64,000 nucleotides of DNA, taken from positions 868,001 to 932,000 of the forward strand of contig JAYWIR010000041.1 in assembly GCA_036172245.1 (NCBI GenBank). Reading direction: 5' to 3'. The notes under the pieces are model-generated. The model was not told the origin of the DNA, searched no databases, and saw nothing but the letters and a program-made list of their open reading frames with translations. Within the stretch, counting starts at the first letter, position 1; every line of letters starts with the position of its first letter. This document shows, in pieces, positions 1 to 64,000 of this stretch. The DNA comes from Raillietiella orientalis. Its lineage: Eukaryota. The position numbers and the translations under genes were made by a program.

Positions 1-3000
1 GTTGTAGGGACTGGTGTTTGTCCCCTCGGTAACCACGTCATGACCCACTGAACTTTCTCGATGGATGGCGCTCTTCACCAGTCGGACAAGGGAGATCTGT
101 CTGGTGGCGCGGATGGTGGGAGGCAATGGGGCGGCACGCAGGCAGTTGTGTGATGGGTGGTTTTGCTTTGTCCGCGAGCTGGTAGGCAGTCTCCATGGCA
201 CCTTGAGTCTCTGTCGAGAGCTCGCTGGTCCCACGAAGCCGCGGGGGCTTTGCAGAGCAGAGATGATGCACACTCCGGAATTCAGTGCTGCGTTTTTCTC
301 CGCGCTATTGATCAACATTCCAGACGACATCTTTCGTCACTTCCCCTGATAGTGCGCTGTCTCTCCGGCATCCGACACACTTCGCCCAGCAGTCCAGCCA
401 CGCTTCCGCAGATGTTACAGCCTGCATGAGCATTTTCTGGGATCTTATTGCCTACCCTCCTTCGTTTTCTTCGCGGCAGTTAGAACGTCGATGACAGTTC
501 GATGTGGCGAGGTTCAACTCCAGGCACTTTCCCAGTGCCGATTCCCCTCGCAGCCTCCAACAAAACGTCTGAGAGTCTGCTGCTTATGGTGAGGGCGTGC
601 AAGAGCAATCTGCTAAAAGTTTCACCTGCCTTCGATTTTAGGTCGAAGACAACGTGAAGCACGAAAACGGAAGTAAAGAATGGTCTGTTCGATTTGGGGA
701 ATAGCATGGGGTTTCACTGCAGACACTGTCAGTCAGGGATGGCAACACGTGGACCTGTGAACGGCTATGGGTAGTGTTTCAACGGAATCCACCATTTCTC
801 TCAAGAGGGAACCAGCAGCTGAAGCAAGCGCCTGTGGCGGATGGTCTGTGAGCATTAAGTAGCTGAGTTTTGAGTGAACGAAAATGTCCCATTAACAAAT
901 CAAACAGAAATGATGCTTGTCACATCTTCATCTAGCAGTCCTGCTTCAAAAGCAGTCGAAATGATGCAAAGTTGTGCTCCAATTTTTTTTTTTTTTTTAA
1001 GGATCGAGCGCCCTCCTTCCTATGTTAGCTGTAAAGCTGAGGAACCGTCTCTTAAATTCTCTAGCAAAGTGGTCAGCTCCGAAATTGATGCATCTTCTCG
1101 TGATATGAGAGACTCATGATATCTAGGACTTGAGACATTTCAAGAAAAGAAAAATGTGCTGCGCGAGATGATGAAGCACTTGGTCTAAGCGAAAACGGCC
1201 AGGAGTTGATGAGCGGAAACACTGTCGTGGTATTCGTCGAATAACGTGGCAGCAGGCATGCAGTTTCCTGAGCCTCTAACTCTCTATAACTCCGACGAGC
1301 CTATCCAGCAGCGATTCCTTGAGAGCGGGATAAAAGCTGCCCATCTGAAAACGCTGTCGTCTCGAGCGTTACATCCCCAGTCTCAAATGTGTCGAGCGCA
1401 ATAAGAACACTTGCAGTAGGCACATGTGGCCATCTTATTTTCCTCTTTGATGACGTGAAAGCACGAAATAATCGCCATTTCATGTGAAGCCTTTTGTGCT
1501 GACTGCCGTGAGAAAGCCGTGGGTTGTTGTAAGAACAACGCTCCGCTGCGTTCAGAAACCTCAGAATCAAGTTCAGCAAACCCTTTAAATCATTTGTTTG
1601 AGGAGGGAGGTGAAAAATTCCCAGGATCTAACGAAGAATAGTTTCGTCAGGATTCAGTTGATTCCTAGGGCTATTGCAGAGTGGGCGTCACGGCGATTCC
1701 CAGTGCATATTATTGATTTCTGTTGAAACCTGGAGTTTCCAGAAGACCTGTCCGGAAGACCCAACTAGAATAACAAATACACAACTTGTCTTGTCAATGC
1801 TCACGTCATCTCAGATGCGTTGCTGGAATAGGGGTGCTTTCTTAAACGAATGATCCCTCCCCCCACCCAAAAAAACAACAACAACAACTACACATTACAT
1901 GGTCTGAGCTTCGTCTGGTAGTATTGTTGTTGCTGTGGTTGTTATTGTTCAAGAAAATGGTATGCTTCAGCTGGGGCCAATTTGAACGACTTGCAGACCC
2001 CACACCTAGCAGATGACTTTTCAGCAGCCAGAGCAGGCTCCGGCTACTTGACTTCCACTTCCGTTCGAACTAAGAGAGAGAGAAAAAATCTTTTTCTTAC
2101 TCAGTTTCCATGTTTGGTTATTAAAGATCCATCCAAGCATCACGTTGAAAATACTCTCATGTTGCGGGAGAATTGAACCAGCCATCCATCAAAACTCATT
2201 TAAGAAGTAATGGTCTAGCGAAGCATTTCGAAATCTCCCCTAAAGCAGTGGTTCCACCTATCCTGCTTTGCCTTCATGTCTACATTCATGCTCTGAAGAT
2301 CCAGGCAGAAATTTCATCGATGAAAAAAAGACAAAAAAGACAAGGCCAAAATTGAGGCTCCAAAAGTTTATATGTTACGGTATTCTGTGTTCCCTAGCTG
2401 CAGCAGTGGGTGTCGCCTCATCTGCAATTCACGATCATTTGGTTTCCAAAAAAGAAGATGTTCTTGGATACAAGCACGAGTTTGTTTCCAAGGCCTTCCG
2501 AAATCAAGCAGTTGTTTGGGTGACCCTACTGGTCGTCCTTCTGCTCGGGTGCGCAATCCGTGCCTTCCCTGGCTTCATCGGGCGATTGAATGAGTTGCTG
2601 CCTTCTCTCATTGCGAAGCGAGGAGTTTTGAGACAAGAGAACGGCAACCACTCCCGAAGTTCTCTCAAGTTCTCTCAGACTTTCCAGATCAAGGCGATTT
2701 TCAGGAGGTTTCTTGTTAGGGACTAAATGGAAGCACACCTAATCAATCCCGCCTTTCCCGAAGAAACGCGTACGACTATCTTTTATCTCCTGCATGCTCC
2801 AGACAGAGCTCTCTTCCGCAAATACGGCATCCATCTTTCTTTTCAAGAGACTCAGTCCAAACAGAACAGCTACCATCCCAGAGGAATGTCTGAGCTGGAA
2901 ACGCAGGGCAAAGGGAAACTTCTCTTCTCCCTCTCTCTCGTCGGAGGAAGATTCAAGAGGACTCATTTTCCAAAATGGTTGGAAAATCTCTACAAGGCGC

Positions 3001-4762
3001 GATAAATGCGGCTCATCCTTTAGCACCCGTCTTACCGTTTCGATAAGGAAAATCTCCTCAATTCTACCTCCCTCTCTAGTTCCGGCTTCCGATTATGGCA
3101 ATCCCAATTCTATGAGGATTCTGTTCTCGCACAAGAACAAGAGGATTAGGATGTTTGGTGATGAAACATAAGTCAAATAAGAAACCGAGTCCGGAAAGGG
3201 AAGCAAAGAACCAAATTCAGCGTGGAATTTTCATTGGAATGATCAGTTAAACAAACGAATAGAAGGCTCTAGATGCGGGCAAGGAGCAGCTTGTGGAATC
3301 CAACCCCGCTTTTTAATGAGGTTTTGCTCTTGTTTTTAAGCTGGCGAAGTTTCTTGCAGCCTCGTGGAATTATTACCCAGGCAGAGGAAGCTGAAAACTG
3401 TTTCGACTTGTCAGAGAGAGGATCAGGAAGCAGTTTGACTGCTGAAGTGTTCCAAGATTGGATGAATCGCACCCCACTTTCAAGAACGAGTTGTTCTCAT
3501 TGTCTTCAGTTTTCATCTTTTAAGCCACGTAAATATCCAGTTGAATTTCACCAAAGATAGTCATTAACTGAAATTGTCTGATGTGAAATTTTCAATTGAT
3601 TAATTATTGCTTATTTGAGTATTTTCATATTACACCTATCGTGGAATATGACAGTGCCTTTGAAGAGAATGGAAAATCTCCGTTTGTTTCCGAATGCCAA
3701 GAGTGTTTAGAACACTGATAAGTACATAATATGCTATAGTGTGGTAAGGGTTAAGAAGCGCGTAATTTGCTAATTAATTATTAAAAATTTAGGTCGTATT
3801 TTCAAAGTGTGCATTTGTGTGCATTTTTCAAAGTGTACTTTGAATTGACTCTGGTAGTCAAGGAGGAAGAAATTCCTCGTCTTCCGGGAGATAAACTTCA
3901 CCCTTCAATATAACAGATTTTCATAATCCATCCCATGCGCTCCCCGAATGGCATAAGGAAGACAAAGATGAGACGGAAAGGCAACGAACGTAGCGGTAAA
4001 TAAGATGAGGTGGATGGTGGCAGCAACGGCAAGATTTCTCCCACGCATCCAAGTGCGTGTGTGAATTCACCAGGTAAAAATGCATTTTTCAGGTTAAAAG
4101 CAGTCCCGAATCCACTCGCAATTCAGCATATTCAGTTGGATTTAAACCGAATTATTTTGTAACGGCTGGAGGATAATTCTAAAAGCATTCCCTAGGAGTG
4201 TATGATTCGAATGGGCTAGTGAATCATCAAATAAGCACCCAAGGCCAGCTTGGAAGAAACAGAGTGATAACTGCTTTAGGTTCCGTACACTTGAGGATCT
4301 CCAGTGACAAACAGGGGATGGAAAACATTCCTACATAGTACGGAAACAAACATACGTAAGCAGAAATCAATAAAAGATCTAAAATTCAGTGCAGTTGAGA
4401 AGGAAACTGGAGTGGTTTCCTTCTCGCTGTTTTGGAAGAATGGCCCGGTCTATTAGAAGCAGCACGTCTCCGAATGTAAGATGAAAAACATTACCTTCTC
4501 CCGCATGAAACAAACAGCTCCCATAATCGAATTTTTTTTCTGGCAAGATATTTTGGTGTTGGGCTTTTACGTGGGGTCGCTTGCATGCTTAGCGACCTCA
4601 GAATGCCGACGTGAGTTGCCGCACAAGAGAAGGAACTCAGGCGAAACTCTCCTGAGGTGGGGTGAGCTTATTAAACGATCGACAAAACAAAACAATCCAA
4701 TCAACAGCGAACAGTAACGTCACTTTTAATAAATTCCTTTTGTCCCGCTCATTGGGTGTCTT

Positions 4763-5860
4763 CTACACAGGGCAAAGGTTTGTTTCTCGTAAACAGGGCA
4801 AATGAGGGGCAGAGGGTAGGGAGCGTGTGGACTGTTTGCTGCATGCCATCACTTTCTCCTTGGTGTCTTCTTGTCGAAGCCACTTGTCTGGAAGCTTCCT
4901 GGATCTTTCGCAGCCTCGTATTCTAGTTTCATCCTTCAAGAGCCTCATCAGAATTCTCTCCTGCAGCAACCTGTACACTCCTGAGAAGTTTTGTCCTCCT
5001 GATGAGGATGCTTCGCACAAAGAAGGCCAAAATGACCTTCAGCGTGGCGTTGTACATGGGGAAAAAACCTTGTCCGCGGAGGAGGCCTCCAAGGAACTCG
5101 ATTCCGGCTTCAGATAGTAATCCGGTCGCCGGTTTGACCACTCTCCAATCTTGGGAGAGTGTTCTGCAGCTGTACAGATGGTCACCTTCAATGCTCCCGT
5201 ACTCGAGGCGGTATTCGTCGCTTGGGCTCCCGGTCCAGTGTCGGAGTCTGGTGTCGCACATGAGAAACATCAGGAAGCAGTTCGGACCTCCACCGTCCAA
5301 TGACCGTCCCCTTCGGACCGTCCCGATAGAGTGGTCTTCAAGATCGGTTGTCCGAACCATGCCGACGTCGGATTCCATGGCTTCTTCAGCGGTGATAAGC
5401 TGCTTGATGTGGCCTTCCAGCTCTCGGGGATTGAATTGCATCCACTGAGATTCCTAGTCCTGCCATAGTTTGCAGGACTTGTAGGTCGTCCACCTCTGCA
5501 GCTGGCCTTTTTAGTGGAGAACTCACACTTCGTGGGGGTTCCCACTGATTGCAAAGTCCTCCTCTGGAGCCATTCTTCTGTAACCCATGGCACGCTAAGC
5601 GGAATGACCGCGGACAGTTCATTGGCCCAGGGTACCCTGCTCTTGGGCACGATCTTCAGTTTCGCTTCGTGCACTAGGTGTTGCTTTCTGTTCACCATTT
5701 AATCTGGGTCCACTGTCTCGGTGTCCGTCGAGGGAGGCCGTCGGTTCCTTTGAGCCACCTCTCGTAGGCGCAGTCGAATATGTACGGCCACTCGTTCCAG
5801 GAACTGACTTGCGTGGTGCGCTGCCGCAGATCCTGGAATTGGATCTCCCATGAACGAAGC
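4763..5860 (-). pseudogene. Intronless, frameshifted GC-rich coding relic; candidate endogenous viral element (orthomyxo-like PB2 fragment)
   Basis: Overlapping minus-strand ORFs (5270-5698, 5386-5622, 4929-5441) join through frameshifts into ~300 aa: WNEWPYIFDCAYERWLK...RKQHLVHEAKLKIVPK...LQVLQTMAG...MVRTTDLEDHSIG...RHWTGSPSDEYRLEYGSIEG...LLSEAGI. Visibly more GC-rich than the DNA from ~5870 onward. The PB2 assignment rests on remembered motif order only. Confidence 0.35.
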
Positions 5861-6140
5861 TATTGCTTAAGCGTAGAACTCTGTTAGAAATGAAAGACTA
5901 CTGAAAACAAGGAAATTGTTTTAAAAAATTCGACGAGAATCTAAATGTTTGTGGAGCACAAAAGAATTCCTTCTCACTGCTTCTAATGCTTTTTGCAATC
6001 AACATTTCATTATTTACTGCATGTTTCAATGAACTCGTTCTAATCAATGTGCCTACTGATTCTCGAGAAACAACGATAGGCATTTTTGATTTGCACTTTG
6101 CATGTCATTCATTCTACCAACAACTTCGTAATCTATCTGA

Positions 6141-6190
6141 ATCTGAGTTTATCTGACCTCCATTAATATGGAGGTCAGATAAACTCAGAT
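6141..6190. repeat. Perfect 23-bp inverted repeat with 4-nt spacer
   Basis: ATCTGAGTTTATCTGACCTCCAT-taat-ATGGAGGTCAGATAAACTCAGAT. Confidence 0.9.
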
Positions 6191-6989
6191 AAACTCCATA
6201 TTTATCTGTCTTAATGCACTCCTTCGAAGAACTTAGGTTATTAGAACTTTCATAGGTTATATTTCTAGAACAGGCCATAGTTAAAAAACTGACTACGTAA
6301 TATGATCTCTTAATTATTATTTTTTTCTTTTTTTAAAAAAGACGCACCTTCAACCACTCTTGAATCATAATCAATTACCTTTTTTGAAAAATTTATGGTA
6401 TATTGATTTCAGTGCAGAAAGTTATCGAAAAAATTTTCTTATGCTACATCAAATCAATGCCATTTTAAGGTACAGATCTAAATACACAAGTTTTCTAAAA
6501 GAATCATTTGATAACATTTCACTAAACCACTTGAATTCTCTGTAGAATGAAGTTAGAGAATTGAAATTCCACTACGGTTTTACAGAAGTCATATTTTCCT
6601 ACTTCCATGATTTATTTCTCTTGTCGCGTTCATTTGAAAATAAACTAAAACAAAAAATCAGTACAAAATAAATACAAATCCGAAAAAAGAGTTCACAAAA
6701 GTAAGAAGTGCTCTTTTCGATTCTAATCTTAAACCCTGTAAGGTTTCACTCTACCACCTTAGTGTGTAAAGCACTAAAGTTTGCATAATCGATTCATTAT
6801 ATAGGAAGAATTCGGTTTGATGCAATATTATAGCTCTAAGTAGTCCTGTAAAGCTGATTGGATTAGAAAACAATGGGATTTGCAGTATTCTATCAAATTT
6901 CAAATCTCTTAGAAGGAATTCTTCTATTTTAAGAGCCATTTTGGAAACGATAATTGAAGTGCACTATATTGGTAACGTTGTCGGCTGTC

Positions 6990-9212
6990 ATGCTTGTAGT
7001 GACTCCTCGAAGTGCAGGGTGAGCTTGCATGGGCCCTTTTATTGAACTTTCATAGGGATTTGTGTGCAATGTTTGCGGTGATGTTTGTGCTATATGTATA
7101 AGTGTGTAACATGTGTAATGTATTTAATACAAATGTTTAGATTTGACATTTAAATGTGTAAGGATTGAAACTACGTGGAGACTACAGTTGCTTCATTGCA
7201 GTGTACTCCAAAAAAAAACTAACGCAGAGAAGACATATGCAAATGTTATTGCAGACAGACGGGCTATTAAATATGAAGAATATTTTGAAATACTTTTTAA
7301 AGAAAAGCTTTAGTCAGCATGCACGGAATCTCAGTAACATGACAGAAGTTATCAAAAGCACTTTTTCTCAAGTAAGAAATGAACTTTCTCTTGAGTTTGA
7401 AAGTTTGAAAGTTTTCACGTATAATTGTTTGTTTTAATCCCATATAATAATAATAACATAACGTATTCATCTGCTAATGAATTAATTGTAGGAACATCAG
7501 TTTTCGACCATACCTTGCCCAAGTACTATAGAAAGAACACTTGTAAGTAAATCATATTTCAGTTGTTTTCATCGATCAGTAGAATCTTCCAATGGCCAAA
7601 TATGGTGGTCGTTACACAGTGACAATGATTCCTGGTGATGGGATTGGTCCTGAAATGATGGTACATGTAAAAAATGTTTTTAGGTGATTCAAAAACTACT
7701 TTCTTATAAGTGATTTCTTATGCATGCCTGCTCCATTTTCATTGATTGTAATTCCATAAAAAAAGGTGTCTTTGTGACAGCATTAGTTCATCGATGAACA
7801 ATAAAGTCTTTGATAGAAGTTGTCTGGAATATGTTGAAGTTTTTTTAAATCCCTAATGCAAGTTGTATTTTGGAAGTGTAGAATTTATTTATTATCTGTC
7901 AATATAGCTTCTAATGTTAGCATATTGTTCGCTTCAATAATTTCTTTTAAATTTGAATGATGACCTGAATTGCCTGAATTTTTTAGGAAATCTGGTATAC
8001 CAGTTGATTTTGAGGAAACACAGATGGATTCCCTGAGTAGTTCTTATGCTGATCTTGAAAATGCACTTATCTCTGTTAGACGGAATGGTGTTACTATCAA
8101 AGGTTAAAACATGTTTTGTGCTTTGCTTTTGCTGACCAACAATTCAGGCAACATGAAGAATCCTCCAGGACATCAGCGTTCTCGTAATGTGGAACTGCGG
8201 ACTCAGTTGGGTCTTTTTGCTAATGTCATTCTTTGTAAGTCCCTGCCAGGATTGCAACAACGTCATCAAGATGTGGACATCGTAATAATTCGGCAGAATA
8301 CAGAAGGAGAATATAGCATGCTTGAACATGAAGTGAGAAACATTAGAGCAAAGGGGCAATAAGAAGCAGAGTATTTCAGGAGTAGTGGAAAGTCTAAAAA
8401 TCATTACACGTGAGTGCTCTCAGCGGATTGCACGATTTGCCTTTGAGTATGCCCAAGCTCATAATCGGAAGAAAGTGACCACAGTTCACAAGGCTAATAT
8501 CATGTGAGTAATGTACTCTATTGGGTTTATGGAATGAGACAGCAGGAAATTGTCAGATGGTCTATTTTTGGAGACCTGTCAACAAGTAGCCAACGAATAT
8601 CCAGACATCCAGCATGACCACATGATAATTGATAACTGTTGCATGCAGCTGGTATCTCATCCCCAACAGTTTGATGTAATGCTGATGCCCAATTTATATG
8701 GCACCATTGTTGCAAATGTGTGTGCAGCCCTTGTGGGTGGCCCTGGAATCATTTCAGGTCAAAATTTTGGAGTGAAAGTAAGGTGTTTCGTACTGTTTCA
8801 TTAATGCTGTTAGTATGCTGCCTTTGAGCCAGGTACACGGAATATTGGCATGGATTTGGCTGGAAAAAATATTGCCAATCCATGTGCAATGTTTGCTGCT
8901 TCGTGTGATATGCTAGAATACTTGGGACTCAATGGATATGCAAGTTTACTTCGTGGATGCCTTCTACAAACAATTTCTACCGATGCAGTTCGTACACCAG
9001 GTAGGGATTTAGCTGTGTTGTTAAGACTGCATGTACAAGTTACCTAGATCTGGGAGGAAGTCATTCCACATCACAAGTTGTTGAACATTTACAGAAATTG
9101 CTTGAACAGAAAATGGAAGGAATGAATTGGTTAGTTTTGTTTGCTCATGACGTAGCATTACACAAATCATTTCAGGATGACATTAGTAGAAATGAGACCA
9201 GAATTTGGTTAG
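6990..9212 (+). CDS. IDH3G: Mitochondrial NAD-dependent isocitrate dehydrogenase subunit gamma (multi-exon)
   Basis: Core exons 7492-7542, 7583-7683, 7987-8102, 8148-8332, 8370-8503, 8546-8777, 8814-9000, 9048-~9129 splice in frame. They give [123 protein letters not shown]. The AKYGGR.TVTMIPG start is gamma-type. The 5' exons (6990-7018, 7314-7371) and last exon (to 9212) are tentative. Confidence 0.93.
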
Positions 9213-12090
9213 TTTTTCATCATCCCAGATTTCGTTTTTTCCGAGTTTTTTATTTAAGTCTGTAATACTCATTTCTGATTAATGATAAAGTTACTGTTCA
9301 TTCTTGTGAAAATGTTTGAATTACTTGAAATCCAAAAAGTAGTAACGTTTATGCCGAACTAATCGTTTCAAAATGTTGTTTGTCATGAATCAGGCAGTGC
9401 TTACATTATTACTTCTTTTTAATTTATGCAATAAAAGTAATAAGGCATAGTTTTTATTTTGTTCAATTTTTGCTGTTTATTTGCTGCATATTTCTGTGCA
9501 GACAGTCATGATCCAGAAGTTGTGATAACACAAAGACTGTTGCGAGGATCTCTTCTGCAAAATTGATATGCTTTTCTAGTATTTTTTTGCAAACTTTGCC
9601 AGCTCATTCATACAGAGATCAAGCCTCCAGATGTAGGATGTTCTAAAGATAAGTACCCAAGATGATGATAAAAGACTTTCAGAACTTAGAGACTTGACTA
9701 GATTGGTTGTCTTTCACAATAAAGAAATGGATTGTCTCGGGGATCTTCTTTCCATTTGTTTTTAAGTATGCCACTGTTCTCATAAAATATGCTTATTCAC
9801 CAGTTCTTGATGGAATCCAGTTTCCCATTAATATGATTAAGAATCTTCCTGCTCATTATGTATTATCTTTGCACATAAGTTTTTCCGCCAAACCATCATT
9901 ATGCCAGTTGCTTTATGCCAGTATTGGTTCACCCTACAAACCTCAATGAATGAGGTTATGATTCAGAGACGCATGTGCTGCAGCTTAATTTTTTGATAAC
10001 TGTGACGTGCAAAAAAATTGGTGCGAGAGAGAAAATGGGAAATACTCTGATAGACACCAGTAATTTTGAAAACCAGAATTTTTTCTAATGAATTTGCAGA
10101 GTGCACTCATAACAGGAGAATATGTAAAAAATTGATTGAGAAAGACAAGTTAACACGAAAGTGTTATGAGCTACGAACAATTTAGGGATTGCTATAATTG
10201 ACCCAGAAACCTGAAAACGAATGGTTATGTTAAATAAGGTATTTTCCATGACATAACGATACAAGCCTCGAAGCACCAGCTTGCAAAAGGTTTGCTGCTG
10301 GAATACCCAAGGAAGTTTCTCGCCTTAGTGAATAGCATAGCATAGTAGTGTGCCTGCTAAATATCCATGTGAAAGACTACTCTGTTGCAGGGATGCTGCA
10401 GTAAAACTTGACACCTTTATAGAGTTATGGAAATGAATATAAACCATAGTCGCTTACGGGCCATTTCGTGTTTCTTACAAGAAATAACTTGCATTTTTTG
10501 GTGGGGAAAATGCCAATTGGACGTATCTGACGTGCTCTGTAATCAAAACTGTACACAAGAGTGTGTAAATTGCCCTGACGCTTTGAACAAATCCTCAAAA
10601 CTATGGGAGCTATGCGAGTCGCCGATTTAATGATTTTTAAAGAAGAAACTGCAACTCGGAAGCTCTGAGGTCCCATCCTTTGTACCTAGGAAACGGTTGA
10701 AAAAATAGGCGATGCTTTGAGACGGTAGACGGCCCAGTGGGGGGAAAACTCGGTTTGCGGCAGCACGGCTCTCCATGGGCACGCAAACCAAATTTCTTCT
10801 TTCATGAGTAGGCGGATTGGCTTCGAATTCGGGTATGCTGTAAACGCTTCACACGAAACACAACTCAGGTATTCATTGGGTGTACATGGACGTGTTAAGG
10901 ACTGACAAAAAATTATTCACTTACACTAAAGATAGAGGTTGTTCAAAGCTGAAGTGAAGCAACTCTACCACCATTCCACGAAGGCTCACTCCGTTTGCCT
11001 TCGTTCGCTCAATGTCGCTGGAAACGGTCTCTTTGCAGAGTAAAAGTATATTTTCTCTAAGACATCATCATTCCTTCAAACACTCCTCGAGTAATTGGCT
11101 CTCATCTTGACCGGTCTAAATAATCCATCTCTGTTACTGAGAATGTGCTTAGGAGTGGGGAGAGCTCAGGGAAGTATCTGAGCTGGAATTCTCATAAATC
11201 TTTGGGAAGTTTTCCGTTTCCCCAAAACAAACTTTTGAATCTTGGTGATTACTCCAAGAATCTTGTATCAGACCCCGGCTGCTACATTCCCGCTTTTTCT
11301 TTGTGGCCATGCTTAACATGCTCATCTCCAACGCTCCTGGAGTTCCGTCCTTTACTATTTTGATCCAAATTACGCCAAATTTCCATGAAAATTCTGATCC
11401 ACTTCCTTTGCAATTTGGAAGACTTGCAGTCCCCATACAAATCGCTATTAGAAAGAAGAATTCTCAGTTCTAACTAGCACGGTTTGTCGTGCCAACTAGT
11501 TCCAATCAACGTTATTCAGAAGAGATGCTCCGTTGCTGGCATGCAAAATACACTTCTTGTGCGATCAAATAGGAGCTTTCATTCACATTACTGCTTATAT
11601 TTGGAAAATCGTCCCCCTAACAGTGATTTCATTTACGACATAAAGACAGTGAAAACTGATCCTAATATGAGCCGAGAAGTTTTTTAATCGATTCTCTTAG
11701 TATTTTTATTCGCTTTTTTTTCAAGTTCATGAAAATCCGTCTCGTTTGCTGTAATTCACATTTTTCTGAACGATTTTCTATTTCCTAAATCTATTTGTTT
11801 CTGTTCATTTATTTAATCTAGTAAAAACCATTCTGGTTTACCCCCCATGACACTTTGTTTCCCATAAGTTTCAATTGGAAGCGAGATCACAGGGCATCTG
11901 AGCCAAACGGGAATTACGAAACGCAGAGGGCTAATAAGTTAGACACATTTTCATCTGTGGTTCTGGGCTTTCTAGGCACCGAGATGGTATTGATAAACAA
12001 TATGGTTGCAATGAACTGTTTTTAGTTCTTTGTATAGCATCGAATTCTTAAGATGCCGATCAATAACAAGACGTTTTATTATTTACATAT

Positions 12091-15000
12091 TCACAGTCCA
12101 GGAATAATGTATGCAATATTATCAAAACATTTCAGCAAAACATCGTCTTTTATCACATTCATGTCAGGAACTTTCAATGTGAGTGTAAGAAGAGGTGCCA
12201 AAGAGCATACGAGAGAATCCAAAAGCACAGACAGACTTCCAGAAACTGCCACAGTACCCTGGAAAGGGAAACCATAAGGTCGACTTAATGCTCTTTCACC
12301 TACAGCATGTTCTTTAAGTTTGGAGCCTATATTTGTGAGGCATTCTCCAATCAAAGCAAGGTATGCAGCAACATCCACAGGTTGTGTACCAGTAGATTTC
12401 GCATTATCTTCAGAACTGTTTTCTTCAGATTGGGAAATTCTAAAACCAAACATGCAAAACTATCAACAACAAGAGTAAATTATAAAACAATAAAACACGC
12501 AGTAGTTTTGTTGAAAACAGAGATAAATGCGTGACCCTAATATATTCAATGTTCTACGAGTTTCGAAAATACACATTCATTGCTTTACATGACTGAACAA
12601 TAGCCTGCTTCTACATCCAGGATACCACATGCAAGGAGACATAACAAAAATTCTCAACCTACTTCCTATGTTTCTTTGATGATAAGTTCTTGGAAAATTT
12701 TCCAGTCGAGATGATTTTAGCTTTCTTTCCACTTTTAGTTGTTGTGTATGACAGGGCTTTTTTCTCAGATTCTCCACTCAGAGTACGTTCCACTTCATTT
12801 CGATATTTCTAGAATTAAAGTTCATAAAAAATTTAGCATAAGATCATACTTCTCTGTCAGCAGCTGGAAGCGATTTCCATATTTCGCCCAGTTTTCTCCT
12901 GATTCCAGAAAATGCTATGCACATATACGTTAATATTAATTATAATCAAGGCTGCACTCATAAAGTTTCAAATAAAGCACTTCACACTTACGAAGGTCCG
13001 GATTGCTGCGCTGCACTTGCTTTTTGGCATCACGCATCCAAAAATTAAAGGCTTGAAGATTGATGGTGTTCTACAAGTACATAGGATCCCAAATAAACTT
13101 TTCAAACTTAGTTTCCAATTGTTTTTATTCTATTCAGAATGAATCCAAATCGTTTGAGTAAAATGATTTATTAACATTAAGTGAAAGGGACTGCTTATTT
13201 TATGATTAACAGAAAAAAATGTCATCACTATCCAAGAAGACTAGACTTTTCTTTGGGTGAACAGAAAAATGGCACAAAGCACCAAAAACACTGAACATAA
13301 AACACACAGTTGTTAGTGCTCACCAACACTGTCTTGAAAAAAAGACTACAACAAGACATCACTGACAGTGGCACAAACAACTTCTAATTATATGGCACTT
13401 CACGACTAGAAAACAACACAACACTCAAAGTAACCAATTACCAATACTAAACTCTTTGATTAGGAATTCTAACAAGACTATTTTCCTAACTCAAGATTAA
13501 GCTAGTGCACACAATTAATTACAATTCAGACATATTCCAAAATAGTGGCCAACTTCCTCTGGAGGCACTGGGTGAAGATTTCAAATCAAGGTTTTTTGTC
13601 TGTTATAAAAAGAGACTTGCAAAACAAAAGTTGACTCCAATTGGCACAAAAAAGATGAAATTCACAAAGATGCACAAATCTAAGTTCCAAGGAGAGGCCA
13701 CTGTACAATTATGATTGGAGCACTGGATACTGCACTACCTGACTCTCCAATAGCACCTTTCAATTGCAGATAGCAGGGAGGAAATGGAGTCCAATTACTT
13801 ACCACAGTTAGAAAGAGGTGCTACAGAATTAGCTGGATGAAGAGATAGAATTGGAGTCAGTCTTCCTGAAATAGGAGCTGAACAGAATGAAGAATGCATA
13901 GAAGAGGAAGAGACTTGCAAGGACTCCTCAAGGATATTCAAAGACTCGGTTAGATAACTTTGGAATGCTGTCATGGCAGCAACAATAGCAGGTGTACCAA
14001 AGCCATGGGTGATTCTGGAAAATTTCTCCAAAGACGTCTGGACATCTGCATCCAGAATGGCGGTGGGATTGGTGTGGCACAATGGTGATCGATCTTTGTT
14101 TAACACATCTTTAAAGCCAAAAACCACTTGGCTAGCAGCTAACAGCAGGTTTCTATAGCGGACTTGTTCCATGGCTTCTCCTTGCTGCTGGCACATATAC
14201 AATGCCACATCCCTTGCTGGAAATTCGGTCTCACAAACAAATCCAAAGTCTTTGGCAAGATGAATGGCTTCACTTTCCACAAGGGCAGTGAGTAATGTGG
14301 TGCAATTGGACCGACGCCAACCAGCAGGAATACTCATTCCCAGACCTGATAACTTTTGACGAAGCACCTGTCCAGCATTTTTTGATTTGGCTCTACGCAA
14401 CATAGAACCCAAAATGGATACATTCAGGCTCTCAGGGGGAATCAGACGACGTTGGATTTCTCCCACAGTCACACGATATTTGGGAGTCGAGCTCAACAGA
14501 GATAGACGCCCTGGTACTGTGCAGAACACATCTGAAGCATCGACATGAGATGCTAATTTATAAAAAAAGTCTTTATCTCGAGTCAAATCTTCTTCAGTTT
14601 CAAAATCATTTCTGCTAATTACAGAGGTTCCTGAAAAATCTCCATCGAAATTCATGGGATCATCCTCTTCCTCACTATCAGCATCTCCTTCCAAGTCTTC
14701 ATCAGAAAGGATTGCTTTATTCTTTGGCCATTTTGGGAAGGAATGAACACTACTTGCTTGTTGAGTGAATGACTTGCAAGTAACTGTCTCTGTCCCATTA
14801 TTAATCCACGAATCTCTCAAACTCAAATCCAGGACCTGTTCAACTGGCCACTCCTGATTTGTGGGCTTCTGAAGCAACTGTTTGAGCAGCTGCTTTGATG
14901 CACTGTTACAAGTTACATCCCCATTGACCCCCTTGTTGGATACACTTTCATCCTCCTTCTTTATTAGTGTTTTAATAACATCTTCTGACTGATCCTGTGG

Positions 15001-18000
15001 CAAGTTTTTGTGGCTCACAAGCAGCTGAAAGAAGGCAGCACGTCAGAAACACAAAAAGGCAGGATGAAAATTCGTTACAGACAAAGTTCTGACCTGTTGA
15101 TCTGAAACAAGTAACTCAATTCTTTTAATATATCTTAAATCATACTCAACATGAACTAGTAATTCACCATGAATGAAACTACTACGATTCATATTAGCTA
15201 CTTGATGAGAATGCTGTTCAGCATCTTACAAGAATATCTGATTGTTACTATAATTTAAACGCAATAATTTTTTTTACATCTTACATGGTTCTTATGTATC
15301 AAGACTATGGAAAACAGAGCAATATTACCATGCTTGACTGAAAAGCTTAACATGACAAATCCAATGAACTACTTTTTTAATGCTTCATTCCAGATAACTG
15401 TAGGCTTACTGGACACACATGGCAAATGCACAGAAATATCTATTATAGGCCTAAATTTTGCCTAAAATCATTGAAACCTCAACATTTTGCTATATTTTTA
15501 TGAGCACCTCATGAAACAAAAATCTGCCATATGTTTTTGTGCAGGAAGCATAGAATTTAATATTGAGTACAATCATGGAATCACTAAGTCATGTATTCTG
15601 TACTAACAACTTGAACTAAACCTATAAAATATTTGTCTACCTGAGACAAGTGCTTGCCAATGAATAACTTCACATCATTTAGATATCTATACAAAGCACA
15701 AAGACCTTTGCACACCATATACACCCTGGATCTTAACATCATTTACAGTTAATCAAATAGGGGAGAGTTACAGCTACAGGAAACAGCCAAATATAAACCT
15801 ATTACAACTACAACAAATAATTAGCCTGATGAACCATACAAGAATCAATCCAATTTCAATTCATTATGACTTGTTGCTCATTATTTAACTTGCACAATTA
15901 AATACTCACCTGTGATTTTGCATCTCGTTTGAAATCCATTTCGTCAGCAGCATCTAAAATATCAAAAATTATGGTGACTGTAAGAAACATTTAGAGAATC
16001 ATCTTCTTTAGGGCACATGCATTGAAACATAGAAAAATTAAAGAAAGCTTGCAATACTGAAGCTATGCTATTTTTTGAAACCACACAAGGGATTCCTAAG
16101 TATAGAAATTATAAAAAAATTCATAACAATATGCAAAATGAAAAGTCATAGCAGAAACACCAAACTCACTCAAACAGACTGAAATAGAAAAGGTAATCAA
16201 AAATACACATTGAAACATGAGCACACGGAATTCAATGCACAAGTTCTGAAAGCAGCAGACTTTTTTCTAAATGTACATATTTATTCCTGGTAAATTGAAT
16301 GACAAAGAGTTGTCAACTACAAACATCACCACTCAAGTAATCACTATGGAAAAAGCTTCAATGAACAATCCAAGTCACATCTCATGATGTCTTACAAAAT
16401 GAAACAGCAAGACATTTTCAATTATTCAAAATGTTTTTTTCTTTTTTATCAATAGGGTATAAGTTGCACCAAAGAAGGTACCACACGAATTTACTAAATT
16501 AAAAGCTAATGAAAATATATGCAAGTCTAGCTGCTTAGCCAATTGTATGGGATGCAGGCTAAAACTTACTAGGGCATTCAATTTTTGCTCAGTTGCTAAC
16601 GTTTAAGTGGATGGCTCCAAGAAATCAACAAATTAACATATAAATAGAAAACTATTTGAATAAGCAGCTTAAAAAACTGAATTTCATTGAACATTTTGCA
16701 TGCACAACATCCAATAAAGTAAACTGATCAAGCATATAGAAGGAATGCTGGACATTAAAATGTTCACATTTTATTGCAAATTATATTAGTATGTAAGTTA
16801 CACTCGATGAAAAACAACAGGAACAAATGCATAGCATTTCTCCTGTGTTTTTAATCTTAGCACAAGACTCTAAACTGAGTGAAAACAAGAACAAATTACT
16901 GATTACTGCTGACTATCAGCAACTATATTACACAATAATGATAACTAGCACAAAATTATCATTGTCAGCACTTTCATTTTGTTTTACACTTCTGTATTTT
17001 CATGAGCTCTAAATCTCACTTTATAAACAAAACACCGACATTCAACAGAAAACCACAGCAAATTAGCACCTCTATGTCAATGTATGAGCATCTACTAGTG
17101 CTTTTTATTTGAGCTGGGAATTCTTCTCCACATTAATTAAGCAACTCACCTGATGATTTGCTTAGTGTATTCCCTTCATTTATTTCATAAAAATCTTCAC
17201 TGAGCATGGAAAATGAATCTGGATTCTAAAATAAATATTTCAAAAGTTTTAGATGCATTCTACATGAAAAATGCTTTTATGACACATCAAATTACAAAAC
17301 TCTCATTAGTCAAAAACAACTGTTGAACATTGAATTATTTTGATGTTACTAAACTGGAATCAGAACACAGGTATAAATACCAACTATATATTAACTGCTG
17401 ATAAAATTGAAATCTGAAAATACTAGATGGCAACAATGCTAGATTACAAATTTTCAATACATAAATAAAGTAATGAGATTACACACATGCAGTATGGATT
17501 TCTAATTCAAAAAACTGCTATTTATTAGTATTACTGTAGTGATTACCTTGAACTTAATTAAAGGTTTCTTTGATCTTACAGATGCCTCTGTAGCTGGTTT
17601 TGTTTTGGTAGGGGATGACTTTGACTTCTTTGGCGAATCATTGATTAACACACCTTTTTTCTTTACCTTTTCTTGATTGTTTTCTTCAGAAGAATTCAAA
17701 TCAAATAATTTTGATGACTTCTTTCTTATACGACCAGATCTAGATACACCACACACCTCAAATTCTAAAACCAATGTCCATTAATTAAAATGATGATTCA
17801 CAACATTTATTGAACATTGAGAAATTGAAGGAATTAATTGTGATGCTTACAAAACATGCTAAAAATGCTAGGAATTCAAACCTCAGAAACAATGCACAGT
17901 GATGTCATGATGCATTTTGAAAATACCAAATATTTTTTCAAATAGCATAATGAAGGAAGTTCTGCACCAAAATGGTTGCATAGTATTTTTTGTAAAGAGG

Positions 18001-21000
18001 ACCTCACTTTTTTTTTTATTGTTTTGATATATTTCATTACATGTGTACATATTTTATCACGATGTCTTTCACAATACCTGATTAAAAGAACCTAATGCTG
18101 CATACATTGATGATAACAAGCAAACACAATTTGCACATGCAATAATGGACATATTTATTTTTCTGTTCTCAGTGCTCATTCTGTCCTGCTGATGACTGGG
18201 TGTTTATCATCATCATAATTTACAGAGTTCCATTTCTGATTTTTTAAATCTGTAAGTTTCCTGTTTCAGTTGGGCCACAATGAAATATGTTCCTTCTTTA
18301 TTGTTTTTCTGTTTTCAAATATTTATTGTTGAACTGTTTTCAGAAATTGAAAGTAAACACTATGGTTTCCAATTACTGATGCAATATACTTTGCAAACAG
18401 AAAAACATATTTTCTAGTTTGTATAATGGTTATTGATTTAGTTTATCAGATAAAATGTACTTGAGGAACAAGACATGGTGAAATTAATATTTGATAACAA
18501 TGAAGGTGATGATATAATAGAATAATATTGTTTACAGTGGGTTATTTGAATCATTATGATGAAATGAAAAGAAATAAATACATTATATATTTTAAGCACA
18601 CAACCAATATTCTTTTACATTTACAGTTGGGCAAATCTTAAATCAAATACAGCAATGAGTAAAATTTTGGATACAGTCAATAAGCTACTAGAATGAAGCA
18701 TCTTAATGTTTCAGTGAAGTTTGAAAAAAAAGTCTGGGAAGGAAGGACAGAATCCTCAAAGCCTTGCAAATACAAATATACAATTAGTTGATGATGATGA
18801 CCAAGCAAACAAATGCTATGGGATAATGAACAGAAAGTAACTTGGATGGATGTCAGTTACATTTCATTGTTCAATGTGTTCAGTTATAGACCAGTTACAC
18901 TTTGTTTTGCGTATACTGACAGGCTAAATGGAAATGAATTCACTAAAAAAATCGACACTAGCTAAAGGTAAGAAATCACACATGCACACAGAAGAATGGG
19001 AATCATAAAAGGTGAATTACAAAACCAAAAACAAAACATTAAATGCTCATAGTAGTAAAACAGGATCCAGTTCAAATGAGAACCAACTGAAAGATGTAAA
19101 AAAATTCGACTATAGCAATTACAAATAAAAATGAAAATACTTTATTACACATAAATATCAACAAAAAATGACAACCTTTTATAGTTTCTTCTGGTGATTA
19201 ATCTTCTATGAAGAAGAAATCATAATGCAAAACTAAGATAATTCTGATATTTAAAAATAAACACATCTTGCTAGATATGTTTGCAATGGAAAATGCAATA
19301 ATGACTGCAGTAAACATATTTTTTTCAGGGAGAATGGAGGATGCAATTGATTCTCCACAAGATGAATAGTAGCAAATGATTAAAATATGTACGATTTTAC
19401 AAAAAAAAACCCACAATATACAACTACCAATGTAATTTCCTTTGTCCTGCATATAATCATCGAATAAATAATTTCATCTTTCTGTCTTAAAGATTTCTGT
19501 GGTTCTAATGCATTCTATGCATACTTTAAATAGAAATTGAGGGTCACTATTATATCAGTAGTTTACCAAGTAATTACATCAATATATTCCTACTACTTTA
19601 TGGGAAAATTTGAATTCCAAATTGGGAAATAATTTTCCTATTTGAAGAAACGTCGATATTTCTATGCTATGCATGAATTCCTTTAATCATGTTTTAAAAT
19701 ACTCATCAATTCATCTTGTTAATGCCATTGTCAAATAGTTTATTGTTCATCTTACTTAAAACAATTATTTTACGCCAAATCACTAAAATCATTTTTACAT
19801 TTGTTGATGCTAAACCCAATGTAACCATAATACTCATATTATTCAAAAAACTCTTTAATATATTCAAAGTGTCCTTAATAATTAAGATGAAGGAAAACGA
19901 TAATACTGATTTAATTCAATATGACTGGTGATGGGGTAATACTGGTTGTGCAACTTTCATTGTCAACTCAATGCCTATAACTTTATAATTTCAAGGTTTA
20001 AATAGACTTTCACCCTACAGTGTCTTCTGAATGGAGAATTCATTTGAAAAAAGAAAATAATGCCTGGAGTTATACAATTAATTAATGTCCCCACTAGAAA
20101 TTTTACTTTTCATTCTCACAAAAATCACCATCTATGTTTTCTAGAATTCATCTTGCTAAAATGCTCTTCTCTGATATCCACAGTGGTGGAAATAAATCTT
20201 TGATGTTATCAGGATGATCAGAAATACTGTAGAATATTATCACATAACTGACTCATCACTGACTTTTTAACAATACTTTCTCTTTATATCAAACTCAAAC
20301 TCCAAAAAGTGCCACTTGATGAATTTGGCTCTCAAAATCTCTTCAAACTGCCAACAACAAACTCGAAGAGTACAACTAAACAGTTCTCAGGGCTGCTAAT
20401 TAAATGTATGTTGATTTTTGCATGACTCAAAATAAGGTATGCTTGATCTTAGCAAAGTTTCTAAGTTTCTTACAACTGAGCTTGTTATGGCAGCATAAAA
20501 ACTTTCACAAATATTAGATTAGTCTAATGGTTTCATAATATATATTCACTACTATCACAGTCTGTTACACACATCACCAAAGCATCACTTCAAAACTGAA
20601 AGTGAAAATTGGTTCAATATATCTTTCAACATTAAAGATAACAATACTTTCATTTTCAAAGTAAATCCAATTCCAATTTTTAAGCACATTGCATTCTAAG
20701 TCTCAAAATTTAGAATTTTCTCTGTCCAATTTGCCACATGATTGGCCAACTGCAAACACCTTGCCAACAAGAGTACACACATGACCATGCAGAATTCTGG
20801 ATGTCAATTTTACTCAGAATTTTATCAATTTTTTCGAATCATATTATTTTATATGCTTTCTGAGGAAAATGGGTAGTCAAAGTCAAATAGACCTTTGCTA
20901 TTTTAGTACAGTCAAGTGGACAAAAATCTTGCGCTATTAGTACATATTGGGCTTGTTTTTGAAACAAATTGATGTATAATATGGAATACTCCAAAACCAC

Positions 21001-22024
21001 CAAAATATGATAGATTCTACATGAATGAAGATTTCTGTTCACTAGTTATCTACTTTCCGGACTCAATAACATCACATTTCTTAGAAATGTTTGGGAATAA
21101 ATGGGATTTTTCCCCAGCTACTCCTATTAGAAAACTAAGCCTTTTTTGAAAGGTAAACTTTTATTTCTTAACTGGATGATTTGCTTAATTATTTCTGAAA
21201 AGCACTTCAACAGGAGAATACTTAAATAAGTTGTATGATGGTGATATACAGCACATTAATGGTCAAGCTGCTGTTGGCTGGACTCAGTGGTTTGCAAGTA
21301 AAAACATTGGAAAACAGAATATTCTTGGATTTCAAAGAAGAGAGTATTACTCACAGTAGTATGGAAAAAAAAGGGCTCTAATGAACTATGTGCACTTGAA
21401 ACAATAATAATTACTTCTGCTATCGGGGTTTGAGGGAAACAAATTTTAAAAATGAGTTTCTGACGCCATAAACTTAAAAAACTGTTTGACTTTCATCTGA
21501 TAGTCCGCTTAGTAAAATTATTAAGCAATAGTTTTACATCCTTGCATACATGTAGACAAGGAAACATTAATCAAGTTTCTAAGATGCTGAAATTTCATTG
21601 TAAAAGTTTTCTAGACTATCCATGATAAAGACCCCAATACTGAGAATCAGTACAATGACACCGGAGGCTGCTACAGTTTCAAAGAACATCTGATGTATTC
21701 ATGCAACTGAGGCTTATTATATATGAAGCATATAATGTAACTTGGCAGGGAGATGTAAACAAATTCAACAACACTAATGACAGTTGAAAAAAAACACCAA
21801 CATTACAAAAGTCAAATAACATTATATCCTTTCGAAATAACGCCTCTGAATGTCACAGATGCATTCAATGAATCTCAGAGTTTCGTTTTAATTGTGCAGA
21901 AAAGCTGTTGAAATTTGAACTCACCTGACTCTCTTGAGCGTTTTGTTTTGGGCTCTTCCATTTCACTTTCTTGTAAATATTCGTAATCACATTCATCTTT
22001 CCTCTTCTTTGGAGATTTTGACAT
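12091..22024 (-). CDS. HMGXB4: HMG domain-containing protein 4 (HMGXB4)-like, 9 exons
   Basis: Exons 22024-21925, 17764-17547, 17225-17150, 15953-15910, 13070-12992, 12914-12850, 12808-12663, 12439-12304, 12258-12091, all GT-AG with matching phases. N-terminal motif [21 protein letters not shown] box [46 protein letters not shown]-terminal signature [13 protein letters not shown]...[23 protein letters not shown]...[16 protein letters not shown] at 12075-12080. Confidence 0.9.
13124..13172 (-). terminator. Candidate polyadenylation signals for the AP-2-terminated transcript
   Basis: Two AATAAA hexamers on the minus strand (13167-13172, 13124-13129) lie between the AP-2 stop and the first HMG-box exon acceptor (13071). 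The region is AT-rich, so chance occurrence is possible. Confidence 0.4.
13795..15024 (-). CDS. TFAP2: Transcription factor AP-2 (TFAP2) family domain as a single large exon nested in HMGXB4 intron 4; probable alternative terminal exon
   Basis: Intact ORF containing [71 protein letters not shown] and [13 protein letters not shown]. There is no ATG at its 5' end (the ORF track start is GTG). It is preceded by CTGAC...CTTCTTTCAG, an acceptor at 15025/15024 in phase 0. Confidence 0.93.
21192..21424 (+). mobile_element. Possible decayed mariner transposase fragment in HMGXB4 intron 1
   Basis: FLKSTSTGE...YD and [13 protein letters not shown]...TIIITS loosely resemble the mariner FL.RIVTGDEKW..YDN and KVMLSVWWD.KG...TI.S motifs, in the expected order. 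Confidence 0.3.
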
Positions 22025-25000
22025 ATCGATATACTCATGAACTTCGATTCCATTTAATCATTAGGACATGTTTTCTAGATATGTTAACGAATTCATTCCC
22101 GTTCTTCCCTAATTGCAACCCTGTGAACAAATCGATACAGGAATCGCAATGAGACAAAAATAGCCTGAGGCGTAAGTAGGGAATGGAGCATCAATATTGC
22201 TTCTAGAGTCCATCTCCACATATCCTAATAAGTGATTTGAAAAGCCTTATCCTAACTGAAATTCAATATTATTTACGTAAGAAATAGGAGCTGGAAATGG
22301 CCTTTCACTAGACACACATAAGTTGCAATTTTCATTGTTTTCAAAAAGTCATATTTATGGCATAAACAAACGCTTGGGGTAGTAGCAGTACTACTTTAAT
22401 ATCATGCTCACAAATAGTAAAGAATTGTGGAAGTGAGAATCTGAGAAATTGATTAGGTAGGTATTTTTCTCACACAAAGATTATGCACAGTAGCGTTATC
22501 GAAGCATGAAATTTGTATATGCAATGGCATTCGTAATTTTTTTGAACCCGTTGAAATTTCAAAAAGCTAGGAATGCTCAATGCTACTCAACTTGCTTTTG
22601 GATTTGTTTTCTTGAAGAGGAATGATATCTTACAGTAGAAATACATATCAACCTTGGCCGGTCCTGGGCTTGTATTTACTCAGTCTTGGAGTCAAGAATT
22701 TTCCACATCCCTTGCTAGTAAATGGCATCATCTATGCGAGCAAAGGGGAAATTTGTGTGGAGATGAGAACCGGACTTTTCTGTTGCTCCCAGAATCGGAT
22801 TTCGAAATGTGAAAATTCGAGCCAAATTCATCAGTTTGAATTTGAATTTATCGGGACTATTTATTCCATCAAGATCACAGGCCGGTTTCCGTTCCTCCAA
22901 CTTATCGCTAATTCCAGTTTGCTGTATTTCTGCCTACTTGCATCGTTTTGGATAAAGTCACATCCTTAACCACACTCATATGTACTAATATCAAACTTGC
23001 TTTAATTTGCTAATATCTTCGAAATGATACTTACTTTAGTAAATTTATCTTTTTTATTAGGTAAAATGCTTGCAACAATTATAAGTTCTCTTGCTCGAAG
23101 TTGATAAGATTTTAGAGATTCTCTTATATAATGGTTTCCAAAAGAAAAAAAAAAAAAATTGAAGCTGTCAACTAAATAGTTCAGTGCATTTTGACATTTG
23201 ATTGACTCAGGACAAACGAATCCTAGCATAAGGGTTTCTCCCCAGAGATACTGTTCTAGGATCAAGGGCGAATCATACGTGTATCAAAATTTCTTTATCT
23301 GAACCTTTCTAAAGTTACAGATTCTTCCGACCTTTCAATCCGTAGTGTCTTTCAGATTATTTATGAGACTGTACGCAATTATCAAGAGAGAAGGAAGTGA
23401 ATTTCTCTCTTCGAAAAAGCTAGGGATTTTCCATTTGAATTCTCCGTTCCAGTTGGTTCGCTTTCCTGCAACTGTCTAAATACGTCCATCAAACTGCAAA
23501 GGGAAGTCTCAGACTTTGTAGTTTTTGAGCTAAAAGTATGTAAGGTACTTATAATACGGTTACTGTCGGCAGGCAAGAAGGCGTGTTTAAGCCCAAAAGG
23601 CAAGGTTGAAAGAACAAGACAGGTCCGTGAGGTTCCCTTCCTTTCCTTTTAATTTCCTAATTTCCGTCAGAAAACAAAAACGAACAACGTTTCTGCTGCA
23701 TCTTTTCAGAAGAGGAGAGACAGTTGAAAATCTGCTACTGAGGAGGGCCAATCTTGACTCTTACTGTTTGATTACTAGAGTGCCATGATGATTATGTACA
23801 GCTCGTATGACTTGTCCAACTCGAGGATGGACAAGTGCTCACGAAGCTGATGTTCACGAAAAGATATGTTTCAAGGTTCACAGATGCCTACTGAGCGAAG
23901 ACTGGTTCCAGATAGAAAGTGACCATGACACGCAGATATCGAAAGCATTGCATATCTGGTGTTTTCAAGTAGCAGAAGCAAACTTGCATGTAAGCGGAAA
24001 AGAGGAACTTCACTAAGGATAAAAAAACAAAAAAGATTAGACATGGTGATTTTAGGAACGCAGAACTTTTTTCCTAGAAGGAAGACTAATTCGAAAAAAA
24101 GAAAAAAAGCGGTCACTTCAATGAATAGTTTCTTTAAAGAAAAAAAAACACGATACTTTAGTTCAAATTATTTGCTACATCCTCTGTGCGAACTCGAAAT
24201 GGTTCCAGGAAATAGTACTCTAATCACTGCTGCTTGCTTAGAACTCATTCTATGCATTAGGCTCGCGGGACAAAAAATGAAGGAAAAAAAAAGCTAGAAC
24301 CAGCAAGTTGAGGAGACGTGTTCTTGGACCATCGTGGTGGCGATGCACGAACAGAACAGCAGCATGTAGTTAAAGAGGAACGTTCCGCGCTGTGTACACA
24401 AGAAGGAACAGTTGCATACGAAACGGAAAGCTGCTCAGCATCACAGTGCCTATTCAGAGCTTCAGTGATTTCAACGACTTGCTGAGGATTTCTTTTTCCT
24501 TGTCATTTGGTCTCAATCGACTTTCCGAGTTCGTATCTCTTTTGTTCTCCATCTTCAAATACGCTTATGCACAAAGTGCACATTTCATTCATGTATTTTG
24601 ATTCGATTGGCCAACAGCATTTGTATTCTTTATTTCCAGTATGAAATGAAGGAGAAACTTCCACTGGGATGGATTCTTTTTCCAATTTTTTTCTAAGTAA
24701 GGAGACTATCATAGCTGCATTTCGAGTTGTGTTTCGCTTCATGATTTTGATAAAACTTTTAGGAAACTCTCTTCGGAGTCTGCGATTTCAAGACTCTTCG
24801 AGGTCTTTCGAGTTCGTCACTTCCTTCCTGAGGACAGAAGGGTGGGAAAGGTGCACGCATGGTCAGTCATCTATGGAGCGTTTCTCGTTTTCAGAGTGTC
24901 TTGGCAACTTAATAGAGAATCCAAGTGAGTGTTTCTCCTATCTGAACTGAGAGAAAGCTATGATGCCGCTGCTGCTACTTGATACTGTAGAAGGTGTTAC

Positions 25001-28000
25001 TCATTGATTCTGCCCTTCAATCGGAAATTCGAAACAACATTCGTCAGCATCTCAAAGAATGGAACTGTCGACGAGCCTGGTCACAGACCACGATGATACT
25101 GCTTTCCATTGGCCCATTAATAGTTTTTTAAAACGTAAAGAGACCTACTTTGATTCGGTTCTTCTACTTTAATTCATCCAGTCTTTGTGGGAACCCAGGG
25201 AATCTGATTTCACTTTTTAAGAACCGAAAGTACGATATAGATCTACGGAAGAGGTGGCCTTCGAATTTCCCTTGTTATAAACTCAGCGTGTCCCTCTTGT
25301 AATGTGATCCTTCTGGGAAACTTAATAGGCTAAAGAAAAAAGCCACAAAGATTCCGAAACTATGAGTATCTTAGACATAGACATCGAACAGTATTTCTTA
25401 ATTCATTCTGGTTCATAATTGTTACTTCCAATCAGCGAGAAATTCATTTCATAAACGCAAGAGTTGGAATTTATTTTAAAAAAATATCAATAAAAAACGC
25501 GCGTGTACATTTAAGTAGATTCGCATCTAATTCAATAAGAAAAGGAGCAGCATGAAACTGACTAGTTTGCGGAAACTCCATCTCTTCAAGTCTTGCTGAT
25601 TCAGCATTCCATTTTCCTTCTTTTTACCAGTTCACTGATCCTTCTCTGTAGGAAAGGGTTACTGACGTCTTCTTTCAGATGATCGAATTCAAAGAAATAC
25701 GGTTAGCACGCAAGTTGGCAAGCACTGACGTTGCTCTAATCACAATAAGCTCACTTGTGTCACACCCACATCTTCACAGTATTTGGTTAAGAAAAAAAAA
25801 TGCAATATAAGAATAAAGTTAGTGGTAGTCCTATTAAAAAACGTAATGACAGCAATAATGTCACGGATCTTGAAGTCAATACAGTCTTATACGTGATGAC
25901 AGCATCCGTTTAAGACGTTTTGAAGTTTCGGTAAGAAAGCCTTGGGGATCAGAGGAAGTGGATAGCGGTCATTAGAGTGTAGGCTAAGGAAAACCACCGA
26001 TTTTTTAGAATCTCGTCTCATCAAAAAACTCCCTAGTGAACACTCTGACAGTCTTTCAACAACAACCTTTGGCGAGAAGGTCGCATGTTCAGGCATGGTC
26101 ACTGACATTTTCTATTTGGAATTCTTAGAGCATATTCGTATAGAGTGTTGAGACGCACGATTCTTGATGTTCTAAATTAGGATCGGGGAGGCGAAAGAGA
26201 TCTAAAAAGAAAAGGGGAGGAAAAACTTGCGAGTTTTAGAATTATGGAAGCATTAGGATGCAGCTATCCTTTAATCATCATCTGTATTATTTCCCAGTGA
26301 GTCCATCAAGTAATTTGCACAGCTATTTCTGGATTTCTTCACGGTAGTTCACGGAAGATGCATACTTCATCAACACCTACAACGAGCTTTCACAAGTGCC
26401 CCATTCCAAGGTTTCATCCGGTAACTGTACCAGTTCAGCAGTGATCGATGAATATCAGCGTCTTCATGGCTGAACCAACTAAAAACTGAAAGCTGTATGC
26501 TTTACTCATCAGTGCTCCCCTCGGAATCCACGGAAAGGCGTCTGTTAATTTCTCAACTGATAACACTCAGCGTCATTCTTTCGTTTCCTATATCATGCTC
26601 CTTCTTGATGAGACGTTCCCATCACAGACATTGCTTTCGATAATTTGCTTGGTGTGAGAAAAATTGGAATAACAGAAGGGTTTCATGTTATCCAAGGTCT
26701 TCCCCCACTTTTTTTTGCTGTCATATTTCACATGAGTATCTTTGCTACTTGTGTATGTGAATTGTGGCTTCGGACGAAACTTCTTCTTGGAGAAACCTGT
26801 GAAAGGGGGATTCATATCTCCAGCTTTACTGTGAGGCAGGATTAGTGATGTGGGTGACTTCGGAGGACTCGTGAGAGAACGATAAACGCAAGAGATCTGC
26901 AGCACTCGTTGCACGGGAGACAACTTTGCACATTATTCCAGGCTCGAGTTTCGTGTCAGACATGGGAGGCATCCAACACAAGCAGATTTGCCGAGTGCCA
27001 GGAGCATTTGCTCTCATTTGCTCTCAACGGGCTTTGGGTTGGAGCAGCGCATGCATATTCATCTGCTCCAAACAAGACCGTGGCAGTGCCCATCACGAAG
27101 AATTCGCGCTTCTCCATCGTAAAGCAAGCGACACATCTGGCACTCTTGAAATTCCATCAAGAGCGAGGAAGGCAAAACCTGGCACCCTTATGTGAGGGAG
27201 AGACAGGAGTTTTTTTTTTTTTTCTAGAAGAAGTCGTGTTTTTAGACCATGGATTCTCCCTGAACTTTTAACTGATACCTAGTTTTCTGAACAAAAACGA
27301 AAACTAATGATATTCAATCAAGGCAATCCATATCCGAATCGTGTGGCAAGCATTTCCTGAAAGTGCTTTCTTGCCATCGCAAGAATGCCATTCAGTGATA
27401 GCCATGCAACCCATCCGTGGTCAATCTATTCATAATCAGAACATCCACGGTTAATGACTGATTATACCTTGGTTATATCGGTTCCCAATTTTTGAAAATC
27501 GCACTTCTTGCCGTGCAAACCACTAATGGACTCTCTGGAATATTGGTATCTATTGAACCGATGAACGAATACAGTGTATTTGTGATTCCAGTTGTAACAC
27601 CACCTTTGGTAGCTTTTGACTCGGAAAAACTCTAGACTGAGATCACTAATCACAGTCCATATTCTGATGATCGTGACCATTTTCATAAGACCACTCTACA
27701 TTCTGATGATTTCTTTGTTGATGCTTTGATAACGTTAGAAGAATGCAACGCATAGAACATGAAGAGATGAAGAAGAGAGAAGTTTATGGAGATTATTTAT
27801 TTTACATTGGACATACGTATACGAGTATGTATGTATATGCGGAATATCTAAGAGAATCATGAAGATGAAGTAATTCAATTTGATAAACAGATTAAGATGG
27901 ACCTAAAGATCTGTAAGTTCCATGAAACTTGTTTTTCTTCTTCTCCATTGAAGAACTGCATTTAAAAAAAAAAAAAAAAAAAGAAAACTATTTGATTTTG

Positions 28001-28188
28001 ATCACGCGTTCTTTGAAGACACTCGTTCTTTGCCCTCTGGCAGCTACAAGAGTAAGAACTAGAGCCAAGAAAGTGTTTAGCAGTAAATAAAAAGTGCATT
28101 TTTAAAAAAATCTTATTGTTCGTACACATCGGGATGGATATTTCAAATTTTTTGAATTCTTTTGCCTTAAGGCACTGCCTTCTGCTTG

Positions 28189-31100
28189 TTACCACAGTTT
28201 ACATACATCTTTTTCTGGTTTGTACTTCTCACAACCGAATAACTTTATAAAGTCCAAAGAGTTGCTCGTCATGTAGCGTACACGCTGCTCAGAAGAGGTC
28301 GATGTCTGGAGGCTCGACACCTTTTCCGGACTCGATGAGCACCACGTCTGAAAGAAACGAGCAGCAAATCTTCCGGTGAAGCATCGCGGATCGAAATCTT
28401 GGGTTTGGCTACTGCGAGAAGCAAGGCAGCCAGGAAGCGAGTAGGAGAAGTAATCTTTCGTTCCATCTCGATGATGCAACATCCAAAAACCATGCTCGCG
28501 ACATCAATCAAAGTATGGTTCGCAGAGACAGACATTCTACGGCATCTCGTAGAGTGGATCTGCGTTCGAGGAGGAATCTCCTCGGATGGATTTCTTTGCA
28601 TCGTCCCGATCGCGCGCTTTGCTGAGTTGCCGTGAAACCGTTGTCCGTGCACGTCCTCCATCTTGAAAACTGGTCACTTTCTTTGAAACTCTATGAGCTT
28701 CTTTGAGAGCTAGCGGCTGTTGCTGATTACACTTTCGCATTTCTGGCAACCCAGGATGCCTTGTCGGGAGTGTAACGAGCAGCAATCCAATAGGTCGCCG
28801 TCATGGATACATACGCTGAGTCACAAATGCACGCAGGCTAACGGCAGCGCAACGCATAGTCTAAACGCGTCACTCAATGAAACCATCATTCAAAGCTCTT
28901 GACAAACAGCAATGCTTCCTTAAGTCGTGTTGGGACTCAAGAACAATTTAATGGCTGTTGCAGTCGAAGTAAGGGCCACCATTTTTCCCGAATCAGTTTC
29001 CGTCCTTACCCTTGCAAAGCTTATGTAGAACATGTGATCTTGAGAAAGTTTCCTCAAGTTTGGCAGGTAAAAGGGATTCCTTTTGCTCAATTTCGTGAAA
29101 GCAGTAAAGGCGACTTTAAGACCTCCGCTGCTGGCAATTTTTTCTCTCAGGGAATCTTCCTAACATGGTATGAATACACTGCGTTTCATAGCATAAGGAA
29201 AAGCCTGAACTCACCTGCGATGAATTGCCGTTTCCTTGGTCCTTAAAACACTCCGCATTCTGGTTGAACGTTTGCAAAGTTTGATCGTCCCATTGGTACT
29301 TAGGCTGCTCTTCCTTCTCGCCTAAACGATATGAGTAGTTCTGTTTACATCATTAAGAAAAGAGATTCATATACACACATGAACAGCATTGAGCATACAT
29401 GCATATGTGATGTAGATGCCTATGCAGTTGCATGACAGCTACTACGCACGCACCCACATGCATTTATTATGCTTGAACGGTACACGTACTCGTTTGTACG
29501 TGGCGACGTAAAGAGTTGTGTTCGCTTTCTTTTGTACGGTTCAACTCAGGTTTTCAACAGATTCGAATTCAAAGCTGTGCTCTGCTTTCAGCTGCATTGC
29601 AAACGCTTTGAATCGTTTCATTAATACATTTTGATTGATAAGTTTCATTCGTGTAGTTGACTCTGGTACTTATTAGAGAGCCCATATTGTGTTTCAACTC
29701 CCGCGGAAGATGAGATCGCAGTTTCAAGTTATTGCTTCTGCGTCAGCCTGTCTTCATTCGTTAAGCCGTCCCATCCCGAACCAGCCCGCATTCTGAGCTA
29801 ACGGAAAATTTCAATCTTTGATCGCCTTCCACTGTTCCGGTTTTCACAGGGATGGAGTTAATGAAGACCCACGAGGACCGGCAGTCTGACAACGCACAAA
29901 GAAACTCTCGAGCTGAGCAACGCGATTGCTCCGAGGTTTTTTTCACGACATCTTGGACCAAGGAGCCGCACATGGCCCCGGAAACTTCCAGATCTCACCA
30001 AGCTGAGTTTTGACTGAGTGGGAGCCATAACCACGTACAATATATGCAACACGTCTTCATGTGGAAACGGATCGAAAGTGGGTGAGAAGAGTAAACGATC
30101 ACAAATGCAGGCGCAGAACAGAGAACGATTAATAAATCATCGCGCGTCTTACTGCTTTCTGGCAACCCATCGAACCCGCTGACAATTCAAATTTCGAAAA
30201 GTGGCATTGCTATTTCCGAAAGAGATACTAAATTGCATTTCACTCCTTCAGTCTCTTCAGAAGACTGCACACTTTGTTCTCCGAAAGACCGCTTTCATAT
30301 ACTCTTCAGCCGCCATCTTTTATGTCGAATTTCAGATACATCTTCGCTTTCCTTGCCCTCAGTTTCTACCTACGTGGGGCTGCGCATCCGCCGTTTTTAT
30401 CTTCCTGCTAATTTTTTGGCCTCTCCATTTTTCTAGAGATCAGTTCAATTTTCAACACATTTTTGGTAGTGCCGTGGGAAACGCTGAGTGCTTCTGCCTG
30501 TGCAGCTGCACAGACAGAAGCATCGTTCTCGAGCAGCTGCAGCTGCTGTGCCTTTTCAGTTGCATCGTCAAAAAAAACGTGGTAACATTGCCTACTCTGT
30601 GTGGAAAACCATCAAAGGAATGATCATCTTTTCTGAAATTTCTATCATTGCATTCTGAAACGGAATAGATTTCATGATCGTTGCATCCCTGGTTGCTGGT
30701 TGCTGTCGCATTTACGTTCACATATCCAGCATGTGAAATCCGAAAGAATGTCGACTGCATCTCGAAGCAAAAAACGTAATCTTCATTACTGAACTTTCTT
30801 TGCCAATTTTTTCCTATCAACAGAAAACGCAGGCACATCAGTCTTCCTTTTCTGTGTACTTATCAATAGGAAAGTGACATGCGCTCCGGTCGTTAGAAGC
30901 GGCACCAAAGATCAGATTGAAATGGAGCCTGGTGTTCTCCAATCTTGCACAAGTTACAGTTATCATGCTGTTGTGCTGGACATCTACTGACAGGATGTGA
31001 GGAATACATCCAATTGAATATAGAAATTCGGTCTGTGTACTCCCTGCTTCCCGGCCTGCTTGGTGTCCTTTATCACCACATACCTGACAGGAAGAATCGC

Positions 31101-34100
31101 GGAGTGCTCTGGGAGATTAGTTCGATTACGACCAGTTTTCTGGAAGTTTCTGCAGCAGACATGGAGGATGGTACTTCCATCGTGACTTCACACAATCTTC
31201 TCGATCCACTTCCGTTATCACCCATCTAGCTCGAAACTCTTCTTTTACATCCATATCATCATTTATATGTACGTCGTCATAATCTCGACCCTTTCAGCAG
31301 CATCCATAGTGTCTCTTCTCTAAGCGCTGTCTCTTCCGACATAAGGAGTCTTTCGCTGTATGAGAGTCTCGTTGGGCATCTTCACTTGGACCACGTGATT
31401 CTAAATGGCAACTGCTCTTAATGTGATCAGCAAGATCTGGAACGTCTGCTTTATTAATTAGCAACTTCATCCGGAGGCAAAGCAGTGCTCTTCAATGCAA
31501 TCACTTTGCAGCATGGTCTTCAATCTTGACTTCGGTTCGTCAACAGAGCTACCATCAGTTCTAGTGTTGGGTTATTTTTGCTTGATGATCCAAATACTGG
31601 CAAAAGATTGCTGTTAAGGCGAATCTATAGAGCGAGGAGATTGGGATGCGTTCAAGGATCCTGGAATGCGCGTCGTGGAAACCAGATCTATTCGAGACAC
31701 CCTAAGCAGGACGGAGGGTTTTTTTCACAGTCTTTGCAGGACATTTCATCACGATCGGCAAGCAGGAAACAATTCCTACCTGCCAAAAATGGAATGTAAG
31801 GGTAAAAGCGAAGAGATATCTTGAGAATAAGGATGAGTGGTCAAAAAAGCCTTGCATCAGTTTTTGGGTAGTTCGAAATTCCATTTCCTGCAGAGGCCAT
31901 ACCAAGACAAATTTTGGAGGGCACGCATGCGCTCCTCATCTTAGCGCTTACTCTGCTTTTTCCTCGGGTTTTTTTTGGGAGGGAAGGGGGTAGTGGTGGT
32001 GATGGAGGGGGAGCGATCCACGTTTTCTTTGGTGCCAATTGCCTCGAATTGATGCCTCCAGAAGTTATTTGGAATTCTGGGTCTTTATTTGCCTCATTCT
32101 GGGCCTCACTGTGCCAAGAAACATGAGAAAAATGATCGCAATTCGAATGCGTTTCATTCAACGTCCTCCCAGACTGACCACTGCCTGTTTTGGAAATCGA
32201 AATGCAAGAATTATTAATATTTTTTCCCAGAATGTTCAGTTGATTTTCAGGCGCATGTCTCACTTGGTCGTCTACCCCCATGAGCTTCCAGACGGGGGGA
32301 CTTTTGGGTATTCTCTCTCCGAAATGGACTGCAAGGCAGCCATGAGCCAAGTGTGAATTTCAGATATCATTCGGGTTCCGATGAGCATTTTTTCTTTTAT
32401 TGATTGGTTCGTGTTGAAATCGTCTGCTCCTCTCTGAGTTTCTGTGACCAGTGGTCGCTGAATGCTGGTTTCTTCCTTACTGCTTTCAGGATTCGAGCGG
32501 GAAGTACGTTTATAATTGCAATCATTGAATTCCCCTGTTTTGATTTTCGTTCGCACCGAGACGCAGGATTTCTTTTCGCCTCTCATCTCTCGTCCCACCG
32601 AGGTTCACCATCCACGCCAGAGTAACCGTGCATCGGATATTTCCTTTGCTTTTGCTGTCTGCGTATTCATGACGGTATTTCATGAGAACAACGGATATGC
32701 CTCATGGGTGCTTTCGCACTTTTGTTATGACAGTATCGATTTCGTTCCTAATTTATAGATTTTGGATCTTAAAAGCGAACAGGTGAAAATTAAGACCCAC
32801 GAAAACAAAGTCACCATCATGAATAAAAACGCATCATCTCGATACAGTCTCGACCTAGAGTCCTCGGACAAATTCGTCATGTATTTTATTATTTCTTTAA
32901 GGGGAAAAAAGAAAAGAAAAGAGAACTGAGCTTTGACCGACTTAAACTGCGAGAGTGCGTGCTACATGTCGTAATCTTTGGGGATTTCCGTCTGGTAAAG
33001 GGTAGCGGTACGTGCACACGTGATGCATAAGGAAGATATGGAAGTGTCATTGCTGTAGCGAGAATGCAATTTTCATGTTGAAAGTCTCTCTCAACGACTT
33101 CGAAAAAGCTCCCGAAGAGGAGTGAATGAACCGACTGTACCAATGGACCCGGAACTGGCAGCTGGACAGGAATCCGGGGAAGGGCAGGGAGCGAACCGGA
33201 AGGCAGTCCCAGGGAGTTTCATTTCTTTTCCCGTGTGGGGTCACGAAAACTCGAATGTCCCCAGACGACTGGGCTGCCATCTGGTGGCAAGATCGATGAG
33301 CAACCAACTCTTCAAGGGCGTGTTAAATGGCTGCCGAAAAGACCGTGGCAGTGCGTGCATTTGCATCACGCACCAGATAAAATGTTATTTCTTCCTCCTG
33401 GTGAATTCAAGGGTAACAGCGCCACGTTCTTAGAAAAATCATTCAATGTACCAGAATACGCATTCTGCTTCTTTGCTAATATTCCAAGAAGCAGCAGGGT
33501 TGTCCTATTCGATGTCGGTTGATCGTTGAAAGCAAAAAAAAAAAAAAAAAAGAACGTTAAAATCTCGAATGACTATGATTTTACGTGAGTACAGGCTTTT
33601 GCTGATTGCAAGAAAGAATCCAAACAAAAGTTAAAAGTAACTGAATGGAGAGGTAAATAAAAATTGGTTGGCACAAGAATCTTTCAAGGATGAAAGAATG
33701 CAATTTCCTAGCTTGTCTGTATACAAGCACTATGAAGCTGTTCTTTCGTTTATTCTTCTCCCTTCACGAACATGTTTGGGGATCTTACGCACATTCACGG
33801 TATCCTTATTCTTAATGCTCCAGTCTGTTGCAAAGAGATCTCTTCCCGTGATTATTTCAACATGTGTCACATGCTCAAGAGAGTTTTCATGACGTCTGCA
33901 GAGCTTGTTGTTGACTTTAGGTATCATTCTAACTCTGTGGACCAGTCGCACTGAGCCAGCATTTCCTGTTCTCATAAAGAATCAAAAAACTACTTTGGTA
34001 TTTGTTTGGTTCCAGCTCTGTACATTTTTCCCTGCAAAGGACGCTGTATTTTTCAGGCCTAATTTCAGAGAGGGCTGATCGTCTAGAGGAAGGGCAATAG

Positions 34101-37100
34101 AGAAGACCGATGCTAGAAGCAGAGAAAGATCTTTCATTAGCAATTGCCTTTTTCCTAAAGAACAAGTTGCTTTCCTCTCTTGACACATTAATTCCTGTTT
34201 GGACATTTAGAAATTTGGAATCTGAATTCATTGATTGATCAAAATGATTAAGAACGAGGAAAATGGATTCTTCTTCCAAGGATCCATTACTGCGTCGTCG
34301 AGTTGAGTTGCTTTGAGTCGGTTGTTCCGAAACAAGCAGCCTTTGTTCTGGGACTTTCCGGATGAAGAGACGAGTGTTCTAACGAACTTTCGACTGGATT
34401 TTGCCCAACTGGAAGCAACAAGTTCAGCGGAAACACCAGAGTGGCGATTCCGGTAGATGAACATCCGCGTGGTGAGCCAGAGCATAGAGTTGAAAAGTCT
34501 TCCTCAGTGCAAAAGTTACAGGTTCTTGCAGTTATCGAGGTGATCTTCCAAGATGCCACGATGCTATGAGATCATGCCATAGACCGGTGCGAAAGAGAAG
34601 ATTGGCGATTAACTGATACTATTGAATAGTAATCCATTTTCTGTCACAATTCGCAGTGGAAAACGGGGCGAGGACACCTTTCAAGAGAAAATCTTCTCGC
34701 AAGAAAGACTGCTTGTCAAGAAACGGATGGATTAGGGTGAACGAAGAGTGCATCAGCCACCACTACAGCCAAGAAATCGGAAAAAAAATCGAAAGGTAGA
34801 AACATTCAAAAAAAGGAAAAAAAAAGTCCATTAAAAAACGGCATTGACTTTCCAGGAAGAGGAACGCAATTTTAGGATCTGATTGCAAGCGAGCTGCTTA
34901 AAAATAAACTCCTTTGACCTGATTAACTCTGAATACAACGACGATGGAGACAATGGAGTTGTTTTCAATATGTGGTAGTAAACTTTGTAGATGGCATTTC
35001 ATTTTCCTTTTTTTTCTGCTCTCGGTTCAATTGAGGCAGAATCCTTGAGATTCAAGCAGTCATCTCGAGCATGACTTCAGACGTCCTTTTTGAAACCCCA
35101 AGTAATTCTGACTTGTTACAACAACTTCCGTAAAAAGTGTTAATTATAATTCAAAAGTCTTTATGGTCTCAAGGTTTAGGGTTCCCTCGAGAACTCATCC
35201 ACGAGACCACGTACTAAATGTAGTGATCGCGATGATGGTGGCTATTGTGCAGTGGACCAGACTGCAAGTCACTCTACGCTTAGAAGGACTCTACAGTTCA
35301 AGCATGAGTAACAGAAGCTCAATGCCGATCATGGTCATTGGCACAGTGCCTTTGTCACTACTAGAGATCACGTGGAAGCAGAGTGCATCGGACGTGCAAA
35401 CGAAATGCTTTCTTAAATCGAACCGAAGCAAACGGACAAACACCTACCACTGCCGTCGAGCCCAAGTAGAATTTCCCTTGCTATTAACGTTCCTAGACTT
35501 CCAAAGTTCAGGAAGCTAAGAAACAAGAAATAAATTTCGTTTTATTTATGATGCCTGCTTACTTTAGAGGTCCGTCTTGAAAGAATGGCGACTGTAAGAT
35601 TGCGGCTGGGATAGCTGGAAGAAAAAAAAAAAAGCAAAATGCACAAACCGTGCTCGAAAATGCTTGTCTCACAAGAGAAACGAATCCATTTCTAAACTAA
35701 GTTTTCAAGAGCTAAGACTTTGCAAGGAGAACTAAGAAACTGCAAGTACTTCTGATGAGACACGGTTAGCCTCATCCAAGAGAGAAAGCAAAAGAAAAAG
35801 GAAGTGATATTTACTGATTGAATTATCTTTCGCTTCATATGCTACCGATGCATCAAGAAGAGATTTTCTCCATCTAAGCACACATTGGATTACTTCTACG
35901 TAATTTTTCACACGGTGGGTACATACTTTAAAGATGGAGGCTCCAGAAGTGACTGAAACATTCGATCCACCGACATTCGTTTCACTACCAAGAGATTGAA
36001 CAGGTTACTTAGTTGAATACGCAACGCTTTGATCTCCTGGGAAAAGAAAAGAAAAAAAAGTGTTTGATTCAAGCTTTAGGGAATTTTCGCACAGAGAAAG
36101 CGTCGCCGTAGGTTACTGGGAAAAGGAAACACCGATAAATTCCAATTTCCGTGTCTCACACTAGAGGCAGCGCCAAGACGAAATTTCAATACGCTGCATC
36201 TCCTCGTCCTCAGGAAGATGCTTGCTGCTTTCGCGCTTCTCCATCCACCACACAGGAGACTTCACTGAGCTGCAGGATGGCGCGAAACGCGCTTAGCAAC
36301 AGTCCCTATGCTACAGACAGCAGGCGACGTTGAGGAAACAAAAACTGCGGCACTTTTAGTTTATTTAGCGGACCCCTCAGATGCTTGTGGCTCTGCCTGG
36401 GAGCTTTGTTTCAGGTGCTGCTTCTGTGGTCTGTTTAGGAGAGATCTGTCAGCCACAGCAGAGCAAGATGATCAGAATGAGAACAGCGACACATATGGTA
36501 TGACGTGTCACTTCAGGGATGCCATTATATACGTTTCGACATTCATGATCTTCTGCTGAAGCGATGCGGAAACTTTTACAACTTCAAAGCAGTAAGCAAT
36601 TCTGACACAAAGATGAGAAATGCCAAAGTGAATTCGCGTCAAGAATGATTATCTAGTCTTCAAATCGCCTATTTTCGCATTCCATGTAGAACCTTTTTTT
36701 CTCTCCTCTTCTTCTGTCTTTTGTGTTGAGGATAATAAAATGGAAGCGAAAATCGGGATCCTCTACGTTCATTCTGAAAAGCCAAGCCGAAAAGACCGCA
36801 TCCCATTTTTGCACCAGCTTATCAATGTAAAGAGCCCCCTGCATGGTAGCAAACACCCACAAAAGGGCAGTCTCTTTTTCTGGGTCATGGAACATTCGCT
36901 CCCTTTTTCCTCGGTGGCTTTGTTCATTAAAATACTGCAGGCAGGCCGCGATGAGTGCAGCTCGAATCGTGCAGATTCGATTTTGTGCGAACATTTTTTC
37001 AAGGCTCCAGATGGTGGTCATGCGAACCAAAATTCAAACCATGTAGGCAAGCGCGTGAGGGGTTGCCAGGCACCCACTAGAGTTTTAGTTTGCGTAAGAA

Positions 37101-40100
37101 AAAGCATTCGAACTACAGAAAATGATGGGATTTGCAGAAAATGACGGCAAATGACATGCGCAGTGTGGGAGCGTAGTTTGTCCCACTGTGCAGGTAGTGG
37201 TGGCTCCGAGGGGGAAACCCTTCTAGAAGAAACAGCGAATAGCGGAAGAGCACTTGGGGTAAAAAATGAAGATCCAGGAACTGCTTAGTTTAACGTCCGG
37301 AAGAACTGCCCGATGATGATCTGCTTCTAGATCAACAGCGAGCACTTGAAGAAGCCGACAGCAGTGTCAAGGGAACGTGATGCTGCTGCTGCAAGTGAAG
37401 GACTTGAAAGTGAAGTCACACTCAAGGGTATTGAAGATGTCCTTCAAGCTGTAGTTGGTTAAAACAAGAAATTATGGATGGGGATCCTGACCTAGATCGG
37501 AGCATGCGAATTCGTCGGCATGTCCACAATGGCAACATGTGGGTGGAGATTTGAAGAAAAGTAGAAGAGCTCTCCCTACTCTAATAAAATATCCCGAATG
37601 CAGTAAGGGTGTTCTTGTCCACATGAGGTTTGCCTTCATGGATAATCTTTAGAATCTTTTCCTTTTTATTCTGCTCCCTGTACTCTGGGACTTTGCTAAC
37701 AGCCAATTTACATTTAAGTCTTCTTAAGGAAATATTTGCAATATTCCCTCGGGAAGCATAAAAAGACTTAAAAATTTTTCGATTGATCTGAAACCGATAA
37801 GATATTGTACATAGATAGAACTGTATGTTTGTTCGTGTAGTGCGAATTCGGATGCAGCAACTATTTTATGGAACGAGGTCTTTTCACTATCGCGGTCTGC
37901 CTGCATGTGGTACTCACCTCTCTCTTTCACTCATTTCAAATACTCCTGATGAAAAATCGTCTTCATCGAAATACTAAGCTAAGTGAAGATTTCAGCGAGT
38001 GTTTATCGATAGAGCCTGATTTACTCAGGACACATTTTGAATCATGCCAAATTAGCTAACAGTCAACAAAATAATACGTACTTTGGTATAGTATTCCAGG
38101 ATAAACTCTTCATTAATCATCCCCAGAGAAGTGAACATGTTGTCCGGATAGGCAACAAACTTCTTCATTCCTTGGAGTTTTTTCTTGCTTTTCGATTTGT
38201 CAGGTTCACTCATCCATGTGGCTCCGTCGATGAGGCGCTCCACTTCGCTCTGGATTTGGGACGCCAGTATGCTGGCCTGGGACACGAATACACTGATGAG
38301 ATCAATGGTAACACGATTACCCAAAAGATTCCAAACACCTATATCATGCAGCACTCACTCCACATCCCTTTCATTCGAAATTTCTCTTCCTAACGAAGCC
38401 GAAAGATCAACTTCTCGATCGTCACATCGTCACTCATTCCTACTTCAGGTCAAAAAACTGCATCTTTCCCCCAGCGTTTCTGCCAGAAACGACGTCCCCT
38501 GAGGTTGGTTGGAACTTGAAAAGGCCATCTGCACGGTGGGGTAAGAGGTAACCAATATTATACATCACCCGGTCCGCGGATCTTCCAAGGAAGAACAGTC
38601 ATTCCAGTTGACTGCTGAAGTTGAATTCGTGAAACCAAACACCAAGATGCAGCTTTTGCGAAAGGGATTGTCTTCCCACACGCAAGCTTAGAAGATAACC
38701 AAGAAATCTTCAAAATGTCTTCTGTTTTTTGAGTATTCTGGGTAAAAATGTGCCATCACGTGATCGCTTGCAGATTTGCATGTCCAGGGAGTCTTATTAT
38801 GCTCCTGCTGTTATGTGGGAGTCCTGTCTTTGTATCATGATTTGGAGTTTTGTTAGTCGAGGATTCCTCGTCGAGTCCGTGGAAGAAAGCGTGCGTAAAA
38901 TAACACAGAGGCAGAAATCCTCCATTTTTTCTTTCCAATTCCAGGAGGGTTAAGAACGCGTAGAATGGACTCGACGACTCGGGAGGAGGGAAAATAAGTG
39001 GATAAATGAGGGATGCTGAAGGTCATCTTTTAGAATTATTTTATTTTTGGTAAACATATTGGTCCCAAGGAGTCATTCTCCCATGCAAAAGATGATATAA
39101 GCAAAGGTACTTTCTCTTGAAATATGTGGTACAACCAACGAGTGATTTGTTTTGCGATCACAGCAACATCGCAACCAACAGTGCTTTTCTTTTACGTGTC
39201 TTTGATCAGTGCCTCATTTCGCAAAACCGAACTCCAACGAATGCTACTAAAAATCTACTGGATTATCGTACATTCTAATACCCACATGAAGAGTTCTGCT
39301 CCTCACATTTCTCAACTTCTCTGTTTAGTATTTAACTTGGTATTCTCCGCGAGCCGCTCTTCGTCTTTCAAGTGAATGAATCGCTACTTGGAAATCGGTA
39401 AAGATTCTATGGCCACGGCTATGTGCATTTCTTTCCACGGAAAACACCGTGCGATAATTTGCTTCGGTCCGAGTCTTCAAATTTTTTTTTTTTTTTTTCA
39501 AGAAAAAGGCATCTCGCACAATATCTACCACCGGTTCCAACGGTTGTTTTCTTCTTGCCGAGTCCCAAGCACATTTCGTGAAATCCTGCAATCTAGTCTG
39601 CCTAAATCTGGAACCTGGATTGGGAAGAATTTCTTCGGGACAATGACAAATGGGCCAACTTCTTCAACAACATAGAATAGTTGTCTGTGGAGCACGCCGC
39701 ATGGCTCCATCATAGATTTGATTCCTGACCTCTGTGAATGCGAATGCGTACAGTTAATTTGCTTCCAGGTACTAACCATGCTACCATGAGGTGACACCTC
39801 GGAGAGATATCTGATTCTGCGGAATGCTTCGGTTTTCAATCGACCGGTATCGACCGGTTTTCAATTCCGATCCACGAGTTCCTTCACCATCAAGTCTGGC
39901 AGTTTTTCTTCCACTTTCTGGGGACTAGTGCTGACTGAGACAGTAATCGTAAAATATCCAACGGGGTTGAAGATGCTGCGAAAATGCTGACACATTTTTC
40001 AGGAGCGCGCTCGAAAATAAGACTATGTTTGCTCAGCGATACTTGAGGAATCGTTTCCATCGACCGAGATGCACATCAGCGAGGTCAGCTCAGCGTCTAG

Positions 40101-43100
40101 AGCTTATTTGCTCAAAGATCACGACCACCGGCAATGACTCCCTCTCCAGAAATGAATTCTTCCTTTGGAGTTGAAACAGGAGGAGGAAGGAGTCGATGAA
40201 GGGTTGTAGAAGAAACAGCTTTCCCTTTCTACCTTTGTGCTTCAATGGTACATTTTGGTTTCATGAGTGGATGACCGTGTCCAAGCCATACTCATGATGC
40301 AAGTTTGAGAAATCCTTACTTGCGAAAACAGTGCGATGCTATAGCTTCCTTACTGTTAGCTGTAATTCAGGAGGGAGGCTGTGAAAGTGAAGTCTACGAA
40401 CTTGCACTTGCATCGCCAAGTCCATGAGATCTGAGAGAGTACGAAGCAAAAACATGAACTGCTTCTAAACTCAAAGGAACAAACTGAACGAAACGCCTGT
40501 GGCATTTGCTTTTGATCAACACTAGTTTAGAGCTTAGATAGTTTAGATGCTGCGAGAACAAACATGCTTCCAGAACATGAAACGCAGTGAAATGATGCAT
40601 TCAGTGCATCCAGGAGCACTTGCTCCTGCATCTTGTACTTTCCAGATGGACTGGTTCAGTAATCTCAGAAGGAATCCATTCAAAGTTTGTGTTTGCTGAG
40701 AACTCCTAGCTCATGCAGACCTTCCAATCGTTCCGTTGACGGTCGTCTGTGGTTGTCTCAATTGCCTGATGTCATCCATATTTGAGATGATTCCATTTGG
40801 CATGCAGCATGGCGTAAGGCTAAATAACTTGAACACCTCTTCCTCTAGCAGCTTGCAAGTGTATCACCACGTAATCTTCCGTAGCAGCAAGAAGAAGCGA
40901 AAGTTTTGCTCAGATCCTGTACTCGGGTTATAAAAGGGGCCTTCGACATTTTCGAATCGCAGATCAGAAATGCGAAAGCTCGCAAGCACGGATCGAAATG
41001 CTCTCGAGGATCGGAGATGGATTGCTTGGATGCTTGGGATCAACGCAACTTCGATACAGATAGCTCTGGCACGGGAAGCGGGATGAAGGAAGTTGCGTGG
41101 CTGAGTAGGAATCAGAGATCTAGAAAAAGAAACTATTTCTGCAACGGTTTCGAAGTGGAGCTACTACCACGGAATTCTACAACTTGGAATGCAGATTACA
41201 CTTGGAATGACATGGTCGAAATCATCTTATGAATGAGCCCTTTTTCGATGAGCGCAAGTTTTCGAACAGAGGCAGTGGTGTTCTGCAGCATGGATGCAGA
41301 GAAACCAGTATTTTAAAGGCATGATTCTTGAAGGATGCCCAGTGGAAAGACTTTCACTAGGATGTTTATCGAGGACTTAAAGAAGTCAAAGATGAGTAGA
41401 AGAGTTCCTTGATAGAACTGGTGGAATTGTGCTAAAGTGCTCCAAAAGTAGGAGCTAGGAATCGGAGACTTGGTGTCCGGAAGCTTGAAAGTTCTTTCAG
41501 ATGAAGAAAAATCAGAAGTCGAAGAACCTCGAGCTCTTTTTTTCTTTTCCACTGGAAGTTCAACAAGGATGAAGGCACCGAAGCTATTGAAATTATCCTT
41601 AAAGACATGCCCCTCCATCAGTTGTTTAAACTTAATCGACTCGTGCATAAATCATAAGCATTGATAAGATTCTTAAGGATAGCCATCTTTACAATGACTG
41701 CCAATTCAGCAACCAGTTCTTATTAAAGAACTGCTTTCTGCATATCCTTCGAAGAAAAAAAAACCCAAAGCAAATCAACCTGCATGAATTGAGATGCACG
41801 AATTTTCTTTATAAATCTGCCAAATAAGAAAAAGCATTTTTCAATTTCCTCATCTGATCACCTCATTTTTCTTTTTATTTTCAACCAATAGTTTGGACCG
41901 CGACAAGCATCTCAGGCAAGTTTTCTCCAGTTCATCAATGAATCCCTCACTTGCATATGTATATGTATATTCTTGCTACTCATCCTTCGCGCTGTATACT
42001 ATCTTTTAACGAAGATGCCAGTTATTTTCCACCATATTGGAAATTTTCACTACATCCCTTTTGCAATGCAAAATAAACGAAGTATTCCTTTAGTTCAATG
42101 GTTAAGCGGGGTTCTTCACCATGCAAGAGTAATTTTGTTCAGAATCTGGTTTCCTCATTGCTTTCCTAAACTTCAGCTTCATATCTAGCTTCATTTTCAA
42201 CTCCAATCGAAGTAGATGTGACCCAGAAGAACGAATCACTTTTCTTTTGTGATTGACCATCTAGCTGTGCAAGCATAAAAACTTTATCCACTTTTGTAAA
42301 TACATCTACTTGAAGTTCTGGAACCACCCAATTTGTGCTTCTTACCTATTACGTCACCGAAACCCAAGTTAAGAGCACGCTGAATCATCCAGTTCGGATT
42401 CTTTCATGAATATCATTGCATATCAGCACGATTTCCGGTTTCTTGAAGCTTTTCTCTCGGCAAGAACGAAAGATGCCAATCCCTACGGAAGATTTCGGAA
42501 GACACGGTACTTCGTCTTGCTTCTGATGTGAAGGCGATCTGAAGAATGCCGATCGTTACTTCCTAAATGTCCAATAAATTTATCTGAGAAATCCAAATGT
42601 TGTTCGAATTCACTCGCCGATGGACGGCATGTTTTCAACTCGACATAAATGTGCACGAATCTATAGCAATGATCCACAATAAGCACAGTGGCTCTCACGG
42701 ATGCAGAACATGGGAGCGGACCACAAGCATGAGAAGATCTTGGAATCAAAAAGGCGGGGAACGACAAAAGTGGGTTTTCGAGCGTGCATACAGAGGACTG
42801 AGGGGAGGACACAACACCGTTAACAGCACCGTCATTCCAACACCGTCCGCAGTGTCCGAATAGAACAAGGTTCTGGTCCTCATTCATCGAGATAGTTTCA
42901 AAAAGAGTTTGCTACTGTACCTTAGCTTTTCTGTCCGGTGAAACATACTCTCTGACGTACTCTGCTTCAATGAAAACACCGAATATGTCTAAGAAAGTCT
43001 GCAAGCATATTTCAGATCTGAAACACAAAATCCGTAATGCACAAGTAGCACTCTCCAGATTTTCCCTTATCATCCATCACCGCAATGAATATTTGGATTT

Positions 43101-46100
43101 TTTTTTTTTTTTTTTAATTTTGTCCAAATCATCTCGGGATCGAACTCTCCGCTTTGACGTCAAAGATTAAGATCCTTTTCAAATAGTCTTTAAAAAGGAT
43201 GGAAATATCAGTCGGCCGTAACCACAAGTACACGGTAAGCTACCTTGGAATCGACTCCTGATGGAAGCCACCAGCAGCATTTCGTACTGTCGATTTTCAT
43301 AAAGAGGAGCGTCCACGGAGCTACAAACTATCAGTTCCCCTATCAAGGATGTCTTTCATAAGCTCATCCTTGGTAGAAGTATGGATAGTTTGTAGTTCCG
43401 CTCTGGAAGCGTTTTTTTACACGGATTGCTATCCTGTCTATAATGAAGCATTGCAACCATTCATCTCATTCCATTTTTTCCTCATTCACGTCATCCTGTG
43501 ACGATGGATTCTGTTTCTTTGACATGTGGTTCATTGGACAGCCAATTTACTGCTATATTTTCATTCGCGGTTACGTTTATCGGTCGATTATTGAACCAAT
43601 CTTTTTAATATGGAAAATGCACCCATCCAAGGATTTTCGGAGAGAGCAGAGATACAAATAAAAGGACACGACGGAATTCACTCGGAATACCAATATTCTT
43701 CTAAAGAGGGTTGCTGCATTAGCGATCGATGGAAGGTGCATCAAGTGGAAACTTCCCATGCAGTCAAAATTGCTTTTGACGAATCATCCATGTGAAAGAA
43801 CAACGAGCCCAACCTTCAGCATATGGATCACACGTTGGAGTATTCATTTGGAACTTAGTACAAGACGGCCACGCGTCCGAAACGTAGCAACTGACGCTGC
43901 TAGAAGCTACAAGATTACATCTGGCTCTCGTAACTTTTTTTGTTCTTTTTTTTCCTAACACAACAAGCTGATGTAGTTCCTTCGTGGTGATCGCGACTCC
44001 TTTGATGGTGGTAGCCGTTCCGTGGGGAAGCAGACAAACGTTTGAGGCTCCTGCAGGAATTGGCTGATTATTCTTGATTTTCCTCGACCACGTTGAATTC
44101 TGCAAACACTTGATGGTACCCCCAGAACAGAAAATATCATGCAGACAGTTTCCGTTGCTTGCGGATTTCATTATCTTCCATTGCTGTCATCACCTCCTAA
44201 CCACGGTCTACGTCTTACATATATGTATTCTTCGCTCGTGAAGGAAGCGCCGCTTCAACGGAAGTGAAAAACGGCTTCAGGCGAGGAAAGACTGGAGTGG
44301 AGATCACCTTCAGATGATCTTCCATCGTGCTCCCACCATCTGATTTGCTTTTGAGCACGAAAAGAACGGCGAGAAAAGTTCGGATTCTATACATCTCCTT
44401 GTAGGTAAAGAATTGCCGGAGCAATTTTAGAAATCGAGATCCTGTGGAAATGGAGTAGGAGGGCCACAGGATTATGGGTCATCACCAGCAGAGCCCACTA
44501 TAGTCCTACGTGGCTGTCAGAAAAGTATAAATTTCGAAAAGTTTGTTTCGGAAATTCTTGTTTTTTTTTTTCTTTTTTTTGTAAAAAAAAAGAACCAACA
44601 TTTGATAAATCCGACAAGCCTTTGAATTTCCTACGATCGGTAGTTGGGTGATCGTAAATAGAGGAAGCAACTTTTGAGAAATTCGGTCCGGATGTTCATC
44701 ACGTAATTTTTCAAGGGTGCAGTGAAATCTGGCTTTGGTCGTCAAACGCGTCTCCCCTACTCACCAATTCCCCACTGTCATACTGTGTTGCCTCCGACTC
44801 ATGCAGAAATGATCAGCTTGAGAAATCTTCGAAATTTTCAATCGCTCTGTCCTTTTTTTTTTTTTTTCCTGCTGCTGCTTGCGGCCTTCTTTCAGATTTG
44901 GGATGCGAACATCTCTTGCGAAGTTCGCTGAAGAGATGCTTCCTCCTTTCCCAGATGTTCTTCCGTGAGCTGATCTCAACGGGTGTCCCAAAACTCTGCC
45001 ATTTCCTTAACGGACCAACAGCTTTTCTGGAGGAGGTCGTGGTCGCAACGACAAGTGCCCATTGTGGGTCTCCCCACGGGAGAGTTCCGTCAGGGTTTTC
45101 TAGCGGCTGCATGGCAAAGTTGCATTTTTAAAAAAGCAACTGTGGGTCAGGATGCAGCTTCGGCTGGAACCGCTCCGTCCCGCTTCGGGATCTGGACACA
45201 CCCAGCCACAAAGAAGGACGCAGCCATCATCCTGATGAAAATCCTACCAAAGACAAAAAACTTCCTCTCGAGAGCTGCGATCTGCAACTGCAAGCGGTGC
45301 CCATCGAAATCCTGAACGCCGAAATCTCGAAAGATCATTAAAAATAAATACATGTATGCATCTATACATTTATGTATAGAGTAATGTACATTATAAAGAT
45401 TACACAGACATATGTGCTTATTTATATACAGATTAATGTAATTATTAATGAACATACATATTATTAATATAATTAACAATACGTTTCAATATATCATCAA
45501 TGCACATTATAAAGTCCATAAAAGTTGAATAAATATTGTAATATATACTAACATTTAGTCACATATGTAATAAATATACATTAAATGATAAATATCGAAT
45601 ACCCAAAAAAAGGATGGTGACAGTTGAGAATAGTGGAAAATAAAATGTACAGGAAATAAATTTGTATGTTAATCCATATCGATTTATATATGGAATAAAC
45701 ATATGTATATTTATTGTTCAAGATCTTTCGAGATTGTTCAGGACCTTTCGGGATTTTGGTTGTTCGGGTTGGTGAAGCAAACCGTTCTGCAAGGCCTCCG
45801 ATTTTTCTTGGTTTGGACTTTGGATTTGAATTTTCATGACACTGCTTTCTTGTGGAGGCAGGAAATTACGTAAAAAGACATAGTGATCTTGACGCCTGCT
45901 CGGTATGCTGCATTGAGATTGTGTGACTCGATCGGTATGTTGCTAGAGGCTACAAGATTACATCTGCGCAACGGCTCTCAACGTGATTTTTTTTTTGTTC
46001 TTTTTTTTCCTAACCCAACAAATCCATCAGTACGACTGATTCGTCTGCAATGTGTTCGGCGATTCGTCGAGTTCGGTTCACTCAGAGCGCTGGACATCGG

Positions 46101-49100
46101 AAATTAATAAAACGGAAAGAAAGAAAGAGATGAGGGAGTTTTCACTTTCTCCAAGAGTTTGGATCCTTTGACGCCTTCCATCCCGCTCGTATCGGAATAT
46201 CCCGCTGACATGACCGACTTTCGAATTGGGGAGGTCGGCCAGCGGTGCTCTGCGATCACTACACGAGGTCGTCGCACCGCAACACACGAGGTCCCGAAGA
46301 CGACATCCAGATAACGCTGGTAGTGGCAGCAGAACAGGATATCTCGAAGAATTCCAATACTCTCAGCAGAATAGAAGAATGCCTGAATTCCATTTCTGCA
46401 TTCAGCGCAGTAAAGATTTAATTAAGCGAGCGCGTTGCAACGAACCATCAGAAGTGCCTTAACTGTAGCGGGAATGCTTCCGTTGCCACGGAAACGAGTT
46501 ATCTGCTCTTTTCCGGGTTTCACTTTAAAGAAGTAAGGCGCACGTGTGTGTTCCGATTACATCAAAGACTGTATGTACTGTGTGCAACTTTTCAGGCGCG
46601 TGTGCATGCGTGTGGATGTAGACAGATTGATGTAGTAGCGGTCCCCTAAGGACTACTCCTCTCCCAGCTTTTTGTTCCCGAACCCAGGAACTAAGTGGAG
46701 CTCATGCAGTGAAGAAATTAACATTACGAACCTGTCTTCAGGAATCCGTGAGTCGTTCAGGACTCGTCGGAATGAGAGGAACCTCTCTGTAATGTTGTCA
46801 TTGATGTGGAATAAGTGATGACGTGCGCAGACCCATCCCAAGTAATTTTCTGAAAGTATGGGAGAAATCCACATTAGCGAATTTTCTTTCGTGGCACTTG
46901 ATTTTCCTAATAATGTCTCTCATTCACTGAAATTAAAAACAGTCAAAAAAAAAAAAAAAAAAAATGCAATGATAATGCATAAAATAATTTTTTCCTTACG
47001 CCAATTCCTGGCCCTCAGGTCGCTTTTGCCAATAAACTCAAATACTTTTAATAAAGATGAATCCACGATAAAATTCTTTCTTGTTGGCGATTCCTCGTAA
47101 GGCACTTTCTGTTCTTTGTATATGAGGTAGAAAAACAAATCGAAATCAAACTAAAACAAAGTCACATGAAATGACACGTTGCTGAAGTGTATCATCTTCC
47201 CTATTTCTTTTAATATGTTTCTAAAAACAAAAACAAAAACAAAAAGTTCTGAAAACTACTTTCTAACAAACTCGGTGCTGCCAGTCCAAGGAAATGTCCT
47301 CACTGGATTTTAGAAACTTTCTGCCTTTGTAACAGGCAATGGCGAGAATTTCGTGACTTCCAATGGGCACAGTTACATTCAAACATTAAAACATTCCAGA
47401 GTGGGTGGGCGACCCATTCATTACTGGGAAATTCTCGATGATGTGTCAAAGGTGATTCTAAACGGTAACGATGAGTTTAGATGTTTGATGAAGAGGAAGA
47501 TGATCTCAAGGGAAGTGCGAGGTTCATAGCGAGAACTATCTTTATCATTTAGAAGACAGACTCTGAGGAATCAGAAGAAATTGTAAACCTATGGCTACAT
47601 TCTAAAAAAAAAAATGAAAAATAAAAGAAACGTCCAGTGCGTGAAACGAAGCAAACTTTGATAGGTGTGGTCATCCAATGGGAATAAGATGCAAACAGGG
47701 AAAGATGTAGCAAATGCGATGCTCGGAAGACAGCCATGGAGCTAAAGAGCGAAAGGGTTCACCCTGGCGTTTATGAAGTGGCTCGCAAACGGGAAAGGTC
47801 CCTATCAGTTATTTACCTGAGCGGAATTTATAATTTTCCGGATCTTCGACAGGTTTGTGACAGTGGTTTGTCCTGATTCGAGCTCGTTCGGCAGCAGCTG
47901 CGAGTATCCGATTATCTCCAGGGGAAATGAAATCTACCTCACATTTGCCAAGGTCACTTCAAGCTGGAAAACTTCTTGCGCCAAACTGTATAGCTCTTGC
48001 TTTGAGGTCTCCTTGAGGGCTACTTCTTCCATCACCTTGAAAATGAGCTCTTGGTAAGCACGGCGCGCAGGCTCGTGTTTGGGCAGCAAGTAGTGCTCCC
48101 TAGGCATCCCAAGCAATTTTTCCTTGAACTGAAACAAGTTGTGCACGTGTTCAGTCAGATTTCAGAACATTTTTACCACAAAGAAACTTACAAAAAGAGC
48201 ATATTCCTCCTCGCTCCAAGTACTCTTGTCCACACTCAGCTCGAACAGACCAGGAATTCCATAAAGATGCATCTTGACCATTGTCAATTCGGGAGCAAAG
48301 TATTTGGAAGCTTTGTCTGTAGGCCATATCTCTTGTCTCGCGAAAATGACCCAGCTGACGAACTGCGCAAAGTCTACCTTGTTTTGCGTCGAACTTAATA
48401 ACTCTTCAAGAAAAATGAAAATTATGAGAGTGAGGTGAACTCAACCGGTGAGTTCTTCACTCAGTTAGAGAACAGCATTCACCGATCCTAGTGGCTGAAT
48501 CTCGTTAATTTCGGACATTGATTTCGAATTTTTATTCGAGGCCGTTCATAGCTCTCTGCTGACCTCATGTCATGCACCGGCTTTTTATAGTGTGGACGTA
48601 GAATGTGATGCGCGAGTCCCACCTGCCTTTTCACTTTCATACCCATGCAAGAGCACGAAACTGTTTTACTTCTTTTAAGGAATTGGTTCAATTTATCGTC
48701 CTCTGTACATCCCGGCTCAGCAAGCAGACAATACCTTCCCACAATGGTTGCAATGATTTTTTTTTTTTCCGAATTCCGAGTTAGGTCCACGCAGAATCGT
48801 TTTAGTTCCTGCTCTCTCTTGGTCAGTGCTGAGGTCCCAAGAAATGTGCCTTCGTTTGCCGTGCTCTTTTCCTGCTGAGGGGGAAGCAACTGCTTCCACG
48901 TGCTATGCTGGTCACTTTTCCCAGGAGAGTCCTTTATCCAAGCCTCACAAGGACGTCATCATTTCTCTCACAAAAACTCTTTTCATGTGCTTCCTGCCAG
49001 TCTTGCCGTGCTCTGATTTCCTGTCGCTCTCTTTGTGCCCACTAGCGTGAAAGCAGTGCACAAGCCCTATATAGAGCGTCTGCAAGGTTGGTTGCTACAG

Positions 49101-52100
49101 AACAGCTGCGGATTTACAAGCTGGGAAGCCCTAACTCAAGAGGTCATGCCATTGGCTCGCATCAACCCTACCGTTTCTCATGAGGATCCTCATTCGTTCC
49201 TACTGTGGGTTCGGGAATGGAACTCTTGCACACTGATGACTCAGTGTCTGTGGACAGCACATTCATCCGTAGGGCGAACAGTAGGCACTCCGTTTTCACC
49301 GGAGGGTCCCAGTTCCCTGGTCAGAATGGTGCATGACAGCAGACGAAAATCTCAAGGCGCCATTGCGGCAAATACCTATCCACGGGCTAAACGCACACTG
49401 GCAATTCTTCAGGATAGGGTGCACCCCAGGATGGAGGCCTCCCTATGAATCCAGGAAGGGCTCGGATTCTGTTCCTCTCACACTTGGGGAGGGATCCCCC
49501 CGCAGGAGGGGGATTGCACCTCCCACCCTGATTGTCTCCGAAGGGGAATCCCGAAAGGAATCTCCTTCCTCATTCTTTCCGGAGGTACCACCCTGGAAGA
49601 GGGTGGTCCTCTGCATTTCATCTTCTCCGAAGGGAACCCGGAAAGGATCCGCTAGTAGGAATTTCTTCTTCGGAGGGAACCGTAAGGGAACCGCTCCTGT
49701 TCACTCTTCTGAAGAGAACCCCGAAGGGACGCTTCCGAAATTCAGGAGGGGCACTGTAGCTTTCCTCAGGAGAATCACTCTCTCTTGCTTCCTTGCATTC
49801 TGTGAAGAGGCTCGGAGGGTCCCCCCCGCAACAGAAGGGGTCCGCTCCTTTGAACAACTGGAGAGGTGCCTGTGAAGGCTCCTGCTCCATCTTGAAACAT
49901 GAGGGGTCCCCTGGTGAGGGGAGTCCGCTCTCCGTTGCATGACAGGAGGAGGACCTCCCCACTCCTTGATTCCTGGAAGGACCTGAAGGTCGGCTCCCAT
50001 TGCTCCGACTGTCATCGGGGGCCTCCGGCTTAAACGACCACCGGCTCGAGTGTCTCGGCCGCCATTGCAGGAGAAACCCAACGACGCAGTGGCGTCAGTT
50101 TCTGCCGGGGTATTCGAACCCGCGACGCATGCTGCCACACGCGGAAGCCTTAACCACAAAGCCTCCGACGCCGGCTTTGTGGAGCTGGACAAGTTTCTCT
50201 CCTGAACCTCCCAGCGAGAACAGATTTTCTCTGGTCCCCCACTGATTTCTCAGACCCCTTTGTTCTCGGATTTCTCTCTTTCAACAGTTTCAAAATTTCT
50301 TCTACTCGCGCCTCACTCCCCCCAAAACCGAACGCATCCAGGAAATGCCGTCCGTGTCCTTGCCGTGACGGATTTCCGCACCCTCGATCGGGTGCTTCGG
50401 CTCTCTATGGGCGAGTCTCAAAGACACCGTTCAGCACATGCCGGATTTTCGAACACCCCCGCTACACTGGAAAATCCACTTCCAAAAACACTTCAGAAAC
50501 AAAGAGGAAGAAGCAAAAGAGCATCTGTAACGTGCACGGACTAACCTGCGTTGACGCAAACGTAGTAGGCCATTTTCATATTGTCGATCATGGTGTTGAA
50601 CCCCATCGTCTTCTTGTCGAACAGATTACCTGTGCCAAAGGAAGCTACTATGGGAGACAGGAATCAGCATGCTTTAGCTTACTCAGGATTTGGCGACGGA
50701 CCATTCTTTGCAAATGGGTCCGAACTGAGATTGGCTCGTCCTTTTTAGCGAAGGGATGAAGGCTTTGCCAGTTGTGGCAAACGAAAGAATAAAAGTCTCT
50801 GCAAGGGTTCGCCTGCATGTTCATCAGTTCCTGCAACTCTTCGGCTGGAAAAAGCATCAACGAGGAAAACTCAGGCTTTACGTAATGCACACACAGTGTA
50901 CTGTGTGGTGTAGATACACAGTACACACATGTGTGAAATTTATCTAAAGCTTGAGATTGATCTGCCAGCATGCTTCTCCCAAGCATACAGGGTGTGCAGT
51001 ATGTATGAGAGTCTCGTTTAACATTTCTAGAGTGAAACTCCGGTTTTAAAGAAATGGAACCTCGACCACTCGAATTATCTGAATTTGTGTGCGAATGCTA
51101 AATGGTCAGTTCCTTGCAGCGTAGCGAGCAGTAAAGAAAGTTCTTTAGACCGTTTGATAGGAAGAATGAAACCGATTCCCGAGGCGAGAAGAATCGTCCG
51201 GAAGATACGATGCCGATAGAGAAAGCACTTTCTTAAGATATGCCCTCTAATTTTGATCTCACCTGTCTCGATGCACGTAGGATAATTGCATTTCATCGAT
51301 TGATTACTTAGCTCATCCAATTCGTGAGATAAATCTTTGATTATGTTCAGAACTTGCGAATCATTCCTCTTTCCCAGTTCTTTTATTTCCAGTCGAACGT
51401 CCGATGTCAGGTTCTTCAGATAATTCCTCAACTCTTCATCTGAAAATTAAAAGTTGAATTTCAAGGAGAGCTCTAGACGGAGCTTCAGGATTCTTTTGCT
51501 CTTTAAATGGTGGAGTTCAGCAAGAAAGGGAAGAAAGGAGGAAAGAAAAAACAATTCACACGTAAAAGATCAGCAAAATAGGAGAAGCACCAGCATTTTG
51601 GAAGACGTGTTTTCAATCACGAGTTTCATAGATGCAGTACTGCATACTGGAAAGGGTGCTGAGCTGCATCCTGCCAAGATGTCACCAAACGCTCGATCAA
51701 CTCTTTTCTTGTTTGAAACATCCGCTCTATGTCCTTCTAATGGCACGATCATTTCGGAAAGAAAAACCCCGCAGGAAAATAAGGGAAAATAAGGGGTAGT
51801 TTGTTGCAGTTGAGTTACGCGAAAATTGCAATGGAGACTTCGCTCAGTACAATACAGAATTCGTTTCTCGAAGAATAGTTTAAACCTTGGCTTGTTTCTT
51901 TCACCCAAGTGTTGTGTCGTTCGGAGAAGATTTGTTTTCCTCCAATACTCACAAGACAGCGATGCTTGCTTGAACTGTCATCGTTACCAGAAGACCCTTT
52001 CGTTTGCTTTACCAGATTTCGAAAATGACCACAGACACGTTTTTTTGGAGTCGACTCATTCAGCGGAAATGGAAATTCGGTGGGAATTTTTCTCTCCTTC

Positions 52101-55100
52101 CTTTTGCTAATTCGTTCCAACACAACAACTCTCGTTTTATGGATGCATGTTGGTTAGAACTGCATGGGAGGGAAAACCCTTAGAAATTGGTCATCCTGAA
52201 ACAAAGGTAGATTTTTTCTTCTGAAGCAGACTGACTCCAATCTCAAGTTGCAGCTCCTTAAGTTCCGAGTTTTTTTTTTTACTGTATTTGCAAGTCCATC
52301 GTGTGCCTCTCTGATGCCATCCTTTCTAAGCTATCATCATCATCAGGATGAGTTTTTTCTACAAGTTTCGATTGCAAAGGGCCGGATTGTGAAAGGCTGA
52401 CGATTTTTGCATGGTCTGACTGCGGGGGGGGGGGCCATGCCCTTCTTGGAAACTGATAGTTTTAGCCTTTCATTCCGGAACTTTGAGATGAAGGGGAAGA
52501 TAAAGCAAGCATGCTTGGCATGCTGGGAACGAAAAACAACGATTAATTAATCATTATATAAATTATTCCAAAAAATAAATCATTGGGATTGTCCAACAGT
52601 AGTTCACTTTCAAACTATTCTACGGCTTTTCTGTTTTGAATGGAATCGTAGATTGAAAAAGACGAAAAGAAAAAAAAAAAGGTGGCTGCAAATTTTACAC
52701 TTGTTTGTGACATGCAGACGCGTCGTTTACCTTAGCATGTTTCAGATCGAAAATCACTTCCCCTTTAGGATTCGTCCCTGTGATTTGGTCAGCGGATGAC
52801 CGTTGTCCATCAACCACGGTAAGAAACTGCTTTTCGCTCTTGCACCCAAACTTGAAATTCAACTAAGGATAGCAAAGCACATGTGTGCTGCTTCACAAAA
52901 TCGGAGAGAATCATACTCTTTAATTTTTCTAGGAGACCTTCAGTTTCCATATATCAGACACTGCACGCACACACAAACTACGATAATGCTTGCGATTAAA
53001 CCCTATTGCTGTTTCAATGTTATAACCGATGTTGCCTTTCATACCGAAATTTCGGAGAGCATAGTGGATGATAGCATTCTGCGGGCTTGCAAAGATGATG
53101 CAAGAACTCTGAGGCGGTTGCGATTGGAAAACTCAAATGCTTCCGGAACGATCCGTAGAGTCGAAGAAGGCGAGAGGAAGACTGACCACACGGCCTCAGC
53201 CATATAGCTGGATAAAGCTTCGGGACCGCGCGTGGAATGTAATGGGTGAGGAAAACATAGAGGACGATTCCGTGGTTGAGAGCAGAATGATACGCCGCTC
53301 TCCGTTTGGGATGCTGCGGGGGGGGGGGGGAGAATAATCTGAGGTAAACTCTGGTGCTTAATAGAACGCATCTTTCAGAACCGTATTTTCCAAAAGTAGG
53401 AAGGAGAGAAATTCTGGGAACTCTCAGAAGGGTATTTTCTCTTGAGTGTTTTGAATGAAATGGAAAGCTGTGATCTATCTGCAGTCTAGTCGAAGAGCTG
53501 CTTATTGGTAGAGATGTTTCCGAAACAAACACGCACGTCTCATGATGAATAAGACCTCATGCAACACAGAGCTTCGGATGCCAAAACTGAGTCTTAAATC
53601 TGTAGTGAACTGAGCTCAAATATGCCAGGTTAAACAGGTGACAGAAAGCAGTTCCGGGCACGTGAGGAAGGATTTTTCAGAGCAGGATGAAGTTCCAGCG
53701 AGGATTTCGCCGTTTCTGGTCGTTTGGGGGGCCGTGTTTTCGATCCTTGGGAGGGGGGAAACATGGCGCATTCGAAGGACTTGGAATAAGGCACCTCGAG
53801 TGGCATTTCTTCTCTCGAGAGAAGGGTTTCTTCGAAGATGCATTCAAGACCGCACGAATCTGTGAAGGGATGAAGGATAGGCAAGACAGACTCGCAGGAA
53901 ATCGAGTTGTGAAAACCAAGGGGATCACAGGATTCGTGCCTTTCCCGAGGGAAAGACTGCAAAAAAAAAAAAAGAAGACCATAATGGTGTTTGGAAGCCA
54001 TTATCGATATTTCGGGATTTTCAGCGATGGACTTAGGGAAGCCTCTTTCGGAAGCGACCAAGATTTCGTTCGCGGCCTGGAGAGGATTCTTCGGCAAGGA
54101 ATGTCCCAACTGCAAAAATGGTGAAATGGTCTGATGATGTTCCCTGCTGCTTCATCAAATTCCGAAACCCACTATTCTGTAAGACGCCATTTCCTTTCTT
54201 TGGGCACGTTGCTACGTACAGCTTTTTTCAAACCACAATGACACATCGCCCATAAATGATCAAAAAGTGGACATCACTGTATCTAATCCTTGTGTACCTC
54301 GGTTTAACTCCAGCTCCAGCCTTTAAGAAAACGCTCTGCGTAAAGTGACCAGTGTTTTCCTTGTGATTATTATTAATAAATGCCTATATTTTTAGTTTGT
54401 GGGTTTTGTTTCTGTTATTCTTACTTTAACCTGAAGCTGCAATCAGCTTTTCTTTCGACTCCATAAGAATTCGCTTCCAAGGCAAAACCTCAAGCTTTAT
54501 TTTATTTATTTGAATCCCTTTGCAAGTGCTGAAGTCATTGGAATAAGGGGTTCAGGCTTCCTTATGCAGAGAAGAGAACGTCTCCAAGATTTTACATTGG
54601 GTCAAAGAATAGCGCACGGTGGGGTCAGCTCGTTATTCTGAAATGGCAAGTTTGCATCCAGGTTTGTAGATTCTTCGATTACTTTGAAATAAGAGTCATC
54701 TGGTCATGGGAGGATAAGTTGCACCATCTTCTCGCCACAGGGTCATTTCCGGCAAACATTTCGAGATTCCGTCACGCCTCCGCATCGGATGTCCTTATTA
54801 TACATTTTTTTCAAGGGTGTTTTTCAAGACAGTTGCTTCTAAAAAGTGGATCCCAGAAAATTGCCTGTGGTCCCATGACTTGATGAGCACCCCAAAGCAG
54901 GATGTGCCACTGAGTACCGTCAACTACTTGAAAAGAAGTAGACGAGAGATTTTCAATGTCGTACTTTTGAGGTGAGGCGCATTTTAATGTACACGCGAAT
55001 GCTCTTGTTGTAGAGAGTATTGAGCAATGGAAGCCGCTTTTCCAATCTGACCTGAGAGCCACACGGCACGAGAGCGTTGGCAAGAAGCACATGCAAATGA

Positions 55101-58100
55101 TTCTTCGTTGGAAAGTTTTTTCCAAAGGACCACTCAGCAAACAATTTTCACGCCTTTATGATTTAAAGATTGATAATGGGGTCACGGATAAAGAAACAGT
55201 GGAGTAAACAAAAGGAAATTCTACTACCTTTGGAACCTGGCGCTCAATCGGTGAATTCCAAGGAAGAGAAGTATCTACGACTGTCAAAAACAGAAGAATG
55301 CCAAGAGATGAGGTTGGTTTATGGAAATTTTTTGATTGAGAAAATTTTCTAACAAGGCGTGTTTGAGGAAAGGCCCAAGGCGAACAAAAAAAAAGACGGA
55401 AACCAAATTACTCCGAGCTCAGTTCTGCAGCTTGAATAATCTCCGATGATGTCTGATTAAAGAATGGAAAGTGATTGTGGATGCTGCAGGAACCACATAG
55501 GTATGTGACCTGGCAAAATCCAGTCTAGAAAGTTCGACTGGAGTACACAAAAAAAGAAACGATGTCGGACATCTTTAAAAGCCTCAAACATAGGATGATG
55601 GAAATCCTTTTCTGTCTTCGCAGTTCTTCGACACGGTTCCACGCCACCCGAGGGTGATTAATTCTTCAAGATAGGGGGTACCCAGGAGGGGTCCGCCCTA
55701 TGAATTCAGGAAGGACTCGGAGTCCGTTCCTCTCACGCCTGGGGAGGGATCCCCGGAAATGGAGATCACCTCCACCCTGATTGTCTCCGAAGGGGAAACC
55801 AGAAGGGAATCCTCCTTCCTTATTCTCTCCAGAGGACCCCCGGCGGGGTCCGCTCCATTCTTTCTTCTCTGAAGGGAATCCGGAAAGGATCCGATCCTGG
55901 AATTTCTTATCCGGAGGGATCCCGCGCAAGGGATTCGCTCCTGTTTTTACTCCTCTGAAGAGAACTCAGAAGGGACGCTTCCGAACTTCAGAAGCAGCAC
56001 TTCCCCGAAGGGATGGGCTCGCTTCTCTGCACTCTCTGGGGAGGTGGTGGCGACACACCTACTCCATCAGTCCGATGAGGAGGAGTCCCCCCTGGAATGG
56101 AGGGTCCGCTCCTTCACAACCGTAGGGGAGCTCCCACTCCGTGATTCCTGGAAGCACCCGGAGGTCGACTCCCATTTGTCCCGGCCCTCATCGGGGGGGG
56201 GGGCATCCGGTTTGAGCTGCTACCAGTGCCGCACCCGGACTGAATGTAAGCCAACCAGCGTCATCTCGTGGGGTGAATTCGGAACCCCACGACGCACTTC
56301 GTCGATTCCTTCGCAGTATTCGAACCCACGGCGCATGGGGCCACGCGCGGAGACCACTGTAACCACACGGCCTCCGAAGCGGACAAATCGTACGTTAACG
56401 AATGCCCGTGGACACTAGCGCATTCAATGAATCGAATCAGGTTGATGCAAGCTTCGAGTTCAAGGTTATGGAATGAAAGCAAAGACAGAATGATGACTGA
56501 ATCTTCTGACATGACTTATAAGGGAGTAAACAACAGATTAAAGAATTCCATATAAAGAGTTGCTTCATAAATGAACTAAACGTAGCCAGAAATGCCCCCG
56601 ATAAATTGGCATCTGAAATCAACTGCAATTGACTGTAATAACTTCACAACCAGAGAAATAAGGAGCGACGACAATCATCGGATGGATCCAACTCATTCGC
56701 AGCATCTGAGAGATCACCAGGACGATTTGATGAATCAACCGCAAGAGAATAATGCAGCACATCAGGACTTTCCTGTCCCACCATTCGTTCGCGATTGATT
56801 TACAAAGTCCTGAAGGGTGCATGCAAACTGAGCACCTCTTGGCATCCGTGGATTTCCGAAAGCAGCTTTGACTCGAATCATCTCTTCGAAGAGCTTGAAA
56901 GCTTCCTTCAAGTCCCTCGTGGATCCATGAGTGTCACAGTCCTCGGATCGCCTCTTCGTTCACTTATACCCGTGGGGCTCGGTTGAGTGAGCGCGGAGAA
57001 AGTGTTCTACCTACAGACCTCCCGGTGTACTGCACCTGCTTCGACGGTACGTACACTAAAATCGGAACTTCAGAATAGAGAGTCCAGTGATACGCCCTGA
57101 TAATTATCCCGATCCACCAAATTACATTCCACAACTACGTAAGCCAACCATATTTGTGACCATACTGTTCAGCATCTTATCTCTCCCAATCCAGTCGTGA
57201 TTTGCTAGACATCTGGATCTCCTGTTTTGGTATTCACGGCAAACTCGGGCTTATCCGAATGCTCTTGCCTGACTGCAATCACCAATACAGTGGTCGTAGG
57301 GGAAAATGGCTTTCGTAAGCAACCGAAACCTCCAACAGAAACCATGCAACTTATGTTTACATCGCTCTCTCAAGCCGAAAATTTACAGCCAGTCGATCGT
57401 ATCTTAATTGGCAGTTTCAACGTTTCTCCTCTCCGAGGTATCTTTCTTCTTCTTCTTCTGTATTCGAATTTCTTGAAATTCAAGGATTCCTCAAATTCTT
57501 CGTAAAGCCGGCGAACGCCGGTTCGTGAAGTAAAAACTACCGAAAGCTCTTTGTCTGCACGTGCCCTCTATACACTCAGTCTTCATAGGTGATCTTCACT
57601 TTGTGGACCTTTTTAGAAGGTATTGATGCTTTCTGCAGGATCGCGAATTTGGGTGTATGCGAACCAGGGCTGGCGAGAGGTTCTTTTCTTTTCCCTTTTT
57701 GCTCTTTTCGAACGATCGCCTTGGGTTCTACTTTATGAGTTGGGTTTACTTGGCAACGGGGGTTAAAATCTTAGAGGCTTCACATACCTTTTTATGGAAA
57801 ACAACTCTCCCTAAAGTATTCATTTTTTTATGCTGCTGGGAGTCCTTAATCCATCATGCCTAATCCGAGAAATGTCTCGATAATCATGGTGAGATAACTT
57901 CGTTTTGCAAGACAGCACATCAAAGTTGTTGGCTATTAGGAACACTCATTCCGAAATACTAGTTTTAATTAAATTCAAAGTTCAAATCTTGTTTTAAAGG
58001 TCAAGAAACGTTGGGTAACAGGTTCAGTACGAGATCAGCAACATTCATTCATAACTGCGTTTTATTCTTATGATGAGGATCTTTCCCAAAAGCTTCACAT

Positions 58101-61100
58101 CTCATGGATTATAAAACAATCGATAAAGAGATCTCTTGGTTGTCTTAATTGACCTTTCATCATAAATTTCATATAAATTTCATTAAGAACTTGTTCAAAG
58201 TTCCCAACCGAAAAAATAGTTTTTCCTCTTTTTAAAGGCCTTAGCATGCAGCGATTCCAGCAGTACATTTTATAAATTCAGTACTGGCACAAATGCATAC
58301 CAAAATGACGAATATTCATATTCTCATTGGAGTAATCAGAGTGTGGAATTGCAATGTTCAGTTGACATTCTGACTCCAGTTGTCAGTCAGGCTTATCTTC
58401 AACACTAGCGTTCCGTTCAAGACTTTTTTCGGGGTTCTCTTCAGAGTGAACAGGAGCGGTTCCCTTGCGGGTTCCCTCCGGAGAAGAAATTCCTATTAGC
58501 GAATCCTTTCCGGGTTCCCTTCGGAGAAGATGAAATGCAGAGGACCACCTCCTTCCAGGATGGTCCCTCCGGAGAGAATGAGGAAGGAGATTCCCTTCGC
58601 GGTTCCCCTTCGGAGACAACCAGGTTGGGAGGTGCGATGATCCAGCGGGATCCCTCCCCAAGCGTGAGAGGAACGGACTCCGAGCCCTTCCTGGATTCAT
58701 AGGGCGGACCCCCATCCCGGGGTGCCTCCTATCCTGGAGAATTACACGCCCCGTGCGGGGTTGCACGCAGGGGAGAGGCATGGGAATAAAACTGTGTGTT
58801 TAAAGAGCCACGTGCGCCGCGAGGCACGCGACCGGCTCTTGAGGTACTTAGCGAACCAAAAAAAAAAGACTTCTTTCGTGGTCCAGACGAGGTTCGGGCA
58901 CCCTTCGCAACGAATGCAAAGCCAGAAATGTTAAACAGCAATGTATCAACAAAAATGAATTGCAGCTGTTCTCTTAAAATCGCAGTGTGAGGATCAAACT
59001 CTTTCCTGGGCGTTCCTTTCTTGTAACTGAGTTCGGCACGATCGCATGATTCCCGGACTTGATAGTGACTGAATACCAAATCATGCCTCGGTCGTGGAAT
59101 TTCATTCCCTTCCGTCAAAATGTAGGACCTCATCCTTCTATGAGAAATTCCCAGTCAGTGTTGGAATGTTTTGTTCCCAGCAAGTACTTTGCTTATCTCC
59201 TTTACCAAAGAACGGTTCGCCGAGTCCCTTATTGCCGTTTCTCGTTCACTTGACTGCCGTGATCCTGCTTTTGCAGTTCGACAGTGGACCGCTGATAAGA
59301 GACCTACTTTCTCGGAAGCGTGAGACGGGTCATTCGCAGTTCTTCTTGCGTCCATGCTCCATCACGCGAAGATAATTTTGAAACTTGCTTTTTTCCTCAC
59401 TCCTCCCTGCTCTACCTCCGTTGCTTCCTCCGGGAAGCGGGTATCGGATATCTGAGAGGTTATCGTAGTGTCTCAAAGATCCTGATTTGAGGTCCTTTAT
59501 TGAGGTTTCGTTCTTTCACCACGCAGCAAAATGCTTCTAGCCGCGATGGACGTGCGATCCCCGGCTTTGCTCTTCTGAAACGCGTTTCTAATTTTCTGTT
59601 ATTCATCCGTCTATCCATTCCGGAGATCATCACACTCACGATTTTAAGAGTGGATAAATCATCCATCCGCGGCAACTAGAGAAATGACTTCTCGTCCAAG
59701 TGGGATACGCCCCGTTTCTGTCCCCTGACTGCACAACCAATTCGTATTGTGGGCACAGGGAGATCCTTAGCTTCGGTGAGAGTTCTCTCGAATGCTATTC
59801 AAAAACCTTCGAATTCTTACCACTGCCGTTCACAGGTGCTGACAGTCTTAATAGCTGTCTTCCCTCATTCACTTCCTCGAAAGCGCTTCCTTGTTCTGCA
59901 TCTTCCCCAGAATTAAATCATGATCTTCATCCACCCCCAGTTATCGTAAATGACGGCAAAAGAATGGGGATGTTTCCTTAGAGTCAAAAATCGAACGAGT
60001 GAGGGGTGAACCGATTTCATGCCACCATTTCCGGTGCCGACTCGGTCTGGGAAAAACTGCATATTCGGAGGTTTCTTTCTATTCGAAAATGTAACTCAAA
60101 CTCGAAACTGCTCAGGGTTTCACAGATAGCTGCCAGCTGGCGAGCAGCTCATCATTGCCATGTCAAGAATTCTATTCTTTTTTTTTGAAAACTCCGTGTT
60201 TCTTCCTTGAAAAAAAAAAACCAAACTTTCCTTTTATTTTTCCTCAACTCGAGCTTTCATTGTGGAACTCCTTCCGAGATGGCAGCTCTCTCAAAGGTCA
60301 TCACAATGAAACGAAAATCCAAATCAACCAAGGGTGAAAAAAAAAAGATATCAACTGAAATGATCGGTACATTGGGAAAAATGCTGCCAGCAGCGGATTC
60401 TTTCAGTGGGAAGGGGTGAATTCCCAACTCTCTCCCTGTCGAGGTCATAAGAAGCTCTCCTGAGCAAGGTTTCCTCTTCAAAAACCTCAACCCCAATGTG
60501 GAAAAAGTTCAGTTCCCTCTCCGTCAAGATGAGATCACGCAAAGAGTCCCTCACAAGAGATTGGGAACCTCAACCGATTCAATGACGTGCCCTTGCGCTT
60601 AAGAGTTTTTGTGATCCTCGCTGACAACCGAGTTCGGTTTCCTCGCCTTCATTTGCAGCATTTCCGGTTTCTCTTGCTGTGTCTGCTGCTCCTGTCAGAC
60701 ACTCTTGTGTTGCTTTCTCGAAGTAAGACTCCATTCCATTGCATCCTATTTTTTGAACTTGGAGAAAATGGCTTAAATAAAAGGGGGGGGGGGGAAACTG
60801 AAAGAGCTTCCTAACCACTACAAGACTCCCACGGTTTAGCGATGGGATTTATTTTCTTTTCTTTTTTTCAGGTTCCACTTTCATGAATAACATTTGATGT
60901 CCTTGACCGATTTTCGATCTGAAGCTTGCTGTGAGGTCTGAGTGTCCTGCATCGATTGCAGGAGTCTGTGAGATGACCATGTCTCTGGTGAGAAAAATAG
61001 CTTCAAGAATTTCTACTGCCACTAAAGGAGCTTCAGTTTCACCGAAACTGTAAGAAATATCAGACTCCGACTAAAATTTCACGCCCCCATTCCAGATTCC

Positions 61101-62524
61101 CCAATCGAGTCTTTTCAGAAGTTCTTCCAGAACATCTGTTAGACACGTTTCGTGTAAAGGAAGCATCCAAGATCATGTCCAGAACTCATGATGTTGTCAC
61201 TCCGGTTCGTGTGTCACAGCATGTCATAGCCTTTGCAGCCCGTACAACTTTTTTATTTGTTAATCATAGGTGATGGGGCTTCCCTGGGTTATACTGTAGT
61301 CTACGTAGGGGAAGGTATGTTCCTCCGGTATGCCAACTTTTCCGGGGCCTTTCGGACCTTCTTTCCCCTGTTACAAAACCAACCCTCTCCTTCCTTCCCC
61401 AAACTTGGATTTCAGTCCCACGCCTTTGGAAAGGTCCGGGATGAATTATCCTTCGGTAGGATAGTTCTCGCTTTCAGTAGTTCGAAGGGTCAGAGTGGAT
61501 CCCATCATGGCTCACTTCATTCGATCCGAAATGCTAGTGATTCTGTTCCCTCCCTGCCAACTAAAAGAAGCAAGGATTCCTTTAGACACGTACTTTTTAA
61601 TACAAGTGCGATCGCCTAACTTTCGTCAGAGTGATCTGGACCGAATCACTGATCGCCGGCGTTGTCGAATCTCCAGGCCGCGAAATTTTTCTCTCGTATC
61701 GTTCTGACGCGTACCTTCGAACTTGACCTGAGCGTGTCCACCTAACCTCTGTGCGATGATGTTACTGAGGGCATCAGGAAATCCTGCGCATGCATTTCAT
61801 GCGTCTTTGTGTGCGAAGCTGCCAGCGATCCGATGTTGACCCGTGTCGAAATTCAATTTCGTGACCCCCGAGGTTCCTTGTTTGATGGCCCCAGGGAAGC
61901 GAACGTTTGGTGTGGCAGAGGTCCCGGACAGGAACTTGTTTCATCCGGCAGGGAAACTCGCACCCGAACATTTCCCTTGCATTTTGTTTTTGTTTTTCGC
62001 GGGGGAGCGGTCTCTGGTCGGTCAACTCGTCTTGATGGGGACGCGAATGGGTCTGCGCCCAATTCTATCGATTTACCTTCATGGCACTTATTTCTACACA
62101 GAGCGGCTGGTCAAGTTTCATTCTCTAGGCGAGCTGATTGCTCAGCAATTTGGTAAGTGCCTCGAACGAAAGTCGGGTCCAAACCATCCTTTCTTTCGTG
62201 AATACCGAGGGTGGAAAATACATCCAGGGAAGGTCATTTCCTCTCCTGAGATCAGATTGACGGTTTTCATCAAAAAAAAAAAAAAAGATGCCCTTTGTTC
62301 CAAGAGGCTGTCAGGACGAATTTTGGAAATCACTTCCCATTTCAGCAAACGACGTTAGAGGGGGAGGTAAAGCACAGTCTCGGAGGAAGGTTGTGGTACT
62401 TACTTTGATAAAATGTTTCGATGTCAATAACTAAAATCGCACTTGTGACTAGCAAGACGATGATGACTAAGATGAACGTCAAGGCATGTCTCACCACGGA
62501 TTTTCTAGGAAGAGATGCATCCAT
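28189..62524 (-). CDS. M13 (neprilysin/ECE) family type II membrane protein, ~768 aa, predicted catalytically inactive
   Basis: 19 phase-compatible exons totalling 2307 nt: 62524-62404, 51439-51263, 50844-50683, 50629-50546, 48403-48192, 48128-47943, 47897-47817, 47150-47000, 46849-46732, 43017-42921, 38276-38082, 36036-35927, 35873-35815, 35614-35563, 35515-35448, 30813-30716, 29241-29215, 29159-29010, 28347-28189. Motifs in order: TM anchor, CNYPTC, NPCRDFYSFVCHNW, LGMPREHY, NYLGW, WMS...AYPD, IPAAILQSPFF, LNFGSLGTLIAREILLGLD, EKIASSGGLK, TWC, RV..MTSNSLDF..LFGC..CKLW*. The link to exon 1 (11-kb intron) and the 27-nt exon are the least certain parts. Confidence 0.85.
31040..31360 (-). mobile_element. 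Possible decayed LTR-retrotransposon gag remnant
   Basis: CQVCGDKGH (CX2CX4H, partial zinc knuckle, 31063-31089) lies downstream of an RLLMSEE-like peptide; interrupted by stops. Confidence 0.25.
43316..43400. repeat. ~85-nt extended hairpin (nested inverted repeats)
   Basis: Outer CGGAGCTACAAACTATC / GATAGTTTGTAGTTCCG (17 bp, one G-T pair) and inner TATCAAGGATG / CATCCTTGGTA (11 bp, one G-T pair). Confidence 0.8.
43899..46022 (+). repeat. Pair of ~70-80 bp imperfect direct repeats about 2 kb apart (43899-43965 and 45942-46022)
   Basis: Both read GCTAGA(A/G)GCTACAAGATTACATCTG..GGCTCTC..T-run GTTC T-run CCTAAC(A/C)CAACAA. Confidence 0.75.
45307..45756. mobile_element. MITE-like element with imperfect terminal inverted repeats and very AT-rich interior
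   Basis: AATCTCGAAAGATC (45323-45336) / GATCTTTCGAGATT (45722-45735) is a perfect 14-bp match, extended by TCCTGAAC/GTTCAGGA outside and AATAAATA..CAT/ATG..TATTTATT inside. No TSD resolved. Confidence 0.65.
49403..50176 (-). mobile_element. Long tRNA-headed SINE-like repeat, copy 1
   Basis: Minus-strand head GTGGTTAAGGC (A-box-like)...GTGTGGCAGC...GGGTTCGAATACC (B-box-like). The GC-rich body is shared with 55660-56384 and 58428-58743, with a common 3' end CCTATCCTG(A/G)AGAATT. Confidence 0.75.
53940..54130 (+). mobile_element. Possible decayed non-LTR retrotransposon RT C-terminal fragment
   Basis: HYRYFGI...FVRGLERILRQGMSQLQK resembles the YKYLGI...L..I....L...QK thumb region of non-LTR reverse transcriptases. 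Confidence 0.35.
55660..56384 (-). mobile_element. Long tRNA-headed SINE-like repeat, copy 2
   Basis: Colinear with 49403-50176 (e.g. CCCTATGAAT..AGGAAGG.CTCGGA, CACCTCC.ACCCTGATTGTCTCCGAAGGGGAA, GATTCCTGGAAG, GTATTCGAACCC), with indels. Confidence 0.75.
56850..57130 (-). mobile_element. Decayed LINE reverse transcriptase fragment
   Basis: NYQGVSL (~57082-57105; cf. NYRGISL) followed ~180 nt later by DLKEAF (~56897-56914; cf. DL.KAFD); stops in between. Confidence 0.4.
58428..58743 (+). mobile_element. 5'-truncated copy 3 of the SINE-like repeat, opposite orientation
   Basis: Reverse complement of ~49403-49727 (AGAGTGAACAGGAGCGGTTCCCTT, CCCTTCGGAGAAGATGAAATGCAGAGGACCAC, CTGGATTCATAGGG, CCTATCCTGGAGAATT). 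Confidence 0.8.
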
Positions 62525-64000
62525 CAGATTTTAGAAAAGTTCTCATCAATTTTTTTTTTTTTTGCAAACACCGCAATATGATGAAGAATTTCGAATGTTA
62601 TTCGGAAAAAAAAAAAATCGAAACAAAACACTTCTATAAGTGCGAATGGTGAATAATTATACTCACAGAAAATTGCAATCGATTTGAAATTGTAACTGAC
62701 GATTCGCAAAATCGTATGTCCATTTATGTAACCTCATTTCAAACTGGACCAAAGAATGCACATGTATTCAATGATGCAAGGGGTTTGCAGGTTACAAACG
62801 AAAGAAATCTGAGGTATGGAGCTAATATGTTCACACCTGAGTTTTTGTTTTGTATGTTTAAGAGTGTTCCATGTTGAAATGGAACTACAGGCTATTCCTA
62901 TAACGAAAGGGAAATTAACTGGAGAGAATTAAATAAAGGTACATTTCAGTCAATAGTAAGGAGTAGCAAGGAAGCTGCGAAAGCCAGCTCAAATGCATTG
63001 AAAATAAGACTGCCCTTACACCACTTTTCGGTTCAAGCTGATTAACTCGGAATTTTCGTGTTTTAGTCAGAGCCTGCCCTCATATAGGGTTTCATCTTGA
63101 GCACTTTCATGGTCCGGATCAACGCATCGTATGAATGAAAGGATCGTAACGGCATCATCGACTCGCCAATTCAAATTCCCAACCGATTCAGGGGTGTTCT
63201 TACACATCCCAGATGGCTGTCGTTGAAGGTGTCTTACACCCCAGTCGCCATAAATTTTAGATTGTGAAAAATCAAGAGAATAATTATGCACTATCAAGAA
63301 AAAGACGGATTGGTCCAGGTTGATTTCACTGGGCTTGGTTTCGCTATGCAGGTCAGTTTTATGCTTGGGGTTTTGCAAGCAATTCGGAATGAATCTGGAG
63401 GTACCTTTCTCAGGATCTGTGGCTCAGGGGGGAGGGGATTCAGGTAAGCTTCAGTGGGGGCATGTGCCGTCCGTCTATCCAGTGGATTACCATTCAGATG
63501 CGTCCATATAACGTCGCTCAGTTACTTTGAGGGAGGAGGGGAAAAAAAAAAATTGGTCCATACGCGAATGCCTGTCGCAGCTCGCCAGACGTCGAAAATG
63601 TTGAATGTAAGTCCCCTAATCTTCGGCTGCACTCTGAGTATCCAAACTCTCAGCACCTAGTTCTGATTTAGTGGTCTCTCAACGTAGCAGTAGCACGTGC
63701 TTTGAGGAACAGTTGTTTTCGAAGCATGGGATGTGGTGCTTTTGCTTTTGCAGGTTCCTATACCTTCCACAGCAATAAAAACTGTTTTCCTCTACACTCT
63801 GAAATTTCAGGTCCAAGTCTCCTGCAGAAAAAAAGCTCACTGCTTCTTTCTTTCTTTCTTTTTTTTAGGTATTTGCACTTCTCTTGATAAAAGCCTTGAG
63901 GAAAGAAGCAATAAACAAATCTTTCCAAGAAACATAAAAATGAATGTCTGGAAAAAGCAAAGAAATCCGATGATTTTTATGAATCCATAAACAAAGTATG

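Follow-up and report, generated by a model that had tools for sequence, protein, structure and literature searches.

A divergent AP-2 exon nested in frame within an HMGXB4 gene suggests a single locus with two alternative DNA-binding ends

In a 64,000-nucleotide stretch of the Raillietiella orientalis genome (the window), we observe that the minus strand contains an orthologue of HMGXB4 in which the intron following exon 4 (2,839 nt) holds a complete, intron-free AP-2 exon, located on the same strand and in frame with HMGXB4 exons 1-4 (Table 1). The best reading of this locus, to which we assign a probability of roughly 0.6, is that of a chimeric gene with a choice of terminal exons. Under this reading, the HMGXB4 intron just upstream of the HMG box houses a sense-oriented, intronless copy of a divergent AP-2 gene; transcription would start from the HMGXB4 promoter, and after exon 4 the donor at 15910 would take either of two acceptors. 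If joined to the strong acceptor at 15024, the transcript would end after the AP-2 exon and encode a 555-aa protein, comprising a 146-aa HMGXB4 N-terminus with the family motif, a 166-aa linker without known relatives, and the AP-2 DNA-binding and dimerisation domain. If the AP-2 exon is skipped, and the same donor is joined to the weaker acceptor at 13070, the product would be normal HMGXB4, 343 aa long and containing the HMG box and the C-terminal domain. We infer from the sequence that the 15910 to 15024 junction is used and that the AP-2 exon is terminal. Were this splice real, one locus would give rise to two transcription factors with unrelated DNA-binding folds and a common N-terminus; were it not, the locus would be an ordinary same-strand nested gene.

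Table 1. Features of the HMGXB4/AP-2 locus, in window coordinates (a slash marks an exon boundary)
Feature	Position	Strand	Remarks
HMGXB4 gene	22024-12091	-	9 exons, 343-aa spliced product
HMGXB4 exon 1	21925..22024	-	ATG at 22024; phase-1 end; donor CAG/gtgagt
HMGXB4 exon 2	17547..17764	-	N-terminal family motif (12 letters); phase-0 end
HMGXB4 exon 3	17150..17225	-	phase-1 end
HMGXB4 exon 4	15910..15953	-	phase-0 end; donor CAG/gtgagt, 9/9 on our own scale
Gap, exon 4 to AP-2 exon	15025..15909	-	885 nt, AT-rich (GC 0.27-0.35), intron-like
CTGAC branch-point-like motif	15042..15046	-	22 nt upstream of 15024 acceptor
AP-2 exon	13795..15024	-	409 codons + TAA, no introns, first ATG is codon 130
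AP-2 exon codons 1-129	14638..15024	-	statistically coding; ATG-less; no detectable relative; no PPxY
TF_AP-2 DNA-binding and helix-span-helix domain	13945..14526	-	residues 167-360
GTAAGT donor-like site	13797..13802	-	overlaps AP-2 stop codon
Two AATAAA, candidate AP-2 3' end	13172-13167, 13129-13124	-	~620-670 nt past stop, 55-100 nt before exon 5
HMGXB4 exon 5	12992..13070	-	HMG box start; acceptor ttgtag/AAC, phase 0
HMGXB4 exon 6	12850..12914	-	HMG box; 77-nt intron before
HMGXB4 exon 7	12663..12808	-	41-nt intron before
HMGXB4 exon 8	12304..12439	-	conserved C-terminal domain, first half
HMGXB4 exon 9	12091..12258	-	carries stop codon; in-frame 45-nt intron (12303-12259) before

Our searches confirm the identification of the host as HMGXB4 made in the original prediction, a reading of this DNA from its letters and open reading frames. 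Along its whole length, the spliced model matches arthropod proteins that carry the name HMG box-containing protein 4 (E down to 3e-50), and the evidence for exon 1 is that residues 22-61 of the model align with the N-termini of HMGXB4-family proteins. Exon 2 contains the N-terminal motif SRSGR(I/V/L)(R/K)K, which 157 of 276 HMGXB4-family proteins share, with the median start at position 23. The host also contains a conserved C-terminal domain ending in AYI(I/M)PGL, with 303 representatives at E ≤ 0.001; among the matches listed this domain is always located at the C-terminus of the relatives, many of them insect proteins named HMG box-containing protein 4, which was also the name of the first match in an Atlas search (score 0.83). 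Exon 5 alone, a 26-aa piece, gave a below-cut-off match to HMG_box (E 0.048), and the spliced model aligns across the HMG-box region of its relatives, with an HMG-box family found in 86 of the 107 relatives scanned, i.e., those HMGXB4-family proteins of at least 250 aa, out of 150, that were scanned for domains. On exon 2, Pfam DUF4171 gave no match at E ≤ 10, and among the 107 relatives scanned this domain is limited to 10; a comparison of the exon-2 protein with longer proteins likewise gave no match at E ≤ 10. Judged by these sequence comparisons, exons 1-4 are truly HMGXB4, and the host is an HMGXB4 orthologue. An AP-2 domain was absent from all HMGXB4-family proteins surveyed (0 of the 107 scanned, and 0 of 120 with precomputed domains). 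The final exon had originally been described as one piece, and we instead find that it holds the in-frame 45-nt intron, so that the host has nine exons. An AATAAA is located at 12080-12075, just past the stop codon of exon 9.

The nested exon is an AP-2 exon, as the original prediction had it: Pfam TF_AP-2 (PF03299) matches at E 1e-64 and at full length (profile positions 1-196 of 197), and an ungapped alignment with the TFAP2A structure 8j0k extends over 207 residues (E 8e-74). With numbering mapped from the 8j0k alignment, 13 of 13 DNA-contact residues given for TFAP2A in the available text of the structural study (G216, R217, S222, T224, K226, S247, R254, R255, A256, K257, S258, N260 and G262; PMC10450164) are identical in the AP-2 exon. 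Based on these conserved residues, the domain is expected to read GCC(N3)GGC-type sites as a dimer. The exon is 69% identical to one relative, P0003, over 235 residues, and belongs to a clade in which AGWRR replaces AGRRK, the latter being present in 111 of the 120 AP-2 matches listed. In a quick tree, the four AGWRR sequences grouped as one clade with an SH-aLRT of 100, and a long branch set them apart from 82 canonical domains. PPxY is a motif of the AP-2 N-terminal activation region, and is present in 49 of 85 canonical AP-2 relatives with an N-terminus of at least 150 aa. This motif is absent from the window protein and from the other three members of the AGWRR clade, which fits a replaced N-terminus. 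The introns that interrupt canonical AP-2 genes after query residues ~211, 251 and 299 (seen at loci among L004-L022) are also absent, and we infer that the copy arose by retroposition. Neither a target-site duplication nor an A-tail was found around the exon, where there are only chance-level 12-26-nt repeats and no A-run; this lack, which counts against the chimeric reading, is expected if the insertion is old. Rfam gave no match in the window.

Analysis of the 5' part of this exon demonstrated that the acceptor ctttcag/CTG at 15024 opens the AP-2 frame in phase with the exon 4 donor. The exon carries its own stop codon and has no ATG at its 5' end, both as claimed originally, and upstream an in-frame TGA (15045-15043) within the CTGAC motif closes the frame, which therefore starts six codons after a stop. 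In simulations, codons 1-129 stayed open in 16 of 20,000 runs that kept the composition of the region itself, and in 1 of 20,000 runs with intron composition. Read in frame, they have a per-codon coding score of +0.24, vs -0.24 and -0.30 out of frame; the in-frame score lies above all 162 intron chunk-frames (maximum -0.152). By these three measures, the region is open and coding-like beyond chance. The absence of an ATG for 129 codons, the upstream stop, and the coding statistics together mean that the AP-2 frame needs an upstream coding exon. This bears on the idea that translation of the insert, as an AP-2 gene without introns, starts at Met130, yielding a 280-aa protein with a short acidic N-terminus, with the 129 codons being a leader or relic. 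Similarity to canonical AP-2 does begin only at around residues 113-125, Met130 aligns with a Met-Met in P0003, and in the C. torosa protein P0002 a Met precedes the VPGRLS motif of the domain by 50 residues; however, with the 129 codons open far beyond chance, with in-frame statistics like those of the domain, and with a good acceptor marking the precise start of the frame, six codons downstream of a stop, we consider a start at Met130 highly improbable.

The origin of this linker was also addressed by homology searches. An Atlas search with residues 1-129 gave no usable match, and BLAST and phmmer searches with residues 1-160 against 120 AP-2 relatives gave nothing below E 1. When residues 1-166 were compared with 150 HMGXB4 relatives by BLAST, the lowest E was 0.62, and the linker is therefore not derived from HMGXB4; an ELP3_N match to the same residues in Pfam (E 0.05) was taken as noise. 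None of the Smith-Waterman comparisons between linkers reached significance: 683 of 2,000 shuffles scored as high as the alignment of the window linker with that of Darwinula stevensoni, a result that counts against the chimeric reading, and 164 and 1,380 of 2,000 shuffles scored as high for the linkers of C. torosa and P0003, respectively.

The splice sites are as originally described. Exon 4 does end in phase 0 with a CAG/gtgagt donor, since exons 1-4 total 438 nt. In favor of a chimeric gene, this nearest same-strand upstream exon ends in the right phase and has a 9/9 donor, which we propose as the common donor for both downstream acceptors, 15024 and 13070. Of the eight acceptors of the gene that were scored, the one at 15024 ranks first (13 of 18 pyrimidines, plus CAG), no more than 14 of the 196 AG sites in the interval are as pyrimidine-rich, and the CTGAC branch point noted previously is present at 15046-15042. 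On the host pre-mRNA this site precedes the weaker exon 5 acceptor (10 of 18 pyrimidines, no CTRAY), which opens the HMG-box exons in phase 0 as predicted. Two of the earlier arguments carry less weight than they were given. The phases match, but exon 2 also ends in phase 0, leaving two of four upstream donors phase-compatible, and a phase match is a roughly one-in-three event that is not strong evidence for the chimeric reading. Similarly, the AATAAA signals reported downstream of the AP-2 exon are present, but they do not exceed chance, with 18 minus-strand copies in the ~10 kb of the gene, and this too counts against the chimeric reading. Use of the AP-2 exon as an internal exon, via the GTAAGT at its stop codon, was rejected as the main route: joined to 13070, the frame shifts and reaches a stop after 8 codons.

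The main rival to a chimeric gene is an independent, nested two-exon AP-2 gene, with a promoter and a short ATG-bearing first exon either in the gap (15025-15909) or further upstream; host and guest would then be just co-located, and chimeric transcripts would be rare noise. The gap contains 22 ATG...GT candidates for a private, phase-0 first exon, for example, 15192-15094 (donor CAG/GTCAGA) and ATG/GTGAAT at 15170-15168, and very short introns are normal in the host gene; the 69-nt intron that would run from 15094 to the AP-2 exon is feasible, as this gene has introns of 41, 45 and 77 nt. In addition, according to the available part of a review, the majority of retrogenes with several exons acquired their new 5' exons close to promoters (PMC5470649), and P0002 and P0003 are both modelled without an HMGXB4 N-terminus. 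However, the best donors among these candidates reach 6.5/9 vs 9/9 for exon 4, and the longest plausible candidate exon scores as intron (-0.17 per codon). Host transcription would also expose the strong 15024 acceptor to the exon 4 donor, and the product would be in frame; moreover, the transcript-guided annotation of D. stevensoni joined an HMGXB4 N-terminus to AP-2, with no private start. Weighing both sides, we consider an independent nested gene possible, although on balance unlikely.

The original prediction had proposed looking for the same nesting in related genomes, and two D. stevensoni proteins show this layout. CAD7246849.1 (P0032, 526 aa) contains an HMGXB4 N-terminus followed by an AGWRR-type AP-2 domain, the same fused layout, and is collinear with the proposed chimera (residues 39-513 vs 25-507, E 3e-81). 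Over its residues 21-113 it shares 41% identity with an HMGXB4-family protein, as far as the point at which the HMG box of the latter starts; its N-terminus gave 153 alignments at E ≤ 0.01 among 276 HMGXB4-family proteins, and it is the only one of the 120 AP-2 matches listed with the HMGXB4 N-terminal motif. The next accession, CAD7246850.1 (P0216), is an HMGXB4 C-terminus from a contig that is likewise 72,136 long, and is probably the rest of the same gene. This collinear protein, followed by a model of the HMGXB4 C-terminus, gives the chimeric reading independent support. The layout implies that the nesting predates the split of the lineages leading to the window organism and to D. stevensoni, and makes misassembly of the window unlikely; both the nesting and the in-frame path thus appear to be old. 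The AP-2 exon lies inside an intron, as a dead or decaying retrocopy, or an artefact of assembly, yielding no product might, but its intact 409-codon frame, its full-length Pfam match with all DNA-contact residues kept, its identity to P0003, and the occurrence of its clade in two or more named ostracods, D. stevensoni and C. torosa among them, with the same layout in the former, make this explanation very improbable.

Several observations temper what can be drawn from these relatives. A nested gene can stay nested with no functional link to its host, so conserved nesting alone is not decisive. According to the available portion of the genome paper, the D. stevensoni annotation was made using MAKER with transcript and protein evidence (PMC8049415); the fused CAD7246849.1 model could nevertheless be an annotation merge or an ab initio join. 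Also against the chimeric reading, C. torosa P0002 is modelled without the HMGXB4 N-terminus and P0003 starts at its own Met, and no transcript-derived (Logan) protein of the AGWRR type was present among the 120 AP-2 matches listed. A C. torosa HMGXB4 on the P0002 contig (52,327 nt) was not among the matches listed, and a metagenome scan using the clade alignment returned 22 loci, all of them distant canonical or other AP-2 genes, with no close relative. The 120 matches listed include canonical AP-2 proteins from dozens of arthropods, and D. stevensoni and C. torosa are each represented by the AGWRR type only. It is conceivable, if doubtful, that ostracods deliver the AP-2 domain only as an HMGXB4 chimera: an ancient capture would have put the AP-2 of the lineage under the HMGXB4 promoter and N-terminus, mutually exclusive 3'-exon choice at a single donor would settle whether an AP-2 or an HMG-box factor is made, and there would be no separate canonical AP-2 left. 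The single AP-2 type listed per species is a hint in this direction that draft assemblies explain equally well.

If the chimeric reading is true, the locus would be a clean natural example of exon capture rewiring a developmental regulator, in an arrangement kept since before the window organism and D. stevensoni lineages split. The AP-2 domain would have gained the promoter and expression pattern of the host, together with a basic N-terminus resembling a nuclear-targeting region, and lost its usual activation region, and more of one isoform would mean less of the other. The fused CAD7246849.1, unnamed in public databases, would then probably not be an annotation accident. A literature search of limited coverage found no description of an HMGXB4-AP-2 fusion.

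This locus is best read, by analogy, as capture of the TRIM5-CypA and jingwei type combined with lola-type exon choice, in a new form. In the Drosophila genes lola, mod(mdg4) and broad, common 5' exons are joined to alternative 3' exons encoding different DNA-binding modules, which are related zinc fingers derived from tandemly duplicated exons. As in these genes, the window locus is predicted to use one promoter and one N-terminus, with the choice of 3' exon changing DNA-binding specificity; unlike in these genes, there are two alternatives only, and the HMG box and the AP-2 domain are unrelated folds, one of which was imported. In TRIM5-cyclophilin A (TRIMCyp) and jingwei, as described in the available text of the review, a retrocopy in or next to a host gene is spliced to host 5' exons (PMC5470649). 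The window locus resembles them in that a host gene harbors, in sense orientation, an intronless copy of another gene; promoter, ATG and N-terminus can all come from the upstream host exons, and the host isoform would be kept when the insert is skipped; the long branch of the captured AP-2 domain likewise recalls the accelerated evolution that the same text reports for Adh-derived chimeric retrogenes (PMC5470649). The differences are that both alternative ends here are DNA-binding domains, that the arrangement appears old, being common to D. stevensoni, rather than lineage-young, and that the AP-2 insert has no start codon of its own, no A-tail and no target-site duplication, with the fusion transcript being predicted. 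Compared with canonical TFAP2 (8j0k, 8j0q; available text of PMC10450164), the exon retains the full-length DNA-binding and helix-span-helix domain and all 13 contact residues, but differs in having no introns, no PPxY N-terminus and no start of its own, in carrying AGWRR for AGRRK, and in its long branch. Like HMGXB4 (HMG2L1), the host has the N-terminal motif, the C-terminal domain, and alignment across the HMG-box region; unlike the HMGXB4-family proteins scanned, it has an AP-2 domain nested within its gene.

The window is AT-rich DNA of an arthropod; minus-strand reading, with translation by coordinates, gave an HMGXB4 gene whose introns measure, from 5′ to 3′, 4160, 321, 1196, 2839, 77, 41, 223 and 45 nt. 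The exon layout of the original prediction stands, but its last exon had run in frame through the 45-nt intron (12303-12259, minus strand), a GT...AG sequence that is itself in frame and stop-free; taking this intron out removes a 15-residue gap against relatives, and the HMGXB4 alignment scores better. Very short introns (41, 45 and 77 nt) are clearly in use in this genome, and open reading frame analysis can miss them.

Alignment of the spliced 343-aa model with HMGXB4 proteins runs from one end to the other (E down to 3e-50), for example with host residues 22-343 matching residues 1-311 of a 311-aa aphid protein of the family. The N-terminal motif of the HMGXB4 family is present in exons 1-2, and the C-terminal 115 residues match 303 representatives at E<=0.001, with the match lying at the C-terminus in all those listed. 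A word-index search showed that relatives in many insects are named HMG box-containing protein 4 and that PF03299 occurs in none of the 120 HMGXB4-family matches listed, and a Pfam scan of 107 relatives of at least 250 aa (out of 150 matches listed) found an HMG-box family in 86, DUF4171 in 10 and TF_AP-2 in none. Within the host, Pfam gave no DUF4171 match, and HMG_box was matched below threshold with exon 5 by itself, i.e., a single exon, as the query. By these similarities, the host gene is HMGXB4. Two other proteins of the family, P0209 (194 aa, from a cluster of 15 members) and P0206 (284 aa), carry the N-terminal motif and the C-terminal domain with only the first few HMG-box residues; a Pfam scan of P0206 gave no family, P0209 was assessed by reading alone, and the two may represent an HMG-box-less form of the family.

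Coordinates of the HMGXB4 and AP-2 exons and of a dispersed repeat in the window
Feature	Position	Strand	Remarks
HMGXB4 exon 1	22024-21925	-	sequence reading, translation
HMGXB4 exon 2	17764-17547	-	sequence reading, translation
HMGXB4 exon 3	17225-17150	-	sequence reading, translation
HMGXB4 exon 4	15953-15910	-	phase-0 end, consensus donor
AP-2 exon	15024-13795	-	409-codon open frame between HMGXB4 exons 4 and 5
HMGXB4 exon 5	13070-12992	-	sequence reading, translation
HMGXB4 exon 6	12914-12850	-	sequence reading, translation
HMGXB4 exon 7	12808-12663	-	sequence reading, translation
HMGXB4 exon 8	12439-12304	-	sequence reading, translation
HMGXB4 exon 9	12258-12091	-	after 45-nt intron 12303-12259
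Dispersed repeat copies	49433-49681, 55688-55754, 58470-58712	direct + inverted	GC-richer, 87-95% alike

Our analysis confirmed the predicted AP-2 exon within an HMGXB4 intron, lacking a 5′ ATG and encoding a full TF_AP-2 domain (residues 167-360; Pfam, E 1e-64). The exon aligns gap-free with the solved TFAP2A domain over 207 residues (E 8e-74), and all 13 of the TFAP2A DNA-contact residues given in PMC10450164 are identical in it, so its product would be expected to act as a dimer on GCC(N3)GGC-like sites. Canonical AP-2 genes from metagenomes have introns after query residues of about 211, 251 and 299, and none of these three positions is interrupted in the AP-2 exon. Three metagenome contigs (L001-L003) with a 46% identical AP-2 domain each gave a single uninterrupted 657-nt match, so by these matches intron-free AP-2 domains also occur in some other organism. 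Likeness to canonical AP-2 proteins begins at about residues 113-125 of the exon, and searches of Pfam, of the AP-2 and HMGXB4 relatives and of a protein atlas found no relative of residues 1-112. The AP-2 exon protein has no PPxY motif; among canonical relatives whose N-terminus is long, 49 of 85 carry one. An LxxLL-type motif lies at residues 43-52 (window about 14880-14900, minus strand), in the linker upstream of the TF_AP-2 domain.

An in-frame TGA six codons above the acceptor closes the AP-2 frame, in which ATG does not appear before codon 130. Codons 1-129 were open in 16 of 20,000 simulations using the composition of their own region and in 1 of 20,000 using that of the intron. When scored for codon use, with the remaining exons as the training set, they reach +0.24 per codon in their own frame and -0.24 and -0.30 in the other two, the in-frame value exceeding all 162 intron chunk-frames (maximum -0.152), and GC rises at the acceptor from about 0.30 to 0.42. 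These codons have the statistics of coding sequence despite having no ATG, and the exon, as read, needs a partner exon upstream. The AP-2 acceptor (13 of 18 pyrimidines, CAG, and CTGAC at -22) ranks first among the eight scored in the gene, and that of exon 5 is weak (10 of 18 pyrimidines, without CTRAY). The phase match between the exon-4 donor and this acceptor holds but is not strong evidence, because phase 0 is found at the end of exon 2 as well; likewise, the AATAAA noted downstream of the AP-2 stop is present, but no more often than the background of this AT-rich gene would give. A donor-like GTAAGT lies over the AP-2 stop codon (13797-13802, minus strand; G followed by GTAAGTAA); splicing from it to exon 5 would shift the frame and reach a stop after eight codons. 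The site may be the sign of a composite terminal exon, or it may be due to chance.

The main rival explanation is that AP-2 is an independent nested gene with a private first exon. The 885-nt gap between exon 4 and the AP-2 exon holds 22 ATG...GT phase-0 candidates for such an exon, and a 69-nt intron starting from 15094 is possible because the HMGXB4 gene has introns of 41-77 nt, but no candidate has a donor above 6.5/9 and the longest plausible candidate has an intron-like score. We regard this origin as less likely than a chimeric gene.

When the host's 146 N-terminal residues were compared with the 120 AP-2 relatives listed, one protein stood out (E 1.8e-4, 58% over 33 residues), i.e., CAD7246849.1, an unnamed protein (526 aa) from an ostracod, Darwinula stevensoni. 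Over the first 113 residues it resembles HMGXB4 (153 alignments at E<=0.01 among 276 family proteins), with residues 21-113 showing 41% identity to one HMGXB4-family protein and ending where the HMG box of that protein starts; residues 306-500 are TF_AP-2, and the protein and the proposed 555-aa chimera of the window are collinear (residues 39-513 against 25-507, E 3e-81). The next accession, CAD7246850.1, likewise from D. stevensoni and on a contig equally of 72,136 nt, was found among the HMGXB4 C-terminal matches and is the C-terminal part of HMGXB4 only. Given this fused layout and separate C-terminus, the predicted gene models therefore place HMGXB4 5′ exons, AP-2 exon and HMGXB4 3′ exons in the same order in D. 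stevensoni, and the reading frame can continue from the 5′ exons into the AP-2 exon. PMC8049415 describes the D. stevensoni annotation as made with MAKER, for which protein evidence and genome-guided transcript assemblies served both as training and as guide; it also names RNA-seq data of D. stevensoni (bioproject PRJNA631617). The D. stevensoni linker has Leu-rich patches similar to the LxxLL-type motif in the linker of the window. A fused HMGXB4-AP-2 model is thus already in public protein databases, unnamed.

Another AP-2 relative, P0003, is 69% identical to the AP-2 domain of the window over 235 residues. Both share an AGWRR motif with the D. stevensoni protein and CAD7226998.1 of Cyprideis torosa; at the same position, AGRRK is found in 111 of the 120 relatives listed. 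In a quick, midpoint-rooted tree of 86 distinct domains with at least 170 aligned residues (from 121 sequences), the four AGWRR sequences form one clade (SH-aLRT 100) on a long branch away from 82 very uniform canonical domains. Since the window pairs with P0003, outside the D. stevensoni and C. torosa pair, the nesting common to the window and D. stevensoni is likely as old as this clade. These neighbors suggest that the DNA comes from an ostracod or something close to one. The C. torosa model has two copies of the first half of its AGWRR-type domain, separated by a 43-residue spacer, as if a tandem or haplotype duplication in the assembly had been merged into one model.

The best reading, to which we give a probability of about 0.6, is that of a conserved gene that is chimeric and whose terminal exons are alternatives. 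The originally predicted chimeric locus is partly supported, with independent support from the collinear D. stevensoni protein and shared exon order; phase and AATAAA weigh less than first proposed. Counting against a fusion, the P0003 and C. torosa gene models lack an HMGXB4 N-terminus, the linker has no significant similarity between species, no transcript-derived AGWRR-type protein is among the AP-2 matches listed, and no retroposition scars are left at the AP-2 insert.

Elsewhere in the window, open frames at about 38050-38350 and 50650-51100 (minus strand) gave weak Peptidase_M13_N matches that fall short of the Pfam cut-off (E 2e-6 and 2e-5, respectively), with the start of the profile matched by the 50650-51100 frame and its end by the other, which suggests a neprilysin-like gene on the minus strand spanning more than 12 kb. 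The longest match between copies of the dispersed repeat covers 169 nt (92%). Long open frames occur on both strands around the copies, and the one scanned (49285-49875) had no Pfam match.

In the literature searched, no HMGXB4-AP-2 fusion is described. By analogy, the nearest known mechanism would be that of the chimeric retrogenes TRIM5-cyclophilin A and jingwei, and the nearest known logic that of lola and mod(mdg4). In loci of the lola and mod(mdg4) type, alternative 3′ exons carry different DNA-binding modules; here, in contrast, the two modules would be unrelated folds, one of them imported from elsewhere.
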